In this document: positions 1 to 64,000 of the stretch, one piece after another
Layout of the letters: every line of letters starts with the position of its first letter
How positions within the stretch are numbered: the stretch's first letter is position 1
Assembly (NCBI RefSeq): GCF_024298765.1
Contig: NZ_CP101210.1
DNA length: 64,000 nucleotides
DNA from: Escherichia coli
GTDB lineage: Bacteria > Pseudomonadota > Gammaproteobacteria > Enterobacterales > Enterobacteriaceae
Direction: 5' to 3' (one strand)
Program-made: the position numbers and the translations under genes
Notes under the pieces: model-generated
What the model was told of the DNA's origin: nothing
The model's database searches: none
The model's input: the letters and a program-made list of their open reading frames with translations, nothing else

Positions 1-669
1 GCTATATGCCAGCGCCTGACACAATGTTTCACGAGCCTGCCAGATATCTCCCTGAAACAACGCCAGTGCCGCACCAGGCGAACCGGCGCTTAAGCGCAAT
101 GCGGCAAGTAATGCATCCTGTGACATTGTCACTTCGCGTGAAAGCCAGGTCACGGCGTACTGTTCCGGTGGCGGCGCAAGGTAATGTAACCGACAACGAC
201 TACGTAATGTTGCCAGTAAACGTTCTGGCTCGCGGGTAGCAAGGAAAAACCACGTTTCTGCTGGTGGCTCTTCAAGCGTTTTCAGCAATGCGTTAGCCGC
301 GGCGTCGGTTAGTAAGGCAGCATCGGTTACCCAGACAACTTTCGCACCACCTAAGCGTGCGTGCTCATTCAGCTTTTCGGTGACCTCACGTACCGCATCA
401 ATGCCCAGCGTATTTTTCCCTTTTTCGGGAGCCAGGGTGTAGTAATCGGGATGCGTGCCAGCCTGCATCAACTGACATCCACGACAGTGACCGCAACTTT
501 TGTGGCCCTGCGGTTGTTGGCAGAGTAAATAACGGCTCAGGGCGTAGATTAAAGCATCATCGCCCATGCCCGGTAACGCCTGAATGAGCAGCGCATGGTG
601 ACCTCTTCCGGCCTGATAGCTGGCTACCAGTTTTTCGAAATCAGGTCGTAACCATGGATACCATCTCAT
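1..669 (-). CDS. holB: DNA polymerase III delta' subunit, N-terminal ~223 codons; 3' end runs off the window start
   Basis: Reverse translation from 669 reads [14 protein letters not shown]...; the ATG overlaps the tmk stop (ATGA); synteny with tmk. Confidence 0.85.
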
Positions 670-1307
670 GCGTCCAACTCCTTCACCCAGTTGGTCACGG
701 TAGTGCGGATTGCATCCATCACAGCCTCCAGCGGCTGGGTGGCATCAATGGTATGAATGCTTTTATCTTGTGCTGCCAGTTCCAGATAGCGGGCGCGGGT
801 GCGATTAAAAAAATCGAAAGACTCTTGCTCAATACGATCCAGCTCGCCGCGTGCACGCGCGCGTTTTAAGCCAACTTCCGGGGTAACATCGAGATAGAGC
901 GTTAAGTCGGGGCGAAAATCCCCAAGAACAGCATCACGCAGTGTTGCCAGCATATGTTGGTCAATACCACGTCCGCCGCCCTGATACGCCTGAGTGGAGA
1001 GATCGTGGCGATCGCCAATCACCCAGGTGCCGTTAGCCAGCGCAGGTTTGATGACCGTTTCTACCAGTTGAACGCGCGCGGCATAAAACATCAGAACTTC
1101 GGCTTTATCGGTAATGACTTCATCGCCTACCGATTTGATATCCAGCACCAGGCTTCTTAACTTTTCGGCAAGTTGCGTACCGCCAGGTTCCCGAGTGAAA
1201 ACCATGTCGCGGATACCCAGTTGCTCGAGCGTCTCAACCACCACGTTACGCGCGGTAGTTTTGCCTGCGCCTTCCAGCCCCTCAATGACGATATACTTAC
1301 TGCGCAT
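666..1307 (-). CDS. tmk: thymidylate kinase
   Basis: 213-aa ORF with P-loop GLEGAGKTT; conserved position between holB and mltG. Confidence 0.93.
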
Positions 1308-2319
1308 TTTTTTCCTTAAGCACTTTCAGATAATCCTGCACAGACTTGTTATGACTGGCAAGATTGGTATTAAACGTGTGACCACCTTTACCATCGGCCA
1401 CAAAATAGAGATACGGCGTTTTTGCCGGATGCGCAGCAGCCTTCAGCGAATCCGCCCCCGGCGTCGCTATCGCACCTGGCGGCAAACCGGTAATGGTATA
1501 GGTGTTATACGCTGTCGGCGTTTCCAGGTCTGCACGAGAAAGTTTGCCATTATAACGCTCTCCCATCCCGTAAATCACGGTTGGGTCGGTCTGCAGGCGC
1601 ATACCAATGCGTAAACGGTTGATAAATACCGAGGCAACCTGATCGCGTTCGCTGGAAACGGCGGTTTCTTTTTCGATAATTGATGCCATCGTCACCAACT
1701 GGTTTTTATCTTTATAAGGCAGACCGTCCGCACGCCCTTCCCAGGCGCTATCGACCGCTTTCACCATTTTCTTGTGCGCTCGCTTGAGTAACGCGACATC
1801 GGTGGTATTGGCGGTATACATCCAGGTGTCTGGCCAGAACCAACCTTCAATCCACTCCGGGTTTTCCAGTTCAAGTGCCTGCGCTACGGTGGCGTACTTA
1901 TCGTCGCTCAGCGTGTGCTTGATATAGGGGGCCTCACGCAATTGCTTGAGGTAATCGCTCAGACGCATCCCTTCTACCAGTCGCAGAGGGAACTGTGCTT
2001 CTTTACCGCTTTCCAGCAATTTCAGCATCTCGCGCACGGTCATCTGCGGTGTAAAGCGGTAAGTCCCGGCTTTAAAGTGAGAAAGATCCGGTTCGATACG
2101 CAGCAGCCATTGGAAAACCCGTGGGCGATTGATGATCTTATCGGCATAAAGCTGTTCACCGAGCGCCAGACGTCCGGTCCCTGGCTTCAGGGTAAATATC
2201 GTCTCTTCTTTGATAAGTAATTTGCTGTCGGCAAGATGGCGAACCTTCCAGACGCCCACACCAGCGGCGATACCCAGTACCACCAGCAATAACAAGATAA
2301 TCAATAACACTTTTTTCAT
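1297..2319 (-). CDS. mltG: endolytic murein transglycosylase (YceG/MltG)
   Basis: 340-aa ORF with N-terminal TM segment; synteny pabC-mltG-tmk. Confidence 0.9.
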
Positions 2320-2321
2320 GA

Positions 2322-3131
2322 CTAATTCGGGCGCTCACAAAGTGGGGCTAAATATTCATATAACGTTGCTGACGAAAAGGAGACATCGCCACAGGCACGT
2401 ACGGGCATCACTGGCATTAACGCATTACAAATAACCATCTCATCTGCCTGCAACGCCTCCTCCAGCGAGGCTTGCACTTCGACAAGCTGATAAGAGGATT
2501 GTGCCAGCAAACGGATACAGAATTGTCGCATAATGCCGTTAACACCTGCCTGATCCAGTCGCGGCGTATAAACTACGTTGCCCTTCCGCCAGAACAAATT
2601 AGCCGCACAGCATTCCGTAACCCACCCTTCGCTGTCAAGGACCAGCGCCTCATCAGCGTTTGTCTGCTCAAGATGAGAGCGGATCAATACTTGCTCAAGC
2701 CGATTAAGATGTTTAATACCTGCAAGATGAGGATTGCGCCCCAGCCGCACCGGGCTTAGCGCCAACGTCATCCCCTCGTTACGCAAACGGTCGTAATGTG
2801 CGGGATAAACCGTAACGGAGAGAATCCGCGTTGCCGGTCCGCTGTTCAATGTGCTGTATCCTCGCCCGCCACTACCGCGACTGATCACCACTTTCAGCAC
2901 ACCATTTTGCTGTTCTGCTGCCAGCGTTTTCATCTCTAGTTCAAGCTGAGGCCAGAAGTCACAGGAAATCATCAACCGCTGACAAGCATCCTGTAGTCGC
3001 TGGATATGCGCCGATAACAAACTGACTTTACCGTCGATAACTCTGGCGGTGGTAAAACAACCATCACCAAACTGCGTTGCCCGATCGCTTACTGCCAGCG
3101 ATTCCTGCTTATGACCGTTAATTAAGAACAT
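2322..3131 (-). CDS. pabC: aminodeoxychorismate lyase
   Basis: 269-aa ORF starting [28 protein letters not shown]; synteny. Confidence 0.9.
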
Positions 3132-3199
3132 ACCGGCTCCTTATCAGAGAATTGTTAGTGTGGCAGCATGTTCACTACGGAACAAGTCGGAATAAAAGC

Positions 3200-3905
3200 T
3201 AATAAATATCCTCCGGCATAGCCGGAGGTTTTTCAAATGCGCCTATAAGGCTCTCTTACCAGCCGCGCCCTAACAGGCGCACACGATCTGACATTTGCAT
3301 CCAACTTCGTTACTTACGGCCCGTAAACGGGCTGCCCGGATAGGGAATCGATAACTGCTCTCCCATTTTATCCTCTTCAAGCTGGTGCTTTATGTAATCC
3401 TGTATCTTCGCCGTGTTCTTACCCACCGTATCGACGTAGTACCCTCTGCACCAGAACTCTCTGTTCCTGTATTTGAATTTCAAATCACCAAACTGCTCGT
3501 AAAGCATCAGACTGCTTTTCCCTTTCAGATATCCCATAAAGCCGGATACACTCATTTTGGGCGGGATCTCCACAAGCATATGGATATGATCTGCACAGCA
3601 TTCAGCTTCAAGAATCCGTACGCTTTTCCACTCACACAGCTTTCTCAAAATACTGCCTATTGCTCTACGCTTCTCTCTGTAGAACACTTGTCTTCGGTAT
3701 TTTGGCGCAAAAACTATGTGATATTTACAGTTCCATCGGGTGTGCGCTAAGCTCTTTTCGTTCCCCATTGGGACCCCCTTTTGATTTCTTGTTTGACACT
3801 TGCAGTTGCCAGACCGCAAGGTGTTTTAACAAATCAAAAGGGGTTTTAATAACTGGCTCAAAGCTGAAAGCTTTCCGGAACCCCCAGCCTAGCTGGGGGT
3901 TTTCT
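3200..3905 (-). mobile_element. IS200-family insertion sequence (~0.7 kb); ends approximate
   Basis: Single Y1/HuH transposase gene plus a perfect hairpin CCCCCAGC-ctag-GCTGGGGG (~3871-3889) upstream of tnpA, as in IS200; sits in what should be a short pabC-fabF spacer. Confidence 0.75.
3310..3768 (-). CDS. tnpA: IS200 transposase TnpA (IS200/IS605 family, Y1 HuH)
   Basis: 152 aa from MGNEKSLAHTRWNCKYHIVFAPKYRR, with HuH motif ADHIHMLV and a catalytic Tyr region; track ORF trimmed to the internal Met. Confidence 0.9.
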   Translation of the reverse strand: MGNEKSLAHTRWNCKYHIVFAPKYRRQVFYREKRRAIGSILRKLCEWKSVRILEAECCADHIHMLVEIPPKMSVSGFMGYLKGKSSLMLYEQFGDLKFKYRNREFWCRGYYVDTVGKNTAKIQDYIKHQLEEDKMGEQLSIPYPGSPFTGRK

Positions 3906-3914
3906 GTGCACAAG

Positions 3915-3940
3915 AAAAAAGGCCCGCAAGCGGACCTTTT
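3915..3940 (-). terminator. Rho-independent terminator downstream of fabF
   Basis: GC hairpin GGCCCGCAAGCGGACC flanked by an A-run and a T-run, just 3' of the fabF stop. Confidence 0.6.
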
Positions 3941-3961
3941 ATAAGGGTGGGAAATGACAAC

Positions 3962-5233
<1,272 letters not shown>

Positions 5234-5257
5234 CTAGTGGGACAAAAAGATAAAACT

Positions 5258-5279
5258 CAGGCGGTCGAACGACCGCCTG
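5258..5279 (-). terminator. hairpin between acpP and fabF (partial terminator/attenuator)
   Basis: Perfect palindrome CAGGCGGTCG-aa-CGACCGCCTG downstream of the acpP stop. Confidence 0.55.
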
Positions 5280-5290
5280 GAGATGTTCAC

Positions 5291-5527
5291 TTACGCCTGG
5301 TGGCCGTTGATGTAATCAATGGCAGCCTGAACGGTGGTGATTTTCTCAGCTTCTTCGTCCGGAATCTCAGTATCAAACTCTTCTTCCAGAGCCATTACCA
5401 GCTCAACGGTGTCAAGAGAATCCGCGCCCAGGTCTTCAACGAAAGAAGCATTGTTGGTAACTTCTTCCTGCTTAACGCCCAGCTGTTCGCCGATAATTTT
5501 CTTAACGCGTTCTTCGATAGTGCTCAT
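5291..5527 (-). CDS. acpP: acyl carrier protein
   Basis: 78 aa [18 protein letters not shown]...[16 protein letters not shown] with the phosphopantetheine Ser motif. Confidence 0.97.
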
Positions 5528-5737
5528 ACTCTTAAATTTCCTATCAAAACTCGCTTTCGCGATGGTTTTCGTAGTGTATAAAATGTTGAAAAATTTGCAA
5601 CTAAATCCCGGCAGGTCTTACCACGATTTTACGTTATTTTGAGGCCTTACCCCCCAATAACGCAAATCATTTTGCACTAATTATTACTCATAACCACGCA
5701 GACTGCGCGCAACATGAGCATTTTGTGCAAATCGCGG

Positions 5738-6472
5738 TCAGACCATGTACATCCCGCCGTTCACATGCAAAGTTTCACCCGTGATGTAAGCTGCTTCGTC
5801 GGATGCCAGGAATGCAACCGCGTTGGCGATTTCCTGTGCGCCGCCGAGGCGACCCGCAGGAACCTGCGCCAGGATACCCGCACGCTGGTCATCGCTCAGC
5901 GCACGTGTCATGTCCGTTTCAATAAAGCCCGGAGCAACAACGTTTACAGTAATACCGCGTGACGCAACTTCGCGCGCCAGTGATTTACTGAAGCCGATCA
6001 AGCCCGCTTTCGCCGCAGCGTAGTTGGCCTGACCGCCATTTCCCATGGTACCAACCACAGAACCGATAGTGATAATACGACCATGACGCTTTTTCATCAT
6101 AGCGCGCATTACCGCTTTTGACAGACGGAAAACAGATGAAAGGTTGGTTTCGATAATATCGTTCCACTCTTCATCTTTCATTCGCATTAACAGGTTATCA
6201 CGAGTGATACCGGCATTATTGACCAGGATATCCACTTCACCAAATTCTGCGCGAATTTTTTCCAGAACAGATTCGATAGATGCCGGGTCGGTCACATTCA
6301 ACATCAGACCTTTGCCGTTGGCACCTAAATAATCAGTGATCGCCTGAGCGCCATTTTCACTGGTCGCAGTGCCGATAACTTTCGCGCCACGGGCTGCGAG
6401 CGTTTCAGCAATTGCGCGGCCAATTCCGCGGCTTGCACCGGTTACCAGTGCGATTTTTCCTTCAAAATTCAT
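5738..6472 (-). CDS. fabG: 3-oxoacyl-ACP reductase
   Basis: 244 aa SDR with TGASRGIGRAIA and YAAAKAG. Confidence 0.95.
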   Translation of the reverse strand: MNFEGKIALVTGASRGIGRAIAETLAARGAKVIGTATSENGAQAITDYLGANGKGLMLNVTDPASIESVLEKIRAEFGEVDILVNNAGITRDNLLMRMKDEEWNDIIETNLSSVFRLSKAVMRAMMKKRHGRIITIGSVVGTMGNGGQANYAAAKAGLIGFSKSLAREVASRGITVNVVAPGFIETDMTRALSDDQRAGILAQVPAGRLGGAQEIANAVAFLASDEAAYITGETLHVNGGMYMV

Positions 6473-6484
6473 GATTTTCCTCTT

Positions 6485-7414
6485 TTAAAGCTCGAGCGCC
6501 GCTGCCATCGCTGAAGGTTCGTTCAGCGCCGAGGCGGTCAGGGTGTCGACAATGCGTTTCGTCAGGCCAGTAAGCACTTTGCTCGGGCCGACTTCATAGA
6601 GATGTTCTACGCCTTGCGCTGCCATGTATTCAACAGACTTCGTCCACTGAACCGGGTTATACAACTGACGTACCAGTGCGTCACGGATGGCATCACCATT
6701 GGTTTCGCATTTCACATCAACGTTATTCACAACAGGAACTGTTGGTGCGTTAAAGGTGATTTTCGCTAATTCTACTGCCAGTTTGTCGGCTGCTGGTTTC
6801 ATCAGCGCACAGTGAGACGGTACGCTCACTGGTAACGGCAGAGCGCGTTTTGCGCCCGCAGCTTTACAGGCAGCGCCAGCACGCTCAACTGCTTCTTTAT
6901 GACCGGCAATAACCACCTGTCCCGGAGAGTTAAAGTTTACCGGAGAAACGACCTGACCTTCTGCAGCTTCTTCACACGCTTTCGCAATAGACGCATCATC
7001 CAGACCGATGATTGCCGCCATAGCACCCGTTCCTTCCGGTACGGCTTCTTGCATGAACTTGCCGCGCATCTCAACCAGACGCACCGCATCAGCGAAATCA
7101 ATCACACCAGCGCAAACCAGCGCGGAGTATTCCCCCAGGCTGTGACCGGCCATCATTGCCGGTGCTTTACCGCCCTGCTGCTGCCATACGCGGTACAGCG
7201 CAACAGATGCAGTCAACAGCGCAGGCTGGGTTTGCCAGGTTTTATTCAGTTCTTCAGCTGGCCCCTGCTGTGTCAGCGCCCACAGGTCGTAGCCCAGCGC
7301 CGCAGAAGCTTCAGCAAACGTTTCTTCGACAATTGGATAGCTCGCCGCCATATCAGCCAGCATTCCAACGGTTTGAGAACCCTGTCCAGGGAACACAAAT
7401 GCAAATTGCGTCAT
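6485..7414 (-). CDS. fabD: malonyl-CoA:ACP transacylase
   Basis: 309 aa with GHSLGEYSALV active site. Confidence 0.95.
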   Translation of the reverse strand: MTQFAFVFPGQGSQTVGMLADMAASYPIVEETFAEASAALGYDLWALTQQGPAEELNKTWQTQPALLTASVALYRVWQQQGGKAPAMMAGHSLGEYSALVCAGVIDFADAVRLVEMRGKFMQEAVPEGTGAMAAIIGLDDASIAKACEEAAEGQVVSPVNFNSPGQVVIAGHKEAVERAGAACKAAGAKRALPLPVSVPSHCALMKPAADKLAVELAKITFNAPTVPVVNNVDVKCETNGDAIRDALVRQLYNPVQWTKSVEYMAAQGVEHLYEVGPSKVLTGLTKRIVDTLTASALNEPSAMAAALEL

Positions 7415-7429
7415 GTTTTAATCCTTATC

Positions 7430-8383
7430 CTAGAAACGAACCAGCGCGGAGCCCCAGGTGAATCCACCGCCAAAGGCTTCAAGCAGAACCAACTGCCCCG
7501 GCTTAATGCGCCCATCGCGTACAGCTTCATCCAGAGCGCACGGGACAGAGGCCGCAGAGGTATTACCGTGGCGATCCAGCGTCACCACGACATTGTCCAT
7601 CGACATGCCGAGTTTTTTCGCTGTTGCACTGATAATACGCAGGTTAGCCTGATGCGGAACCAGCCAGTCCAGTTGAGAACGGTCAAGATTATTCGCCGCC
7701 AGCGTCTCATCTACGATGTGCGCCAGTTCTGTTACCGCAACCTTGAAGACTTCGTTGCCCGCCATCGTCAGATGAATTGAATTCTCTGGATTCACACGGT
7801 CAGCATTAGGCAGCGTCAGCAACTCACCATAGCTACCGTCGGCATGCAGATGGGTGGAGATGATTCCCGGCTCTTCAGAGGCAGCCAGCACCGCAGCGCC
7901 CGCGCCATCGCCAAAAATAATAATAGTCCCACGATCGGTTGGATCGCAGGTGCGCGCCAGTACATCGGAACCGACGACCAGAGCATACTTCACCGCCCCA
8001 GATTTCACGTATTGATCGGCTACGCTTAATGCATAGGTGAAACCTGCGCAGGCTGCTGCAACGTCAAATGCCGGGCAACCTTTAATGCCCAGCATGCTTT
8101 GAATCTGACAAGCTGCGCTCGGGAAAGCGTGCGTAGCTGAAGTCGTTGCCACAACGATCAGGCCAATCTGGTCTTTCTCAATGCCCGCCATCTCAATTGC
8201 GCGTGTCGCCGCTTCAAAGCCCATGGTTGAAACGGTTTCGTTTGGCGCGGCAATGTGGCGTTCGCGGATACCGGTACGAGTGACAATCCACTCGTCAGAG
8301 GTGTCCACCATTTTTTCCAAATCGGCGTTTGTCCGCACTTGTTCGGGCAGATAGCTGCCAGTACCAATAATCTTCGTATACAT
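7430..8383 (-). CDS. fabH: 3-oxoacyl-ACP synthase III
   Basis: 317 aa KAS III; fab cluster synteny. Confidence 0.95.
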
Positions 8384-8450
8384 GTACGCTCAGTCACTTT
8401 TCGGTTATATACCGTCACTTGCAAACTGCGAGTTCGCTGGCAGCGTCCTG

Positions 8451-9521
8451 CTACCGCAGAGTTCCGCTTTTGCCACCGTCCAGCAGCTCAAAACCAGCTG
8501 GGTATACAGATTCCAGGCGAGCGGCAATTCGCTGAGGAACTTGTCGCTGCACCGCCTGCACTGCCTGTTCAATCGCGACCGCAAAAGCTCGCTGATTGGC
8601 TGCACCATGACTTTTTATCACCGTGCCGCGCAATCCTAACAGACAGGCGCCGTTATACTGGTCGGGGTTGAGGTGACTGAATCGCCTCGTCAGGCTCTTT
8701 TGTAGCCAACGCTTTAATAACAGTAGCCACCACGACCGTTTTTTCCCTTCACCCTGAGATTTCAGCAGAGAAAGGAACATCCTGACAACACCTTCCATCG
8801 TCTTTAATGTGACATTTCCTGTAAAGCCGTCACAAACCAGCACATCTGTCTTGCCAGTTAACAACTCATTGGCTTCAAGATAGCCGATATAATTGATAGA
8901 AGGGATTGTTTTAAGCACCGCTGAGGCATCCCGAATACTGTCGAGACCCTTTACTTCTTCTTCACCAATATTGAGCAACGCCACGCGAGGATTGGGAATT
9001 TCCACCACCTCTTCAGCCAGGACTGAGCCCATAATGGCAAATTGCACCAACATGGTGCTGTCACAATCGACGTTGGCCCCTAAATCGAGGACCACCGTTT
9101 TGCCCTTTTGCTGATGCGGTAATACCGTCACCAGCGCCGGACGCTCAATCCCCTCCAGGGGCTTGAGTAATAATTTTGCCAGCCCCATCAGCGCCCCGGT
9201 ATTACCGGCACTGACACAGGCTTGCGCTCGACCTTCTTTCACCAGCTCCAGGGCCACGCGCATTGAACTCCCACGACTGGCGCGGATAGCTTGCGAAGGC
9301 CGGGCATCACTGGCGATAACTGACTGCGCAGGAATAATCTGCAGACGCGAACGTTGTTCAAAGTCAGCTTTAGCAAGTAATGGCGTGATGGCGTCGGGAT
9401 TGCCGACTAAAAGAAGAGTGAGTTGCGAATTAGAATTCAGTGCCTGCAATGCTGCAGGCACTGTCACGGAAGGGCCAAAATCCCCTCCCATGACATCTAA
9501 CGCCAGGGTTAGACGTGTCAA
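8451..9521 (-). CDS. plsX: phosphate acyltransferase PlsX
   Basis: 356-aa [20 protein letters not shown]...; start codon choice not verified. Confidence 0.88.
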
Positions 9522-9601
9522 GGTATCGTCGCCGCCCGGTTTGGTCTTTCCCCAGTTGCCTGGGGAAAATCCTCACTAAGCTTCATCACGCAGACGCGTG
9601 A

Positions 9602-9787
<186 letters not shown>

Positions 9788-9826
9788 TCAATTACGGTTT
9801 ATCCCCGATCCAACGGGGAGCACCAA

Positions 9827-10360
<534 letters not shown>

Positions 10361-10546
10361 TTAACTTTGTAACGTCATAGAGTCAAAGAAAAAGGCAGCC
10401 TGTGGTTGCCTTTTGCCAATAATTCGCACACATTGCGGGTTACTGCTTTATTTTCGTTCAGTGCTGATAACGAACATCAACCTGCAAAACGAAGCGCATA
10501 GTTTAAAATGGCTATCATCAATACGCTATATCTGATGGAAAAAAAT

Positions 10547-11131
10547 ATGCCTAAACTTATTTTAGCCTCCACCTCGCCCTGGCGTCGCGCTCTTCTGGAA
10601 AAACTGCAAATCTCTTTTGAATGTGCAGCACCCGAGGTCGACGAAACTCCACGCAGCGACGAATCACCGCGACAGTTGGTGCTTCGACTGGCACAAGAAA
10701 AGGCGCAATCTCTGGCGTCACGTTATCCGGATCATTTAATTATTGGTTCAGACCAGGTATGTGTTCTTGATGGCGAAATCACCGGTAAACCGTTAACGGA
10801 AGAAAATGCCCGTCTGCAATTACGCAAAGCCAGCGGCAATATCGTCACCTTCTATACTGGACTGGCGTTGTTTAATTCGGCGAATGGGCATCTACAAACA
10901 GAAGTGGAGCCTTTTGACGTCCATTTCCGTCACCTGAGCGAGGCGGAGATTGATAATTACGTGCGTAAAGAGCATCCCCTGCACTGCGCGGGTAGCTTTA
11001 AGAGTGAAGGATTTGGCATTACTCTGTTTGAGCGTTTAGAGGGGCGTGATCCTAACACGCTGGTTGGTTTACCGCTAATCGCGCTGTGTCAGATGTTACG
11101 TCGGGAAGGGAAAAACCCGCTGATGGGATAG
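10547..11131 (+). CDS. yceF: Maf-like nucleotide pyrophosphatase
   Basis: 194 aa from [17 protein letters not shown] (Maf family); track ORF trimmed. Confidence 0.85.
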
Positions 11132-11138
11132 TTTTTTG

Positions 11139-11215
11139 CGCCGGATGCGGTTACTTCGCATCCGGCAATCGGTGCTGGCGGCCTGATGCGGCGTAAACGC
11201 CTTATCAGGCCAACC
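11139..11215. repeat. REP-type palindromic units
   Basis: GCCGGATGCGG...CGCATCCGGC and GCCTGATGCGGCGTAAACGCCTTATCAGGCC between the convergent yceF and rluC. Confidence 0.7.
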
Positions 11216-11242
11216 GCCCATTATCATGCTTATATGCTCGTA

Positions 11243-12202
11243 TTAGCGCGCGTTACGCAGTTTTTGCAAACAACGCTTCAAACCTTCATCCATCGGCGCT
11301 TCGATACGCATCACCTCACCGGTCCCCGGATGAGTAAACTTCAACGCTGCAGCGTGCAGGAACAGGCGATTTAATCCCGTGCCTGCTTCAGTGAGCTGTC
11401 TGTCAAATTCACGGTCACCGTAGCGATCGTCAAAGGCAATCGGATGACCCGCATATTGTGTATGCACACGGATCTGATGAGTACGCCCTGTTACCGGGCT
11501 ACAACGCACCAGGGTGGCAAATGCATAGCGTTCTTCCACTTTAAAGCGTGTTTCCGACGGTTTGCCTTCCTGACTCACACGCACGATACGTTCGCCGCTT
11601 TGCAGAATATTTTTCAGTAACGGTGCTTGAACGCTCTTCACATGCGACTGCCACTGACCGCGCACCAGCGCCAGGTAATCTTTTTGCATCCCTTTTTCAC
11701 GTAGTTGCTCATGCAGAGAACGCAACGCCGAGCGTTTTTTCGCTACCAGCAACACACCTGAAGTGTCCCGGTCGAGACGATGAACCAGTTCAAGGAACCG
11801 CGCTTCCGGGCGCAACGCCCGCAAACCTTCGATAACGCCGAAGCTTAAACCACTGCCGCCATGTACCGCCGTACCGGAAGGTTTATTCAGCACCAGGATA
11901 TGGTCATCTTCATATAAGATGACGTCCGCCAGCGCCGCCACCTTTTGCAGATGTGGCGAAACCGCCTCTTCTTCCCGCTCAGCAATGCGAACCGGTGGAA
12001 TACGCACCTCATCACCCGCTTCGAGTTTATATTCAGGCTTAATACGTTTTTTGTTCACCCGCACTTCGCCTTTACGCAAAATACGGTAAATCATACTTTT
12101 TGGTACGCCTTTCAATTGAGTACGCAAAAAGTTATCGATACGTTGCCCCGCTTCGTCAGCGGTGATAGCAACAATTTTTACGGATGGAGTCTCTGTTTTC
12201 AT
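11243..12202 (-). CDS. rluC: 23S rRNA pseudouridine synthase RluC
   Basis: 319 aa with N-terminal S4 domain and RluA-family catalytic HRLDRDTSG. Confidence 0.93.
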   Translation of the reverse strand: MKTETPSVKIVAITADEAGQRIDNFLRTQLKGVPKSMIYRILRKGEVRVNKKRIKPEYKLEAGDEVRIPPVRIAEREEEAVSPHLQKVAALADVILYEDDHILVLNKPSGTAVHGGSGLSFGVIEGLRALRPEARFLELVHRLDRDTSGVLLVAKKRSALRSLHEQLREKGMQKDYLALVRGQWQSHVKSVQAPLLKNILQSGERIVRVSQEGKPSETRFKVEERYAFATLVRCSPVTGRTHQIRVHTQYAGHPIAFDDRYGDREFDRQLTEAGTGLNRLFLHAAALKFTHPGTGEVMRIEAPMDEGLKRCLQKLRNAR

Positions 12203-12774
12203 GGTGGGCGATTCTAATTAGCCAACAGGATTCGCGCCACTCATTTTTCTATGCTTATATTTAGTTTTGCACCTTATTACTTCACTACGTGATCACTTTA
12301 TTGATGGTTATTAAACCAATCACCAGCAAGAAGTGAAAAAACTGTGAGTAAGCGGGTGATAAATGGTAAAAGTCATCTTGCTATAACAAGGCTTGCAGTG
12401 GAATAATGAGGCCGTTTCCGTGTCCATCCTTGTTAAAACAAGAAATTTTACGGAATAACCCATTTTGCCCGACCGATCATCCACGCAGCAATGGCGTAAG
12501 ACGTATTGATCTTTCAGGCAGTTAGCGGGCTGCGGGTTGCAGTCCTTACCGGTAGATGGAAATATTTCTGGAGAGTAATACCCAGTCTGTTTCTTTGATA
12601 ATTGCGCTGTTTTTCCGCATGAAAAACGGGCAACCGACACTCTGCGCCTCTTTGAGCTGACGATAACCGTGAGGTTGGCGACGCGACTAGTCACGAGGCC
12701 ATCGGTTCACACCCGGAAAGGCGTTACTTTGCCCGCAGCTTAGTCGTCAATGTAAGAATAATGAGTAAGTTACG
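12203..12774 (+). promoter_or_regulatory. rne promoter region and long structured 5' leader
   Basis: ~570-nt ORF-poor spacer upstream of rne; the leader of rne is known to mediate RNase E autoregulation. Confidence 0.6.
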
Positions 12775-15700
12775 ATGAAAAGAATGTTAATCAACGCAAC
12801 TCAGCAGGAAGAGTTGCGCGTTGCCCTTGTAGATGGGCAGCGTCTGTATGACCTGGATATCGAAAGTCCAGGGCACGAGCAGAAAAAGGCAAACATCTAC
12901 AAAGGTAAAATCACCCGCATTGAACCGAGTCTGGAAGCTGCTTTTGTTGATTACGGCGCTGAACGTCACGGTTTCCTCCCACTAAAAGAAATTGCCCGCG
13001 AATATTTCCCTGCTAACTACAGTGCTCATGGTCGTCCCAACATTAAAGATGTGTTGCGTGAAGGTCAGGAAGTCATTGTTCAGATCGATAAAGAAGAGCG
13101 CGGCAACAAAGGCGCGGCATTAACCACCTTTATCAGTCTGGCGGGTAGCTATCTGGTTCTGATGCCGAACAACCCGCGCGCGGGTGGCATTTCTCGTCGT
13201 ATCGAAGGCGACGACCGTACCGAATTAAAAGAAGCACTGGCAAGCCTTGAACTGCCGGAAGGCATGGGGCTTATCGTGCGCACCGCTGGCGTCGGCAAAT
13301 CTGCTGAGGCGCTGCAATGGGATTTAAGCTTCCGTCTGAAACACTGGGAAGCCATCAAAAAAGCCGCTGAAAGCCGCCCGGCTCCGTTCCTGATTCATCA
13401 GGAGAGCAACGTCATCGTTCGCGCATTCCGCGATTACTTACGTCAGGATATCGGCGAAATCCTTATCGATAACCCGAAAGTGCTCGAACTGGCACGCCAG
13501 CATATCGCTGCATTAGGTCGCCCGGATTTCAGCAGCAAAATCAAGCTGTACACCGGCGAGATCCCGCTGTTCAGCCACTACCAGATTGAGTCGCAGATTG
13601 AGTCCGCCTTCCAGCGTGAAGTTCGTCTGCCATCCGGTGGTTCCATTGTTATCGACAGCACCGAAGCGTTAACCGCCATCGACATCAACTCCGCACGCGC
13701 GACCCGCGGCGGCGATATCGAAGAAACCGCGTTTAACACCAACCTCGAAGCTGCCGATGAGATTGCTCGTCAGCTGCGCCTGCGTGACCTCGGCGGCCTG
13801 ATTGTTATCGACTTCATCGACATGACGCCAGTACGCCACCAGCGTGCGGTAGAAAACCGTCTGCGTGAAGCGGTGCGTCAGGACCGGGCGCGTATTCAAA
13901 TCAGCCATATTTCTCGCTTTGGCCTGCTGGAAATGTCCCGTCAGCGTCTGAGCCCATCACTGGGTGAATCCAGCCATCACGTCTGCCCGCGCTGCTCCGG
14001 TACCGGTACCGTGCGTGACAACGAATCGTTGTCGCTCTCTATTCTGCGTCTGATCGAAGAAGAAGCGCTGAAAGAGAACACTCAGGAAGTTCACGCCATT
14101 GTTCCTGTGCCAATCGCGTCTTACCTGCTGAATGAAAAACGTTCTGCAGTGAATGCGATTGAAACTCGTCAGGACGGCGTGCGCTGTGTGATTGTGCCAA
14201 ACGATCAGATGGAAACCCCGCACTACCATGTGCTGCGCGTGCGTAAAGGGGAAGAAACTCCAACCTTAAGCTACATGCTGCCGAAGCTGCATGAAGAAGC
14301 GATGGCGCTGCCGTCTGAAGAAGAGTTCGCTGAACGTAAGCGTCCTGAACAACCTGCGCTGGCAACCTTTGCCATGCCGGATGTGCCGCCAGCTCCAACC
14401 CCAGCTGAACCTGCCGCGCCTGTTGTAGCCCCAGCACCTAAAGCTGCAACGGCAACACCAGCATCTCCTGCACAACCAGGGTTGTTGAGCCGCTTCTTCG
14501 GCGCACTGAAAGCGCTGTTCAGCGGTGGTGAAGAAACCAAACCGGCCGAGCAACCAGCACCGAAAGCAGAAGCGAAACCGGAACGTCAACAGGATCGTCG
14601 CAAGCCTCGTCAGAACAACCGCCGTGACCGTAATGAGCGCCGCGACACCCGTAGTGAACGTACTGAAGGCAACGATAATCGCGAAGAAAACCGTCGTAAT
14701 CGTCGCCAGGCACAGCAGCAGACTGCCGAGACGCGTGAGAGCCGTCAGCAGGCTGAGGTAACGGAAAAAGCACGTACCACCGACGAGCAGCAAGCGCCGC
14801 GTCGTGAACGTAGCCGCCGCCGTAACGATGATAAACGTCAGGCGCAACAAGAAGCGAAGGCGCTGAATGTTGAAGAGCAATCTGTTCAGGAAACCGAACA
14901 GGAGGAACGTGTACGTCCGGTTCAGCCGCGTCGTAAACAGCGTCAGCTCAATCAGAAAGTGCGTTACGAGCAAAGCGTAGCCGAAGAAGCGGTAGTCGCA
15001 CCGGTGGTTGAAGAAACTGTCGCTGCCGAACCAATTGTTCAGGAAGCGCCAGCTCCACGCACAGAACTGGTGAAAGTCCCGCTGCCAGTCGTAGCGCAAA
15101 CTGCACCAGAACAGCAAGAAGAGAACAATGCTGATAACCGTGACAACGGTGGCATGCCGCGTCGTTCTCGCCGCTCGCCTCGTCACCTGCGCGTGAGTGG
15201 TCAGCGTCGTCGTCGCTATCGTGACGAGCGTTATCCAACCCAATCGCCAATGCCGTTGACCGTAGCGTGCGCGTCTCCGGAACTGGCCTCTGGCAAAGTC
15301 TGGATCCGCTATCCAATTGTACGTCCGCAAGATGTACAGGTCGAAGAGCAGCGCGAACAGGAAGAAGTACAAGTGCAGCCGATGGTGACTGAGGTCCCTG
15401 TCGCCGCCGCTGTCGAACCGGTTGTTAGCGCGCCAGTTGTTGAAGAAGTGGCTGAAGTTGTAGAAGCCCCCGTTCAGGTTGCCGAACCGCAACCGGAAGT
15501 GGCTGAAACGACGCATCCTGAAGTAATTGCCGCCGCGGTAACTGAACAGCCGCAGGTGATTACCGAGTCTGATGTTGCCGTAGCCCAGGAAGTTGCAGAA
15601 CACGCAGAACCGGTGGTTGAACCGCAGGAAGAGACGGCTGATATTGAAGAAGTTGCCGAAACTGCTGAGGTTGTGGTTGCTGAACCTGAAGTTGTTGCTC

Positions 15701-15960
15701 AACCTGCCGCGCCAGTCGTCGCTGAAGTCGCAGCAGAAGTTGAAACGGTAGCCGCGGTTGAACCAGAGATCACCGTTGAGCATAACCACGCTACCGCGCC
15801 AATGACGCGCGCTCCGGCACCGGAATATGTTCCGGAGGCACCGCGTCACAGTGACTGGCAGCGCCCTACTTTTGCCTTCGAAGGCAAAGGTGCCGCAGGT
15901 GGTCATACGGCAACGCATCATGCCTCTGCCGCTCCTGCGCGTCCGCAACCTGTTGAGTAA
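12775..15960 (+). CDS. rne: ribonuclease E
   Basis: 1061 aa; N-terminal S1/catalytic domain, then Arg-rich and acidic low-complexity C-terminal scaffold. Confidence 0.97.
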
Positions 15961-15980
15961 TAATTAGCTCAAGTAATCAA

Positions 15981-16006
15981 GCCCTGGTAACTGCCAGGGC
16001 TTTTTT
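15981..16006 (+). terminator. rne Rho-independent terminator
   Basis: GCCCTGG-taactg-CCAGGGC followed by TTTTTT. Confidence 0.75.
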
Positions 16007-16033
16007 ATTTCAGGGGTAGCATCTTTGCTGTAA

Positions 16034-16062
16034 TGACATTAGCGTTACATGTACTGTATAAT
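16034..16062 (+). promoter_or_regulatory. putative sigma70 promoter with operator palindromes for the toxin-antitoxin operon
   Basis: TGACAT-17 bp-TATAAT; palindromes TAATGaCATTA and TACATGTA overlap it. Confidence 0.5.
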
Positions 16063-16093
16063 TATCATCCACGCAAAGCCGAAGGATATATTT

Positions 16094-16878
<785 letters not shown>

Positions 16879-16972
16879 TTCGTTATGTCTCATGCAAAAA
16901 AATGCCCGCCCCGGCGATCCCAGAGCAGGCAGACAAAACATACCCAGTTTCATGATATGTTTTAAAGCGAAA

Positions 16973-17926
16973 TTATTTGTTGAGCTGGAAGAGCGACAAT
17001 CCCTGCATATCGGTAAATGCTTTATACGACGCCTGCAATGCCGTTTGCTGCATGATGTAAGATGAAATAGTTGCATTCCAGTCCACATCAACCAGATCGC
17101 TCATCTGCTGCGTTTGCCCTAAAGCGCGATCGCTACCTAATGAATCCAGCGACTCCAGTTCGTTCAGCTGCGTGCCTAATTCCGCGCGAACAGTCAGCAC
17201 ATTGTTCAGCGAGTTTTTCAGTCCGCGGTTGGTTTTATCCAGTGCCGCAGCGGCGGTTTCTTTATCCGCTTCGCTATCCGCGACCGGCGTTTTCAGGGCT
17301 GCGATGGCGCTATCCAGCATGGCAAAAAGATTGGTTTCAGAAGCGCTACCGTCTGGTTCCGCTACCGCGTTGCTGGTAATACTGTCGAAAATTTTGTCAC
17401 CCGTGTGCCCTATCACCATCGAACGCGAAGCATCGACCTGTTGTTTAATACTTTCTGCTCCGCCTTCGTATTTTCCATCCGCCTCGCTAAACGGTGCGGA
17501 TTCTGTTTTATAACCGGCAAAAATGTAGCGCCCGTTACCGTCAGTGGTGTTCGCCAGATTCAGCAACTGGTCACGAAGCCCCTGAATATCCGTAGCCAGC
17601 GAGGCCCGGTCATCGTCACTCAAGGTGCCATTGCTGGCGTAGACAATTTTTTCCTGAGCATTCTGGATAGCGGTGGTGACCTGGCTAAGTACACTCTCTT
17701 CCAGTGACACTTTTTGAGTGGCGAAAGTACGCGCCAGCGTGTACTGGCTGTTTTGCGCCTGTGCCTGGGAGAGAACAACAGCTTGTGATGCAGCAATGGG
17801 ATCATCTGAAGGGTTAACGACTCGCTTACCCGTCGACATCTGTTCGCCGTACTTCATCCATTCTGCCTGAGAATTGGTGATACCACGCATGTTTTGCTGG
17901 TACATCATCTGGGTACTGAAACGCAT
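16973..17926 (-). CDS. flgL: flagellar hook-associated protein 3
   Basis: 317 aa, flagellin-like N and C termini. Confidence 0.93.
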   Translation of the reverse strand: MRFSTQMMYQQNMRGITNSQAEWMKYGEQMSTGKRVVNPSDDPIAASQAVVLSQAQAQNSQYTLARTFATQKVSLEESVLSQVTTAIQNAQEKIVYASNGTLSDDDRASLATDIQGLRDQLLNLANTTDGNGRYIFAGYKTESAPFSEADGKYEGGAESIKQQVDASRSMVIGHTGDKIFDSITSNAVAEPDGSASETNLFAMLDSAIAALKTPVADSEADKETAAAALDKTNRGLKNSLNNVLTVRAELGTQLNELESLDSLGSDRALGQTQQMSDLVDVDWNATISSYIMQQTALQASYKAFTDMQGLSLFQLNK

Positions 17927-17937
17927 CTTATCTCCCC

Positions 17938-19581
17938 TTAGCGAATGTTAATCAGCGCATCAAAAATCGCGTTTGCCGTCTGCAGAACCTGCGCATTCGC
18001 CAGGTAATACTGCTGAAAACGTTGCAGATTTCCGTACTCCTCATCGAGATTGACACCGGAAATCGACTGCTGCTGATTGGAAAGCTGCGTCACCACATTA
18101 CCTTGCGTGGTGCTACTGGTTTTCAACGTCGCGGTTTTATTACCGATATCACTCACTAACGAGGCATAAGCGTCGTTAAAGGATTTCGCACCGCCCACCG
18201 TTTTACTGTTGCTTTGCAGATCGAGCAGGGCCTGACCGTTGCGGTTGTCGCTATCACCTGTATCTTCTGCGCTCGCCATGGCGATTTTCGCTTCGTCGGT
18301 GATTAATACATCCATGTTGACGATGGCGTCACTTACCGGTTTCAGCGTGAAGCTGTCGTTAACGGCAGGCGTTCCTGTAAACGTCAACTCCAGATCATCA
18401 AATGCCACTTTACCGCTGGCATCCGGCGTCACCGTAAAAGTGGTATTACTGGCAAGGCGGGTGACCTGCCACTGATTATTATCGAACGAGATTTTGTAAT
18501 CTGTCGCCAGTACCGCGGAGGCATCAGTTACCGTTGCACCGATCGCAACGTCACCTTTGTTTTTCGTGTTTTGCAGAACCGCGGGCTTACCGATAGCAAA
18601 GAAATCTTCACCGGCATCGCCGTTAGCATCAAATCCGGCTTTGTGTTGGGTGTTGAAAGCCTCGGCAAATGCCAGCGCCAGTTGTCCAAGCGTATTACGC
18701 GTCTGGTCCAGATCCTGAGAACGGAATGTCAGAATGCCGCCCAGCGACCCGGTATTCAGTAATTTCTCCGGGATCTCAATATTGCCTGCCGTCCCATCAA
18801 CATAAGCGACAGTCGTACGAGAAGGGTCAGCGCTGGAAGGAACTGCCGCCAGTTGCCGAGCCGTACTTCCCTGAACCAGTGAGTAACCATTGGCCATCGT
18901 GATGTTATAAGTGCCACCATCCTGAACGCTGACTTCTACACCAACAATCTGGTTTAATTCGCTCACCAGTTGATCGCGTTGATCCAGCAGATTGTTAGGT
19001 GACGCCCCTGCCCCCACGCCTGTCAGGCGGGAGATTTGATCGTTCAGGCTGGCGATTTGTTTAGCGTAATTGTTGATCTGATCAACGCTGGCACCTATCG
19101 CGATATTGACCTGTTTGTCCTGGTCGCGCAGATATTGATCGGTGGTTTTAAACTGATTCACCAACCCTTCTGATTTCCCAATCAGCGCCTGGCGCGCTGC
19201 CGGATCTTCCGCGTTACTCACCAGCGTTTGCAGGCTGGTGAAGAAATCCTGCATCTGTGTTGCCAGCGAAGAGGTACTGGTGGAGAGCATATTGTCGATT
19301 TTCGACATCTGCTCATAGCGGGCGGTCAGGCCGCTACTTTGCGTCTGCGCAGCACGTAACTGGTTGGTAATAAACGCATCATACTCACGCTGCACACCAG
19401 AAACGTAGACGCCATTGCCAACCCAGCCGCCAGCGCCCAACGTGCTATTGGCCTGCGCCATAATAGTGGTTTGGCGGGTATATCCGGCAACGTTATAGCT
19501 GGAGATATTATTACTTGCCGTATTTAACGCCGCCTGGGCCGCGTTCAGTCCGCTCATGGCGTTATTGATCAAGCTGGACAT
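17938..19581 (-). CDS. flgK: flagellar hook-associated protein 1
   Basis: 547 aa MSSLINNAMSGLNAAQAALNTASNNISSYNVAGYTRQ. Confidence 0.95.
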   Translation of the reverse strand: MSSLINNAMSGLNAAQAALNTASNNISSYNVAGYTRQTTIMAQANSTLGAGGWVGNGVYVSGVQREYDAFITNQLRAAQTQSSGLTARYEQMSKIDNMLSTSTSSLATQMQDFFTSLQTLVSNAEDPAARQALIGKSEGLVNQFKTTDQYLRDQDKQVNIAIGASVDQINNYAKQIASLNDQISRLTGVGAGASPNNLLDQRDQLVSELNQIVGVEVSVQDGGTYNITMANGYSLVQGSTARQLAAVPSSADPSRTTVAYVDGTAGNIEIPEKLLNTGSLGGILTFRSQDLDQTRNTLGQLALAFAEAFNTQHKAGFDANGDAGEDFFAIGKPAVLQNTKNKGDVAIGATVTDASAVLATDYKISFDNNQWQVTRLASNTTFTVTPDASGKVAFDDLELTFTGTPAVNDSFTLKPVSDAIVNMDVLITDEAKIAMASAEDTGDSDNRNGQALLDLQSNSKTVGGAKSFNDAYASLVSDIGNKTATLKTSSTTQGNVVTQLSNQQQSISGVNLDEEYGNLQRFQQYYLANAQVLQTANAIFDALINIR

Positions 19582-19646
19582 GGAGGTTCCTTATAAGCCT
19601 TCAATTACAGAGTATTATCGGCAGCGCCCCGCCGGACTTGAGTTAT

Positions 19647-20588
19647 TCAGAACAGATTATCAATGTTCATGCTGTAGGTTTTGCTCACCTTGTCGCTTAT
19701 CGATTTCATCTGCTGAATCATGCTGGTGAGTTTGCGGGCATAGTGAGGATCGGTGGCATAGCCCGCGTCCTGTAGGGCCTGCGCCCCCTGCTCCGCACTC
19801 GCGGCGGTCGTCACGGCGGCGTAGCGCGGGTTACGCGTTAACAGCCCAACGTAATCCGACAATGCTTCCAGATACGAGCTGTAGACCCGAAACTTCGCTT
19901 TTACTTTCTTCGCTTCGCCATTTTCATATTCAGTCGTGGTGATTTCAGTGACTGGCCCTTTCCAGTTGCCAGAGGCTTTGACACCAAACAGGTTATAGCT
20001 CGGCTCGCCGTTTTCACGGCGGATTTGCCGTTGTCCCCAGCCAGATTCCAGCGCCGCCTGAGCGAGGATCAAATGATGTGGCACACCACTTTGCTGGCTT
20101 GCCAGTTGGGCTGGCAGCGAGAGTTGCGCGAGGAATGCTTTACTGTCACCCGGCAGCGAATCATCGTAGTTACGTGGTACGGCCTTTTGCACCAGCTGCG
20201 AAAGCGTCTGATTTTGATAACGCACCACGGTTTCGAGCGGGAATTTCATCGGTGCTGCTGGCGTGGACTCCTCTGGCAATGGTTGTTCTGGCGTCATCTG
20301 TTTAACCATCATCTCTGCCAGCCCCAGACCTTTGCCCGCCGTCATCTGTTGGGCAATCTGCTGGTCATACATACTGGTATACAGGCGAGTGTGCTCGCTG
20401 CTGAACAGGCCATCTTTTGGTAAAGCGTCGCGCATGCTTTTCAACATCATCTGCACGAACATCCCTTCCACCTGGCGGGCCACCGGACGGATATTTGCCG
20501 CCGGATCTTCGCCCGCTTTCGCCTTAAGTTCGTTGAGCGATTGTGCATCCCAGGCCGCACTTGCCAGTAGTTTGCTGTCGCTGATCAT
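19647..20588 (-). CDS. flgJ: flagellar peptidoglycan hydrolase/rod cap FlgJ
   Basis: 313 aa from MISDSKLL; C-terminal glucosaminidase domain; start overlaps the flgI stop by 1 nt. Confidence 0.9.
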   Translation of the reverse strand: MISDSKLLASAAWDAQSLNELKAKAGEDPAANIRPVARQVEGMFVQMMLKSMRDALPKDGLFSSEHTRLYTSMYDQQIAQQMTAGKGLGLAEMMVKQMTPEQPLPEESTPAAPMKFPLETVVRYQNQTLSQLVQKAVPRNYDDSLPGDSKAFLAQLSLPAQLASQQSGVPHHLILAQAALESGWGQRQIRRENGEPSYNLFGVKASGNWKGPVTEITTTEYENGEAKKVKAKFRVYSSYLEALSDYVGLLTRNPRYAAVTTAASAEQGAQALQDAGYATDPHYARKLTSMIQQMKSISDKVSKTYSMNIDNLF

Positions 20589-21685
20589 CAGATGATTTCC
20601 AGTTTTGCCCGTAGACATCCCGCACTTTGCATTGATTGCAGTATGGACATCAGATCCATCGGCGTAGCGCCCAGCGCATTGAGCGCACGCACCACGTTAT
20701 TGAGGCTGGCGCTGGAACGTACGCTTTGCAGCGAACCGCCGCTCTGGCGTAAATCGATCTGCGTTTGTGGAGTAACCACAGTCTGCCCACCACCAAACGG
20801 TGTATCTGGCTGGCTGACATTGGCCTGGCGATTAACTGTTACTGAGAGATTCCCCTGCGCTACCGCGCAGCTGTCGAGGGTCACTTCGCGATTCATCACC
20901 ACCGAACCAGTGCGCGAGTTAATCACTACTTTAGCGTCCTGCGGGGTGACATTAACCTGCATATTCTGGATATCGGCAAGGAAACGGACCTGGGAACTGT
21001 TGCCACTCGGTACGCGCACCTGAATTGTCCGCGCATCTAACGCGGTGGCGCTGCCATATCCACGCACGCGGTTGATGGTGTCAGCGATTTGCTGCGCCAT
21101 ACTGAAATCTTCGTCGTTAAGTTGCAAATTAAGTGTATTCCCGACGCCAAACTGGCTGGGCAATTCACGTTCAATAACCGCACCATTGGTGATCCGTCCA
21201 CCGTTCAGTTGGTTCACCTGAACACTGCTACCGCCAGCGGAGGCCCCTGCGCCGCCAACCAGAATATTGCCCTGCGCCAGCGCATACACCTGACTGTCTA
21301 CGCCCTTAAGCGGTGTCATCAATAACGTACCACCACGCAGACTTTTGGCATTTCCCATGGAAGAAACCACCACGTCAATGGTTTGCCCCTGACGTCCAAA
21401 CGGTGGAAGTGACGCTGTCACCATAACCGCAGCGACGTTTTTTAGCTGCATATTAGTGCCCGTCGGAACGGTAATTCCCAGCTGTGAAAGCATGTTATTA
21501 AGCGTTTGTGTGGTAAACGGCGTCTGAGTTGTCTGGTCACCTGTACCATCAAGCCCCACCACCAGGCCATAGCCAATCAGTGAGTTTTGCCTTACCCCCT
21601 GAACACTGGTGAGATCGCGAATACGCTCAGCCTGAGCCGCCGTGGTAACCAGTAAAAGAATTAATGCAGAGAGAAATTTAATCAC
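20588..21685 (-). CDS. flgI: flagellar P-ring protein
   Basis: 365 aa from a GTG start (M)[18 protein letters not shown], signal peptide; track ORF trimmed. Confidence 0.9.
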
Positions 21686-21696
21686 CACAGCCTCAC

Positions 21697-22395
21697 TTAC
21701 ATTGGCGACAGGTTGAGGAAGAAACGCTGCAACCAACCCATATTTTGCGCTTCGTTAATGTAGCCATTGCCTACGTATTCAATACGCGCATCCGCCACCT
21801 GAGTAGACGGTACGGTATTGCTGCCGCTGATAGTGCGTGGATTAACCACGCCAGAGAAGCGAATAAATTCGGTACCCTGATTAATGGCGATCTGTTTTTC
21901 ACCCACCACATGCAGATTGCCGTTGACCAGTACCTGGTCAACCGTCACCGTCAACGTGCCGCTAAAGGTATTACTGGCATTGGCCCCGCCTTTTCCGTTG
22001 AACGTGTTACCACCGGAGGCTTCGACATCGGCACGAGCGTTACCAAACAGCCCCTGCAAATAGCGCGGCACAGTATCAAAGCCAAAATTAGTTTTACCGT
22101 CACGGCTGGCATTCGCAGAGGAGCTTTTGCTGGCGCTGACGTTCTCCTGCAACACGATGGTCAGCGTATCGCCAATATTGCGTGGTCGACGATCTTCAAA
22201 CAGCGGTTGATAGCCATAGTTAATCGGCTGAGCAGACTGGAAAATAGAACCGTTGGCGACGGGCGTCGGACCGGGAACCGGTTGTGCACTGGTCGCCCCC
22301 TGTACCAGCGGCGTGGAGGGTATCCAGGCGCAGCCGGTTAGTGAAAGCACCAACAAGCTGGAAATGGCATAAGTATGCGCAGCGTTTTTTTGCAT
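21697..22395 (-). CDS. flgH: flagellar L-ring lipoprotein
   Basis: 232 aa [22 protein letters not shown] lipobox. Confidence 0.92.
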
Positions 22396-22447
22396 GGCTA
22401 TCATCTTCAAAAATCAGTAAACCGGTGAATCTGCCACCGGTTATGCC

Positions 22448-23248
<801 letters not shown>

Positions 23249-23274
23249 TTAGTGACAAAGTGCATCTGTCTTCT

Positions 23275-23335
<61 letters not shown>

Positions 23336-23400
23336 GATTGCCCCATAGACCCGATAAACTTGCGCATCGGGCAACTTATACTTGTCATGTATCCTTTCAA

Positions 23401-24156
23401 TTAACTCATCGACAGCAGTTGGTTGGCTCGGCCTGCGTTATCATCGACGCTGCTGATCACCTTCATCTGCATTTCAAAACGCCGCGCGCTGGCAATCATG
23501 TCGCTCATTGCCGCAACGGCATTGACGTTACTGCCTTCCAGAACACCCGACATCACACGCAAGGTTGGATCTGCCTGCAGTACCGGCCCACGCGTGGTCT
23601 GGGTTTCTGCGCTTAAACGAAAAATGCCGTCGTCACCGCGCTGGACTTCGCTGCCCGTGGCTTTCACCAGTTTCAGACGCCCCACTGGCGCAACCGTATT
23701 TGCCGGATCGCCCGGATTCAGCGCCGAGATTGTGCCATCGGCAGCAATAGTGATTTCCGCCCCTTCCGGCACAGCAATTGGCCCAGCCTCGCCTATCACC
23801 GGATGTCCCTGAATTGTCAGTTGCCCGGTGGGATCAACCTGAATGCTGCCATTACGCGTATACCCTTCGCTACCGTCAGCGGTCTGCACGGCCAGCCAGC
23901 CATCCTGCTGCAACGCAACGTCCAGCGGGCGCGAGGTGTAATCCATCTTGCCGGGCGTCATGTCTGCACCCGGCGTTGACGCCGTTACCAGCGTGCGCGT
24001 AGGCAGTGAAAGCCCTTCCACCGGCACTGCGCGCAAGGCGTTTAACTGCGCGCGAAAACCGGGCGTTGAGGCATTGGCCAGATTACTGGCAGTTACCGCC
24101 TGTTGATTCAACGTCTGGCTGGCTGCTCCCATCGCGGTATAAATTGCGTGATCCAT
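23401..24156 (-). CDS. flgF: flagellar proximal rod protein
   Basis: 251 aa. Confidence 0.93.
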   Translation of the reverse strand: MDHAIYTAMGAASQTLNQQAVTASNLANASTPGFRAQLNALRAVPVEGLSLPTRTLVTASTPGADMTPGKMDYTSRPLDVALQQDGWLAVQTADGSEGYTRNGSIQVDPTGQLTIQGHPVIGEAGPIAVPEGAEITIAADGTISALNPGDPANTVAPVGRLKLVKATGSEVQRGDDGIFRLSAETQTTRGPVLQADPTLRVMSGVLEGSNVNAVAAMSDMIASARRFEMQMKVISSVDDNAGRANQLLSMS

Positions 24157-24175
24157 TGAGCTATCCCGTCAGCGA

Positions 24176-25381
24176 TTAGCGTAAGTTAACCAGCGTGTTG
24201 AGGATCTGGTCCTGGGTTTTGATGGTCTGGGCGTTAGACTGATAGTTACGCTGAGCAACGATCATATTGACCAGTTCTTTACTGAGATCGACGTTGGACG
24301 CTTCCAGCGCACCGTTGGTCAGGGTGCCAAAGTTGCCCGTCCCGGCTGTCCCCAACAGCGCCACGCCAGAAGATTGCGTCGCAGACCAGACGTTGTCGCC
24401 TTCGGATGCCAGACCTTCGTTGTTGGCAAAGTTCGCCAGTACAATCTGCCCCAGCAGTTGGGTTTGTTCGTTGGAATAGTTGCCGACAACCGTACCGTCA
24501 TCATTGATTTGATAACTCACCAGATCGCCCGGTTTGTAGCCGTTCTGGGTGGTTGCCACAATGTTGTTAGCGCCGGTATTTTGCTGCATGGAGTTGAGGA
24601 AGCTCAGGCTAAACGTGGCGGGTTCTGCACCGTTAATTGCGCCAGTGGAAATATTCGCTGTTGGATCTGAGGTCAGAACGCCATTGGCATTAAACACCAG
24701 CGTCATTGCAGGCTCAGCTGTACCTGTTGGATCACTGCTATCCTGGGTGTAGACCTGCCAGTTATTATCCCCGGTCTTCACAAAGTAGACGCTCATGTCA
24801 TGAGCATTACCCTGACTATCGAAAACAGTCACCGAACCTTTTTTGTTATAGCTATCCGCATTGCTGGCATCAAATGCGTTAACAGAGGGAAGCGGATCAC
24901 TGGAATTCAGGTTGATCTGCATCGACGCCGTGGTGGTAGTTTTCGCTGCCATCAGGGTATTCGGAATCGAAATATTGGTCGGATTCGCCCCTTGCTGAAT
25001 AGTCGGCGGCGTACCGGTTGCCGGGTAACCCGTCAGCTGTAAACCTTGCATATTCACCAGGTTACGGTTTTCATCCAGCTTAAATTGTCCGTTACGGCTG
25101 TAGAACACCGAACCGTTGCTGTCTACCAGACGGAAAAAACCGTTCTGGCTGATAGCAACGTCCAGACCTCGCCCGGTGTTGGTGGTCGTGCCATCGGTAA
25201 AGTCCTGAGTGATACCAGCAACTTTTACCCCCAGTCCCACTTTCGAACCGGCAAACATATCGGCAAAAGAGGCCGTGCCTGATTTAAAGCCGTAGGTGGC
25301 AGAGTTGGCGATATTGTTGCCAATAACATCGAGGTTGGTGGCGGCAGCGTTTAATCCGCTAACCGCTTGAGAAAAGGCCAT
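24176..25381 (-). CDS. flgE: flagellar hook protein
   Basis: 401 aa MAFSQAVSGLNAAATNLDVIGNNIANSATYGFK. Confidence 0.95.
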   Translation of the reverse strand: MAFSQAVSGLNAAATNLDVIGNNIANSATYGFKSGTASFADMFAGSKVGLGVKVAGITQDFTDGTTTNTGRGLDVAISQNGFFRLVDSNGSVFYSRNGQFKLDENRNLVNMQGLQLTGYPATGTPPTIQQGANPTNISIPNTLMAAKTTTTASMQINLNSSDPLPSVNAFDASNADSYNKKGSVTVFDSQGNAHDMSVYFVKTGDNNWQVYTQDSSDPTGTAEPAMTLVFNANGVLTSDPTANISTGAINGAEPATFSLSFLNSMQQNTGANNIVATTQNGYKPGDLVSYQINDDGTVVGNYSNEQTQLLGQIVLANFANNEGLASEGDNVWSATQSSGVALLGTAGTGNFGTLTNGALEASNVDLSKELVNMIVAQRNYQSNAQTIKTQDQILNTLVNLR

Positions 25382-25405
25382 GACTGACTCCTGAAATGTG
25401 AAGGC

Positions 25406-26101
25406 TTAAATTATCTGCCGTACTTCGTCGAGGGTGGTGGTGCCGTAAGTGCCGAGATCCAGCGTATTACCGTTGTTGCCGCGGATCACACCCTGCACCA
25501 GAGCAAACTGCAGCGGCTGGGCAACCAGTTGTGTACCACCGTTACTGGCGCTAATCGCTACGTTGTAAGAACCGTTCGGCGCAGTGGTGCCGTCAGTCAA
25601 CGTACCGTCCCAGGTGAAACTGTGGACTCCGGCGGTCAGTTCACCAATATCAATGGTACGGACAACCGCACCGTTTTTATCGGTGATGGTGGCCGTCACT
25701 TTGTCTGCCGCCTGTTGCAGCTCAACACCAAACGGCGTGGTCGTGGTCACAGCCCCTTCTTCACTGCCGGTTCCCGCAAGAACAGTGGTGCCGGGGATCA
25801 TCACGCCGTGACCGATCAGGTTACTGGCCTGTAACGACTGGCTGTTATCAATCTGTCCGGAAATAGATCCGAGCGTGGTATTGAGTTTTTCAATCCCGCT
25901 GACCGTGCTGATTTGAGCCAATTGCGACGTCAGCTCGTTGTTTTCCATTGGATTGGTCGGGTCCTGGTTTTTCAGCTGCGCCACCAACAAAGTCAGAAAA
26001 CTGCTTTGTAAATCTGCGGCGTTGCTGCCCGTGAGCGAACTACTGCTGGTGGTGCTGACGCCGGTATTTGTCGGATCGGTGGTGGTTACCGCAATGGACA
26101 T
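25406..26101 (-). CDS. flgD: flagellar hook cap/assembly protein
   Basis: 231 aa. Confidence 0.93.
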   Translation of the reverse strand: MSIAVTTTDPTNTGVSTTSSSSLTGSNAADLQSSFLTLLVAQLKNQDPTNPMENNELTSQLAQISTVSGIEKLNTTLGSISGQIDNSQSLQASNLIGHGVMIPGTTVLAGTGSEEGAVTTTTPFGVELQQAADKVTATITDKNGAVVRTIDIGELTAGVHSFTWDGTLTDGTTAPNGSYNVAISASNGGTQLVAQPLQFALVQGVIRGNNGNTLDLGTYGTTTLDEVRQII

Positions 26102-26112
26102 AGTTTTCTCCT

Positions 26113-26517
26113 TTATTGACCGAGCGTAAGGGTTTTCAGCATCATGCTTTTCACCGTGTTGAGCACTTCAACATTGGCCTGATAGCTGCGTGACGCCGAC
26201 ATGGTGTTAACCATCTCTCCGACGACATCAACGTTTGGCATTTTCACGTAGCCCTTTGCATCCGCCAGCGGATTACCCGGTTCATAAACCAGTTTGTCCG
26301 GGGCCTGACTTTCTATAACATCGGCAACCTTTACGCCGCCTGTCGCAGCACCTGGCGCAGCGTTAACCTGAAATACCACCTGTTTTGCCCGATATGGCTG
26401 TCCATCGGGACCGGTCACGCTATCAGCATTCGCCAGATTACTGGCCGCCACGTTCAGGCGCTGGGACTGAGCAGTTAACGCCGACCCGGCGATATCAAAA
26501 ATATTCAGCAGTGCCAT
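26113..26517 (-). CDS. flgC: flagellar proximal rod protein
   Basis: 134 aa. Confidence 0.95.
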
Positions 26518-26520
26518 CCG

Positions 26521-26937
26521 TTAATTTCCGCTCTGTAAAACGTTCATCATGCCTTTGATTTGCCCGCTCAACGCGCTAAGGCTCATCTGGTATTGCAGGC
26601 TGTTATCGGCAAACTGGGTGCGTTCGCGATCCATATCGACAGTATTACCATCCAGCGAGGGCTGGTCCGGAATACGGTATTGCAGTTCTGCGGTAGGAGG
26701 CGTCAGCGCCTGCGCCGGAATGTGTTGCGTTGAGGTCATCGTCAGTGCAACCACGCTTGTTGCATCCCGTCCACGTTGCATGACTTTTTTAAGTTCACTG
26801 GCAAAATCGATATCGCGCGCCTGATAACCAGGGGTATCGGCATTGGCGATGTTTGCTGCCAGCACTTCCTGACGCTGGGCGCGCAGATTGAGCGCCTCTT
26901 GTTGAAAACGTAAGGCGGCGTCGAGCTTATCGAGCAT
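26521..26937 (-). CDS. flgB: flagellar proximal rod protein
   Basis: 138 aa. Confidence 0.95.
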
Positions 26938-27092
26938 ATCTCCTCCGCAGGTATCAAAATTCGGCCATCAGCTTAAATGCCTTTACGCGCGCGTTATCGG
27001 CGGAATAAACGCAAAATGGGTCGCTATTTATGCCGTTGATGGTCATTGCGGACAGGTACAATTCACGTTGTAGAAATGGCTGGGGGGCGAAA
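26938..27092. promoter_or_regulatory. divergent flgB / flgA promoter region (class 2 flagellar promoters expected)
   Basis: Short spacer between divergent flgB and flgA; individual FlhDC sites not resolved. Confidence 0.5.
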
Positions 27093-27752
27093 ATGCTGGC
27101 AATAAAACGTAGCGTGGCGATCATCGCGATACTGTTCAGTCCGTTAAGTGCGGCGAGCAATCTCACATCGCAATTGCACACCTTTTTTAGCGCCCAGCTC
27201 GCGGGGGTAAGTGATGAGGTTCGTGTTTCTATTCGTACAGCGCCCAATCTACTACCGCCGTGCGAGCAGCCATTGCTTTCGATGAGCAATAATTCCCGCC
27301 TGTGGGGCAATGTGAATGTGTTGGCACGCTGCGGTAACGACAAACGATATTTACAGGTTAATGTGCAGGCCACAGGAAATTATGTGGTTGCCGCAATGCC
27401 CATTGTGCGGGGAGGAAAGCTGGAAGCTGGCAATGTCAAACTGAAACGCGGACGGCTGGACACCTTGCCACCGCGTACGGTGCTGGATATCAATCAACTT
27501 GTTGATGCCGTTAGCCTGCGCGATCTATCACCCGATCAACCTATCCAGTTAACCCAGTTTCGCCAGGCATGGCGGGTAAAAGCGGGACAACGCGTCAACG
27601 TGATCGCCAGCGGTGATGGGTTTAGCGCCAACGCAGAAGGTCAGGCGCTGAACAATGCTGCCGTCGCACAGAATGCGCGGGTGCGCATGGTATCGGGACA
27701 AGTGGTCAGCGGCGTTGTTGATGCAGATGGGAATATTCTTATAAACCTGTAA
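27093..27752 (+). CDS. flgA: flagellar P-ring assembly chaperone
   Basis: 219 aa from MLAIKRSVAIIAILFSPLSAAS; track ORF trimmed. Confidence 0.88.
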   Translation: MLAIKRSVAIIAILFSPLSAASNLTSQLHTFFSAQLAGVSDEVRVSIRTAPNLLPPCEQPLLSMSNNSRLWGNVNVLARCGNDKRYLQVNVQATGNYVVAAMPIVRGGKLEAGNVKLKRGRLDTLPPRTVLDINQLVDAVSLRDLSPDQPIQLTQFRQAWRVKAGQRVNVIASGDGFSANAEGQALNNAAVAQNARVRMVSGQVVSGVVDADGNILINL

Positions 27753-27757
27753 GCTGT

Positions 27758-27784
27758 TAAAGATTACCCGTCCCTTGCCGATAA
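27758..27784 (+). promoter_or_regulatory. sigma28 (FliA) class 3 promoter for flgMN
   Basis: TAAAGATT-11 bp-GCCGATAA, ~45 bp upstream of the flgM ATG. Confidence 0.8.
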
Positions 27785-27827
27785 ATAAGCAACACATGAT
27801 AAAAGCGCCCTCAATGAGGAATAAACC

Positions 27828-28121
27828 ATGAGTATTGATCGCACTTCGCCTCTGAAGCCCGTAAGCACCGTTCAACCGCGCGAAACCACTGACGCGCCGG
27901 TAACGAACACCCGGGCGGCAAAAACAACCGCCTCCACCAGCACCAGTGTGACGTTAAGCGACGCGCAAGCAAAACTGATGCAACCCGGCAGCAGTGATAT
28001 CAATCTTGAACGTGTCGAAGCGTTAAAACTAGCGATTCGTAACGGTGAACTAAAAATGGACACCGGCAAAATTGCCGATGCGCTGATCAACGAAGCGCAG
28101 CAAGACTTGCAGAGTAACTGA
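27828..28121 (+). CDS. flgM: anti-sigma-28 factor
   Basis: 97 aa [22 protein letters not shown]. Confidence 0.95.
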
Positions 28122-28125
28122 TCGT

Positions 28126-28542
28126 ATGACGCGTCTTGCAGAGATCCTCGACCAGATGTCCGCTGTGCTTAACGATCTCAAAACGGTAATGGATCAAGAG
28201 CAGCAACATCTCTCTATGGGGCAGATCAACGGCAGCCAGTTGCAATGGATTACAGAACAAAAAAGCTCTCTGCTGGCGACGCTGGATTACCTCGAACAGT
28301 TACGCAGGAAAGAACCCAATGCAGCAAATAGCGTTGATATTAGTCAACGCTGGCAGGAAATTACTGTGAAAACGCAGCAACTACGCCAAATGAATCAACA
28401 TAACGGCTGGTTACTGGAAGGACAGATTGAGCGCAATCAACAGGCGCTGGAAATGTTGAAACCGCATCAGGAACCGACGCTATATGGAGCGAACGGTCAG
28501 ACCTCAACAACCCATCGCGGCAGTAAAAAGATTTCGATCTGA
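28126..28542 (+). CDS. flgN: flagellar export chaperone for FlgK/FlgL
   Basis: 138 aa. Confidence 0.93.
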   Translation: MTRLAEILDQMSAVLNDLKTVMDQEQQHLSMGQINGSQLQWITEQKSSLLATLDYLEQLRRKEPNAANSVDISQRWQEITVKTQQLRQMNQHNGWLLEGQIERNQQALEMLKPHQEPTLYGANGQTSTTHRGSKKISI

Positions 28543-28551
28543 AGATTATCT

Positions 28552-28572
28552 CCGGCCTGCACTGCAGGCCGG
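28552..28572. terminator. bidirectional hairpin terminator between flgN and murJ
   Basis: CCGGCCTGCA-c-TGCAGGCCGG with flanking T/A runs. Confidence 0.7.
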
Positions 28573-28581
28573 AATGCCTTT

Positions 28582-30204
<1,623 letters not shown>

Positions 30205-30226
30205 CTACCGCCAGATGTTACAGGGT

Positions 30227-31150
30227 TTATTCACTCATCGCATCGCGCCAGATCTTGTCAACGATACGTTGCGCCCGCACTGCCTGTTCGCCGGCGGTTT
30301 GCGGAACTGTCTGATTTTGCACGCATTCAATGAAGTGCCGCGCACAGCCGACAAATCCACGTTGCTCAAGCGTACTCTGCCAACCAGGAATCGGTTTATG
30401 CACTACGCCCTGCCCGCGCTCCTCACGCCATTCGCGCATATCCGTAATGTCGATGAGCGCACCGTCAGTCACGGCCTGCACGGTTTCACGCTGGCTTCCG
30501 GCACGGCGATGCATACAGGTGGTGATCTGCAAAGGACCGGCCGAAAAATGGTGCTCGGCAAACAGCATTTCGCCAGCGTCGTTAGTCAGTAGCGTACCGC
30601 CATCCAGAGAGGCTTTGCCGCCCGACAACCACAGCGCGGTATCCACCACATGCAGATAATCATCCAGCAACGTGAAATAAAGATCGTGTGGCCCGACGCT
30701 ATTGCTACGATGTTTATCCATTCTTAGCGAGGCTGCGGTGGCGAGTTGCGTTTTTAACTCTCCGTAGAGTGGTGCGAAACGACGGTTAAAACCGACCATC
30801 AACGTCAGTTTTTTCCGCGCCGCCAGTTCCACCAACCGTTCAGCATCGCGCAGATTTTCTGCCAGCGGTTTATCGACACAGACATGTACCCCCGCATTGA
30901 GTAACGTACTGACCACGTCAAAGTGGCTGGCGGTGCTGGAATGCACAAAAACCGCATCGCAACTGGCGGCAAGGCTGGATAACGAATCGGCATAAGGAAT
31001 GCGCCAGCTTTCACAAATTGGCAGGGCTTTCGCGCGCGTAGGCGACCAGGCTCCTTGTAACATCCAGTCAGACGCTGCCGCCAGCACCGGTAACCACGCT
31101 TTTTGCGCAATGCCGCCTAATCCCACTACGCCGATACGTAATTTTTTCAC
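30227..31150 (-). CDS. yceM: Gfo/Idh/MocA-family oxidoreductase
   Basis: 307 aa from a GTG start (M)KKLRIGVVGLGGIAQKAW, Rossmann motif. Confidence 0.85.
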   Translation of the reverse strand: MKKLRIGVVGLGGIAQKAWLPVLAAASDWMLQGAWSPTRAKALPICESWRIPYADSLSSLAASCDAVFVHSSTASHFDVVSTLLNAGVHVCVDKPLAENLRDAERLVELAARKKLTLMVGFNRRFAPLYGELKTQLATAASLRMDKHRSNSVGPHDLYFTLLDDYLHVVDTALWLSGGKASLDGGTLLTNDAGEMLFAEHHFSAGPLQITTCMHRRAGSQRETVQAVTDGALIDITDMREWREERGQGVVHKPIPGWQSTLEQRGFVGCARHFIECVQNQTVPQTAGEQAVRAQRIVDKIWRDAMSE

Positions 31151-31151
31151 T

Positions 31152-32394
<1,243 letters not shown>

Positions 32395-32629
32395 TCTATA
32401 CCTACTCCTTCCCGTAACGTCTTTAATACGCTGTAAGTATTACTATACCTGCGCAACCAGACCCTGTGAAAAGTCCAGAATGTCATTTTCTGCATTATTC
32501 ACATATTTGATAAAAACTCTCTATCAAAGCGACGTTTTGATAAAAAAATATTGTCCCCGAAGTGATGGGAAAAGTCTTAGCGGCAATGCAGAATAGAAAG
32601 TGCTCATCTTTTATTTCCCGGGAGGGGAA

Positions 32630-33838
32630 ATGTCCCGCGTATCGCAGGCGAGGAACCTGGGTAAATATTTCCTGCTCATCGATAATATGCTGGTCGTGCT
32701 GGGGTTCTTTGTTGTCTTCCCGCTGATCTCTATCCGCTTCGTTGATCAAATGGGCTGGGCCGCCGTCATGGTCGGTATTGCCCTCGGCCTACGCCAGTTT
32801 ATTCAGCAAGGTCTGGGTATTTTCGGCGGAGCAATTGCCGACCGCTTTGGTGCCAAACCGATGATTGTTACCGGTATGCTGATGCGTGCCGCCGGATTCG
32901 CCACAATGGGTATCGCCCACGAACCGTGGCTATTGTGGTTTTCATGCCTGCTTTCGGGACTCGGCGGCACGTTGTTTGATCCTCCGCGTTCGGCGCTGGT
33001 GGTGAAATTAATCCGTCCACAGCAGCGTGGTCGTTTTTTCTCGCTGTTGATGATGCAGGACAGTGCCGGTGCGGTCATTGGCGCATTGTTGGGGAGCTGG
33101 CTGTTGCAATACGACTTTCGCCTGGTCTGCGCCACAGGGGCAGTTTTGTTTGTGCTGTGTGCAGCGTTCAATGCGTGGTTGTTACCGGCATGGAAACTCT
33201 CCACCGTACGCACGCCCGTTCGCGAAGGCATGACCCGCGTGATGCGCGACAAGCGTTTTGTCACCTATGTACTGACGCTGGCGGGTTACTACATGCTGGC
33301 TGTACAAGTGATGCTGATGCTGCCAATTATGGTCAACGACGTGGCGGGCGCGCCCTCTGCCGTTAAATGGATGTATGCCATTGAAGCGTGTCTGTCGTTA
33401 ACGTTGCTCTACCCTATCGCCCGCTGGAGTGAAAAGCATTTTCGTCTGGAACACCGGTTGATGGCTGGGCTATTGATAATGTCATTAAGCATGATGCCGG
33501 TGGGCATGGTCAGCGGTCTGCAACAACTTTTCACCCTGATTTGTCTGTTTTATATCGGGTCAATCATTGCCGAGCCTGCGCGTGAAACCTTAAGTGCTTC
33601 GCTGGCGGACGCAAGAGCTCGCGGCAGCTATATGGGGTTTAGCCGTCTGGGTCTGGCGATTGGCGGCGCTATTGGTTACATCGGTGGCGGCTGGCTGTTT
33701 GACCTGGGCAAATCGGCGCACCAGCCAGAGCTTCCGTGGATGATGCTGGGCATTATTGGCACCTTCACTTTCCTTGCGCTGGGTTGGCAGTTTAGCCAGA
33801 AACGCGCCGCGCGTCGTTTGCTTGAACGCGACGCCTGA
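32630..33838 (+). CDS. mdtH: MFS multidrug efflux transporter
   Basis: 402 aa from [21 protein letters not shown]; track ORF trimmed. Confidence 0.9.
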
Positions 33839-33901
33839 TTTGATACTCCCCCCTGACTCCTCCATACTGAAAGTGAACTGACAGCCAAATGGAGGAGTCA
33901 C

Positions 33902-34549
33902 GTGAAGCTATACATTTACGATCACTGCCCTTACTGCCTCAAAGCCCGCATGATTTTCGGCCTGAAAAATATCCCCGTCGAATTACATGTTCTGCTCAAC
34001 GACGACGCAGAAACACCCACCCGGATGGTCGGTCAAAAACAGGTTCCCATTCTGCAAAAAGATGACAGCCGCTATATGCCAGAAAGCATGGACATCGTTC
34101 ACTATGTCGATAAACTCGACGGCAAACCGTTACTGACCGGCAAACGTTCCCCTGCCATTGAAGAGTGGCTGCGCAAGGTCAATGGCTACGCCAACAAACT
34201 GCTGTTGCCGCGTTTTGCCAAATCGGCATTTGATGAGTTTTCTACTCCTGCCGCGCGCAAATATTTCGTCGACAAGAAAGAGGCCAGCGCGGGTAATTTT
34301 GCCGACCTGCTGGCCCACTCTGACGGTCTGATTAAGAATATCAGCGATGATTTACGTGCGCTGGACAAACTGATCGTCAAACCGAACGCCGTGAATGGCG
34401 AACTTTCGGAAGATGATATTCAGCTATTTCCGCTGCTGCGTAATCTGACGCTGGTAGCCGGAATTAACTGGCCAAGCCGCGTTGCTGATTACCGCGATAA
34501 TATGGCGAAACAGACACAAATCAATTTGTTATCATCAATGGCGATTTAA
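33902..34549 (+). CDS. grxB: glutaredoxin 2
   Basis: 215 aa (GTG start) MKLYIYDHCPYCLKARM with CPYC active site. Confidence 0.93.
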   Translation: MKLYIYDHCPYCLKARMIFGLKNIPVELHVLLNDDAETPTRMVGQKQVPILQKDDSRYMPESMDIVHYVDKLDGKPLLTGKRSPAIEEWLRKVNGYANKLLLPRFAKSAFDEFSTPAARKYFVDKKEASAGNFADLLAHSDGLIKNISDDLRALDKLIVKPNAVNGELSEDDIQLFPLLRNLTLVAGINWPSRVADYRDNMAKQTQINLLSSMAI

Positions 34550-34682
34550 TCCTGACCCGCCGCGGCAGCCTGTATTCGCGGGTTGCCGCCGTTTTCAGTT
34601 TTTTCTGCTGGCGCGTTTATCGCTGGTGACACATGCTGCGTTGTGTCAGGATATTGACGCAGATTTCATGTCGAGGACTACC

Positions 34683-35243
34683 ATGAACAAGTTTTTATTT
34701 GCCGCTGCATTGATCGTCAGTGGCCTGCTCGTTGGCTGTAATCAACTCACCCAATACACCATCACCGAACAAGAAATTAACCAGTCGCTTGCGAAACATA
34801 ATAATTTCTCAAAAGATATCGGTTTACCCGGCGTGGCTGACGCCCATATTGTTCTGACAAACCTGACCAGCCAAATTGGTCGCGAAGAGCCGAATAAGGT
34901 TACCCTAACCGGAGACGCCAATCTGGACATGAACTCCCTGTTCGGTAGCCAGAAAGCGACCATGAAACTGAAGCTGAAAGCGCTGCCCGTGTTTGATAAA
35001 GAAAAAGGCGCTATCTTCCTGAAAGAGATGGAAGTGGTCGATGCGACGGTACAACCGGAAAAAATGCAAACGGTGATGCAAACGTTGCTTCCCTATTTAA
35101 ACCAGGCATTACGCAATTACTTTAACCAGCAACCTGCTTACGTCCTGCGCGAAGATGGCAGCCAGGGCGAAGCAATGGCGAAGAAACTGGCGAAAGGCAT
35201 TGAAGTGAAGCCAGGCGAAATTGTCATTCCGTTTACTGATTAA
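34683..35243 (+). CDS. yceB: lipoprotein YceB (DUF1439)
   Basis: 186 aa from MNKFLFAAALIVSGLLVGC lipobox; track ORF trimmed. Confidence 0.85.
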   Translation: MNKFLFAAALIVSGLLVGCNQLTQYTITEQEINQSLAKHNNFSKDIGLPGVADAHIVLTNLTSQIGREEPNKVTLTGDANLDMNSLFGSQKATMKLKLKALPVFDKEKGAIFLKEMEVVDATVQPEKMQTVMQTLLPYLNQALRNYFNQQPAYVLREDGSQGEAMAKKLAKGIEVKPGEIVIPFTD

Positions 35244-35348
35244 TCACGAGGGCGCATTCGCGCCCTTTATTTTTCGTGCAAAGGAAAACGTTTCCGCTTA
35301 TCCTTTGTGTCCGGCAAAAACATCCCTTCAGCCGGAGCATAGAGATTA

Positions 35349-36395
35349 ATGACTGCACCATCCCAGGTATTAAAGATCCGCCGCCCAGACGACTGGCACC
35401 TTCACCTCCGCGATGGCGACATGTTAAAAACTGTCGTGCCGTATACCAGCGAAATTTATGGACGGGCTATCGTAATGCCCAATCTGGCTCCGCCCGTGAC
35501 CACCGTTGAGGCTGCCGTGGCGTATCGCCAGCGCATTCTTGACGCCGTACCTGCCGGGCATGATTTCACCCCATTGATGACCTGTTATTTAACAGATTCG
35601 CTGGATCCTAATGAGCTGGAGCGCGGATTTAACGAAGGCGTGTTCACCGCTGCAAAACTTTACCCGGCAAACGCAACCACTAACTCCAGTCACGGCGTGA
35701 CGTCAGTTGACGCAATCATGCCGGTATTAGAGCGCATGGAAAAAATCGGTATGCCGCTACTGGTGCATGGTGAAGTGACACATGCAGATATCGACATTTT
35801 TGATCGTGAAGCGCGCTTTATAGAAAGCGTGATGGAACCGCTACGCCAGCGTCTGACTGCGCTGAAAGTCGTTTTTGAGCACATCACCACCAAAGACGCT
35901 GCCGACTATGTCCGTGACGGAAATGAACGGCTGGCTGCCACCATCACTCCGCAGCATCTGATGTTTAACCGCAACCATATGCTGGTTGGTGGCGTGCGTC
36001 CGCACCTGTATTGTCTACCCATCCTCAAACGCAATATCCACCAACAGGCATTGCGTGAACTGGTCGCCAGCGGTTTTAATCGCGTATTCCTCGGTACGGA
36101 TTCTGCGCCGCATGCACGTCATCGCAAAGAGAGCAGCTGCGGCTGCGCGGGCTGCTTCAACGCCCCAACCGCGCTGGGCAGTTACGCTACCGTCTTTGAA
36201 GAGATGAATGCTCTGCAGCACTTTGAAGCATTCTGTTCTGTAAACGGCCCACAGTTCTATGGCTTGCCGGTCAACGACACATTCATCGAACTGGTCCGCA
36301 AAGAGCAACAGGTTGCTGAAAGCATCGCATTGACTGATGACACGCTGGTGCCATTCCTCGCCGGGGAAACGGTACGCTGGTCCGTTAAACAATAA
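35349..36395 (+). CDS. pyrC: dihydroorotase
   Basis: 348 aa with the metal-binding DWHLHLRD motif. Confidence 0.95.
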
Positions 36396-36431
36396 AAATC
36401 GTAGCTTCCTGTTGTCATTAGGTTATTTTAA

Positions 36432-36447
36432 CTGTATAAATAACCAG
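36432..36447 (+). promoter_or_regulatory. LexA (SOS) box upstream of dinI
   Basis: CTGTATAAATAACCAG (CTG-N10-CAG), ~22 bp upstream of the dinI ATG. Confidence 0.8.
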
Positions 36448-36468
36448 TATATTCAACAGGGGGCTATT

Positions 36469-36714
36469 ATGCGAATTGAAGTCACCATAGCGAAAACTTC
36501 TCCATTGCCAGCTGGGGCTATTGACGCCCTGGCTGGCGAACTTTCCCGCCGTATTCAGTATGCGTTTCCTGATAATGAAGGCCACGTATCGGTACGTTAT
36601 GCCGCAGCGAATAATTTATCGGTTATTGGCGCGACAAAAGAAGATAAACAGCGCATTAGCGAAATTCTCCAGGAAACGTGGGAAAGCGCCGATGACTGGT
36701 TTGTCAGCGAATAA
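36469..36714 (+). CDS. dinI: DNA damage-inducible protein I
   Basis: 81 aa MRIEVTIAKTSPLPAGAIDALAGELSRRIQYAFPDNEG; track ORF trimmed. Confidence 0.92.
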   Translation: MRIEVTIAKTSPLPAGAIDALAGELSRRIQYAFPDNEGHVSVRYAAANNLSVIGATKEDKQRISEILQETWESADDWFVSE

Positions 36715-36735
36715 TATGCAGTGATTTTTGTTTTT

Positions 36736-36757
36736 GCCGGGTCGCCCCGGCTTTTTT
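36736..36757 (+). terminator. dinI Rho-independent terminator
   Basis: GCCGGG-tcgc-CCCGGC followed by TTTTTT. Confidence 0.75.
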
Positions 36758-37003
36758 ATTTTACTTGCGAATTGTGAGTACAAAATTTCTACACTTCCTC
36801 AAAATAATTGCACAATATGCTAAAAAAATATGAATGACATGCTGTTTTATTGTTCATATAAATCTTAAAAGCAAAAATTTATCTGTTCCCCCCTTTAAAA
36901 ATTCGGTGAATACCCTTACTTATTGGTATACTGAAGTTGCTTCAGATAAAAACGCATTGAACCTCGAATAACGTTGTCTAGTAACACGAATTAGGGGGCC
37001 ATG

Positions 37004-37258
37004 ATGGAAAAAAATAATGAAGTCATTCAGACTCATCCGCTCGTAGGGTGGGACATCAGCACCGTTGATAGCTATGATGCGCTGATGTTGCGTTTGCACT
37101 ACCAGACCCCAAATAAGTCCGAGCAGGAAGGGACTGAAGTTGGTCAGACGCTCTGGTTAACCACTGATGTTGCCAGACAATTTATTTCGATATTAGAAGC
37201 AGGAATCGCCAAAATTGAATCCGGTGATTTCCCGGTAAACGAGTATCGGCGTCATTAA
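37004..37258 (+). CDS. bssS: biofilm regulator BssS
   Basis: 84 aa MEKNNEVIQTHPLVGWDIST. Confidence 0.88.
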   Translation: MEKNNEVIQTHPLVGWDISTVDSYDALMLRLHYQTPNKSEQEGTEVGQTLWLTTDVARQFISILEAGIAKIESGDFPVNEYRRH

Positions 37259-37372
37259 CATGACATGACCATCCACCCAAAAGGCACCTCACCGGTGCCT
37301 TTACCATTTCTGGGTTGTATATCTGCATTCAGTTAATTACTCTGCTTAAACCATGAGAGCAGAGAGAAAAAA

Positions 37373-38491
37373 ATGAAATACGATCTCATCATTATTGGCA
37401 GCGGTTCCGTAGGCGCTGCCGCCGGGTATTATGCAACCCGTGCCGGTTTAAACGTGCTAATGACCGACGCCCATATGCCACCGCATCAACACGGCAGCCA
37501 CCACGGCGATACGCGATTAATTCGCCATGCTTATGGTGAAGGCGAAAAGTATGTCCCGCTGGTTCTCCGCGCGCAAACGCTGTGGGATGAACTCTCCCGC
37601 CACAACGAAGAAGATCCCATTTTTGTACGCTCTGGCGTCATTAACCTTGGCCCGGCTGATTCCACATTTCTCGCCAACGTCGCCCACAGCGCCGAACAAT
37701 GGCAACTCAACGTTGAAAAGCTCGATGCGCAAGGGATTATGGCCCGCTGGCCAGAAATACGCGTCCCGGACAACTACATCGGCTTATTTGAGACTGATTC
37801 CGGCTTTTTACGCAGCGAACTGGCGATTAAAACCTGGATCCAACTGGCGAAGGAAGCGGGCTGTGCGCAGCTGTTCAACTGCCCGGTCACCGCAATTCGT
37901 CATGACGATGATGGCGTAACTATTGAAACGGCTGACGGTGAGTATCAGGCGAAAAAAGCGATTGTCTGCGCGGGAACATGGGTAAAAGACCTGCTCCCGG
38001 AGTTGCCTGTCCAGCCCGTACGCAAAGTATTTGCCTGGTATCAGGCCGATGGGCGCTATAGCGTGAAGAATAAATTCCCGGCGTTTACCGGTGAACTTCC
38101 CAATGGCGATCAATATTATGGTTTTCCGGCAGAAAACGACGCGTTGAAGATTGGCAAACATAACGGAGGCCAGGTTATCCATTCAGCGGATGAACGTGTT
38201 CCGTTTGCGGAAGTGGTCAGCGATGGTTCGGAAGCCTTCCCGTTCTTGCGCAATGTATTGCCGGGTATCGGTTGCTGCCTGTACGGCGCCGCCTGCACCT
38301 ATGATAATTCGCCTGACGAAGATTTTATTATCGATACCCTACCCGGCCACGATAATACACTGCTCATTACCGGCCTGAGTGGGCACGGTTTTAAATTTGC
38401 GTCAGTTTTAGGGGAAATAGCTGCCGATTTTGCGCAAGACAAAAAAAGCGATTTTGATTTGACGCCATTCAGGCTTTCCCGCTTCCAATAA
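37373..38491 (+). CDS. solA: N-methyl-L-tryptophan oxidase
   Basis: 372 aa with FAD motif [15 protein letters not shown]. Confidence 0.93.
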
Positions 38492-38500
38492 TCATCATTA

Positions 38501-38525
38501 CGGCCTCCAGAATGAGGCCGTTTTT
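38501..38525 (+). terminator. solA terminator hairpin
   Basis: CGGCCTC-cagaat-GAGGCCG followed by TTTTTA. Confidence 0.65.
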
Positions 38526-38652
38526 ACAGGAGTATTTAATGCGTCGGCTGTTGCACTATCTCATCAATAATATTCGCGAGCATCTGATGCTTTATCTTTT
38601 TCTCTGGGGATTGTTGGCAATTATGGATCTGATCTATGTGTATTATTTTTAG
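38512..38652 (+). CDS. yceO: small membrane protein YceO (46 aa)
   Basis: [46 protein letters not shown]; below the track cut-off; start overlaps the solA terminator. Confidence 0.6.
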
Positions 38653-38912
38653 TTTTCCGCACTGACATAAACTGACAAATATTTAATCCCCCTTTCATTT
38701 AGCGTGAAAAATTGAATGAGATTATTCCTGCTTCAACAGCACTCACCAGACATCTCTGATGCTGAACCCACTAAACTTATGAAGATTCTTTCATTATTAA
38801 TTCAAAATTATTGAAATAAAAATAAATATCATTCAAATTGTTATTTTTGTGTTGCAATTCATTCTCCGACACGCCATTTTCTTTCTCTCGCAAAGTCGTT
38901 TTGGATGCACTT

Positions 38913-39479
38913 ATGTCATTCACAAATACCCCTGAACGCTATGGTGTTATATCTGCGGCCTTCCATTGGCTAAGCGCAATTATTGTCTACGGCATGTTTG
39001 CTTTAGGTCTGTGGATGGTCACGCTCAGTTATTACGATGGCTGGTATCACCAGGCACCCGAACTGCATAAAAGCATCGGTATTTTGTTAATGATGGGGCT
39101 GGTTATTCGCGTTCTGTGGCGCGTCATATCTCCACCGCCGGGTCCGCTGCAGAGTTATTCGCCCATGACTCGTCTTGGCGCAAAGGCTGGACATCTCGCA
39201 TTGTACTTATTGCTGTTCGCCATCGGCATCAGCGGCTATCTGATCTCAACTGCCGATGGTAAACCGATCAGCGTTTTTGGCTGGTTTGACGTCCCCGCGA
39301 CCCTCGCCGACGCTGGCGCACAGGCTGACTTTGCCGGTGCCCTGCATTTTTGGCTCGCGTGGAGCGTCGTAGTACTGTCCGTTATGCACGGATTTATGGC
39401 CCTGAAGCATCATTTCATCGATAAAGACGACACTCTGAAGCGCATGCTGGGAAAGTCGTCATCTGACTATGGAGTATAA
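38913..39479 (+). CDS. yceJ: cytochrome b561-family protein
   Basis: 188 aa from MSFTNTPERYGVISAAFHWLSAIIVYGMF with conserved heme His residues; track ORF trimmed. Confidence 0.85.
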   Translation: MSFTNTPERYGVISAAFHWLSAIIVYGMFALGLWMVTLSYYDGWYHQAPELHKSIGILLMMGLVIRVLWRVISPPPGPLQSYSPMTRLGAKAGHLALYLLLFAIGISGYLISTADGKPISVFGWFDVPATLADAGAQADFAGALHFWLAWSVVVLSVMHGFMALKHHFIDKDDTLKRMLGKSSSDYGV

Positions 39480-39482
39480 AAA

Positions 39483-40058
39483 ATGAAAAAAAGCCTGCTT
39501 GGTTTAACCTTCGCTTCCCTGATGTTCTCTGCCGGTTCAGCGGTTGCCGCCGATTACAAAATTGACAAAGAAGGTCAGCACGCCTTTGTTAACTTCCGCA
39601 TACAGCACCTTGGCTATAGCTGGTTATACGGCACCTTTAAAGATTTCGACGGTACTTTTACCTTTGATGAAAAAAATCCAGCTGCCGATAAAGTGAATGT
39701 GACAATTAACACCACCAGCGTCGATACTAATCACGCCGAACGCGATAAACATCTTCGCAGTGCAGATTTCCTCAATACTGCAAAATATCCACAGGCAACA
39801 TTCACCTCCACCAGCGTGAAGAAAGACGGTGACGAACTGGATATTACCGGCGATCTGACGCTGAATGGCGTAACCAAACCCGTCACGCTGGAAGCGAAAT
39901 TAATTGGTCAGGGCGACGACCCATGGGGTGGTAAACGTGCAGGCTTCGAGGCCGAAGGCAAAATTAAGCTCAAGGACTTCAATATCAAAACAGATTTAGG
40001 TCCAGCTTCTCAGGAAGTGGATCTGATTATTTCAGTGGAAGGCGTACAGCAGAAGTAA
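39483..40058 (+). CDS. yceI: periplasmic YceI-family protein
   Basis: 191 aa with signal peptide. Confidence 0.9.
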
Positions 40059-40070
40059 GCGTGAAATGTT

Positions 40071-40091
40071 GCCGGATGGCACGCATCCGGC
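40071..40091. terminator. bidirectional hairpin between yceI and trhO
   Basis: GCCGGATG-gcacg-CATCCGGC. Confidence 0.65.
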
Positions 40092-40099
40092 AATGATAT

Positions 40100-41152
40100 T
40101 TATTCTGTTGGATCAGGAATGCCCAGTGTTGTATTCAGACGTCCACGAGACTTATTAAAGATCTTATTGCCATTTTCACGTCCTGCCCGACGGCGTCGCT
40201 GTTCTTCAGACGGTAACGCGCTTTCTTCGCAGCAAATCTCACTACAACAACCTTTGTATTTTTCCGCACATACTGGACACTGAATAAAAAGCAGGTGGCA
40301 GCCATCATTTTTACAGTTGGTATGGCTGTCGCACGGCGCACCGCACTGGTGGCAATGCGCGATAATCTCATCAGAGATACGTTCGCCCATCCGCTCGTCA
40401 AAAACAAAATTTTTGCCAATAAAACGTACCGGTAAACCCTGCTCGCGCGCCTTGCGGGCGTATTCAATAATTCCGCCCTCGATATGCCAGACTTTATTGA
40501 ATCCGTTATGTTTCATCCAGGCACTGGCCTTTTCACAACGAATGCCGCCGGTGCAGTACATAACGATTTTTTTATCTTTATGTGCCTGCATCATCTCGAC
40601 TGCTTTTGGCAGCTGCTCACGGAAGGTATCTGCCGGAATTTCCAGCGCGTTTTCAAAGTGCCCCACTTCATACTCATAGTGGTTACGCATGTCGATAAAC
40701 AATGCATCGGGATCGTCAAGCATGGCGTTCACTTCCGCCGCTTGCAGATACTCACCCACATTGCTGGCATCAAAGTGAGGATCGTTAATACCGTCGGCAA
40801 CGATACGATCACGGACCTTCATGCGCAGTACCCAGAAGGATTTCCCGTCATCATCCAACGCGATATTCAGGCGTAAGCCCTCTAAAGCCGGGTCGAAGGC
40901 ATAAAGCTGCGCGCGAAATGTTTCAACATTGCTCGCAGGTACGCTGATTTGCGCGTTAATGCCCTCATGCGCCAGATACACTCGCCCAAAAACATCCAGC
41001 GCGGTAAACAGCTGATATAAAGCGTCACGGGTCGCCTTAGGATCGGCGATGTGGAAGTACTTATAAAACGAAATGGTGGTTCGCGGTTCGCTCTCAGCCA
41101 ACATTTTGGCTTTTAACGCGTCGTTGGAAATGCGGTTGTGTAACACTGGCAT
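40100..41152 (-). CDS. trhO: tRNA uridine(34) hydroxylase, rhodanese-domain protein
   Basis: 350 aa from [16 protein letters not shown]; rhodanese CTGGIRCEK and C-terminal Cys cluster; start set by codon arithmetic from the track. Confidence 0.88.
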
Positions 41153-41376
41153 GGTGTACGGTTCCTGCGAGATGGGAAAGTAAAAATCCGCGGCATGATA
41201 TAGCAATTATCGATAATTAACATCCACACATTTTACGCTACATTTGCGCATTAAAAATTATTTGTTATTTACAAGCGCGGCAATTTCGCCCAGTCTTCAG
41301 CCACAAATTTTGGTTGCGGGCGAAAAAATGCGACAATACATACAATTGCCCGAATAGGTTGAAAAACAGGATTGAT

Positions 41377-42297
41377 ATGACGAATCTACCCAAGTTCTCC
41401 ACCGCACTGCTTCATCCGCGTTATTGGTTAACCTGGTTGGGTATTGGCGTACTTTGGTTAGTCGTGCAATTGCCCTACCCGGTTATCTACCGCCTCGGTT
41501 GTGGATTAGGAAAACTTGCGTTACGTTTTATGAAACGACGCGCAAAAATTGTGCATCGCAACCTGGAACTGTGCTTCCCGGAAATGAGCGAACAAGAACG
41601 CCGTAAAATGGTGGTGAAGAATTTCGAATCCGTTGGCATGGGACTGATGGAAACTGGCATGGCGTGGTTCTGGCCGGACCGCAGAATCGCCCGCTGGACG
41701 GAAGTGATCGGCATGGAACACATTCGTGACGTGCAGGCGCAAAAACGCGGCATCCTGTTAGTTGGCATCCATTTTCTGACACTGGAGCTTGGTGCGCGGC
41801 AGTTTGGTATGCAGGAACCGGGGATTGGCGTTTACCGCCCGAACGATAATCCACTGATTGACTGGCTACAAACCTGGGGCCGTTTGCGCTCAAATAAATC
41901 GATGCTCGACCGCAAAGATTTAAAAGGCATGATTAAAGCCCTGAAAAAAGGCGAAGTGGTCTGGTACGCACCGGATCATGATTACGGCCCGCGCTCAAGC
42001 GTTTTCGTCCCGTTGTTTGCCGTTGAGCAGGCTGCGACCACAACCGGAACCTGGATGCTGGCACGGATGTCCGGCGCATGTCTGGTGCCCTTCGTTCCAC
42101 GCCGTAAGCCAGATGGCAAAGGGTATCAGTTGATTATGCTGCCGCCAGAGTGTTCTCCGCCGCTGGATGATGCCGAAACTACCGCCGCGTGGATGAACAA
42201 AGTGGTCGAAAAATGCATCATGATGGCACCAGAGCAGTATATGTGGTTACACCGTCGCTTTAAAACACGCCCGGAAGGCGTTCCTTCACGCTATTAA
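41377..42297 (+). CDS. lpxL: lipid A lauroyl acyltransferase
   Basis: 306 aa from [24 protein letters not shown]; track ORF trimmed. Confidence 0.93.
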
Positions 42298-42304
42298 ATC
42301 TCCC

Positions 42305-42338
42305 ATGCCGGATGCTTCAGAAGGGTATCCGGCATTAC
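42305..42338 (+). terminator. lpxL terminator hairpin
   Basis: ATGCCGGAT...ATCCGGCAT inverted repeat just after the stop. Confidence 0.6.
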
Positions 42339-42468
42339 CACAGCAAATCCCCCTGATTTAGCGATAAAAGCTCTCTGGATTGCGCCCCCTGGAAGTCGGG
42401 CGCATAATTAGTGTGCTTATCTTTTCTTCTTATGTTCACCGCGCCTGGCGCACCAACAGCGGATTGCT

Positions 42469-42654
42469 ATGTCACCCTGTGAAAATGACACCCCTATAAA
42501 CTGGAAACGAAACCTGATCGTCGCCTGGCTAGGCTGTTTTCTTACCGGTGCCGCCTTCAGCCTGGTAATGCCCTTCTTACCCCTCTACGTTGAGCAGCTT
42601 GGCGTTACCGGCCACTCCGCCCTGAATATGTGGTCCGGTATTGTCTTCAGTATA
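42469..42654 (+). pseudogene. mdtG: mdtG 5' fragment (codons 1-62), truncated by the insertion
   Basis: [62 protein letters not shown], then out-of-context MGP-stop; the rest of the MFS protein resumes at ~46958. Confidence 0.85.
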
Positions 42655-42689
42655 ATGGGTCCCTAAACACATCATTTTAGGTATTGAAT

Positions 42690-44219
42690 ATGAGACGGGC
42701 AATCAGCTACATCAGATTTTCAAGTGAACGACAACTAAAAGGGGACTCTGTACGCAGACAATCTAAGCTGGTCACTGACTGGCTTGATAAGAACCCTGAG
42801 TTTTACTTGGATTCATCCTTGAGCTTTAAAGATTTGGGGAAAAGTGCTTTTAGTGGTAAGCACTTGAAAGGTGGCTTAGGTGACTTTTTAACCGCTATCG
42901 AGAAAGGGCTTGTTAAAGCTGGTGATACACTACTAATCGAGAGTTTAGACCGTCTCTCACGTCAGGATATTGATATTGCTTCTGAGCTATTACGTCGTAT
43001 CTTAAGGGCTGGTGTAGATATAGTCACACTGAGCGATGGTGAACATTACACACGAGAAAGTTTAAAAGACCCGTTATCCCTGATTAAAAGCATTCTGATA
43101 ATGCAGCGGGCGCATGAGGAAAGTCTGAGGAAGTCTGAGCGTGTCCAAGCTGCATGGAACCGTAAAAAAGAACTCATCTCCGAAGGTATCAAGGTATCTA
43201 GGCGTTGTCCTGCATGGTTAAGGCTGAATGATGACCGTCGAACATTCACTATCATCCCCGATAAAGTGGAAGTTGTTAAACGAGCATTTGACCTGAGATT
43301 ACAGGGTTTAAGCTTTTGGGCTATCACCAGAACTTTAAACGATGAAGGCCACTTGTCATTGAATCAATACACACCTAAACAAAAGGGATGGTCTGATACT
43401 GCTGTAAAGAAACTACTCAGAAATCGTGCTGTGATTGGATGTTTCACACCTGCTGGACGTGAAGAAGTTCAGGGTTACTACCCCGCAATAATCAGTGAGT
43501 CACTATTCTATCGAGTACAGCAACTGAACACAGGGCAATATGGTAGGGCTTCTGTATCAAGTAATCCGCTATCAGTCAACTTGTTCAGGGGTATCATCAA
43601 ATGTTCTGAGTGTGGGGCTACTATTGTTCTTGGTGGATATGCCTTAAAACGTTTTGGGATGTACAGATGCCCTAATCGTTCAGCTAACAGGTGTAGTGCA
43701 AAGGCTATCAGTCGTAAGCAAACGGATACAACTATCCTTTACATGCTCGCATTATGCGACCGTTTTGAAACTGAAAATACTGACACTATTGATAGCCTTA
43801 AATTACAGCGTGAAGATTTGCAGCGTAAAATCTCAAAAATGGCAGAACTCGCTATTGAACTCGATGACATGACAATTATCACAGAGAAATTACGTGATAT
43901 GAAGAATGCGCTATCAAAACTCAATCATGATATCGAAGAGGAAACAAAGCGGATAAAGGCCATCACAACTGGAAGCCTCAAAGATATTGACAGGACAACA
44001 AAGGAAGGGATGATAGAGACACAGCTACTTATCAAGGGCGTACTCAAAGAAATAGTTATAGATGCCGCTAAACGTCGCTGTAAAGTGACTTTTCACAACG
44101 GTAAGGTAATTGACCTACCTATAACAGAAAACCCCTCAGAGGACGTTACAGAGGCCATACAGTCGCTTTCTGAAGTCACTGAGAGGGGTTTAATAGATGT
44201 TGATGTAGTAGCGATTTAG
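42690..44219 (+). CDS. large serine recombinase (integrase)
   Basis: 509 aa from ATG 42690 (track begins 6 nt earlier at TTG): N-terminal resolvase domain with catalytic YIRFSSERQ, recombinase domain, Cys-rich zinc ribbon CSECG...CPNRSANRC, C-terminal coiled coil. Confidence 0.88.
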   Translation: MRRAISYIRFSSERQLKGDSVRRQSKLVTDWLDKNPEFYLDSSLSFKDLGKSAFSGKHLKGGLGDFLTAIEKGLVKAGDTLLIESLDRLSRQDIDIASELLRRILRAGVDIVTLSDGEHYTRESLKDPLSLIKSILIMQRAHEESLRKSERVQAAWNRKKELISEGIKVSRRCPAWLRLNDDRRTFTIIPDKVEVVKRAFDLRLQGLSFWAITRTLNDEGHLSLNQYTPKQKGWSDTAVKKLLRNRAVIGCFTPAGREEVQGYYPAIISESLFYRVQQLNTGQYGRASVSSNPLSVNLFRGIIKCSECGATIVLGGYALKRFGMYRCPNRSANRCSAKAISRKQTDTTILYMLALCDRFETENTDTIDSLKLQREDLQRKISKMAELAIELDDMTIITEKLRDMKNALSKLNHDIEEETKRIKAITTGSLKDIDRTTKEGMIETQLLIKGVLKEIVIDAAKRRCKVTFHNGKVIDLPITENPSEDVTEAIQSLSEVTERGLIDVDVVAI

Positions 44220-45380
44220 TATCTCTTATTAGGATTCACTGAGTACTTTTTAAGCTTTGAAGCTACCCGACCAGCGTTACTGTTAGCATTGGTGAGGTTG
44301 GTTTTTTCAGCTTCTTCACAAAAAAGCTTCAGAGGTCTTCTTAACCATCCGCTAAGCAGGAGAGAGGGTGGTACATGAGAAAGAACCCTCACTTCTAAAA
44401 AGATTTTTTAGCTATTTTGCTTAAAACCATATCAAAAGATACATTTTATTGATTCAGGTCAAAGACAAAAGCATTGACAAAATGGTAAAATTGTTCACAT
44501 GACCTTACTTAACAGACTTTTTAAGAGCTTTTGAGAAGCTTGTTGAACAGACACTCTTTCTGGAGTGTTGTCTTTTACTTAAGAGGTTTGTTTAGATAAC
44601 TCTCAAGGCATCTCTTAAGAATCACTGTTAAGGTGATACTCTCCCTTCGGGTTATATCGTATCTCTTCTCCCGTTAGACAGTTTTTCCTAGCAACTTCAT
44701 AGTTATCTGTCAAGTGCCTTTGAAGATTCCATCAAGACCTCTGAATCTGACCTGATATAGATGCTGTGAAGGCATATTCTCTAGGTCTGTGTAGCTTACT
44801 TAGTGGGAAGAGAGGGATATAGTGACCATAGGGGAACCCCTCCTGTTAAAAAGACTACTTAGAAGTCTGAGACTTTAGTAAAATCTGTGAATATAGCTTC
44901 TCAGACGCTCTGTAACGCATTCTAAGCGATTTTACCACCTTATTTTAAGGTGGGTGGTACATCCCTATAGGTTACCCTAAAAATGGGGTTAAAACTCGCT
45001 ACAGAGCTTTCTATGAGGCTTGGTAGAGTTGCATAAATTTTACACAACACTTATTCAGCTTCTAAATTTTTTTATAAAAAATCGTAGTAACCCCTCTACA
45101 TTCCCCTTCACCGATAATCTTCAAAAATATCTATCACAGGTCTATACCTGCTAAGTACCCGTCACTACGCCTAAGTGGTCCCCTTTGCAAAATTTTAAAA
45201 TATCTATTGACTTTTTATGTGAACTGTTATAAAGACCGCTCCATCTCTTAGGCATACCGTTATAGCATACTAAAAAGGTATAGCTAACCCCCTGTAAAAA
45301 CCATACCGATTAGCCTTGTAAAACACTTTATCGGTACATTATACTCAACTCATCAAATGAGTAAGGCAAATGAGTATATT

Positions 45381-45926
45381 ATGGCTAACATTGGTTATAT
45401 CCGAGTTTCATCAATCCAGCAGATTACAGACCGTCAACTTGAAGGGGTCGTACTGGATAAGATATTTACTGATAAAGCATCTGGGAAGAATACAGACCGT
45501 CCACAACTAAAGGCTATGCTCGATTATGTTCGTGAAGGTGATGTTATCCATGTACACGACTTGTCACGTTTAGGGCGCTCTACCGTGGATGTATTAACGC
45601 TGGTGGATAAACTTTCACAGAAAGGTATCAAGGTTCACTTTCACAAAGAAGGTCTGATAACTGGTGACGATAACCCCACGTCTAAGATGATTCTCACAAT
45701 CTTTTCAGCAGTGGCTGAAGCTGAACGTAAAATGATGCTTGAGCGTCAACGAGAAGGCTATGAAGCTGCTAAAGCTGCTGGTCGTGTAGTTGGAAGGGGT
45801 AACGGTAAAGCGGTTGACAGAGAAGGTATTAAAGCTGCTCTTGCTGCTGGTGGTTCAATCGCTAAAGTAGCCGCTCAATTCAACGTTGCCAAGTCAACTG
45901 TACAGCGTATTAAAGCTGAAGATTAA
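45381..45926 (+). CDS. small serine recombinase, resolvase/invertase family
   Basis: ~181 aa from MANIGYIRVSS (catalytic Ser), IFTDKASG, LSRLGRS, SAVAEAERK, C-terminal HTH; the track ORF starts 8 codons earlier at 45357. Confidence 0.85.
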   Translation: MANIGYIRVSSIQQITDRQLEGVVLDKIFTDKASGKNTDRPQLKAMLDYVREGDVIHVHDLSRLGRSTVDVLTLVDKLSQKGIKVHFHKEGLITGDDNPTSKMILTIFSAVAEAERKMMLERQREGYEAAKAAGRVVGRGNGKAVDREGIKAALAAGGSIAKVAAQFNVAKSTVQRIKAED

Positions 45927-45939
45927 GTCAGGAAATACA

Positions 45940-46623
45940 TTAGATTTTTCTTCCAAATAAACTTGGGAGATTCTTACGGTTTCTTGCTTGCATCATTATT
46001 TCTGGGCTAACAAGTTTTTTTAATTCGCTTCTGTACTCATCAATAGAACACTCATCCGCAACAAGTTTTGAAATCAGGTCTTCAATAGACATAACATCTT
46101 GTTGCAGGAAATCAAGTTCACGAGACAAGTGCTTTTTTTGATTCTCTAACTTTCCTATCTCAGCATTTAAGTTATCTACATCTGTCGCCAATTTCTCTGC
46201 CTGAGATTTCAAATTACTTGTATCTTCTTTTTCTCTTTCGATAAGGTTTTTTTGTTTCTCAATCTTCAACTTTGACGTCAGTCTAGCTGACTCTTCAAGA
46301 TTTTCAGCTTCTACTTTTTGTCTTGCTCGCCATGCGGTTGCCTTGATTTGAAGTAGTGTTACAAGGTTGCTGAAGTAAGGGAAAAAGGTCGCCAAAATGA
46401 ACCCTAGCCCTACGGGATAGCATAATGTTTTTAGATAGAAGTCTTCCGTCGATGTGATTTGTTGAATACGAGTAACAACCGAAGCCTCACTAAGACACAT
46501 GATAGCAATGCTTTTCCAGTTAAATCCCACCCATGACAAAATGATGTAGCCCCATAAAGGGTTAGCTACTCGTTCCTTCAACGCCTGCTTAACTGATTCC
46601 GTGATACTTTCTTCACTACTCAC
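45940..46623 (-). CDS. hypothetical membrane-anchored coiled-coil protein (227 aa)
   Basis: Two N-terminal hydrophobic helices (PLWGYIILSWVGFNW..., VGLGFILATFFPYFSNLVTLL), then ~120 aa of charged heptad-like sequence; no family recognised. Confidence 0.65.
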   Translation of the reverse strand: MSSEESITESVKQALKERVANPLWGYIILSWVGFNWKSIAIMCLSEASVVTRIQQITSTEDFYLKTLCYPVGLGFILATFFPYFSNLVTLLQIKATAWRARQKVEAENLEESARLTSKLKIEKQKNLIEREKEDTSNLKSQAEKLATDVDNLNAEIGKLENQKKHLSRELDFLQQDVMSIEDLISKLVADECSIDEYRSELKKLVSPEIMMQARNRKNLPSLFGRKI

Positions 46624-46957
46624 AATTACTGCTCCATAGAAAACTCTGGTTTGAGAAATTTTAATGCGAATCCAATCAGTTAGATAGACCTGTAAATAGC
46701 AATTTTATAGAAGTCGAGAGAGGGATGACTAACACCCTGCATAGTTTCCTGAAAAGAGACTTCGCATATTATCTATATATTTCAATAAGTTATGCTAAAA
46801 AGGAACTATACCAATACTGCATAGATTCTGCGTAAAACTGCTTGGATACTTGGAAATCCACCATTAAATTGCATAGTCATTCACCTGATAAAGCCTGTTA
46901 TTAACAGGTGATAGGATTCGGATGTTCTCATAGTGTATTTAGGGAATTAATATCAGC

Positions 46958-48001
46958 ATTACATTTTTATTTTCGGCCATCGCCTCACCGTTTTGGGGTG
47001 GACTCGCCGACCGTAAAGGCCGAAAACTCATGCTATTACGCTCTGCCCTCGGCATGGGCATCGTGATGGTGTTGATGGGACTGGCACAAAATATCTGGCA
47101 GTTTTTGATCCTGCGGGCGCTTCTTGGGTTACTTGGCGGATTTGTCCCCAACGCTAATGCTCTTATCGCCACACAAGTACCGCGTAATAAAAGCGGCTGG
47201 GCGCTGGGTACGCTCTCCACAGGCGGCGTTAGTGGTGCGTTGCTCGGCCCAATGGCTGGCGGCCTGCTCGCCGATAGCTACGGCTTACGTCCGGTATTCT
47301 TTATTACCGCCAGTGTGCTCATACTCTGCTTTTTCGTCACCCTGTTCTGCATCAGAGAAAAATTCCAGCCGGTCAGCAAAAAAGAGATGCTGCACATGCG
47401 GGAAGTGGTGACATCACTTAAAAACCCGAAACTGGTACTCAGCCTGTTTGTCACCACGTTAATCATCCAGGTGGCGACAGGCTCAATTGCCCCCATTCTG
47501 ACGCTGTATGTCCGCGAACTGGCGGGTAACGTCAGTAACGTCGCCTTTATCAGTGGCATGATCGCCTCGGTGCCAGGCGTGGCGGCTCTGCTAAGCGCAC
47601 CACGACTCGGCAAACTTGGCGATCGAATCGGACCCGAAAAGATCCTGATTACAGCGCTGATCTTTTCTGTACTGCTGTTGATCCCAATGTCTTACGTTCA
47701 GACGCCATTGCAACTTGGGATTTTACGTTTTTTGCTCGGTGCCGCCGATGGTGCACTACTCCCCGCCGTACAGACACTGTTGGTTTACAACTCGAGCAAC
47801 CAGATCGCCGGGCGTATCTTCAGCTATAACCAATCGTTTCGTGATATTGGCAACGTTACCGGACCATTGATGGGAGCAGCGATTTCAGCGAACTACGGTT
47901 TCAGAGCGGTATTTCTCGTCACCGCTGGCGTCGTGTTATTCAACGCAGTCTATTCATGGAACAGTCTACGTCGTCGTCGAATACCCCAGGTATCGAACTG
48001 A
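46958..48001 (+). pseudogene. mdtG: mdtG 3' fragment (codons ~63-408), separated from its start
   Basis: Frame resumes ...[35 protein letters not shown]... to the native stop; the track shows only the internal-Met ORF 47030-48001. Confidence 0.85.
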
Positions 48002-48083
48002 TTTTTCGCCTTTCATACTTGCAAAAGCGGAGAATCAGCTATCCTTTTCCCTGAAACCTCATCAACTCAAAGGGAGAATCGTG

Positions 48084-48458
48084 ATGACCATGTACGCAAC
48101 GCTTGAAGAAGCCATTGACGCTGCACGCGAAGAATTTCTTGCAGACAACCCCGGCATCGACGCCGAAGATGCGAATGTGCAACAGTTCAATGCCCAAAAA
48201 TACGTTTTGCAGGACGGCGACATCATGTGGCAAGTTGAGTTTTTTGCCGACGAAGGGGAAGAAGGTGAATGTTTACCTATGCTTAGCGGTGAAGCCGCGC
48301 AAAGTGTTTTTGATGGCGACTATGATGAGATAGAGATACGCCAGGAGTGGCAGGAAGAGAATACATTACATGAATGGGACGAGGGGGAATTTCAGCTTGA
48401 GCCACCGCTGGATACCGAGGAAGGACGCGCAGCAGCTGATGAGTGGGATGAACGTTAA
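48084..48458 (+). CDS. msyB: acidic protein MsyB
   Basis: 124 aa, highly acidic, MTMYATLEEAIDAAREEFLADNPG. Confidence 0.9.
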   Translation: MTMYATLEEAIDAAREEFLADNPGIDAEDANVQQFNAQKYVLQDGDIMWQVEFFADEGEEGECLPMLSGEAAQSVFDGDYDEIEIRQEWQEENTLHEWDEGEFQLEPPLDTEEGRAAADEWDER

Positions 48459-48686
48459 TCACTCATACGGGCCATGATGAATGTCGATCGGCAGCAGTAA
48501 AGTATCGAAAACCAGGGAGAATGGCAGATCAAGGATCGTGACGTAACGCCAGGCGGAGTCACGCACGTCCCATTGCACACCGGGATAATATTGGTTGCCA
48601 TGCCCCTGCCCCGGTATAGTGCGACTAATGATGCTGCCACAGCCACTCAGCAAGGTCACCATTATGCTCATCACAATTAAACGCAT
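48459..48686 (-). CDS. yceK: lipoprotein YceK
   Basis: 75 aa with lipobox LLSGC. Confidence 0.85.
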   Translation of the reverse strand: MRLIVMSIMVTLLSGCGSIISRTIPGQGHGNQYYPGVQWDVRDSAWRYVTILDLPFSLVFDTLLLPIDIHHGPYE

Positions 48687-48748
48687 TTGATACCTCTTCC
48701 GTAAAAAATACCGGCATAACGCCGGTATTTTTATTGGCTCGTTGTTTT

Positions 48749-48857
48749 TGCCGGATGCGGCGTGAACGCTTTACCCGACCTACAAAATCTTGCAAAATCA
48801 ATAAATTGCAGGAACGATGTAGGCCTGATAAGCGTAGCGCATCAGGCAACTACGTTT

Positions 48858-48885
<28 letters not shown>
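48749..48885. repeat. BIME/RIP element: REP - IHF-site-like motif - REP
   Basis: GCCGGATGCGGCGTGAACGC..., central AAATCAATAAATTG, GCCTGATAAGCGTAGCGCATCAGGC, and a final REP overlapping the last codons of opgH. Confidence 0.75.
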
Positions 48886-53040
<4,155 letters not shown>

Positions 53041-53322
53041 TCAGCACACTGGCTCATGGATTAAGCACCTGATTGCAACCGTTTTCACTTTCCGTGCTTC
53101 TCCTAAAGACAGAAGCATCGACTTCGTGTAGGGTTTGCCAGCAAATTTATTTATCAACCGTCTTACAGACGCTTCCATTCTGGTTAGTGGTAGCGATGAT
53201 GCTATGCATAAAAACCTTGAAGCCTGCGCCTGGCGCGGTCAGGTCGGTGTCGCTATGGCAACAAGCCTAAAGGCATAACCCGACAGGGATAAGACGAAAA
53301 ATCCGAGATTAGTTAACCATAT

Positions 53323-54480
53323 ATGAATCCAGTACCCGCGCAACGTGAATATTTCCTCGACTCCATCCGCGCCTGGCTGATGTTGTTAGGGATCCCTTTT
53401 CATATTTCTTTAATCTATTCGAGCCATACATGGCATGTGAATAGCGCCGAACCGTCATTGTGGCTGACCCTTTTTAATGACTTCATCCACTCGTTCCGCA
53501 TGCAGGTATTTTTCGTTATATCCGGGTACTTTTCCTACATGCTTTTTTTACGCTATCCCTTGAAAAAATGGTGGAAAGTACGTGTCGAACGTGTAGGTAT
53601 CCCGATGTTAACAGCCATCCCCCTACTGACATTACCGCAATTTATTATGCTGCAATACGTCAAAGGGAAAGCGGAAAGTTGGCCTGGGCTATCATTGTAT
53701 GACAAATATAATACGTTGGCCTGGGAATTAATATCACACCTGTGGTTTTTACTGGTGTTAGTAGTCATGACGACGCTGTGCGTATGGATATTTAAGCGCA
53801 TCAGAAATAATTTAGAAAATTCTGATAAAACGAATAAAAAATTCTCGATGGTAAAACTATCGGTGATTTTTTTGTGCCTCGGCATCGGTTATGCGGTAAT
53901 AAGAAGAACGATTTTTATTGTGTATCCGCCCATTCTGAGTAATGGCATGTTCAATTTTATTGTCATGCAAACGCTATTTTATTTGCCGTTCTTTATCCTC
54001 GGCGCACTGGCTTTCATTTTCCCTCATCTTAAAGCCTTGTTTACCACGCCGTCTCGTGGCTGTACCCTTGCAGCAGCATTGGCATTTGTCGCTTATTTAC
54101 TCAACCAGCGCTATGGCAGTGGCGATGCCTGGATGTACGAAACCGAGTCGGTGATCACCATGGTCCTCGGTCTGTGGATGGTGAATGTGGTCTTCTCCTT
54201 TGGCCACCGTTTGCTTAACTTCCAGTCAGCGCGGGTGACTTATTTTGTTAACGCATCGCTGTTTATCTATCTGGTTCACCACCCGTTAACGCTGTTTTTC
54301 GGCGCATACATTACACCACACATCACCTCCAACTGGCTTGGTTTTCTCTGTGGCCTGATATTCGTAGTAGGGATTGCGATAATTCTGTATGAAATTCATT
54401 TACGCATCCCATTATTGAAGTTTTTGTTCTCTGGTAAACCGGTTGTTAAGCGTGAGAACGATAAAGCACCAGCCCGTTAA
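53323..54480 (+). CDS. opgC: OPG succinyltransferase (acyltransferase-3 family)
   Basis: 385 aa polytopic membrane protein, divergent from opgGH. Confidence 0.9.
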
Positions 54481-54487
54481 GCCACGC

Positions 54488-55969
54488 TTATAATAACCAT
54501 TCCACGGGCAATATCGACGCCAGTCTGACCATAACCCGCTTCCAGAAACTGGTGGCGGGTTCTTTTTTGAGAATAATCTCTTTCTTTGCATGACGATCAA
54601 CCCAGTTGATCCGTCCCCACCTGTCCAGACGGAGCTGCCAGGCCGCATCATACTGGCTCTGAATAAAGCGTTTATCAATTAACTGTGCCAACGTTTCGCT
54701 CTCTATCACGAAGCCCATTTCAGTATTGAGCAATGTCGAACGTGGATCGAAATTGAAAGAGCCGATAAACACCGTTTTACCATCGATGCTAAAGGTTTTA
54801 GCATGCAAGCTGGCACCGGAATTACCGGTTATACCGCGATCGTGTAACGTACTACTTTGTTCACGCGTCGGCTTGAGTTCATATAATTCCACGCCATAGC
54901 GGAGCAATTTTTTGCGCCAGCGCGCGTATCCGGCATGGACGACAGCAACATCGTTAGCGGCAAGAGAATTGGTTAGGATCGCAATCTTTACCCCTTTTCT
55001 CACCATCCGTAAGAGTTGCGCCACACCTGCGCGTGTCGGTACAAAATAGGAAGAGATAATATCGATGCGTTCACTGGGTGAGCCCATGATATCGAACAGG
55101 CGCTGCGGTAACAGTGAATGCCGTTTTGCCTTGCCTTCCCCTTTCGCCGGATCATCACTTAATAAACGTGTTTTCGCCCAGATAAGCGGCAACGTTCCAT
55201 CAACCAGATGATTTATAAACGGGCTGGATTCCATTTTGCGTAAATAACGATGCGTCATGGCATCGTTGTGCCAGGATGCTGGTAACTCGATGCGATCCGC
55301 CATTTCACCTTCCGGGACATCCAGCACCTGCTGTAGGGGTGAAACCGATTTGCAATACCAGTAGCGGGCGAAATCATCGGCAACGTCCTCTACAACTGGT
55401 CCTATTGCCATGACATCTAAATCCGAAAAAAGTGGCTCTTCCCCTGCACCAAAATAGGCATCACCAATATTTCGCCCCCCTACCAGGGTAACCACGCCAT
55501 CGACAGTGAAACTTTTATTGTGCATACGGCGATTGAGACGGGAAAAGTCGGTGATATAACCAAGCGGACGCAGCAAGCGAAACGAGAAAGGATTAAAAAG
55601 CCGGACTTCAATGCGGGGATGACTGTCAAGCAAGCGTAAAATGTCGTCAAGTCCGGGCGTATTGTTGTCATCCAGCAACAAACGGACGCGAACGCCACGC
55701 TTTGCTGCGGCTAACAGGGCGGAAAAGAGTAACCGACCCGACATATCGTCCTGCCAGATGTAATACTGAACATCCAGCGTATGCTCTGCCATTTCGGCCA
55801 GACGGTACCGGGCGGCAAACGCATCCAGACTTTTCTCCAGAGGAAAAAGGCCACACTGACCGGGATGTTGCGAACACAGTGGCAGCACCGCGCTCGCCAG
55901 CCGGGGCAAATCATTCATCTCCTTGTTGAGTAAGGAGTCTTTCGTAGAGGTGGGCGTTTTCTTCATCAT
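54488..55969 (-). CDS. clsC: cardiolipin synthase C (PLD family)
   Basis: ~493 aa with two HxK motifs (RMHNKSF, SLHAKTF); start codon choice uncertain. Confidence 0.85.
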
Positions 55970-56444
55970 AACAGACAAAGTATACCTGTTCGGGTAAAGC
56001 GTGACGGGTAATAAATTCTGAAACGGTTTTTACTGCGATTTCAGCCGCTGCCGCACGAGGGTAACCATAAACCCCAGTACTGATTGCAGGAAAAGCCACT
56101 GACGTATAGCTGTTTGCCGCCACCAGTCGTAGGCTATTGAGATAGGCATCCTGCAAAAGCTGGTCTTCGTTTTGTTCACCACCACGCCAGACTGGCCCGA
56201 CGGTGTGCACTACGGCTTTAGCAGGAAGATCGCCTGCAAGCGTAATAACGGCATGCCCCGTAGGGCAATCGCCCTGCTGCTGCCTGACTTTTAAACAGGC
56301 ATCCAACAGGGCCGGACCCGCTGCGCGATGAATGGCCCCATCGACGCCGCCGCCTCCCATTAATGACGGATTAGCCGCATTCACAATCACATCAACGGCC
56401 AGTTTGGTAATATCACCCTGCACAACATGAATACGCGTTTTCAT
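55911..56444 (-). CDS. ymdB: macrodomain protein, O-acetyl-ADP-ribose deacetylase
   Basis: 177 aa [25 protein letters not shown]. Confidence 0.92.
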
Positions 56445-56538
56445 AACGCCTCCTTACACCTTCTTGTTTCTTAAGTGTACAGCAGGCTTTTTGGTTAAAT
56501 CGCATTTTTCTGCTCAGCAACGTGAGTTGTTCAGAAAC

Positions 56539-56966
<428 letters not shown>

Positions 56967-56969
56967 TAG

Positions 56970-57303
<334 letters not shown>

Positions 57304-57361
57304 ATTCTTCTCCCGAAAAAAAACAGGGCTTGCGCCCTGTTTCTTTAATACAGATGATGTA

Positions 57362-57820
57362 TTAGTACTGATGAGCGGTCGCGTTGTTACCAAAGCCAAC
57401 CTGAGTCACGTTGACGGAGGAGTTAGATGCAGTCTGATCAACTGCAGCACCGTTGCCACCACCGAACTGTTTAACAGTCATTTCAGAATTTTTGCCGTTC
57501 CACTGATCAAGAGTGGCGCTGTTACCGAAGCCACGTTGGGTCAGATCGATTGAGCTGTCATCTGAGCCCTGACCAACATCTGCACCATTACCACCGCCAT
57601 GTTGGGTAATAGTCAAGTCAGAGTTACGGGCATCAGCTTGCAGAGCAAGTGCAGAGTTACCGCCACCGTACTGGTAAATGTTCAGCTCTGAATTTGGGCC
57701 GCTATTATTACCGCCACCACCGTGGTTGCCGCCACCGCCGCCGTACTGAGGAACAACACCTGCCAGAGCGCTACCGGAGAATACGATTGCTGCAATTGCT
57801 GCTACTTTTAAAAGTTTCAT
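57362..57820 (-). CDS. csgA: major curlin subunit
   Basis: 152 aa with signal peptide and five imperfect S-x5-Q-x-G-x-G-N-x-A repeats. Confidence 0.95.
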   Translation of the reverse strand: MKLLKVAAIAAIVFSGSALAGVVPQYGGGGGNHGGGGNNSGPNSELNIYQYGGGNSALALQADARNSDLTITQHGGGNGADVGQGSDDSSIDLTQRGFGNSATLDQWNGKNSEMTVKQFGGGNGAAVDQTASNSSVNVTQVGFGNNATAHQY

Positions 57821-57860
57821 GTAAAACCCCCATCGGATTGATTTAAAAGTCGAATGGAAA

Positions 57861-58316
57861 TTAACGTTGTGTCACGCGAATAGCCATTTGCGACTGTCTC
57901 TGCACTACAATTGCCGTTTTTTGAGTACCATACTGTGTAATATTTGCTTTATTACCCGAACCTTTCTGGATAATCATCGCAGTATTACCATAAGCACCTT
58001 GCGAAATACTGGCATCGTTGGCACTGCCCGCCTGATCAATATATGCAAGGTTATAATCTCCTGTCTGGTCAATCTTTGCCCGGTTGCTACTACCTTCTTG
58101 CGCAACAACCGCCAAAAGTTTTGAGCCTCCCTGCCGTAACTGAGCACTATTATTAGTCCCAGCTTGACCAATTATGGCTGCCTGATTAAATGAAGACTTA
58201 CTCAATTCATTTACCGCGAAGTTATATTCTGAATTAGCTAAATCATAACCTGCTGCGGCTGCAATCCCAGGCGCACCCAGTATTGTTAACATCATAAATA
58301 ACAATTTGTTTTTCAT
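57861..58316 (-). CDS. csgB: minor curlin/nucleator
   Basis: 151 aa from MKNKLLFMMLTILGAPGIAAA; track ORF trimmed. Confidence 0.93.
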   Translation of the reverse strand: MKNKLLFMMLTILGAPGIAAAAGYDLANSEYNFAVNELSKSSFNQAAIIGQAGTNNSAQLRQGGSKLLAVVAQEGSSNRAKIDQTGDYNLAYIDQAGSANDASISQGAYGNTAMIIQKGSGNKANITQYGTQKTAIVVQRQSQMAIRVTQR

Positions 58317-59069
58317 GTTGTCACCCTGGACCTGGTCGTACATTTAAGAAATTAAATCATTTCAACTTGGTTGTTAACGCAACCTGTATTTTGTTAACGC
58401 TGCGTTACGATGGAAAGTATGTCTGCGGAAATATTTTTAATAACTCACCCGCGCGTTGTATTTTTCTTTTTTTGTTCATACCAAAGTATTAAAACTCACG
58501 TAAATACGCTGTTATCTACGCAAAAAATATTTTGTTTTCTTTTAAATCTCCGTTTTCCGCTATCAAAAATCACCAGACAATCATTCTTCTTGCCCGTCGC
58601 TGATTGCTGCGATATGTCTTGCGCACAAGCCGTGACAAACCTCGTCTTTTTGCAGTAAAAAATTGTCCACGGAGGTGTGGAGAAAAAACAAGAACGTTTT
58701 ACATGACGAAAGGACTACACCGAAATATTTTTTATATGCATTATTAGTAAGTTAGCACCATTTGTATGATTTTTTAAAATTGTGCAATAAAAACCAAATG
58801 TACAACTTTTCTATCATTTCTAAACTTAATAAAACCTTAAGATTAACATTTTAATATAACGAGTTACATTTAGTTACATGTTTAACACTTGATTTAAGAT
58901 TTGTAATGGCTAGATTGAAATCAGATGTAATCCATTAGTTTTATATTTTACCCATTTAGGGCTGATTTATTACTACACACAGCAGTGCAACATCTGTCAG
59001 TACTTCTGGTGCTTCTATTTTAGAGGCAGCTGTCAGGTGTGCGATCAATAAAAAAAGCGGGGTTTCATC
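58317..59069. promoter_or_regulatory. csgB-csgD divergent intergenic regulatory region
   Basis: ~750-bp AT-rich ORF-poor spacer between the divergent csgBAC and csgDEFG operons; a known regulatory hub for curli expression. Confidence 0.8.
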
Positions 59070-59720
<651 letters not shown>

Positions 59721-59724
59721 AGCC

Positions 59725-60114
59725 ATGAAACGTTATTTACGCTGGATTGTGGCGGCAGAATTTCTGTTCGCCGCAGGGAATCTTCACGCCGTTGAGGTAG
59801 AAGTCCCGGGATTGTTAACTGACCATACTGTTTCATCTATTGGCCATGATTTTTACCGAGCCTTTAGTGATAAATGGGAAAGTGACTATACGGGTAACTT
59901 AACGATTAATGAAAGGCCCAGTGCACGATGGGGAAGCTGGATCACAATAACGGTGAATCAGGACGTTATTTTCCAGACTTTTTTATTTCCGTTGAAAAGA
60001 GACTTCGAGAAAACTGTCGTCTTTGCACTGATTCAAACTGAAGAAGCACTAAATCGTCGCCAGATAAACCAAGCGTTATTAAGTACGGGCGATTTGGCGC
60101 ATGATGAATTTTAA
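59725..60114 (+). CDS. csgE: curli secretion specificity factor
   Basis: 129 aa. Confidence 0.93.
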
Positions 60115-60138
60115 ATAATAAATTGTTCGGAGGCTGCA

Positions 60139-60555
60139 ATGCGTGTCAAACATGCAGTAGTTCTACTCATGCTTATTTCGCCATTAAGTTGGGCTGGAAC
60201 CATGACTTTCCAGTTCCGTAATCCAAACTTTGGTGGTAACCCAAATAATGGCGCTTTTTTGTTAAATAGCGCTCAGGCCCAAAACTCTTATAAAGATCCG
60301 AGCTATAACGATGACTTTGGTATTGAAACGCCCTCGGCGTTAGATAACTTTACTCAGGCCATCCAGTCACAAATTTTGGGTGGGCTACTGTCGAATATTA
60401 ATACCGGTAAACCGGGCCGCATGGTGACCAACGATTATATTGTTGATATTGCTAACCGCGATGGTCAATTGCAGTTGAACGTGACAGATCGTAAAACCGG
60501 ACAAACCTCGACCATCCAGGTTTCGGGTTTACAAAATAACTCAACCGATTTTTAA
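60139..60555 (+). CDS. csgF: curli assembly protein
   Basis: 138 aa. Confidence 0.93.
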
Positions 60556-60581
60556 GCCCCAGCTTCATAAGGAAAATAATC

Positions 60582-61415
60582 ATGCAGCGCTTATTTCTTT
60601 TGGTTGCCGTCATGTTACTGAGCGGATGCTTAACCGCCCCGCCTAAAGAAGCCGCCAGACCGACATTAATGCCTCGTGCTCAGAGCTACAAAGATTTGAC
60701 CCATCTGCCAGCGCCGACGGGTAAGATCTTTGTTTCGGTATACAACATTCAGGACGAAACCGGGCAATTTAAACCCTACCCGGCAAGTAACTTCTCCACT
60801 GCTGTTCCGCAAAGCGCCACGGCAATGCTGGTCACGGCATTGAAAGATTCTCGCTGGTTTATACCGCTGGAGCGCCAAGGCTTACAAAACCTGCTTAACG
60901 AGCGCAAGATTATTCGTGCGGCACAAGAAAACGGCACGGTTGCCATTAATAACCGAATCCCGCTGCAATCTTTAACGGCGGCAAATATCATGGTTGAAGG
61001 TTCAATTATCGGTTATGAAAGCAACGTTAAATCGGGCGGGGTTGGGGCAAGATATTTTGGGATCGGTGCAGACACGCAATACCAGCTTGATCAGATTGCC
61101 GTGAACCTGCGCGTCGTCAATGTGAGTACCGGCGAGATCCTCTCCTCGGTGAACACCAGTAAGACGATACTTTCCTATGAAGTTCAGGCGGGGGTCTTCC
61201 GCTTTATTGACTACCAGCGCTTGCTGGAAGGGGAAGTAGGTTACACCTCGAACGAACCCGTTATGCTGTGCCTGATGTCGGCTATCGAAACAGGCGTCAT
61301 TTTCCTGATTAATGATGGTATCGACCGCGGTCTTTGGGATTTGCAAAATAAAGCAGAACGGCAGAATGACATTCTGGTGAAATACCGCCATATGTCGGTT
61401 CCACCGGAATCCTGA
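60582..61415 (+). CDS. csgG: curli secretion channel lipoprotein
   Basis: 277 aa with lipobox LLSGC. Confidence 0.95.
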   Translation: MQRLFLLVAVMLLSGCLTAPPKEAARPTLMPRAQSYKDLTHLPAPTGKIFVSVYNIQDETGQFKPYPASNFSTAVPQSATAMLVTALKDSRWFIPLERQGLQNLLNERKIIRAAQENGTVAINNRIPLQSLTAANIMVEGSIIGYESNVKSGGVGARYFGIGADTQYQLDQIAVNLRVVNVSTGEILSSVNTSKTILSYEVQAGVFRFIDYQRLLEGEVGYTSNEPVMLCLMSAIETGVIFLINDGIDRGLWDLQNKAERQNDILVKYRHMSVPPES

Positions 61416-61434
61416 TAGATAAAAATGCCGGAAT

Positions 61435-61461
61435 TATCATCCGGCATTTTACTGTTTAAGC
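61435..61461 (+). terminator. csgG Rho-independent terminator
   Basis: ATGCCGGA-attatca-TCCGGCAT followed by TTTT; a second hairpin AGCGTGAG...CTCACGCT follows. Confidence 0.7.
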
Positions 61462-61478
61462 GAAAGCGTGAGTGCCCC

Positions 61479-61970
61479 TCACGCTTTATTTTTGATTTGC
61501 TGCTCACGGTGAGCGGTCTTCGTACTACGCGCCGCCAGCCACAAGCCGCTGTTTTTCATTGCGTAACCAAATATCAACCCGAGCGCCAGCGAAGGTAACA
61601 CCAGTTTCCAGTCACCCTGCCCGGCAAACGTCGCGCATGCGCCTATAAACGTTCCCGGAACAAATGAAAGCAGCAGCTGTTTGGCCTGAATACACATCAG
61701 AAACGCGACAATACCGGTTATGACATAACCGAGAATTTCCAGATGTGGTGCCAGTGCACTACCGTAAATAATGACCATCGCCCACACCACGCCACTAAGC
61801 AGGGTTGCAGCGGAGATCGCCAGCCCTTTCAGCCCACCTTGCGGGCAGGCAAAGTAGGCCGTACAGCCCAGGAAGCCCGCCCAGCTTAGTAAGCCCAGGG
61901 AAACAGCCACCCATCCCCAGATACCGGAGAGAATGCCTGTTGTGATTGCAATAGAGAGAAGTATGTTCAT
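61479..61970 (-). CDS. ycdZ: inner membrane protein YcdZ (DUF1097)
   Basis: 163 aa from MNILLSIAITTGILSGIWGW; track ORF trimmed. Confidence 0.82.
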   Translation of the reverse strand: MNILLSIAITTGILSGIWGWVAVSLGLLSWAGFLGCTAYFACPQGGLKGLAISAATLLSGVVWAMVIIYGSALAPHLEILGYVITGIVAFLMCIQAKQLLLSFVPGTFIGACATFAGQGDWKLVLPSLALGLIFGYAMKNSGLWLAARSTKTAHREQQIKNKA

Positions 61971-62071
61971 GCCGCGCATGATAGCAGAAAACGCGGCCAT
62001 GAATGAGATCGAGCACACATTTTATGCAACAACAAATTATCTGTTGCAGTTATGAGTGATGTAGATCACAT

Positions 62072-62626
62072 TTACTCTTCAGAATCTTCTTCCAGCTCGT
62101 CCCACATTGCACTAATGGCATCGCGGGTTAGCGGTGCCATGGTGCGCCAGAAAGGCGTGGTTGCATGGGCCTCCACTTTGCCAAGGAACGCACCACACCA
62201 GGGTAACAGATACTCACTGAACAGTGTTTCCAGTGCTTCGCTCTCATCTTCCGTTGACTGATCTTCCAGCCAGGAAGCCGCGAGCAGCAATGTGCCGATG
62301 TGATCGGCTGGCGTATCCGCTAATGGCATCCCCCGTTCGGAAAGAAAAGCGCGCACTTCCGCTTCCGTCGCGCCCTCAACCCATGCGCTACGATATGGCG
62401 GCACAGCACATTCATCGCCGATAAACAACGCATTGTAATCGGCAGAGACTTGCGTCATATCACAGCTTTTCTGTAAACGCGTCAGTAACTCATCCTGCTC
62501 CAGTGGCCAGTTCGCAGCCAGTTTCCCCTCACGAATCAGGGTAAACAACGGCACCAGTAAAGGATCTTGCGGTTGGCGGTAATAGAGCGAACCCAGCACA
62601 CGACAGAGGATAGAAAACTCATTCAT
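62072..62626 (-). CDS. ycdY: TorD-family redox enzyme maturation chaperone
   Basis: 184 aa; synteny with ycdX. Confidence 0.85.
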   Translation of the reverse strand: MNEFSILCRVLGSLYYRQPQDPLLVPLFTLIREGKLAANWPLEQDELLTRLQKSCDMTQVSADYNALFIGDECAVPPYRSAWVEGATEAEVRAFLSERGMPLADTPADHIGTLLLAASWLEDQSTEDESEALETLFSEYLLPWCGAFLGKVEAHATTPFWRTMAPLTRDAISAMWDELEEDSEE

Positions 62627-62649
62627 TAATATATTTCCATTACTAGTAA

Positions 62650-63387
62650 TTAAAGGTCTGCAAATTCCGCAATCGGTGCCATACCGCGAGATTCAAGGAA
62701 GTTAAGTAAGCGGCGCGGAGAAACATTCAAAATGCGCTCTGGCGGAAAATCTACCGCGTCGAGGATTTTAAGACACTCTTCAAATTCCCCCATGGTAAAC
62801 GCAGTGTGAGAATCCGAGCCTAATGCCACCCAACCTCCAGCGTCACGTACCGCTGCGGCTACCGCCCGACAGTTGTCTTCACTGCCCTTACGTGAGTGTA
62901 AAAATGAGGAATTATTGATTTCCAGCGCCACCTGATGTTTCGCGGCTGCTTCAGCAACGGCTTTAACATCTATTTCATATTTCGGATTTCCGGGATGGCT
63001 TATTATATGCACATTGCCGCTGGCGATAGTGGCGATCATCGCTTGCGTATTGGTCGCTTTGTCATGCGGCGCAAACACCGGCTCATGAAAACCGGCAATA
63101 ATCAGATCCAGCGAATCAAACATTTTTCCGCTGCAGTCAATTTCACCATCAACATTTTTAATGTTAGCTTCGATGCCGCGCAGGATCCCTACCCCATCAA
63201 CCACTCGCGGCCAGATACGCATGTTAATGAAGTGCCAGTGATGCGGCGCATCTTCCATATCCGGGCCATGATCGGTGATCGCAAAAAGTTTAATGCCCTT
63301 TTGTTTGGCCTGGGCAATGTAATCACTCAATGTGCTATATGCATGCGTGCTGGCAACGGTATGCATATGAAGGTCGACGGGATACAT
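62650..63387 (-). CDS. ycdX: PHP-domain zinc phosphatase
   Basis: 245 aa [18 protein letters not shown]. Confidence 0.9.
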
Positions 63388-63441
63388 AACTCTCTCCTGT
63401 ATTCAATTCCCGCCAAGGATAGCAGGAAACCTGATGCTTTA

Positions 63442-64000
<559 letters not shown>

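Follow-up and report, generated by a model that had tools for sequence, protein, structure and literature searches.

The gene mdtG is split exactly in the stretch of Escherichia coli DNA analysed here (the window, 64,000 nucleotides). Its codons 1-62 lie at 42469-42654 and the gene restarts at 46958; the 4.3-kb insert between the two parts is real, and the coordinates given for it in a preliminary description of this DNA stand. The insert is bounded by att sequences and carries the gene of a large serine recombinase (LSR), a long segment without sizeable open reading frames (ORFs), a small serine recombinase gene and, convergent with the latter, a gene for a 227-aa protein (Table 1). Its GC content is 0.35-0.45, compared to ~0.5-0.55 in the flanks. 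It is compact and site-specific with an intact LSR and, as had been noted from the letters alone, holds no structural, replication or conjugation genes.

Table 1. Features of the insert in mdtG, by position in the window. Designations beginning with L are relatives of the insert; for the ORF-free region, the blastn query coordinate q is the window coordinate minus 44219.
Feature	Position	Strand	Evidence
attL junction (mdtG ...CAGTAT / AATGGGTCC...) and 35-nt left arm 5' of the LSR start	42650..42689	+	sequence; empty site in 5393/5426 genomes
LSR (integrase), 509 aa, intact	42690-44219	+	phrog_95 integrase, E=3.7e-80, residues 1-475
Stub of deleted tube-initiator (Dit-like) gene, final 32 codons and stop	44216..44314	-	aa and nt matches to relatives
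Module A, non-coding; right-hand deletion junction, ~10 nt overlap with stub	44306..44401	.	blastn: q87-182 to L005 13725-13783, L087 12001-12088 and others
Module B, non-coding, conserved core	44394..44860	+	23 distinct copies aligned; promoter/terminator scan
Module C, non-coding, ~160-nt cassette	44864..45025	+	blastn 70-72%
Module D, non-coding, nearly universal in family	45049..45234	+	alignments; blastn/nhmmer to phage adrianh 50170-50356
Allele-specific leader of small recombinase, candidate res/operator region	45235..45380	+	alignment turns allele-specific straight after promoter
Small serine recombinase (resolvase/invertase type), 181 aa, intact	45381-45926	+	phrog_125, E=1e-57, full length
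227-aa accessory protein; two N-terminal hydrophobic segments, C-terminal coiled coil	45940-46623	-	profile matches to coiled coil only
Right-end block, conserved, common to elements with different LSRs	46679..46909	.	blastn 77-84% to L002, L005, L086, L088; alignment
LSR-specific right attP arm and attR junction (...ATATCAGCAT / TACATTTTT, mdtG restarts)	46910..46959	+	junction sequence; right-end alignment diverges by LSR type past palindrome

The dinucleotide AT is present at both junctions, which read ...GTCTTCAGTAT/AATGGG at attL and ...ATATCAGCAT/TACATTT at attR, and the AT at 42653-42654 is probably the crossover dinucleotide. When the flanks are rejoined (...CAGTAT-TACATT...), they form a contiguous empty site. 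The search for intact mdtG that the preliminary description proposed finds this site in 5393 of the 5426 complete E. coli genomes, while the complete 4.3-kb element at mdtG is found in only 6-8 of them. The AT shared by the att sites, together with the empty site in other genomes, marks the insert as site-specific in the manner of LSR elements. At its other end, the right-end block includes three TGCATAG repeats and the terminal palindrome CCTGTTATTAACAGG (46894-46908).

The LSR, which has YIRFSSERQ at its N-terminus and an alternative TTG start at 42684, shows the make-up of an LSR integrase, namely an N-terminal serine-recombinase catalytic domain, a recombinase domain and a zinc ribbon in a protein of ~500 aa. 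Its NCBIfam matches to XisF/Ccr are sub-threshold; a family LSR, that of L171, carries the Pfam domains Resolvase, Recombinase and Zn_ribbon_recom. The 227-aa protein was left unassigned in the preliminary description, and it keeps that status. Its hydrophobic segments were read by eye, Pfam gives nothing above coiled-coil noise, the PDB gives coiled-coil matches only, and PHROGs places it with families that have no assigned function (1e-16). The protein family is small and belongs to the Enterobacteriaceae.

A family of larger elements

The insert has larger relatives. In strain A1, an 11.6-kb element sits at the same mdtG site and is headed by the same LSR (98.6% identity, pairwise). A search for the element at other loci, also proposed beforehand, finds the family architecture at tonB/yciI, wrbA/ymdF, yecE and dinB/lafU as well as mdtG, with five or more chromosomal sites in all. 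Full-length members measure ~11-12 kb, occur in E. coli and Citrobacter, and have intact ORFs in a uniform order: the LSR, an opposite-strand operon of ~9 genes, a non-coding region of 0.8-2 kb, the small recombinase, optional cargo and the right end. The LSRs at most different sites are mutually only 28-38% identical, and integration modules have been swapped between elements. A literature search found no description of these ~11-12 kb elements, and the family is apparently undescribed, though such an absence is no proof of novelty.

The genes that full-length members have beyond the copy in the window are those of a tape measure protein, a tube initiator and ~7 small proteins, the first two closing the opposite-strand operon and derived from virulent myoviruses of the Felixounavirus (FelixO1-like) type. 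The tube initiator (262 aa) matches PDB 9ndy_A, “Tube initiator protein gp018” (Bas63 gp18), at E=3.4e-115. It has ~76% amino acid identity to the phage protein, and its gene is 92-93% identical in nucleotides to that of Felixounavirus adrianh over 509-543 bp, with nucleotide identity reaching up to 93% in the N-terminal two thirds. The tape measure protein aligns over its full length to the Felixounavirus homologue at ~30% identity. The tube-initiator gene lies directly 3' of the tape measure gene, as in adrianh; in Bas63, the same pair is gp17 (tape measure) and gp18 (tube initiator) (PMC12609058). A tblastx comparison with a whole Felixounavirus genome returns these two genes only. The 236-, 184- and 109-aa core proteins of the full-length elements have no match in Pfam, NCBIfam or the PDB, and scans of the family with PHROGs, Pfam and NCBIfam recognise no capsid, terminase or replication genes, nor any capsid-modifying gene or replication initiator. 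The family thus keeps integrase and regulatory functions with an incomplete virion and replication set, as satellites do.

Some members are found outside the chromosome. A 55-nt overlap between its ends closes the metagenome contig L094 into an 11,178-bp circle, in which the right end is joined to the LSR end exactly at the attR/attL breakpoints of L005, giving the attP of a wrbA-type relative. In L092, the small-recombinase end is joined to an LSR gene with no host DNA between them. Judged by these joints, excision in the family is precise and yields a circle.

The copy in the window is a reduced version of such an element. Its 32-codon stub is identical in 31 of 32 residues to positions 231-262 of the strain A1 tube initiator and matches L002 13566-13661 at 97% in nucleotides. 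Compared to its relatives, the copy lacks ~7 kb that reach from codon 230 of the tube-initiator gene back to where the non-coding region begins. Both att arms are still there, as are the two recombinase genes (LSR and small), non-coding modules A-D and the 227-aa cargo gene. The compact copy at tonB/yciI is the product of an independent event; it has different deletion end points and a split homologue of the 227-aa gene. Because the same LSR and site head the 11.6-kb element, the stub is still in place, and another compact copy was formed by another deletion, the four-part layout is best seen as the remainder of a ~7-kb loss. The reverse history, in which the 4.3-kb form is the ancestor and the large forms were built by insertion, is opposed by the stub and by the two different deletion junctions. 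The preliminary description had allowed that its reading would fail if the insert matched a well-characterised island of known function, or if its 227-aa protein and ORF-free region proved to be decayed remnants of known phage genes; the insert is a decayed copy of a larger element, but that larger element was not found described.

The non-coding region and the small recombinase

The ~1.1-kb segment reported to lack any ORF of 60 aa or more (44220-45356) does lack one, the longest being 58 aa (minus strand) and 44 aa, but its first 96 nt (44220-44315) are the 3' stub of the deleted gene. Most of the segment is conserved and non-coding. The region is present in 541 of the 5426 genomes, the median copy number being 2, and its core, aligned in 23 copies, has no codon periodicity (p=0.88 versus 1.5e-7 and 4.6e-18 in gene controls). 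Beyond the stub, the segment is not debris of genes. A 25-nt box and other stretches are held in common with phage intergenic regions. The box, CCCCTTTGCAAAATTTTAAAATATC (45180-45204), lies in module D and is shared with a non-coding region of a Felixounavirus; it is followed by a promoter-like TTGACT (45207-45212)-N15-TGtTATAAA (45225-45233) pointing at the small recombinase. In full-length relatives, an inverted copy of module C is found upstream of the gene for the 109-aa protein. Module B has a promoter-like site whose -10 is extended (AAGACA-18-TGgTAAAAT, 44462-44491) and two short sequences, CTTAACAG at 44509-44516 and CTGTTAAG at 44625-44632, that form an invariant inverted pair. Its hairpins are H1 (44543-44595), a terminator-like alternative (44550-44569) with TTTT after it, and one capped by UUCG at ~44633-44662.

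One could consider the core (44394-45025) to be an RNA, either a small RNA or an attenuator transcribed from the 44462-44491 promoter, with H1 competing with the terminator. The extended -10 site and the terminator-like hairpin with its U4 tract ~60-80 nt downstream are consistent with this, and two mutually exclusive folds are possible. A long hairpin is found at one place in two sequence variants, with several pairs altered on both sides; for H1, z is -2.4 in the window and, in L086, a variant with another inner stem sequence, -4.1. The plus strand also folds H1 more stably (-17 kcal/mol) than the complementary strand does (-9.5 kcal/mol), and the UUCG-capped hairpin is seen with three different stem sequences. 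However, the global RNAalifold consensus structure is almost absent (-6.2 and -4.0 kcal/mol), and independent compensatory events are few, since the variation comes in two or three recombining haplotype blocks. The UUCG hairpin is no better than shuffled sequences (z=-0.6) and folds better on the opposite strand, and the stems are made of a recurring CTGTTAA/TTAACAG motif that a DNA-binding protein would fit equally well. An Rfam covariance search of the ORF-free region gives no match, nor does Rfam match the non-coding region of L005 or of the phage; the sole match, NRON near attR, is spurious (E=0.06, 17.9 bits against a gathering score of 50 bits). An RNA is rather unlikely, though it retains some weight.

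The small recombinase, which has an alternative ATG at 45357, is 98% identical to the copies in L003 and L005 and 30-36% identical to the other alleles of the same slot. Its homologues carry the Pfam Resolvase domain, and it has the C-terminal helix-turn-helix (HTH) of resolvases. One LSR pairs with all three small-recombinase alleles. Immediately upstream of the gene, the two other alleles have 4-6 allele-specific inverted motifs (TGTCTATA/TATAGACA, four to five copies; GTCTCAAAAG/CTTTTGAGAC, about six copies), and one site of the L087 allele is a 12-2-12 palindrome, with two 12-nt arms and a 2-nt centre. The leader in the window has three ATACCG/CGGTAC repeats, at ~45254, 45303 and 45332, a weak signal read by eye. 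A Hin/Gin-type invertase switch was rejected, as no convincing long-range inverted repeat flanks the small recombinase gene or the ORF-free region; the gene is reversed in L087, but that is a different allele (35% identity) and not an inversion. Together with the repeats upstream, the recombinase would serve the circular form as a multimer-resolution (res/resolvase) cassette. Such a cassette resembles the Tn3/gamma-delta res-resolvase and plasmid multimer-resolution cassettes in its small serine recombinase, C-terminal HTH and, clearly in the two other alleles, upstream clusters of short inverted repeats. It differs from Tn3/gamma-delta in that the element has no transposase, in that the candidate sites are drawn from repeats alone and are weak in the window allele, and in that the best NCBIfam model for the protein is an invertase (Mpi), below cut-off.

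Satellite, relic or defence system

The most probable reading, at about three chances in four, takes the insert for a copy, internally deleted and probably crippled, of one of the ~11-12 kb integrative elements of Enterobacteriaceae, whose parent family would be a satellite of virulent Felixounaviruses. Its LSR would have inserted an ancestor into codon 62 of mdtG at the AT crossover, inactivating mdtG. The parent element would stay integrated until switched on through phage-like promoter or control sequences of the non-coding region, and would then excise; its own tape measure and tube initiator may commandeer or poison the tail assembly of the helper. The 227-aa gene would be accessory cargo in the variable slot by attR, with a possible role in exclusion or defence. 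Lacking the structural and early genes, the copy in the window is in all likelihood a relic, at best able to excise; it may not be inert, given its three intact ORFs and the near-identical copies in strains of chicken, pig, dog and human origin.

Among known satellites, PLEs (~18 kb) are likewise small chromosomal islands integrated by an LSR, and their partner phage is a virulent myovirus and not a temperate one, a partnership that here is suggested by sequence. Both lack capsid and terminase genes of their own, and both excise to a circle. The present family is smaller (~11 kb) and carries a small serine recombinase, a long non-coding region that is conserved, and a tape measure and tube initiator of its own. 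PHROGs, Pfam and NCBIfam recognise no PLE marker genes in it and its core proteins have no informative PDB match, in a comparison made through these databases. The P4-like elements, PICIs and cf-PICIs have tyrosine integrases, temperate helpers and the hallmarks alpA, primase-replicase, sid/psu/delta, and terS or capsid modules. The family resembles them in its enterobacterial hosts, chromosomal integration and variable cargo slots able to hold antiviral genes. Unlike theirs, both of its recombinases are of the serine type, and the PHROGs and NCBIfam scans find no alpA, primase-replicase, sid/psu/delta, terS or capsid module. PICMIs, minimalist satellites of Vibrionaceae without capsid-remodelling genes according to their description (PMC10803314), have a similarly reduced gene content and depend on virulent helpers, as is suggested here, and the 4.3-kb copy is similar in size. 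Set against PICMIs as described, this compact copy differs in being demonstrably a deletion product. With the Felixounavirus tail module (Bas63 gp17/gp18; PDB 9ndy), the family shares the pair and its order; the element's tape measure is only ~30% identical, no further phage gene is present, and the window keeps just 32 tube-initiator codons.

The insert, which has lost most of a larger element, is best taken as a relic and not as a new four-part defence system. The preliminary description had singled out the set of integrase, candidate RNA or site region, second recombinase and membrane effector-like gene as a possibly undescribed system; a purpose-built unit is not supported, and the layout turns out to be a deletion remainder with no true PADLOC match. 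It is very improbable that the four parts make up a self-contained system for defence, exclusion or regulation in which the 227-aa protein is the effector and the ORF-free region the RNA or site component. The 227-aa gene does lie in a variable cargo slot by attR, the kind of slot in which other satellites keep antiviral genes (Rousset et al. 2022, PMC9122126). The same recombinase allele accompanies it in GB089 (95.6% nucleotide identity), the closest families of its protein are phage-borne with no assigned function, and a 64%-identical homologue adjoins the small recombinase in full-length elements. In PADLOC-DB v2, however, neither recombinase has a match and the 227-aa protein has only weak coiled-coil ones (best 2.4e-5, to LmuB/JetC segments), and Pfam offers no real match either. 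The four parts are not a co-inherited unit, because L002, L005 and L088 hold the non-coding region and small recombinase without the 227-aa gene, and one LSR occurs with all three recombinase alleles.

It is also improbable that the compact form is a working minimal satellite or hitcher, for which the LSR, the cis region and the resolvase suffice and a helper phage or full-length sibling supplies the rest in trans. Two independent deletions left the same retained set, the ORFs and both att arms in the window are all intact, near-identical copies are known from strains of varied hosts, and trans-complementation is conceivable since genomes carrying the family usually have 2 or more copies. Against this, the tube-initiator stub points to loss rather than design, the homologue of the 227-aa gene is split in the other compact copy, several mdtG copies of the element carry IS insertions (ISEc52, IS100), and the compact element is rare (6-8 genomes against 541 with the non-coding region), with no circular or attP form of it among the contigs examined. 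A further reading, of low probability, is that the parent family is an eroded temperate relative of Felixounaviruses, or a defence island that interferes with tails through a decoy tape measure and tube initiator. Just two phage-derived genes are recognised in it, and tail-assembly interference is a documented defence strategy (PMC11364771). The uniform ~11-12 kb order with intact ORFs at five or more sites in two genera is unlike random prophage decay, though, and excised circles and swapped integration modules also speak against such an origin. An element could, moreover, be both a satellite and a defence island that works by decoys.

Beyond the relic itself, a bolder proposal is offered tentatively, at somewhat less than even odds. 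The insert may be the relic of an undescribed satellite family in E. coli and Citrobacter that parasitises virulent FelixO1-like phages and brings its own tape measure and tube initiator to take over or sabotage tail assembly, with the non-coding region serving as a helper-mimicking, phage-responsive locus for control, replication or packaging. If this is true, the ~1-kb non-coding locus that the relic has kept would mimic a non-coding, repeat-rich part of the helper genome.

Anatomy of the mdtG insert and its longer relatives

The split of mdtG in the window is exact, as the preliminary description had it: codons 1–62 stop at 42654, and by the ORF list and the sequence the gene picks up again at 46958. 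The two junctions have AT in common (attL, GTCTTCAGTAT/AATGGG; attR, ATATCAGCAT/TACATT; the slash marks the junction), and the GC fraction is 0.35–0.45 inside the insert against about 0.5–0.55 outside. The empty site is also real: 5393 of 5426 complete E. coli genomes carry the rebuilt mdtG junction uninterrupted. All four parts attributed to the insert, namely a large serine recombinase (LSR), an ORF-free segment of 1.1 kb, a small resolvase-like serine recombinase, and a 227-aa ORF, were found. The window's other low-GC stretch, at 56900–61500 (about 0.40 at 58–60 kb), is no second island: its translations read as csgBAC and csgDEFG, the usual curli genes, around AT-rich intergenic DNA.

Features of the mdtG insert (window coordinates; q is the window coordinate minus 44219)
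Feature	Position	Strand	Length	Remarks
LSR	42690–44219		509 aa	phrog_95 integrase, E=3.7e-80
ORF-free segment	between LSR and small recombinase		1.1 kb	no ORF >=60 aa
Tube-initiator stub	44216–44314	minus		last 32 residues of the 262-aa "baseplate" protein, 31/32 identical
Module A	q87–182
Module B	q175–640
Promoter-like site in module B	44462–44491
H1 hairpin	44543–44595
Module C	q644–806			full-length elements also have it inverted, upstream of their 109-aa gene
Module D	q830–1015			nearly universal in the family
Box in module D	45180–45204		25 nt	common with phage adrianh, about 50185–50210
Small serine recombinase	45381–45926		181 aa	phrog_125, E=1e-57
227-aa ORF	45940–46623		227 aa	convergent with the small recombinase

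The entire 4.3-kb element sits at mdtG in only 6–8 of the 5426 genomes, and its sub-segments match hundreds. In strain A1, this mdtG site is occupied by an 11.6-kb element whose LSR is 98.6% identical to the window's. The LSR is followed, on the other strand, by a "baseplate" (tube-initiator) gene, the tape measure gene, and small genes; after these come an adenine methyltransferase and, last, the small recombinase. A stub of that tube-initiator gene is left in the window, so about 7 kb has been lost from the insert. The preliminary description was therefore right about a compact, site-specific insert, but not about a self-contained new system, as the A1 relative and the 32-residue stub show a deletion derivative. 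That the window's element is a relic of this larger, possibly satellite-like family is given a probability of about 0.75.

The A1-type architecture is also seen at tonB–yciI, at wrbA/ymdF, in yecE, between dinB and lafU, and in Citrobacter, and LSR identity between most of these insertion sites is only 28–38%. In strain 02E060 (L004 1–4400 and 5019–15575), a full-length element in the wrbA–ymdF region adjoins the tail genes of a lambdoid prophage (gpJ, lom, and tail fibre). A second compact copy, at tonB/yciI (L086; metagenome contig L157 has this element too), retains no more than about 41 nt past its LSR, has a right-hand junction different from the window's, and carries a split 227-aa homologue; it is an independent deletion. 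Insertion sequences (ISEc52, IS100, and IS26) interrupt several compact mdtG copies (hits H1, H4, H7, and H8) and a wrbA element (L005 16226–16930), which fits ongoing decay, and the 4.3-kb copy is probably decaying as well. In the few strains that carry it, it inactivates the MdtG efflux pump.

The 227-aa protein, with two hydrophobic segments near its N-terminus and a coiled coil, belongs to a small family in the Enterobacteriaceae. Searches against PADLOC, Pfam, NCBIfam, and PDB sequences gave only coiled-coil or chance hits. Full-length elements of Citrobacter and E. coli have a 64%-identical homologue beside the small recombinase, and other family members do not have the gene; it is the cargo of a variable slot. 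A role in exclusion or defence is plausible.

Tail genes and the integration module of the parent family

The parent family carries tail genes of a virulent phage genus. The 262-aa protein matches the tube initiator protein gp018 (PDB 9ndy_A) with E=3.4e-115, its precomputed Pfam family is Dit_like, and homologues with roughly 76% identity occur in about 250 Felixounavirus genomes. In the Felixounavirus adrianh, the tube-initiator homologue directly follows the tape measure gene, in agreement with the gp17/gp18 order of Bas63 (PMC12609058). The element's tape measure protein (722 aa) aligns end to end with its Felixounavirus counterpart at about 30% identity. Over its first ~520 bp, the tube-initiator gene of three different elements has 92–93% nucleotide identity to adrianh, which points to recent exchange of DNA between the family and these virulent phages. 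Beyond these two genes, a protein-level comparison with the 88-kb adrianh genome gave no match. Searches of Pfam, NCBIfam, and PDB with the remaining core proteins (those of 236, 184, and 109 aa among them) gave only coiled-coil or chance hits. One small gene of the family encodes an HNH endonuclease. The tape measure and tube-initiator genes are each immediately preceded by one copy of a direct repeat of about 75–90 nt (81–86% identity; L005 7283–7356/9544–9616; L003 2797–2884/5037–5123), which may be a duplicated promoter or leader sequence.

The wrbA-type element also exists as an excised circle of 11,178 bp. The two ends of metagenome contig L094 (ERZ506742 NODE-633; 11,233 nt, coverage about 15x) overlap by 55 nt. 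At its precise attP junction (…GTAAAAGCAC/TAGTATTCTTGCC…) the conserved right end runs straight into the LSR end, and the join coincides exactly with the attR/attL breakpoints seen in the integrated wrbA copy. In contig L092, the small-recombinase end is likewise joined straight to an LSR gene with no host DNA between. Downstream of the palindrome CCTGTTATTAACAGG, the right attP arm and the LSR gene are swapped together as one block (L002, L005, L086–L089, and L092–L149).

The small-recombinase slot is always occupied, by one of at least three alleles with a mutual identity of only 30–36%. These combine freely with LSR types, and the mdtG-type LSR occurs with all three. Two alleles have dense inverted-repeat clusters of their own directly upstream of the gene, one with a 12-2-12 palindrome, in the same layout as a res/resolvase or autoregulated multimer-resolution cassette; the window's allele has only weak repeats. 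An invertible switch was proposed from a reversed recombinase gene in L087, but the L087 gene belongs to another allele and shows no DNA similarity whichever way it is aligned, and no flanking inverted sites of an invertase type were found around the window's small recombinase. A scan of the genome collection with this protein returned mostly unrelated generic resolvases.

The conserved non-coding segment

The possibility that the ORF-free segment consists of decayed phage genes holds for the 96-nt stub only; the remainder is conserved non-coding DNA. Homologues are found in 541 of the 5426 genomes (median two copies), where the matched stretch hardly ever overlaps an annotated gene, and none is found in the phage or plasmid collection. 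Codon periodicity is absent from the variable columns (96/100/103, p=0.88) and present in the control recombinase genes (p=1.5e-7 and 4.6e-18), and the longest stop-free stretch is 46–74 codons in eight copies. The invariant islands of module B include a promoter-like site with an extended -10 and the inverted pair CTTAACAG and CTGTTAAG. In module D, a promoter-like TTGACT-N15-TGtTATAAA points at the small recombinase, and directly past it the sequence turns allele-specific. As with the module D box, variable inserts in elements other than the window's match further intergenic stretches of phage DNA. In relatives, the non-coding region takes inserted cargo genes, including a Dam-type adenine methyltransferase, an "AP2/ERF family" DNA-binding protein, and an HTH protein (L088 11251–11919; L089 11324–11986; L002 21444–22106; also hits H39, H46, and others), and it is therefore a second variable slot.

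One could consider this core a functional RNA. Two haplotype blocks of differing sequence both fold a long hairpin, H1, at the same position (z-score -2.4 in the window and -4.1 in the L086 variant, with the plus strand more stable), and the window-type haplotype can alternatively form a terminator-like hairpin followed by U4. However, the RNAalifold global consensus is too weak for one large structured RNA, and Rfam scans of the element, its full-length relatives, and the phage non-coding region gave nothing real, so a functional RNA is kept as a rival and judged unlikely. The variation consists of two or three haplotype blocks, in which no independent covariation is expected. Two candidates were rejected: a 28-nt, 75% complementary pairing of 44524–44551 (a putative small-RNA region) with 44884–44911 in module C shows no co-variation between haplotypes by eye, and a hit to the eukaryotic NRON RNA over the right att arm (46828–46953; 17.9 bits against a gathering score of 50, E=0.06) is spurious.

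Phage adrianh has a gene-free region of its own, 1.7 kb between convergent gene blocks (MN850614.1 49153–50855; L170 4153–5855), and the 25-nt box common with module D falls within it. TGTTAR occurs there 31 times (3.3 expected), mainly on a single strand. The region may serve as an origin, a terminus, or a protein-binding array; the papers on Felixounavirus genome termini that were consulted give no coordinates. Mimicry of these iterons by the element was rejected, since TGTTAR enrichment in the window's ORF-free region is only modest (3 against 1.9 expected). A few copies in the element are invariant, one being the palindrome that closes the conserved right-end block. The stricter YTGTTAAG (2 against 0.12 expected in the ORF-free region) and CTGTTAW (7 of 22 sites cluster in the element) are suggestive only.

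A possible satellite of Felixounaviruses

LSR integration, small size, uniform gene order, swappable integration modules, precise excision, and the structural genes and intergenic sequences of a virulent myovirus make the family most like a PLE-type phage satellite. That it is a satellite of Felixounaviruses is a tentative reading, at slightly less than even odds; no description of such a satellite, or of an island with an LSR and a tape measure gene, was found in the literature searched.

The 4.3-kb copy is of little weight alone and has its value as a pointer to the more interesting parent family and to the conserved non-coding locus, which marks this mobile-element family in about 10% of complete E. 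coli genomes. Felixounaviruses are widely used in Salmonella typing, biocontrol, and therapy. Should the elements prove to be satellites, or defence islands that target tails, this phage group would gain its first known partners of the kind, and the elements could account for strain-to-strain differences in susceptibility to these phages. As satellites of a virulent myovirus, they would follow PLE as only the second lineage borne by an LSR. Testable handles on the family are its conserved non-coding region and its always-present, highly divergent small recombinase.

Follow-up and report, generated by a model that had tools for sequence, protein, structure and literature searches.

The small serine recombinase gene of the 64-kb window (the whole stretch of 64,000 nucleotides of Escherichia coli DNA that was analysed) probably belongs to a portable res/resolvase cassette for multimer resolution, carried in the cargo slot of a deletion derivative of an element integrated by a large serine recombinase (LSR). 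On the best reading, the cassette is accessory cargo and is neither the integrase nor the directionality factor of the element. The enzyme most likely resolves multimers of circular DNA to monomers, as suggested by the res geometry upstream of its gene, by its better scores against resolvases than against invertases, and by the presence of its closest relatives on small ColE1-type and ~2-kb plasmids; resolution was one of several roles offered in the initial annotation, and it is the one that we retain. Taken alone, the gene represents a plasmid-type res/resolvase cassette of a well-understood enzyme family, with a new half-site, ATACC-N4-TAG. The value of the finding lies in the island family to which the cassette points.

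The island and its recombinases

The recombinase gene lies in an inserted island of ~4.3 kb (42656–46959) that splits mdtG. The N-terminal fragment of mdtG runs to ~42655, its C-terminal part restarts at ~46960, and RefSeq annotates two mdtG pseudo-halves flanking the island. The same island is present in eight E. coli genome records and in one metagenome contig (L119). No terminal inverted repeats of the island were found. Apart from the genes for the LSR and the small recombinase, it contains a single hypothetical gene. The LSR gene, which had been described as adjoining the small recombinase gene, was found at 42690–44219 (+ strand, RefSeq start), only ~34 bp from the attL junction; its product matches the Pfam families Resolvase, Recombinase and Zn_ribbon_recom as well as a PHROG integrase family (E=1e-80), and it is the integrase of the island. 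Directly downstream, a 3′ remnant of a Dit-like tail gene ('phage baseplate protein'; 44220–44315, − strand) matches the end of the baseplate gene in other genomes (H87/H88; L004 145–472). This remnant marks an internal deletion of a full-length element of ~10–11 kb, of which the island in the window is short by about 7 kb.

The hypothetical gene (45940–46623, − strand) encodes a 227-aa protein with a hydrophobic N-terminal half and a coiled-coil C-terminal half, which gave only weak coiled-coil matches in Pfam and PADLOC and falls into PHROG families of unknown function. It is variable companion cargo, being absent in L002 and replaced by a different gene in L011. The right end of the island is a conserved block (46679–46958) abutting attR, with a conservation of 73–85% in most sibling elements and up to ~90% in L005; judged by its position in the circular contig L096, this block lies ~100 bp upstream of the LSR gene in the excised circle.

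The longest open reading frame for the small recombinase in the program-made list spans 45357–45926 (189 aa). The true start, however, is almost certainly the ATG at 45381, since RefSeq places the start there and M-A/S-N-I/V-G-Y opens every homologue at this point; the gene would then span 45381–45926 (+ strand) and encode 181 aa, beginning MANIGYIRVSS. Pfam analysis, alignment with relatives of solved structure and a check of individual residues assign the protein to the resolvase type (type A among the element family). The second, small serine recombinase of the initial annotation is indeed a real and intact reading frame. It matches Pfam Resolvase (PF00239, E=2.8e-37), and an HTH_7 match at its C-terminus scores 22.1 bits, slightly under the Pfam cut-off of 23.8. 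The best relatives of solved structure are the Tn3/gamma-delta resolvases (E~5e-31), with a full-length alignment that reaches residue 179 of the 183 of gamma-delta resolvase; weaker matches were Gin invertase (1.5e-23) and Sin (1e-18).

It had been proposed that substitution of the catalytic serine or other key residues in homologues, together with a lack of read support for inversion or resolution products, would refute the suggested roles of the enzyme. When the active-site residue list of PMC2794168 was applied, 14 of the 15 conserved Tn3 residues were found to be kept, as the equivalents of Y6, R8, S10, Q14, Q19, D36, S39, R45, D59, R68, R71, E118, R119 and R125; the equivalents of Y6, R8, S10, Q14, Q19, D36, R45, R68 and R71 are invariant over five relatives. 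The sole change is D67 to Ser, at a position where homologues have S or D and which is reported to be non-essential (PMC2794168). The dN/dS of the gene, 0.06–0.31 over four alleles, indicates that it is under purifying selection. By these comparisons, the protein is an intact resolvase-type member of the resolvase/invertase family. The PHROG label of its family is 'DNA invertase', and PADLOC returned nothing for it. Its nearest relatives outside the islands (55–65% amino acid identity) reside on plasmids of 2–6 kb, one of which is ColE1-type with RNAI, and another such relative is the sole annotated gene of a 1985-bp plasmid. The same cassette family also occurs on islands with tyrosine integrases.

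Candidate res site and promoters upstream of the gene

An inverted-repeat scan revealed a 28-bp crossover-site candidate, site I, at 45254–45281 (ATACCGTTATAG-CATA-CTAAAAAGGTAT), the centre of which lies 113 bp upstream of the recombinase ATG. After a gap of 21 bp follows a 35-bp accessory-site candidate, site II, at 45303–45337 (ATACCGATTAGC-N11-CTTTATCGGTAC), with perfect 7-nt arms, TACCGAT/ATCGGTA. Both sites consist of the half-site ATACC-N4-TAG arranged as inverted repeats. Matches to this half-site are clustered, 4 of the 10 in the 64-kb window (both strands) falling within 45144–45337, for a search pattern that was itself derived from these sites. The same scan gave a weak candidate for a third subsite at 45341–45377 (ATACTCA...TGAGTAT, 37 bp), which overlaps the ribosome-binding region; its half-sites match poorly and it is only partly conserved in L011.

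Conservation follows this arrangement. In four alleles, the outer ATACC and inner TAG of site I are invariant, site II is nearly invariant, and so is the whole stretch from site I through the start codon, while DNA farther upstream is variable. Relatives at 51–65% identity (L009/L010/L014, L012 and L016) carry a 28–32 bp inverted repeat centred at -113 to -119, with half-site motifs that differ from ATACC-N4-TAG; in L012 a second site of 37 bp is located at -65.5, 53.5 bp from its site I. In the more distant Pseudomonas relatives L018 and L024, several inverted-repeat sites are present at other offsets. Relatives on plasmids and other islands share the res layout, each with its own half-site sequences. 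The sequences upstream of the gene have the multi-subsite layout of a putative res, a crossover site plus an accessory site at fixed spacing. This agrees with the earlier proposal that res-type sites lie immediately upstream of the gene. The direct-repeat ATAGC motifs on which that proposal drew do exist, as TATAGC at 45262 and 45279, but they are fragments of the inverted-repeat site I rather than repeats in their own right.

Two promoter-like sequences need to be distinguished. The promoter scan found a sigma-70-like TTGTAA-18-TATACT (45316–45345, + strand) within site II, which is likely to be the autoregulated promoter of the recombinase gene; by eye, -35/-10 pairs occur at the same place in relatives (TTTACA/AATAAT in L009 and TTGACA/CATAAT in L012). 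The promoter that had been assigned to the gene, TTGACT-15-TGtTATAAA (45207–45233, + strand), is present exactly there, with TTGACT at 45207–45212 and, after a 15-nt spacer, TATAAA at 45228–45233 preceded by TG. It is not the gene's own, however, because its TTGACT part is also present in sibling elements that have no recombinase or a different one: TTGACT is kept in empty siblings and in those of type C, and the interval 45100–45234 is still matched in genomes without the cassette. We regard it as a feature of the island backbone that points into the cargo slot. Its 15-nt spacer falls outside the usual 16–18 nt, and the number of promoter-like matches in this AT-rich stretch (10) does not exceed chance (6.2 ± 2.4 in shuffles).

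On these data, recombinase dimers would bind the inverted ATACC-N4-TAG half-sites at site I for crossover and at site II as accessory site, with a third dimer site possibly over the ribosome-binding region. Occupation of sites II/III would repress the embedded promoter, resulting in autoregulation. On a supercoiled circle with two directly repeated res copies, such as a dimer or multimer of an excised and replicated element, the enzyme would delete the intervening DNA and restore monomers. In the window there is a single integrated copy with no partner res site, and the enzyme is therefore expected to be idle there. With about 7 kb of the full element missing, the island may have become unable to excise or replicate, and the cassette would then have nothing to act on.

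The element family and the proposed role of the cassette

The cassette, comprising the res subsites, the embedded promoter and the gene, spans about 45240–45930. It is 95% identical in L002 and L005, whereas the flanking DNA is merely 70–80% identical, showing that the cassette is portable between elements. A circular form of the element family was found in contig L096, which self-closes with a 55-bp overlap and whose junction is an attP that combines the attR and attL arms seen in integrated sibling L098; judged from this junction, the family excises as a circle. Among 41 sibling elements, 21 lack any small recombinase and the remaining 20 carry one of three types, which share 31–40% identity with one another and occur in either orientation. 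As about half of the siblings do without a small recombinase, any benefit that it confers must be dispensable.

These observations bear on the possibility that the cassette is a selfish or left-over passenger between replicons, which brings no gain to the island and is a relic in a truncated one. Six of the 41 elements have a homing endonuclease (HNH+AP2) in the same slot region, the history of the cassette differs from that of its flanks, the island in the window is a deletion derivative, and the type A cassette is present in only 28 of 5426 E. coli genomes. However, the gene is under purifying selection with near-invariant sites, and half of the elements have one or another of three unrelated small recombinases in this slot, which suggests that a function there is selected. 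We consider a mere passenger doubtful, and this account overlaps with multimer resolution in that the biochemistry would be identical.

A further, tentative proposal concerns what the function may be. Full-length elements carry a tape-measure gene, a Dit-like gene and about 2 kb of conserved ORF-free DNA, and elements of the family encode no capsid proteins. They have the tape-measure gene and the next tail gene in common with virulent Felix O1-like phages (Felixounaviruses). No description of the family was found in the searchable literature on satellites of Felix O1-like phages, and the host island looks like an undescribed satellite of these phages. It is conceivable, if rather unlikely on present data, that the small recombinases are a working module of such an LSR-integrated satellite family. 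Since the elements encode no capsid proteins, a genome of ~11 kb would be taken up into an ~87-kb helper head by head-full packaging, as a concatemer of about eight units; after injection and circularisation, res/resolvase would reduce the multimer to circles of one unit each, and the LSR could integrate these singly. If true, this would account for the recruitment of three unrelated small serine recombinases to one slot, immediately upstream of attP in the circle, and for a function that is both useful and dispensable.

The ORF-free DNA was analysed in its own right. In the window, the conserved block spans 44394–45139 and its sole ORF of at least 40 aa is one of 44 aa. An ultra-conserved core of ~130 bp (~44380–44500) has a column conservation of 93–98% versus 60–75% in its flanks, and the promoter scan placed a promoter-like AAGACA-18-TGgTAAAAT (44462–44491) inside it. 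Farther along lies Segment X (44863–45025, + strand), a ~150-nt repeat with strong predicted folding (fold z-scores -3.5 on the plus and -5.5 on the minus strand). Full elements have a second copy, ~70% identical, in their leftward operon, inverted copies are present in L002, L004 and L011, and the copies form two sub-families. A search with 44220–45960 gave matches in 466 of 5426 E. coli genomes, mostly over the ORF-free block, at 80–93% identity and unannotated; the proportion of complete E. coli genomes with the block is about 9%.

Several identities for this region were considered and rejected. Rfam at permissive E-values gave nothing credible (one NRON match, E=0.07, in the window and none in the full-length region of L003), and a tRNA/tmRNA search found none. 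RNAalifold on 34–40 diverse copies gave -4 to -6 kcal/mol with few compensatory pairs on both strands, which does not fit a large structured RNA. A ColE1-like origin shared with small plasmids was rejected as there is no DNA similarity to L006/L007 beyond the recombinase gene and no RNAI match in the window, and a phage cos/pac site as blastn against 50,697 phage records gave no match and the skuden tail region none either. The region is not shared with islands bearing related recombinases, L009 and L010 having only the ~410-bp cassette leader in common, and members of the small-recombinase family do not generally adjoin a long ORF-free stretch.

The initial annotation had also raised inversion, in which a Hin/Gin/Pin-type DNA invertase would flip the ORF-free segment or a promoter and cause phase variation. 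The family of small serine recombinases includes invertases, in line with the PHROG label, the gene adjoins an unexplained ORF-free region with promoter-like sites, and a 49-bp piece occurs in both orientations among sibling elements. But a comparison of 41 sibling intervals on the minus strand revealed this piece as the only change of orientation, and it goes with the type B cassette and not with the type A gene. A second site I is absent from the 64-kb window at up to 3 mismatches (0 expected by chance), so that two inverted crossover sites flanking a segment were not observed, and mapping across the island found no strong inverted repeats bounding any segment. Each of the 28 complete E. coli genomes that have the cassette is collinear over 45140–45920, and therefore inversion and phase variation are not supported; the same island is likewise collinear in its eight genome records. 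An invertible segment was accordingly rejected after searches for a second site I, degenerate half-sites, island inverted repeats and sibling orientation. Accessory-site architecture is typical of resolvases, while invertases use isolated ~26-bp sites with an enhancer; accessory sites are present upstream of this gene, and Gin scores below Tn3 resolvase against its product. Inversion is thus very improbable, and the suggestion of a phase-variable switch at this E. coli locus can be removed.

Equally improbable is a two-gene accessory system, such as anti-phage defence or exclusion, formed by the recombinase and the adjacent 227-aa membrane/coiled-coil protein. Defence genes are common in the variable slots of satellites, the pair is kept at 95.6% in L005, and the 227-aa protein has weak coiled-coil matches to LmuB/JetC models. 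PADLOC, however, was blank for the recombinase and gave no more than those weak matches for its neighbour, and the recombinase occurs without this neighbour (L002) or with another one (L011). A defence annotation was also rejected because NCBIfam gave no above-cut-off match for any element protein.

Least probable of all is a role as recombination directionality factor or helper of the neighbouring LSR, which had likewise been proposed: the two enzymes share one island, and in the circle attP and the LSR gene follow the slot at a distance of a few hundred bp, but half of the siblings lack a small recombinase, the others are split over three non-orthologous types, so that co-occurrence with the cognate integrase across related elements was not seen, and the cassette family also resides on plasmids and tyrosine-integrase islands. 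We know of no LSR directionality factor that is itself a serine recombinase.

Comparison with known systems

The small recombinase resembles Tn3/gamma-delta resolvase in size, in domain order (catalytic, then HTH), in the full-length alignment and in 14 of 15 active-site residues. It differs in having Ser for D67 and the half-site ATACC-N4-TAG, and identity is only about 40%. The candidate res likewise resembles that of Tn3 in its 28-bp first site, a linker of ~21–22 bp (22 bp between sites I and II in Tn3), a second site of ~34–35 bp and a promoter within the site region. Tn3 res comprises three dimer sites (PMC2602789), whereas the third site here is uncertain and, if real, longer (37 versus 25 bp). 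Unlike the Tn3/gamma-delta systems, the cassette is not part of a transposon: neither a transposase gene (tnpA) nor Tn3-type terminal inverted repeats of ~38 bp were found around it.

Plasmid multimer-resolution resolvases, such as ParA of RK2/RP4, Sin and beta, provide another parallel. Like them, the cassette is a stand-alone res and resolvase module of a circular replicon, with no transposition function, and its nearest relatives are on ColE1-type and ~2-kb plasmids. Unlike them, it resides on an integrated phage-related island, and unlike Sin, in which site II is a direct repeat, both candidate sites are inverted repeats. With the Hin/Gin/Cin/Pin invertases it shares superfamily, size and the PHROG label 'DNA invertase', but it lacks an inverted pair of crossover sites and an invertible segment, has accessory sites, and scores lower against Gin.

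As regards context only, the island can be compared with PLE, which in Vibrio cholerae is a satellite of the virulent phage ICP1, and with the PICMI satellites. Like these, it is small and LSR-integrated, is related to a virulent myophage and has no capsid genes. PICMIs are reported to package DNA as a concatemer. The present elements differ in possessing a tape-measure gene, a Dit-like gene and about 2 kb of ORF-free DNA, and their relationship to a helper is suggested only by shared tail genes. To our knowledge, no small resolvase is known in PLE or PICMI. Should the islands prove to be satellites, E. coli would have an equivalent of the PLE/ICP1 system of Vibrio, and the repeated occurrence of small recombinases would offer a testable hint as to how concatemeric DNA is converted into single integrating units.

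The small serine recombinase and its candidate res site

On sequence grounds, the small serine recombinase gene is a plasmid-type res/resolvase cassette carried as cargo by its island. The ORF itself is genuine, as the initial annotation proposed. Its mechanical start is 45357, and RefSeq and all homologues start at the ATG at 45381 (45381-45926, +; MANIGYIRVSS..., 181 aa). The protein matches Pfam Resolvase (E = 2.8e-37), with a C-terminal HTH_7 match slightly under threshold, and its top solved-structure matches were Tn3 and gamma-delta resolvase (E ~5e-31, residues 4-179), compared with 1.5e-23 for Gin invertase and 1e-18 for Sin. Alignments of the protein were checked for the 15 conserved residues that PMC2794168 examined in Tn3 resolvase. 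Y6, R8, S10, Q14, Q19, D36, S39, R45, D59, R68, R71, E118, R119 and R125 were kept, and the substitution of key residues, which the initial annotation had raised as a possible objection, was confined to D67, which is Ser. This position is S or D among the family members compared, and Tn3 resolvase D67 mutants retain substantial activity (PMC2794168). The dN/dS values of four alleles (0.06-0.31) indicate purifying selection on the protein.

The TATAGC motifs upstream, at first taken for direct repeats, do exist but are parts of an inverted repeat, candidate site I (45254-45281, 28 bp, ATACCGTTATAG-CATA-CTAAAAAGGTAT). Candidate site II (45303-45337, 35 bp, ATACCGATTAGC-N11-CTTTATCGGTAC) lies at a centre-to-centre distance of 52.5 bp, and a weak third inverted repeat (45341-45377) overlaps the ribosome-binding region. 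The sites of Tn3 res are 28, 34 and 25 bp long. Three dimer sites within 114 bp are described for this res (PMC2602789), and the linker between its sites I and II is 22 bp (bioRxiv 10.1101/2021.12.07.471667), against a gap of 21 bp between the candidate sites here. Across the four alleles, the sequence running from site I up to the start codon is near-invariant and the preceding 100 bp are variable; site I itself has a fixed outer ATACC and a fixed inner TAG, and the four intervening bases differ. Relatives from other loci (51-65% identity; L009/L010/L014, L012 and L016) have a 28-32 bp inverted repeat centred at -113 to -119, with half-site words that differ from those of the window (e.g., GTAGTGA, TTGTAA-type), and L012 has a second inverted-repeat site 53.5 bp downstream of the first. 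The more distant Pseudomonas relatives L018 and L024 have several GAATAC-based inverted-repeat sites at other offsets. The site layout shared by the relatives is the strongest evidence that the region is a putative res site.

A sigma-70-like promoter (TTGTAA-18-TATACT, 45316-45345) lies inside candidate site II, with matching hexamers seen by eye at the same place in L009 and L012; this would be the layout expected of an autoregulated resolvase gene. The TTGACT-15-TATAAA sequence (45207-45233) previously assigned to the gene as its own promoter is present, and TG precedes its -10 hexamer, but its spacer is short and promoter-like matches in the region are no more frequent than expected by chance. 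Genomes without the cassette still align to 45100-45234, that is, over this sequence, and TTGACT also occurs in sibling elements whose slot is empty or holds another recombinase, so it belongs to the backbone rather than to the gene. It faces the slot and could drive whatever occupies it.

The island in mdtG and its element family

The window is E. coli chromosome with the gene order yceI-trhO-lpxL-mdtG-msyB-mdoH, in which mdtG is interrupted by a ~4.3-kb insertion (about 42656-46959). The fragment encoding the N-terminus ends at ~42655, the reading frame picks up again at ~46961, and RefSeq annotates two pseudo-halves flanking the insert. The insert comprises a large serine recombinase (LSR) gene (42690-44219; Resolvase, Recombinase and Zn-ribbon domains), a 1.1-kb stretch without an ORF, the small recombinase gene and, on the opposite strand (-), a hypothetical gene of 227 aa (45940-46623). 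The same island was found in mdtG in 8 E. coli genome records (5426 genomes searched) and on one metagenome contig (L119). The 227-aa protein is hydrophobic in its N-terminal half and coiled-coil in its C-terminal half, and its PHROG matches are solely to families of unknown function; its gene does not accompany the recombinase consistently, being missing from L002 and swapped for another gene in L011.

Parts of the insert recur in full-length relatives of ~10-11 kb (L002-L005, L011 and about 40 metagenome contigs), which run attL, LSR (+), Dit-like (-), tape-measure (-), six small genes without family match (-), followed by ~2 kb free of ORFs, a slot of variable content, the conserved right-end block and attR. 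They are integrated at mdtG, tonB-yciI, yecE, yegS and lafU, and their GC content (~38%) is far under the E. coli norm. The window island is a truncated member of this family: the final ~100 bp of its Dit-like gene remain (44220-44315), fused to the ORF-free region, which identifies it as an internal deletion derivative. In Felix O1-like virulent myophages (Felixounavirus), the gene that comes after the tape-measure gene encodes a protein sharing 72% identity with the Dit-like protein, and the tape-measure proteins share 27-31% identity. A query of 44220-45960 matched 466 of the 5426 E. coli genomes, chiefly across the ORF-free block. No published account of an element of this kind turned up in our literature search, and the family appears to be a so far undescribed satellite or parasite of phages.

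Metagenome contig L096 (11,233 bp) closes on itself with a 55-bp overlap. Comparison of the whole contig with the integrated element L098 (1-231 and 10764-11053) revealed that the junction is an attP around the core AAAGCAC, its left arm being the attR arm and its right arm the attL arm of L098. Such a junction is direct evidence for circular excision in this family. The LSR gene starts ~34 bp from the attL junction (42656-42690), which leaves no space for a promoter, so the integrated LSR would be readable only from mdtG. In the circle, the right-end block (46679-46958) lies ~100 bp upstream of the LSR gene and may supply its promoter.

Every full element contains ~2 kb of conserved DNA without ORFs (full version, L003 6952-9567; window, 44394-45139). 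Its ultra-conserved ~130-bp core (~44380-44500; 93-98% conservation versus 60-75% in the flanks) contains a promoter-like AAGACA-18-TGgTAAAAT, with a terminator-like hairpin behind it (44550-44569), and repeated purine-rich motifs were seen by eye in the region. Segment X (44863-45025) is a strongly folding repeat of ~150 nt (z-scores -3.5 and -5.5; further copies at L002 3593-3756, L004 5488-5651 and L011 6675-6793) with two sub-families ~70% identical, one + in the ORF-free region and one - in the leftward operon, both sense to presumed local transcription. The second copy adjoins an HNH endonuclease gene. Rfam gave no match in the ORF-free region, and no convincing conserved RNA structure was found over it, the consensus fold being weak. 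Candidate roles for the region are an origin, a packaging site and a helper-responsive promoter.

The cargo slot, inversion and directionality

In 41 elements the interval from the ORF-free core to the right-end block was complete, and we catalogued its contents. The window's recombinase type (type A) was present in 4, type B (-, 34-36% identical to A) in 13 and type C (+, 31-33% identical to A) in 3; 15 had no large ORF in the interval. The other 6 had an HNH+AP2 homing endonuclease gene (L004 8568-9092; also L092, L108, L113, L120 and L121), which lies outside the slot proper and replaces the equivalent of 44813-45034, including segment X. Types A, B and C are non-orthologous (31-40% mutual identity) and share a common slot in 20 of the 41 elements (L094-L135), suggesting an activity useful to the element. 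Several half-site pairs were seen by eye upstream of the type B gene.

Just 28 genomes carry the type A cassette, which has its own history: in L002 and in L005 it is 95% identical to that of the window, in flanks of 70-80% identity. The nearest relatives outside the islands (55-65% aa identity) are on plasmids of 2-6 kb, among them a ColE1-type plasmid with RNAI and a 1985-bp plasmid with the recombinase as its sole annotated gene; others are on an IncF plasmid and in islands with other integrases. The 1985-bp plasmid (L006, NZ_CP116175.1) and similar circular ~2-kb E. coli and Salmonella plasmids encode, as their sole annotated gene, a recombinase 59% identical to that of the window; the other ~1.4 kb of sequence contains iteron-like AAGTAACC repeats and gave no match to RNAI. 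Related cassettes (65% aa) in other E. coli islands (L009 4660-6001, L010 4236-6001 and L014) follow 1.3-2 kb of ORF-free DNA unrelated in sequence to that of the window.

Inversion of an adjacent segment (phase variation), as suggested in the initial annotation, found no support. Candidate site I occurs once in the 64-kb window with up to 3 mismatches allowed, and a scan for a candidate invertible segment found no convincing inverted repeats bounding any. IS insertions aside, collinearity holds across the 8 genome records that carry the island, and all 28 complete genomes with the type A cassette align in a single piece at least from 45140 to 45920, none being broken at site I; we therefore rejected an invertible segment. 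With 41 sibling intervals put into a common orientation by their conserved ends, only one piece, of 49 bp, was found in both orientations, and it accompanies another recombinase type. In "empty" elements (L099/L115, interval 745-793 and 1275-1293), 17-19 bp inverted repeats (AGTTGATTCGGTTAGTT) surround ~510 bp, and in others the 49-bp left copy is inverted and adjoins the type B gene (L101 1381-1429); the pattern may reflect a rearrangement, past or still ongoing, that has no relation to the type A gene of the window. A directionality role is not supported, and a dedicated partnership with the LSR is excluded, since the small recombinase is optional, replaceable and found in either orientation among the 41 elements.

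Multimer resolution as the likeliest activity

Resolution, the remaining role proposed, fits a protein that best matches resolvases and the candidate res layout, from which we infer binding, autoregulation and resolution by the cassette. Most probably the cassette resolves multimers formed by the element in its circular, presumably replicating form; when integrated as a single copy, it has no partner site. Because the elements have no capsid genes, it may be speculated that they are packaged as concatemers, in which case the resolvase would restore unit circles for LSR integration. Packaging as concatemers is reported for PICMIs.

Follow-up and report, generated by a model that had tools for sequence, protein, structure and literature searches.

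Among the exclusion systems closest to the gene studied here, SieB of phages λ and P22 (PF14163) is made in the lysogen and excludes phages by a mechanism of the abortive type. T4 Imm, P22 SieA and HK97 gp15 are the models for exclusion by a block of phage entry. Small membrane-spanning modules, residing on mobile elements or in defence islands, are also found in RexB and in the transmembrane (TM) effectors of CBASS, Pycsar and retrons. Membrane effectors in such settings are believed to kill infected cells or arrest them (PMC9122126, PMC9519451), and a membrane-anchored coiled-coil protein with DUF4041 and a nuclease has been described (PMC9519451).

Here we analyzed a stretch of 64,000 nucleotides of Escherichia coli DNA (hereafter, the window), in which a minus-strand ORF at positions 45940-46623 encodes a protein of this general kind, together with the family to which it belongs. 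The likeness to λ SieB lies both in the setting, a lone prophage-borne gene transcribed against its neighbours, and in the layout, two N-terminal hydrophobic helices followed by a basic cluster and a predicted cytoplasmic C-terminal part. The C-terminal parts themselves differ, being globular in SieB and a coiled coil of 100-270 residues in the present family. To our knowledge, SieB also has no allele structure combining a constant N-terminal with a variable C-terminal part. Homology was ruled out: hhalign gave a probability of 0.5% against a 10-sequence SieB alignment, and PF14163 matched neither the query nor any of 94 family members. By layout and setting, the window protein appears to be an analogue of SieB, not a homologue.

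The comparison with the abortive-infection membrane effectors is similar. These act with a separate sensor or signal-generating partner, or contain a nuclease domain, whereas the present family consists of a single gene, without enzymatic domain and without any model match over its N-terminal module. Against PADLOC-DB v2.0, the query and 10 diverse family members had LmuB, JetC and PbeC matches, all confined to the coiled coil. Those to the coiled-coil arms of the SMC-like LmuB and JetC were weak (E 2e-5 to 1e-2) and limited to residues ~90-205, and the family has neither an ATPase head nor partner genes. Kinship with LmuB and JetC was thus rejected, the matches reflecting coiled-coil composition only. 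Altogether, no homology to a validated defence or exclusion protein was found with PADLOC, Pfam or the SieB profile.

The ORF is a real gene. It has 227 codons, beginning with GTG, and RefSeq annotates at the same coordinates a 684-bp CDS for a hypothetical protein (WP_001723372.1). A GGAG ribosome-binding site is found 8 nt 5' of the start codon, and farther upstream a sigma-70-like match scores 9/12, weak evidence as it comes from a consensus scan; such a scan found no terminator-like site for the gene in the window. The upstream region is also kept in loci L005 and L060. In the E. coli search, the reading frame was intact and identical in 7 genomes, and relative to GB089 it differs by 1 non-synonymous and 4 synonymous changes. 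As the surrounding element is internally deleted, and as disrupted copies of the family gene occur elsewhere (P0010, P0011, P0014 and P0021), we asked whether the gene could be a decaying, non-functional remnant in a degraded element. The state of the frame, the few and mostly synonymous changes, a family signature retained in full and a confident structural model all argue against this, and we regard it as highly improbable.

The initial annotation had described two hydrophobic helices in the first ~90 residues, followed by a long charged region with heptad-like periodicity, and both descriptions were borne out. The hydrophobic segments cover residues ~23-43 (mean Kyte-Doolittle 1.2) and ~62-92 (top 19-residue window 1.67). 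Within the charged region (residues 95-190), the power at period 3.5 exceeded that of 99.7% of 5,000 shuffles, and a single continuous register places hydrophobic residues at 63% of the a/d positions. AlphaFold2, run with a 94-sequence alignment, produced a model with a pLDDT of 94.2, which superseded a poor one (pLDDT 67) obtained with 9 sequences only. The predicted helices (residues 3-20, 22-34, 36-44, 49-57 and 62-188) correspond to a short amphipathic helix, a first membrane helix kinked at N35-W36, a short loop helix and a long helix. The latter runs unbroken over 127 residues, from the second TM helix straight into the coiled coil. Basic residues are found before the first hydrophobic helix and just after the second, and the loop between them is acidic; this charge distribution suggests that both termini are cytoplasmic (N-in/C-in). 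Such a topology is not certain, because the hydrophobicity of the first helix is only moderate and a lysine lies within it.

The protein had been called an orphan, devoid of enzymatic motif and of any recognised family. Indeed, no enzymatic or named domain was detected in it with Pfam, NCBIfam or PADLOC. It has nevertheless many relatives. A search with the profile of its first 110 residues collected, among 1.84 billion proteins, no fewer than 1,280 clusters (50% identity), 93 of them at E <= 1e-10, and homologues of the protein number thousands. In every match, the module is at the N-terminus, and the proteins are ~190-380 aa long. Two residues, N35 and W36, are invariant, R18, P22, P70 and P82 near-invariant, and the C-termini are uniformly charged, helical, low in proline and glycine and without known domains. 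By its signature and its charged helical C-terminus, the window protein is a member of this 2TM-coiled-coil family.

The family has no name: Pfam, NCBIfam, PADLOC and the PDB lack it, and only PHROGs of unknown function include it. These PHROGs (phrog_4780, 13369, 8191, 22645 and 35327) match at E 2e-16 to 1e-9, starting at residue 3-7 and spanning the membrane module (residues 3-204 overall). They are true homologues, which adds an association with phages and not a function. Pfam domains were found in neither the query nor the 94 family members, NCBIfam returned coiled-coil noise only, and the PDB gave no match by sequence profile. Structure-based searches with Foldseek returned no named homologue either, with no match in the PDB or BFVD and, in AFDB50, only homologues labelled 'Uncharacterized protein', from Enterobacterales, Vibrio, Shewanella, Idiomarina, Dyella and many Bacteroidota. 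The gene is present in only 3-4 of 50,697 deposited phage genomes, and nothing specific on the 2TM-coiled-coil family was found in the literature searched.

We then compared alleles. Among those of E. coli, residues 1-100 are 95-100% identical, and from residue 136 to the end two unrelated types are found, A and B, with 11-12% identity. The two parts are joined by a mosaic linker, where per-codon identity drops and where the breakpoints are located (codons ~111-131); Megablast matches in other E. coli genomes stop at ORF nt 332, 366 or 393. Among ε15-like prophages, in a comparison limited to pairs with portal and terL more than 90% identical, the N-terminal module is 97-100% identical and the C-terminal part falls into classes of ~1.0, 0.67 and 0.3. 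The membrane module is constant and the coiled-coil tail is swapped, in two independent lineages. Coiled coils diverge fast even in the absence of an arms race.

Two local sources of variation were considered and discarded. The first was a shufflon, with silent cassettes in the 1.1-kb ORF-free stretch next to the small recombinase gene, joined at TTCAGCTTCT repeats (positions 44304, 45052 and 46301). The stretch has stops in all frames and is conserved backbone, and the ORF at 44216-44392 is a Dit-like remnant. The second was an invertible promoter. Neither the promoter nor the gene is flanked by convincing inverted repeats, and all E. coli copies have one and the same orientation.

The gene lies in an insert within the E. 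coli chromosome, in the order yceI-trhO-lpxL-mdtG'-insert-'mdtG-msyB-yceK-mdoH (coordinates of the main features are collected in Table 1). The multidrug efflux gene mdtG is cut into two parts at 42469-42666 and 46943-48001, which are annotated as two pseudogene fragments in RefSeq genomes with the same insert. Comparison with the empty site of MG1655 gave an attB core TCAG and dyad-like arms, at 42651-42670 for attL and 46931-46951 for attR. Inside the insert, the small serine recombinase gene is convergent with the ORF, with a gap of 13 bp to the ORF stop.

Table 1. Position, strand and basis of the features of the locus (window coordinates).
Feature	Coordinates	Strand	Description or evidence
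Whole ORF	45940..46623	-	227 aa; two TM helices and coiled coil; ORF list, RefSeq CDS, AlphaFold2
Upstream region	46624..46740	-	GGAG at 46632-46635; sigma-70-like match 46731..46702
Constant N-terminal module (codons 1-110)	46294..46623	-	Amphipathic helix, TM1, ~17-residue predicted periplasmic loop, TM2, basic cluster
Variable C-terminal module (codons 111-227), allele type A	45940..46293	-	Heptad coiled coil and two short terminal helices
Recombination breakpoint zone (codons ~111-131)	46231..46292	-	Megablast ends and per-codon identity drop
Integrated element splitting mdtG	42651..46952	.	4.3 kb; set against empty MG1655 site
Large serine recombinase (integrase)	42684..44219	+	phrog_95, E 1e-80; same integrase, same site in strain A1
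Small serine recombinase (resolvase/invertase type)	45357..45926	+	phrog_125, E 2e-58
Dit-like gene 3'-end remnant, 58-aa ORF	44216..44392	-	C-terminal peptide KKYSVNPNK matches Dit_like gene of L005
ORF-free stretch of parent element	44394..45356	.	5' of small recombinase; stops in all six frames

Strain A1 (L050) carries an 11.7-kb element at this site, in which a small serine recombinase gene is followed by genes for a Dam-like methylase, an HTH protein, small unknown proteins, a tape-measure protein, a Dit-like ('baseplate') protein and the integrase; L005 to L010 belong to the same family of elements. In the window, the 3' remnant of the Dit-like gene is followed by a jump to the ORF-free backbone, so that the insert is an internal deletion derivative. 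Similarity to L004 stops at 44315, similarity to L003 begins at 44394, and the deletion junction is placed at ~44394. The window copy is thus what a deletion left of an 11-12-kb element, and did not arise as a minimal element with a single gene at its centre. The initial annotation had taken the gene for the sole cargo of its element, which has to be abandoned, as the insert also carries the small serine recombinase and derives from that larger element.

The parent element deserves a description of its own. It contains the large serine recombinase, Dit-like, TMP_3 tape-measure, HTH and small serine recombinase genes, as well as about six small genes lacking a PHROG match, and it is devoid of capsid, portal, terminase and lysis genes. 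It looks like a satellite carrying tail parts, and fits none of the satellite classes that we found; no description of a tape-measure-carrying satellite in E. coli was found in the literature searched. Of 5,426 complete E. coli genomes, 448 have its ORF-free stretch of ~1 kb, with 80-95% conservation, and no feature is annotated there in any of these. Rfam detected nothing in the stretch, RNA fold z-scores were only -2.4 and -1.3, and its counterpart in A1 holds the Dam-like orphan methyltransferase. Within the stretch, a segment of ~130-160 bp (44863-45025) has another place and the opposite orientation in the window compared with L003, L004, L005 and L028. It forms a direct repeat in L003 (3552-3678 and 5245-5348) and an inverted repeat, 2.8 kb apart, in L002 (2947-3051 and 5822-5916). 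This segment may serve the small recombinase as a site, or be a regulatory region that was duplicated.

The gene is an optional component of these elements. Among the same 5,426 genomes, the full insert was found in 6-8, the full allele in 9 and the N-terminal module of the gene in 34, to be set against the 448 with the backbone. L003 keeps window positions 45140-45920 and 46679-46880, with 208 bp where the gene would be, and in the A1 element the gene slot is empty and its flanks are kept. The family gene is present or absent between related elements whose flanks are conserved, and is in this respect a phage moron or accessory cargo gene. P0023 has a collinear homologue, 39% identical, beside a recombinase 96% identical to that of the window, in an element that differs from the window's and has a tyrosine integrase.

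Two observations were made at the edge of the gene. At ~45920, immediately after the end of the recombinase gene, lies a junction that recurs in L003 and L018, and the 21 nt at 45922-45942 are 76% complementary to the attR arm. Together they may mark a cargo slot.

Proximity to small recombinases raises the question of an accessory role unrelated to defence, in which the protein would be a tether or regulator working with the small serine recombinase or, alternatively, a lysogenic-conversion factor altering envelope physiology. Recombinases of this kind, of four types with 25-40% mutual identity, adjoin family members in at least five contexts, in unrelated elements, and within E. coli recombinase type and C-terminal allele type co-segregate. 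However, no recombinase is near the gene in the lambdoid, ε15-like, P2-like, T7-like and tiny-islet contexts described below, and in L003 and A1 the recombinase is present although the gene is missing. Reuse of the ~45920 junction also points to a cargo slot rather than to a functional pair. A role of this type is in our opinion unlikely.

We next examined genomic contexts across the family, using a related-loci search run with a 10-sequence alignment. Every informative locus was a prophage or an integrative element, in a sample which is small (~13 distinct contexts, with defence-model neighbours in only four). In two lambdoid Klebsiella phages (L014 and L015), the gene stands alone on the opposite strand between the replication gene P/MarR and ninB. 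In Uetakevirus/ε15-like phages it is also on the opposite strand, between terL and portal, a slot found in 13-14 of 22 IMG/VR loci. In T7-like prophages it lies between the scaffold and capsid genes and is transcribed in their direction. A tyrosine-integrase islet of ~3 kb has the family gene as its sole cargo, and in one context the gene lies 3' of a CI-like repressor, in the same operon. The view of the initial annotation, of a small membrane-anchored protein borne by an integrative element, agrees with these contexts and with the optional presence of the gene.

Some of these slots are shared with defence genes. In two P2-like prophages, the family gene is found between gpA and portal, in the gpA-gpQ region, a validated defence hotspot of P2 (PMC9122126). 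One of these copies (L051) adjoins a PD-T7-3 homologue (E 1e-155). Elsewhere, two AbiTii proteins, a ThsA-like protein and an HNH-effector-like protein, all matching defence models, are neighbours of family members. In this small sample, the family gene resides in a defence hotspot in two cases and next to defence-related genes in others, and the operon of the CI-like repressor also counts among the recognised positions for defence or exclusion genes. The region of L051 from 4096 to 5484 contains, in addition to the PD-T7-3 homologue, unannotated genes of 228, 260 and 613 aa, which may be further defence candidates.

A two-gene operon was ruled out: the upstream genes in L005 (221 aa) and L051 (228 aa) are unrelated, and the window has neither. 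With upstream neighbours that share no kinship from one context to another, the family gene behaves like a cassette of one gene.

The phage contexts also bear on a function in lysis, as a holin, an antiholin or a spanin-like protein. The product is a small membrane protein with a coiled coil, and PHROG matches to an Rz-like spanin (E 0.0026) and to a 'hol-like' family (E 0.00055) were obtained. These matches are weak and cover the coiled coil only, and the basic cluster after TM2 speaks for a coiled coil in the cytoplasm rather than in the periplasm. Moreover, L014 and L015 have their own holin, endolysin and spanin cassettes, outside which the gene lies, on the opposite strand, and the gene is also found in elements without lysis genes. 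We consider a lysis protein very unlikely.

The initial annotation had suggested, as a hypothesis, an abortive-infection or superinfection-exclusion factor, a reasonable proposal to which the contexts now lend support. From context and architecture, some anti-phage role for the family seems to us rather probable. The more precise reading that we favour, and which we put forward tentatively, at somewhat less than an even chance, is an exclusion of the abortive type, in which the tail would be the sensor and the membrane module the effector. The gene, a mobile-element accessory gene or moron, would be expressed in the lysogen. Its product would sit in the inner membrane, N- and C-terminus both in the cytoplasm, and consist of the two-helix module followed by the long cytoplasmic coiled coil. 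The exchangeable tail would recognise a cytoplasmic component or process of the invading phage, and this recognition would alter the oligomeric state of the conserved membrane module. The altered module would in turn compromise the membrane or the proton-motive force, and the competing phage would be excluded. Several points weigh against this reading: no relative among validated defence or exclusion proteins was detected, defence-model neighbours occur in four contexts only, divergence of coiled coils is fast in general, the gene is co-directional in T7-like prophages, few deposited phage genomes contain it, and the topology is uncertain.

Superinfection exclusion could also operate earlier, by blocking genome entry at the inner membrane without killing the cell, the hairpin and its periplasmic loop disturbing the ejection channel. 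The mobile-element, lysogen-expressed context suits such a block as well as it suits the abortive model, and the membrane module, including its short predicted periplasmic loop, is the most conserved part of the protein. The tape-measure protein is the phage component that reaches the inner membrane, and the parent element encodes one. However, what alleles exchange is the tail, predicted to lie in the cytoplasm, which is hard to reconcile with recognition from outside, and no homology to known entry blockers was detected with Pfam or PHROGs. We hold an entry block to be improbable.

Returning to the abortive type of exclusion, a broader form can be proposed, as a possibility that we hold more doubtful. 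The family would be a widespread and so far unrecognised single-gene anti-phage family of Proteobacteria and Bacteroidota, in which the membrane module would be a latent pore or depolarising effector. The coiled coil would be a cassette acting as sensor, its specificity being reprogrammed by recombination at a fixed joint after TM2.

In conclusion, context and architecture make it likely that this new, uncharacterised family consists of single membrane proteins of mobile elements that exclude phages. If it is anti-phage, the system would be a compact one, a single gene of ~230-380 aa without enzymatic domain. The family is missing from current defence annotation tools, yet is found in prophage moron slots and P2 hotspots. 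Discrete tails on an identical membrane module, in near-identical phage backbones, amount to a natural tail-swap experiment for a candidate coiled-coil sensor. As for E. coli itself, the 'hypothetical protein' found in the mdtG scar is the surviving cargo of a common element of the species, present in ~8% of complete genomes.

Follow-up and report, generated by a model that had tools for sequence, protein, structure and literature searches.

Two REP-flanked IHF-site linkers, after opgH and between flgF and flgG of Escherichia coli, are very probably copies of the known repeat BIME-1

Two short elements in a 64,000-nucleotide (nt) stretch of Escherichia coli DNA (contig NZ_CP101210.1, hereafter the window) are, with high confidence, both copies of BIME-1, for which the names RIP (repetitive IHF-binding palindromic element) and RIB are also in use. 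One copy follows opgH (locus 1), and the other lies in the spacer between flgF and flgG (locus 2). The element was reportedly described by Gilson et al. in 1991, by Oppenheim et al. in 1993, and by Boccard and Prentki in 1993. The two copies are an ordinary, already known element, because their layout fits the published BIME-1 definition and the same two loci of K-12 each hold a copy. By that definition, one y REP and one z1 REP are inverted relative to each other, their CTAC/GTAG tails face an L linker that is long and conserved and includes an IHF consensus, and the unit is present in single copy (PMC3333891); the same layout is described in PMC2817692. A Y REP, an inverted Z1 REP, a 35-nt linker, and an IHF consensus were found at both loci, each time as a single Y-L-Z1 unit with no tandem array, and the unit recurs in dispersed form with REPs among the matches listed by the scan described below. 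The initial annotation had proposed a RIP/BIME-type arrangement, which the layout at both loci bears out. In general terms, BIME-1 is a non-autonomous repeat of roughly 105 to 160 bp in Escherichia and close relatives, in which the Y REP and the inverted Z1 REP stand on either side of the conserved L linker with its IHF site, and weakly conserved inverted flank motifs follow on the outside.

Locus 1 is flanked by mdoH/opgH and yceK, both on the minus strand. The opgH open reading frame (annotated as mdoH) occupies 48858 to 51431, including its TAA stop codon at 48858 to 48860, and yceK starts at 48686. The element sits with the opgH stop codon on one side and a conserved terminator before yceK on the other. 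It spans 48750 to 48853 and opens with a Y-type REP (48750 to 48783, plus strand; GCCGGATGCGGCGTGAACGCTTTACCCGACCTAC), with the head outward and the CTAC tail toward the linker. The 35-nt L linker follows (48784 to 48818, plus strand) and contains the core GCAAAATCAATAAATTGCA at 48792 to 48810, within which the IHF consensus AATCAATAAATTG lies at 48796 to 48808; 8 nt separate the core from each REP tail, the same distance as in the family. The unit closes with an inverted Z1-type REP (48819 to 48853, plus strand), which consists of GTAGGCCTGATAAGCGTAGCGCATCAGGC plus AACTAC, closing onto GTAG. Thus, the motif indeed lies between REP palindromes, as had been claimed for 48749 to 48885, and these palindromes are the Y REP and the inverted Z1 REP at 48819 to 48847.

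The two arms of locus 1 are unequally preserved. The Y REP is decaying, with four substitutions against the consensus of 55 copies, two lost stem pairs, and a weakened hairpin (-12.6 kcal/mol, z = -1.75). The Z1 REP has no substitution against the family consensus over 48819 to 48847, and its hairpin on the mRNA strand is stable (-16.7 kcal/mol, z = -4.0). The GCCUGAU stem of this hairpin begins 10 nt past the opgH stop codon; the GUAG extension of the stem (GUAG/CUAC), if formed, would begin 4 nt past it. Only the inner parts of the flanks are kept at locus 1. On the left, the inner part is found at 48737 to 48749 (GCTCGTTGTTTTT, compared with GCGCTTTGTTCAT in the alignment of 55 copies), and the outer left motif is missing where the terminator hairpin sits.

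This terminator is an intrinsic hairpin, AAAAAUACCGGC-GUUAU-GCCGGUAUUUUUU, at 48704 to 48736 on the minus strand, between the BIME and the yceK start. It is canonical, has a U-tract (-16.4 kcal/mol, z = -4.9), and is conserved in relatives without the BIME. A role of the BIME as the opgGH terminator was rejected because this U-tract hairpin lies downstream and is kept even in species that lack the BIME. A promoter for yceK inside the BIME was also rejected, as no promoter-like site was found there and a search of 48400 to 49000 for a sigma-70-like promoter returned none.

A 401-nt query around locus 1 was 100% identical to E. coli ATCC 11775 (NZ_CP033092.2) and was matched in 5,425 of 5,426 complete E. 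coli genomes. The K-12 RefSeq feature table lists no REP or RIP feature for the opgH-yceK and flgF-flgG stretches, so the K-12 record lends no annotation support; the feature table returned for ATCC 11775 does not list these repeats either.

Locus 2 lies between flgF (stop codon at 23401 to 23403) and flgG (start at 23230), both on the minus strand, and is intercistronic within the flgB-J operon. With flanks, the element spans 23246 to 23394. A left flank motif (GGATTAGTGACAAAGTGCATCTGTCTTCTT, 23246 to 23275) is followed by a Y-type REP (23276 to 23309, plus strand) that has no substitution against the family consensus and folds into a stable hairpin (-20.9 kcal/mol, z = -4.7). The 35-nt L linker (23310 to 23344, plus strand) carries the core GCGAAATCAATAAATTGCG at 23318 to 23336 and the IHF consensus at 23322 to 23334, and here, too, 8 nt lie between the core and each REP tail. 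Next comes a degenerate inverted Z1-type REP (23345 to 23372, plus strand; ATAGACCCGATAAACTTGCGCATCGGGC) with six substitutions and one deletion against the consensus. Its stem is retained through a compensatory T>C/A>G pair, by which GCCTGAT/ATCAGGC became GCCCGAT/ATCGGGC, and its hairpin reaches -10.7 kcal/mol (z = -2.4). The right flank motif, AACTTATACTTGTCATGTATCC (compare AATTTTGCGTTTGTCATCAGTCT of the family), occupies 23373 to 23394. With both flank motifs present, the element takes up nearly the whole flgF-flgG spacer. The initial annotation had placed the motif merely beside a REP at about 23275 to 23335; the Y REP is there, but the second REP had been missed, and the motif is flanked on both sides.

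Two forms of the flgF-flgG spacer occur in E. coli. A spacer with BIME-1 (at least 80% query cover) was found in 3,467 of 5,426 genomes, and in at least 1,259 genomes a different insert with the core CCCCTCACCCTAACCCTCTCCCCAAAGGGGCGAGGG replaces it. This core presumably resembles boxC. The alternative insert is itself dispersed (median of 5 places per genome), and the two spacer forms share the flank motifs on the outside (TTAGTGACAA... and ...TGTCAT), as seen when window positions 23231 to 23400 are set against positions 166 to 335 of the E. coli UTME-2 locus (L129).

The two window copies resemble each other well beyond the shared motif. Locus 1 and locus 2 agree at 82 of 104 nt (79% identity), compared with 57.5 ± 3.4 matches (about 55%) in a shuffled control whose maximum in 500 shuffles was 67. 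Exact occurrences of the 14-mer AAATCAATAAATTG in the window are limited to 48795 to 48808 and 23321 to 23334; in 64 kb, a repeated 14-mer is no rarity. Both loci hold a perfect match to the 13-nt IHF consensus WATCAANNNNTTR, which agrees with the earlier claim of a WATCAA-N4-TTR match. By itself, this degenerate consensus turns up often (7 times in the window, with 2.7 expected), so its significance rests on context and not on the motif. A further perfect match (TATCAAAATATTG) lies at 59312 to 59324. On the mRNA (minus) strand, the REP hairpins of the two loci range from -10.7 to -20.9 kcal/mol, and the whole-region folds give z = -5.1 and z = -4.5.

Recurrence of the unit was assessed with the pattern GCRAAWTCAATAWATTGCR, which holds the linker core alone and no REP bases. 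One reference genome per species was scanned, at least 120 loci were obtained, and 70 nt on either side of each match were scored for REPs. The scan favours young, consensus-like copies, and the matches that it listed do not include the window's own genome. Among the matches listed, 61 fell in Escherichia and Pseudocitrobacter (E. albertii, three other Escherichia genomes, and two Pseudocitrobacter genomes), and 55 of these were REP-flanked on both sides. In the flanked matches listed, the left-hand REP was of type Y (gap of 7 to 8 nt) and the right-hand REP was an inverted Z (gap of 7 to 9 nt, once 11). The other six comprised five one-sided matches, explained by internal deletions or a contig end, and one coincidence in conserved coding sequence. 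The 8-nt gap between core and tail was present in 45 to 48 of the 57 family matches listed. Outside these genera, 57 of the 59 matches listed had no REP. The two flanked exceptions, on a contig of a "Bacteroides" metagenome-assembled genome (L022) and on a 262-bp "Desulfosporosinus" contig (L039), are near-consensus E. coli BIME-1 copies and are probably Enterobacteriaceae contamination. Within E. coli, a 51-nt linker-centred BLAST query matched in 5,425 of 5,426 genomes, at a median of at least 12 places per genome (range 4 to 23, with 9 in ATCC 11775; these counts are lower bounds). The genome-wide recurrence with REPs on which the initial annotation had staked its reading was thus found.

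Aligned, the 55 two-sided copies give the consensus ...AGATTGCTGACAAAGTGCGCTTTGTTCAT / GCCGGATGCGGCGTAAACGCCTTATCCGGCCTAC / AAAATCTT GCAAATTCAATATATTGCAG AAACCTT / GTAGGCCTGATAAGCGTAGCGCATCAGGC / AATTTTGCGTTTGTCATCAGTCT, in which the outer flanks, too, are inverted repeats. Two further observations concern related sequences. The 19-mer GC(A/G)AAATCAATATATTGCG is also present in conserved sequence of many Enterobacterales and at one Listeria locus, without REPs and with coding-like flanks (L010, L017, L018, L069, L088, L092, L095, L112, L114, L115, and L117). Another REP pair in the window, GCCGGATGCGGTTACTTCGCATCCGGC followed by GGCCTGATGCGGCGTAAACGCCTTATCAGGCC at 11138 to 11215, lacks the L linker and lies just past the end of a plus-strand open reading frame.

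The end of opgH next to the element deserves separate treatment. The initial annotation had described a distal REP at about 48866 to 48888 overlapping the final codons of opgH. What stands of this is an 11-nt REP head inside the gene: positions 48868 to 48878 (minus strand), in the codons P-D-A-A, match the REP head CCGGATGCGGC exactly. What does not stand is a REP unit, which is an imperfect palindrome of 20 to 40 nt with a REP head, a complementary arm, and a conserved GTAG/CTAC foot. Neither a partner arm nor a GTAG/CTAC tail was found for the fragment, and the GTAG/CTAC pair nearby is part of the Z1 REP. Folded locally, the sequence yields a weak hairpin (-10.8 kcal/mol, z = -1.5, with 19 of 200 shuffles as good), the small local palindrome AUUGCG...CGCAAU is not significant, and the local fold geometry differs from that of a REP. 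The fragment and the Y REP head at 48751 to 48761 are exact 11-nt inverted repeats 105 nt apart, which pair with each other in the minimum-free-energy fold of the mRNA and so enclose the whole BIME.

Several comparisons bear on the origin of this fragment. In 467 kb of Escherichia DNA, the 11-mer CCGGATGCGGC occurs 47 times, 45 of them in REPs, with one other non-REP case. The codons CCG-GAT-GCG-GC (P-D-A-A) are common in E. coli, which makes a chance match to a REP head easier. The fragment is not a REP, but it is probably not pure chance either; our preferred view, held at about even odds, is that it is a remnant derived from a REP. That locus 1 is instead a three-REP cluster, with a genuine third REP at 48866 to 48888 overlapping the opgH end, is highly improbable. 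The exact head match, the concentration of the 11-mer within REPs, and the pairing with the Y head would all suit a third REP, but the missing arm and tail and the insignificant hairpin would not, and the motif has drifted to CCAGATGAAGC in a distant ortholog. In addition, the fragment has the same orientation as the adjacent Z1 REP, though REPs in BIMEs alternate (PMC2817692).

Comparison with relatives points to a change at the end of the gene itself. In nearly all relatives, OpgH ends two to three residues past ...LNPLAL(K/R), the ending without the BIME being ...LNPLALK-x-K; Salmonella has its own longer end, ...QGRASSVG. In Salmonella, Kluyvera, and two more relatives, the opgH stop codon is followed by 15 to 70 nt, the same terminator, and yceK, with no BIME-1. 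E. coli has about 150 extra nt between ...CGT AAA and the conserved terminator. These start exactly with CCGGATGCGGC and hold six extra codons (P-D-A-A-S-Q, 48861 to 48878, minus strand), the stop codon, and the BIME-1. The opgH copy is housed in this lineage-specific DNA, which extends from the ancestral gene end to the terminator and also supplies the last six codons of the gene. A relative with 79% nucleotide identity in opgH (L126 and L132) has the tail PDEASQ (with CCAGATGAAGC) and an orthologous BIME-1 in decay; there, the Z1 stem is intact, whereas the linker has lost its IHF core and erosion has affected the Y REP (L126 positions 375 to 507; L132 positions 1630 to 1810). The PDAASQ tail was found only where the BIME is present. 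Since tail and BIME occur together in E. coli and, in decayed form, at 79% identity, they travel together and are old. The similarity of the opgH tail and stop region to the outer flank motif of the family was weak in the 55-copy consensus alignment.

In other genera, palindromic elements of other kinds were observed at the same position, past the opgH stop codon and before the conserved terminator. A GTAG-type REP (GTAGGGCGGGTAAGCGAAGCGCCACCCGCC) is present at positions 930 to 1010 of L131, and a GC-rich palindrome is present both at the Kluyvera locus (L125 positions 620 to 700) and in L127 (positions 645 to 680), where it reads GCGCCATCCGGCG. This stretch appears to be a recurrent landing place for palindromic elements. 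About as likely as not, in our judgment, is a history in which BIME-1 arrived at the opgH end together with the REP-head fragment and replaced the ancestral terminus ...ALK-x-K-stop, so that repeat-borne DNA now encodes the OpgH C terminus and a REP hairpin stands 10 nt past the stop codon. In this history, the arrangement would predate the split at about 79% nucleotide identity, and other palindromic repeats would have colonised the stop-terminator stretch independently in other genera.

Repeat identity, hairpin potential, the insertion-type distribution among species, and the position relative to genes were observed directly at these loci; the mechanism outlined here is in large part taken over from the literature on the family. 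At the DNA level, the IHF heterodimer would bind the linker and bend it between the two REP arms. At the RNA level, the REP hairpins would be co-transcribed after opgH and between flgF and flgG, where they may act as barriers to 3'-exonucleases and shield the upstream mRNA. Rho-dependent attenuation at REPs may also occur, and the family is thought to have been spread by a REP-associated tyrosine transposase (TnpA-REP, RAYT). As for translation, PMC12306157 reports, after Liang et al. 2015, that REPs less than 16 nt from a stop codon cause ribosome stalling and lower translation. The Z1 stem, 10 nt past the opgH stop codon, falls within this range, and stalling may thus be predicted at opgH. 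From the flgF stop codon to the REP, the gap is about 24 nt, so the rule of less than 16 nt would not apply at the flg locus. The supplements of PMC12306157 do not list opgH or the flg genes.

The IHF sites might be locus-specific regulatory sites for opgGH/yceK or for the flagellar rod genes, and not passive cargo of the repeat, but we consider this very unlikely. In its favor, both window copies match WATCAANNNNTTR perfectly, whereas the family core, AATTCAATATATTG, is one base off the IHF consensus. The variant AAATCAATAAATTG of the window is carried by no other REP-flanked match among those listed, and the A that perfects the core (AAATCAA versus AATTCAA) is present in just 1 of the 57 other REP-flanked matches listed and is missing from the orthologs L068 (flg) and L126/L132 (opgH). 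However, the pattern was noticed post hoc, in two copies, and no functional conclusion is drawn from it; the bias of the scan toward young, consensus-like copies weighs on the comparison. Moreover, both sites lie downstream of or between genes and not at promoters, and a different repeat replaces the flg BIME in at least 1,259 E. coli genomes. The IHF core is also not conserved in orthologs. The K-12 flg copy (L130 positions 550 to 740) reads AAAATCGATAAATTG, with ATCGAT in place of the ATCAAT of the window and hence a broken WATCAA core; as described above, the distant opgH ortholog has lost the core and kept the Z1 stem. A core that is broken or lost in orthologous copies speaks against strong selection to keep IHF binding at these particular sites, and the sequence comparison gives a hint that retention favors the hairpins over the IHF site. 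In published IHF data, the accessible part of the supplements of the GeF-seq paper on IHF occupancy does not mention these genes, and REPs are not discussed in the main text of Prieto 2012 on IHF.

Searches against Rfam gave one match that could suggest a different identity for the linker. Positions 48784 to 48826 (plus strand) of locus 1 match RF02751 (ES036) over its full 43 nt, with 47.9 bits against a gathering score of 37.6. Taken at face value, the linker would encode a small RNA paralogous to ES036/CssrF, with the REPs as no more than its borders. The full-length match above the gathering score is what such an sRNA would require, but the reading is most unlikely. ES036 was defined by RNA-seq at K-12 positions 740211 to 740253, was reported without a transcription start, and is possibly a processing product (PMC4676190). 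Its type locus lies in the phr 3' region, in the K-12 phr-dtpD spacer (L128 positions 1489 to 1531), and comprises a Y REP, an L linker, and a Z REP, and ES036 is exactly the linker. Because the type locus is itself the linker of a Y-L-Z BIME, RF02751 is the BIME linker under another name. Furthermore, the matching strand at locus 1 is antisense to opgH and yceK, the promoter search mentioned above was negative for a sigma-70-like site, and locus 2 stays below threshold, with no match at E <= 1. Sub-threshold naRNA4 matches reflect REP similarity. Elsewhere in the window, Rfam matches above the gathering score were the rne 5' UTR element (12414 to 12750), SraB (10385 to 10553), STnc490 (3778 to 3901), ES056 (58923 to 59014, about 300 nt from the additional IHF consensus match at 59312), and the PyrC leader (35299 to 35348).

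Finally, common as the IHF motif is when taken alone, its chance adjacency to unrelated REPs without a composite unit is refuted by the flanking counts (two-sided flanks at fixed spacing in 55 of 61 family matches listed) and by the shuffle comparison, in which no shuffle approached the 79% identity of the two copies.

For biology in general, the present analysis adds little, since BIME-1/RIP has been known since the early 1990s and both copies are present in K-12. Its use lies in several specific points. For annotation, the Rfam "sRNA" match ES036 at locus 1 should be read as a BIME linker. With its 10-nt gap, opgH is a concrete candidate for the reported effect on translation of REPs near stop codons. 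The flgF-flgG spacer offers a natural dimorphism, BIME-1 versus another repeat, that is usable to probe effects of such elements on the relative expression of neighbouring flagellar genes. The six-residue OpgH tail provides a small example of repeat-associated DNA reshaping the end of a gene.

In comparison with known systems, the two window elements are closest to BIME-1 itself, with the same layout, a single copy per locus, and, for locus 1, a position that ends a transcription unit ahead of its terminator; nothing categorical separates them from it. They differ in detail: the core is AAATCAATAAATTG instead of AATTCAATATATTG, locus 2 is intercistronic in the flg operon, and one REP of each copy is partly decayed (Y at locus 1 and Z1 at locus 2). 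With the ES036 (CssrF) sRNA, the linker of locus 1 shares the fit to the full model, whereas its match is antisense to the local genes. BIME-2, which combines y and z2 REPs with a short S linker in tandem arrays and is a DNA gyrase target, shares the alternating REPs and the Y REP, whereas the window elements have a Z1 REP, the long L linker, an IHF consensus, and no tandem repetition. Enrichment of gyrase cleavage was reported for BIME-2, in a paper that does not mention BIME-1 (PMC6379681). REPINs are REP doublets that form hairpins and are mobilised by RAYTs (PMC8049555), an analogy that is drawn in PMC2817692. As in REPINs, the repeated unit consists of two inverted REPs with an embedded spacer and is presumably mobilised in trans by a RAYT (TnpA-REP); unlike in REPINs, the arms belong to different REP types (Y and Z1), and the spacer would be a conserved protein-binding linker. 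Small repeats that contribute coding sequence are known from ERIC, RPE, and Correia elements (PMC2229807). Similarly, DNA accompanying the repeat now makes up the six final codons of opgH together with its stop codon, although here the coding part is recognisable only as an 11-nt REP-head fragment and the extension amounts to just six residues.

Follow-up and report, generated by a model that had tools for sequence, protein, structure and literature searches.

A canonical, K-12-like curli control region with two lineage-restricted substitutions in an Escherichia coli genome

The DNA between the divergent genes csgB and csgD in the E. coli genome studied here is the curli control region in its canonical form, and with a probability of about 95% it works as it does in K-12, its particular allele being a normal variant of the lineage that carries it. 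The region is an already known, textbook feature, and this copy of it is structurally undamaged. Few promoters in E. coli are as heavily regulated as the curli control region, where a change of one base can be enough to switch biofilm behaviour; therefore, the copy was worth checking for a known or obvious regulatory lesion, and we established the identity, coordinates, and integrity of its elements and the frequencies of its alleles. Because all mapped elements are unchanged, temperature- and stationary-phase-dependent regulation of the K-12 type would be the default expectation at the level of the spacer DNA, and nothing found here would predict an altered curli phenotype. The result is a clean negative, together with two lineage SNPs that are available for work on biofilm variation in this lineage. 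Should this strain differ in curli production, the cause would more likely lie elsewhere in the genome, for example, in rpoS, mlrA, ompR, or the c-di-GMP enzymes.

The spacer, its flanking genes, and the surrounding window

We refer to the whole 64-kb stretch of DNA that was analysed as the window. The ATG of csgB occupies the complement of 58314–58316 on the minus strand, and the ATG of csgD begins at 59070 on the plus strand; therefore, the spacer is exactly 58317–59069, or 753 bp, and the published length of the E. coli curli spacer is 754 bp. The GC content of the spacer was 34.1%, against 50.0% for the whole window, and only 0.5% of the 753-bp windows within the 64 kb matched its AT-richness. 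The AT-richest 753-bp stretch of the window (32.8% GC) begins at 58281 and thus nearly coincides with the spacer, in which the 160 bp closest to csgD had a GC content of 21.7%. According to the annotation of strain 104, the spacer ranks second among the CDS-free gaps of the 64 kb, the median gap being 63 bp. The window shared 99.99% identity with strain 104 over 62.7 kb, and no base differed between the two in the csg locus (55900–61500).

The preliminary description, made from the sequence alone, had seen about 750 bp of AT-rich DNA between the divergent curli operons, had named it the csgD–csgB spacer, and had considered the csgD coding sequence and operon structure intact. The length and composition given above agree with this account, and its identification as the csgDEFG/csgBAC intergenic control region is supported by the annotated csgB and csgD genes on either side and by an end-to-end alignment with K-12 MG1655 at 99.1% identity. 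The intactness of the coding sequences extends to all seven genes: csgB, csgA, csgC, csgD, csgE, csgF, and csgG are full length and without internal stops. With csgBAC on the minus strand of the window and csgDEFG on its plus strand, the divergent layout is that of K-12 MG1655, in which the gene order ycdZ-csgGFED / csgBAC-ymdA-ymdB-clsC is the same as here, and the entire 6-kb csg locus shared 98.55% identity with K-12. The CsgB, CsgE, CsgF, and CsgG proteins are the K-12 versions; CsgA differs from that of K-12 by one additional glycine and T61A, and CsgC by T3A and V24M. The CsgD allele of the window is also the annotated CsgD in most of the other sampled genomes (WP_000481500.1). With respect to CsgD, it is K-12 that carries the unusual allele, with S19 and S110 (codons 19 and 110, in the region of 59124 and 59397 of the window); at the base concerned in codon 19, K-12 alone departs from the window and all 14 other aligned E. 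coli genomes.

Table 1. Features of the curli control region, its flanking genes, and the lpxL–mdtG island, in window coordinates; numbers in parentheses are relative to the csgD start site.
Feature	Position	Strand	Basis or remarks
Large serine recombinase, 511 aa	42684–44219	+	Intact; Resolvase, Recombinase, and Zn_ribbon_recom domains
Resolvase, 189 aa	45357–45926	+	In lpxL–mdtG island
Coiled-coil hypothetical protein	45940–46623	−	In lpxL–mdtG island
csgB (curli nucleator), 151 aa	57861–58316	−	ORF; protein identical to K-12 CsgB; WP_000791650.1 in strain 104
csgB–csgD intergenic control region	58317–59069		753 bp, 34% GC
Putative csgB −10, ATACTT	58415–58420	−	Preceded by C, sigma-S type; predicted from sequence alone
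CsgD box CGGGTGAGTTA	58441–58451	−	Exact match to CGGGKGAGNKA; identical in K-12; block score 0.89
Common polymorphism	58473 (−449)		T here, A in K-12
Lineage-restricted SNP	58496 (−426)		T in the window, against C in K-12 and 13 further E. coli genomes of the sample
A-run length polymorphism	58522–58527 (about −400)		A6 here, A7 in K-12
Common polymorphism	58570 (−352)		T here, G in K-12
Lineage-restricted SNP	58580 (−342)		A in the window, against G in K-12 and 13 further E. coli genomes of the sample
Common polymorphism	58755 (−167)		G here, T in K-12
MlrA palindrome AAAATTGTGCA-N12-TGTACAACTTT	58776–58809 (−146 to −113)		Two mismatches to what we take to be the MlrA consensus
Common polymorphism	58842 (−80)		A here, G in K-12
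OmpR/RstA site GTTACATTTAGTTACA	58863–58878 (−59 to −44)	+	Exact match to OmpR-type direct repeat and RstA box consensus
csgD core promoter	58889–58916	+	−35 TTGATT (58889–58894), 16-nt spacer, −10 TAGATT (58911–58916)
csgD 5′ untranslated region, 148 nt	58922–59069	+	100% identical to K-12
csgD, 216 aa	59070–59720	+	ORF; WP_000481500.1 allele, as in strain 104; S19P and S110A relative to K-12

Several other features were observed in the window. A low-GC island (37–45% GC) occupies 42500–47000, between lpxL and mdtG, and contains the three genes listed first in Table 1. In strain 104, the large recombinase gene is split by ISEc52, which is lacking in the window, and mdtG of strain 104 is annotated without its N-terminus, suggesting that insertion of the island truncated mdtG. 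The window's largest CDS-free gap, of about 1.1 kb and exceeding the csg spacer, also lies in this island (44220–45356); it contained no ORF of more than 58 aa and no Rfam match. Between rne and flgL, a TacA-like antitoxin gene (97 aa, PF08681) and a GNAT acetyltransferase gene (164 aa) lie on the plus strand at 16094–16878, and the pair looks like a TacAT-type toxin–antitoxin module. Strain 104 has an IS200C transposase between pabC and fabF, which corresponds by coordinate offset to approximately 3310–3768 of the window, and an Rfam match to STnc490 on the minus strand (3778–3901) adjoins this position (region of about 3310–3900).

Control elements of the spacer and their conservation

The csgD start site was placed at 58922 by mapping the primers of a published −335 to +67 fragment on the sequence, where the reverse primer ends at 58988 (+67). 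This position agrees with the Rfam ES056 family (RF02752), whose match covers 58923–59014 (119.7 bits against a threshold of 43, E-value 8.5e−23). The leader that begins here is described in the literature as the target of known repressing small RNAs. The csgD core promoter is held in a 30-bp block (58887–58916) that was 0.96 conserved across genera. For the sites upstream of it, a Salmonella-focused review places the activating OmpR site D1 at about −51 and further OmpR sites as far out as −267, and MlrA is reported to bind between the IHF and OmpR sites, which fits the position of the 33–34 bp palindrome at 58776–58809. The published footprints retrieved are −201 to +28 for H-NS, −31 to +54 for RcsB, and −308 to −192 for RcdA, and in Salmonella, H-NS covers −69 to −339. 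A generic sigma-70 promoter and terminator scan was uninformative: it returned two promoter-like matches where chance alone would give 3.5, and the genuine but weak csgD promoter was not among them.

On the csgB side, CGGGTGAGTTA was the sole zero-mismatch match in the spacer to CGGGKGAGNKA, which we take to be the CsgD box consensus of the Salmonella literature. A sigma-S-type −10 (C-ATACTT) follows immediately downstream of the box, and the block containing it was 0.90 conserved across the 14 Enterobacteriaceae sequences. From this −10, csgB transcription would start near 58408, giving a predicted 5′ untranslated region of about 92 nt. The csgB promoter is entered in Table 1 as putative because our literature search found no published coordinate for the csgB start site.

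To compare the spacer across species, representative genomes were scanned with the first 22 nt of csgD. The scan returned the locus from Escherichia albertii, Escherichia whittamii, Salmonella arizonae, Salmonella diarizonae, several Citrobacter species, and Trabulsiella, as well as from four other divergent Escherichia records, two of which are labelled E. coli. In all 13 sequences from Escherichia, Salmonella, Citrobacter, and Trabulsiella, the spacer length stayed within 733–770 bp. When conservation was expressed as the share of the 14 aligned sequences agreeing with the window, the peaks coincided with the named elements: the csgB ribosome-binding region (0.94), the csgB promoter and CsgD box (0.89–0.90), the MlrA box (0.83–0.90), the −35 and −10 of csgD (0.96), and part of the leader (0.98). 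The troughs (0.47–0.56) lay at 58557–58616 and 58677–58736. The length of the spacer is thus held but its central third is only about 50% conserved, suggesting that promoter-to-promoter spacing or geometry is under constraint.

The binding and regulatory roles of these elements in the present allele are proposed here on the strength of the literature. The csgD promoter would be a weak, RpoS-dependent promoter of the sigma-S/sigma-70 type, activated from the OmpR/RstA box (−59 to −44) and the MlrA palindrome (−146 to −113) and by IHF. H-NS, CpxR, RcsB, and RcdA, spread over the AT-rich DNA, would silence csgD, the repressors (H-NS, CpxR, RcsB, and others) presumably competing over a curved, AT-rich stretch. 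Once transcribed, the 148-nt csgD leader would be a landing pad for Hfq-dependent small RNAs, and CsgD would bind the CGGGTGAGTTA box by the csgB promoter and thereby switch csgBAC on.

Differences from K-12 and the two lineage-restricted substitutions

The preliminary description had left two matters to be followed up, an alignment with the K-12 csg region and the chance of a strain-specific change in the spacer. The alignment has now been made against the K-12 MG1655 spacer (NC_000913.3, 1103197–1103950, 754 bp), which has the same flanking genes in the same orientation. At the 99.1% full-length identity given above, the two spacers are collinear, without rearrangement, and differ by six substitutions and a single 1-base indel, which is a change in the length of an A run; the collinear alignment revealed no IS insertion, rearrangement, or deletion beyond this one A. 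Strain-specific change is likewise present, in the form of two lineage-restricted SNPs, at 58496 and 58580, both outside the mapped sites.

To place each difference within the species, 15 other E. coli spacers, picked evenly down the similarity ranking, were aligned with that of the window. Five of the seven differences proved to be widespread E. coli alleles, which at most sites were commoner in the sample than the K-12 state. Of the 16 aligned E. coli sequences (the window counted), 11 carried T at 58473, as did every other Escherichia sequence examined, and T at 58570 was the majority state both in the sampled E. coli and in the other Escherichia sequences. The A run at 58522–58527 varied from five to eight bases among the 16 sequences, with A6 also occurring in O157:H7, an ST131 strain, and an O91 strain. 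G at 58755, directly upstream of the MlrA box in an area where the literature puts an IHF site, was present in 10 of the 16, and at 58842, where A, G, and T all occur in E. coli, A was the commonest and was also found in Salmonella and Citrobacter. These last two variants (−167 and −80) fall within the H-NS/OmpR/IHF zone, and both are present across much of the species.

The two remaining differences, 58496T and 58580A, were seen in no genome of the 15-genome sample other than strain 104, which matches the window exactly. When the spacer was used as a megablast query, 5,371 of the 5,426 complete E. coli genomes gave a match, and in at least 30 of them it was 100% identical. When 61-mers centred on each private SNP were used as queries against the complete genomes, the exact 61-mer was present in 84 of the 5,160 genomes with a match for 58496T and in 88 of 5,106 for 58580A. 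In other words, both private SNPs occur in approximately 85 of the 5,426 complete genomes (about 1.6%); the ranking of full-length matches, in which identity had already fallen to 99.2% some 90 places down, agrees with these counts. Among the exact matches listed, many were chicken, turkey, or avian-pathogenic isolates, including O78:H4 strains; we take avian-pathogenic O78:H4 isolates to be typically ST117.

At the other end of the range, some 97 of these 5,426 genomes had no match over at least 80% of the spacer, and two altered loci were seen in individual strains. In E. coli S1-CAM-01-A, most of the spacer, the whole of csgD, and the 5′ part of csgE have given way to ISKpn26 (positions 1990–5323 of locus L016), and IS903B lies between csgA and csgC, so that the curli locus is wrecked. 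In the urine strain E. coli 43905, a 10-bp deletion removes −60 to −51 of the csgD promoter (58862–58871 in window coordinates); this takes the first half of the OmpR/RstA box and should abolish OmpR-dependent activation of csgD.

The substitutions at 58496 and 58580 are most likely neutral lineage markers. Both columns vary within Escherichia, and the bases of the window recur in several other species of the genus: T at 58496 is shared with E. albertii, E. whittamii, and three other divergent Escherichia sequences, and A at 58580 with E. whittamii and further members of the genus. Such variation marks the two sites as labile in evolution, and neutrality is the best reading of the SNPs. The competing explanation is that C>T at 58496 and G>A at 58580 are functional, either by raising the local AT content or by altering a distal H-NS, IHF, CpxR, CRP, or Cra site, and we regard it as very unlikely. 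Its point of departure is that large effects of single-base changes in this spacer are documented in the literature, and a 2026 preprint has linked semi-constitutive biofilm morphotypes among clinical isolates to polymorphisms in the spacer. Position also speaks for 58496 to some degree, which is about 88 bp upstream of the predicted csgB start site, 5 nt past the conserved, genus-spanning block CCAAAGTATTAA, and within the unspecified spacer of a weak CpxR-like match (two mismatches). However, this match was no better than several others scattered through the AT-rich spacer, and it was the sole overlap with either SNP in consensus scans for CRP, Cra, IHF, CpxR, Fur, ArcA, FNR, MqsA, and RcdA; it does not amount to evidence for a CpxR site. 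Moreover, −342 and −426 lie outside the H-NS, RcsB, RcdA, OmpR, and MlrA intervals and outside the Salmonella H-NS interval of −69 to −339, and the surroundings of 58580, within the first of the two conservation troughs, have the lowest conservation of any 60-bp stretch in the spacer (0.49–0.50). Both SNPs fall in the middle of the spacer, where conservation is weak. Both changes are GC-to-AT transitions, the commonest mutational class. If they were functional after all, csgD and/or csgBA expression, and thereby biofilm behaviour, would be changed in the lineage, an outcome to which we give little chance. The same slender odds apply to the idea of a regulatory allele in which the −426/−342 pair retunes curli, for example, through H-NS or IHF occupancy or through DNA curvature between the promoters. 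Such an allele would contribute to the environmental persistence or pathogenicity of the lineage, and the joint fixation of 58496T and 58580A in about 85 complete genomes, with many of the listed exact matches coming from chickens, turkeys, or avian-pathogenic strains, could be cited in its favour; yet co-occurrence in one clonal lineage is also what neutral hitch-hiking predicts.

A different explanation of the spacer, that it hides a small protein gene or an independent small RNA, is extremely improbable and was rejected. Mechanical ORFs of 30–82 aa can be drawn in it, such as that at 58410–58658 on the plus strand, and Rfam classes 58923–59014 as a small-RNA “gene,” ES056. However, ES056 begins where csgD transcription starts and does not extend beyond the csgD leader; it therefore represents all or part of the 5′ untranslated region and is no gene of its own, and a search of the spacer against Rfam gave no family besides ES056, even at E ≤ 1. 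The 82-aa ORF crosses the least conserved, indel-rich part of the spacer, and RefSeq has no annotated feature under the spacer in any of the genomes listed. The ORFs of the spacer fall in unconserved, indel-rich DNA.

Comparison with known curli control regions

K-12 MG1655 is one of the closest known systems: the csgD core promoter, the OmpR/RstA box, the MlrA palindrome, the CsgD box, and the 148-nt csgD leader are all identical to those of the window. Known constitutive csgD alleles share their promoter with the window and illustrate the principle that one base can turn regulated curli expression into constitutive expression. In O157:H7 ATCC 43895, an A-to-T change in the −10 (TAGAAT on this strand) results in constitutive curli, whereas the window keeps TAGATT. 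In Salmonella, spacer and point mutants of the agfD promoter, including a spacer lengthened from 16 to 17 nt, are constitutive, whereas the spacer in the window is 16 nt. Inspection of the −10 and of the spacer length thus showed that these known promoter-up mutations are absent from the window. At greater distance, identity to the window was 83–92% for other Escherichia species and 53–67% outside Escherichia, with the central third poorly alignable; nevertheless, the spacers of Salmonella, Citrobacter, Trabulsiella, and the other Escherichia share with it the divergent layout, the length, and the conserved blocks at the core promoters, the MlrA box, and the leader.
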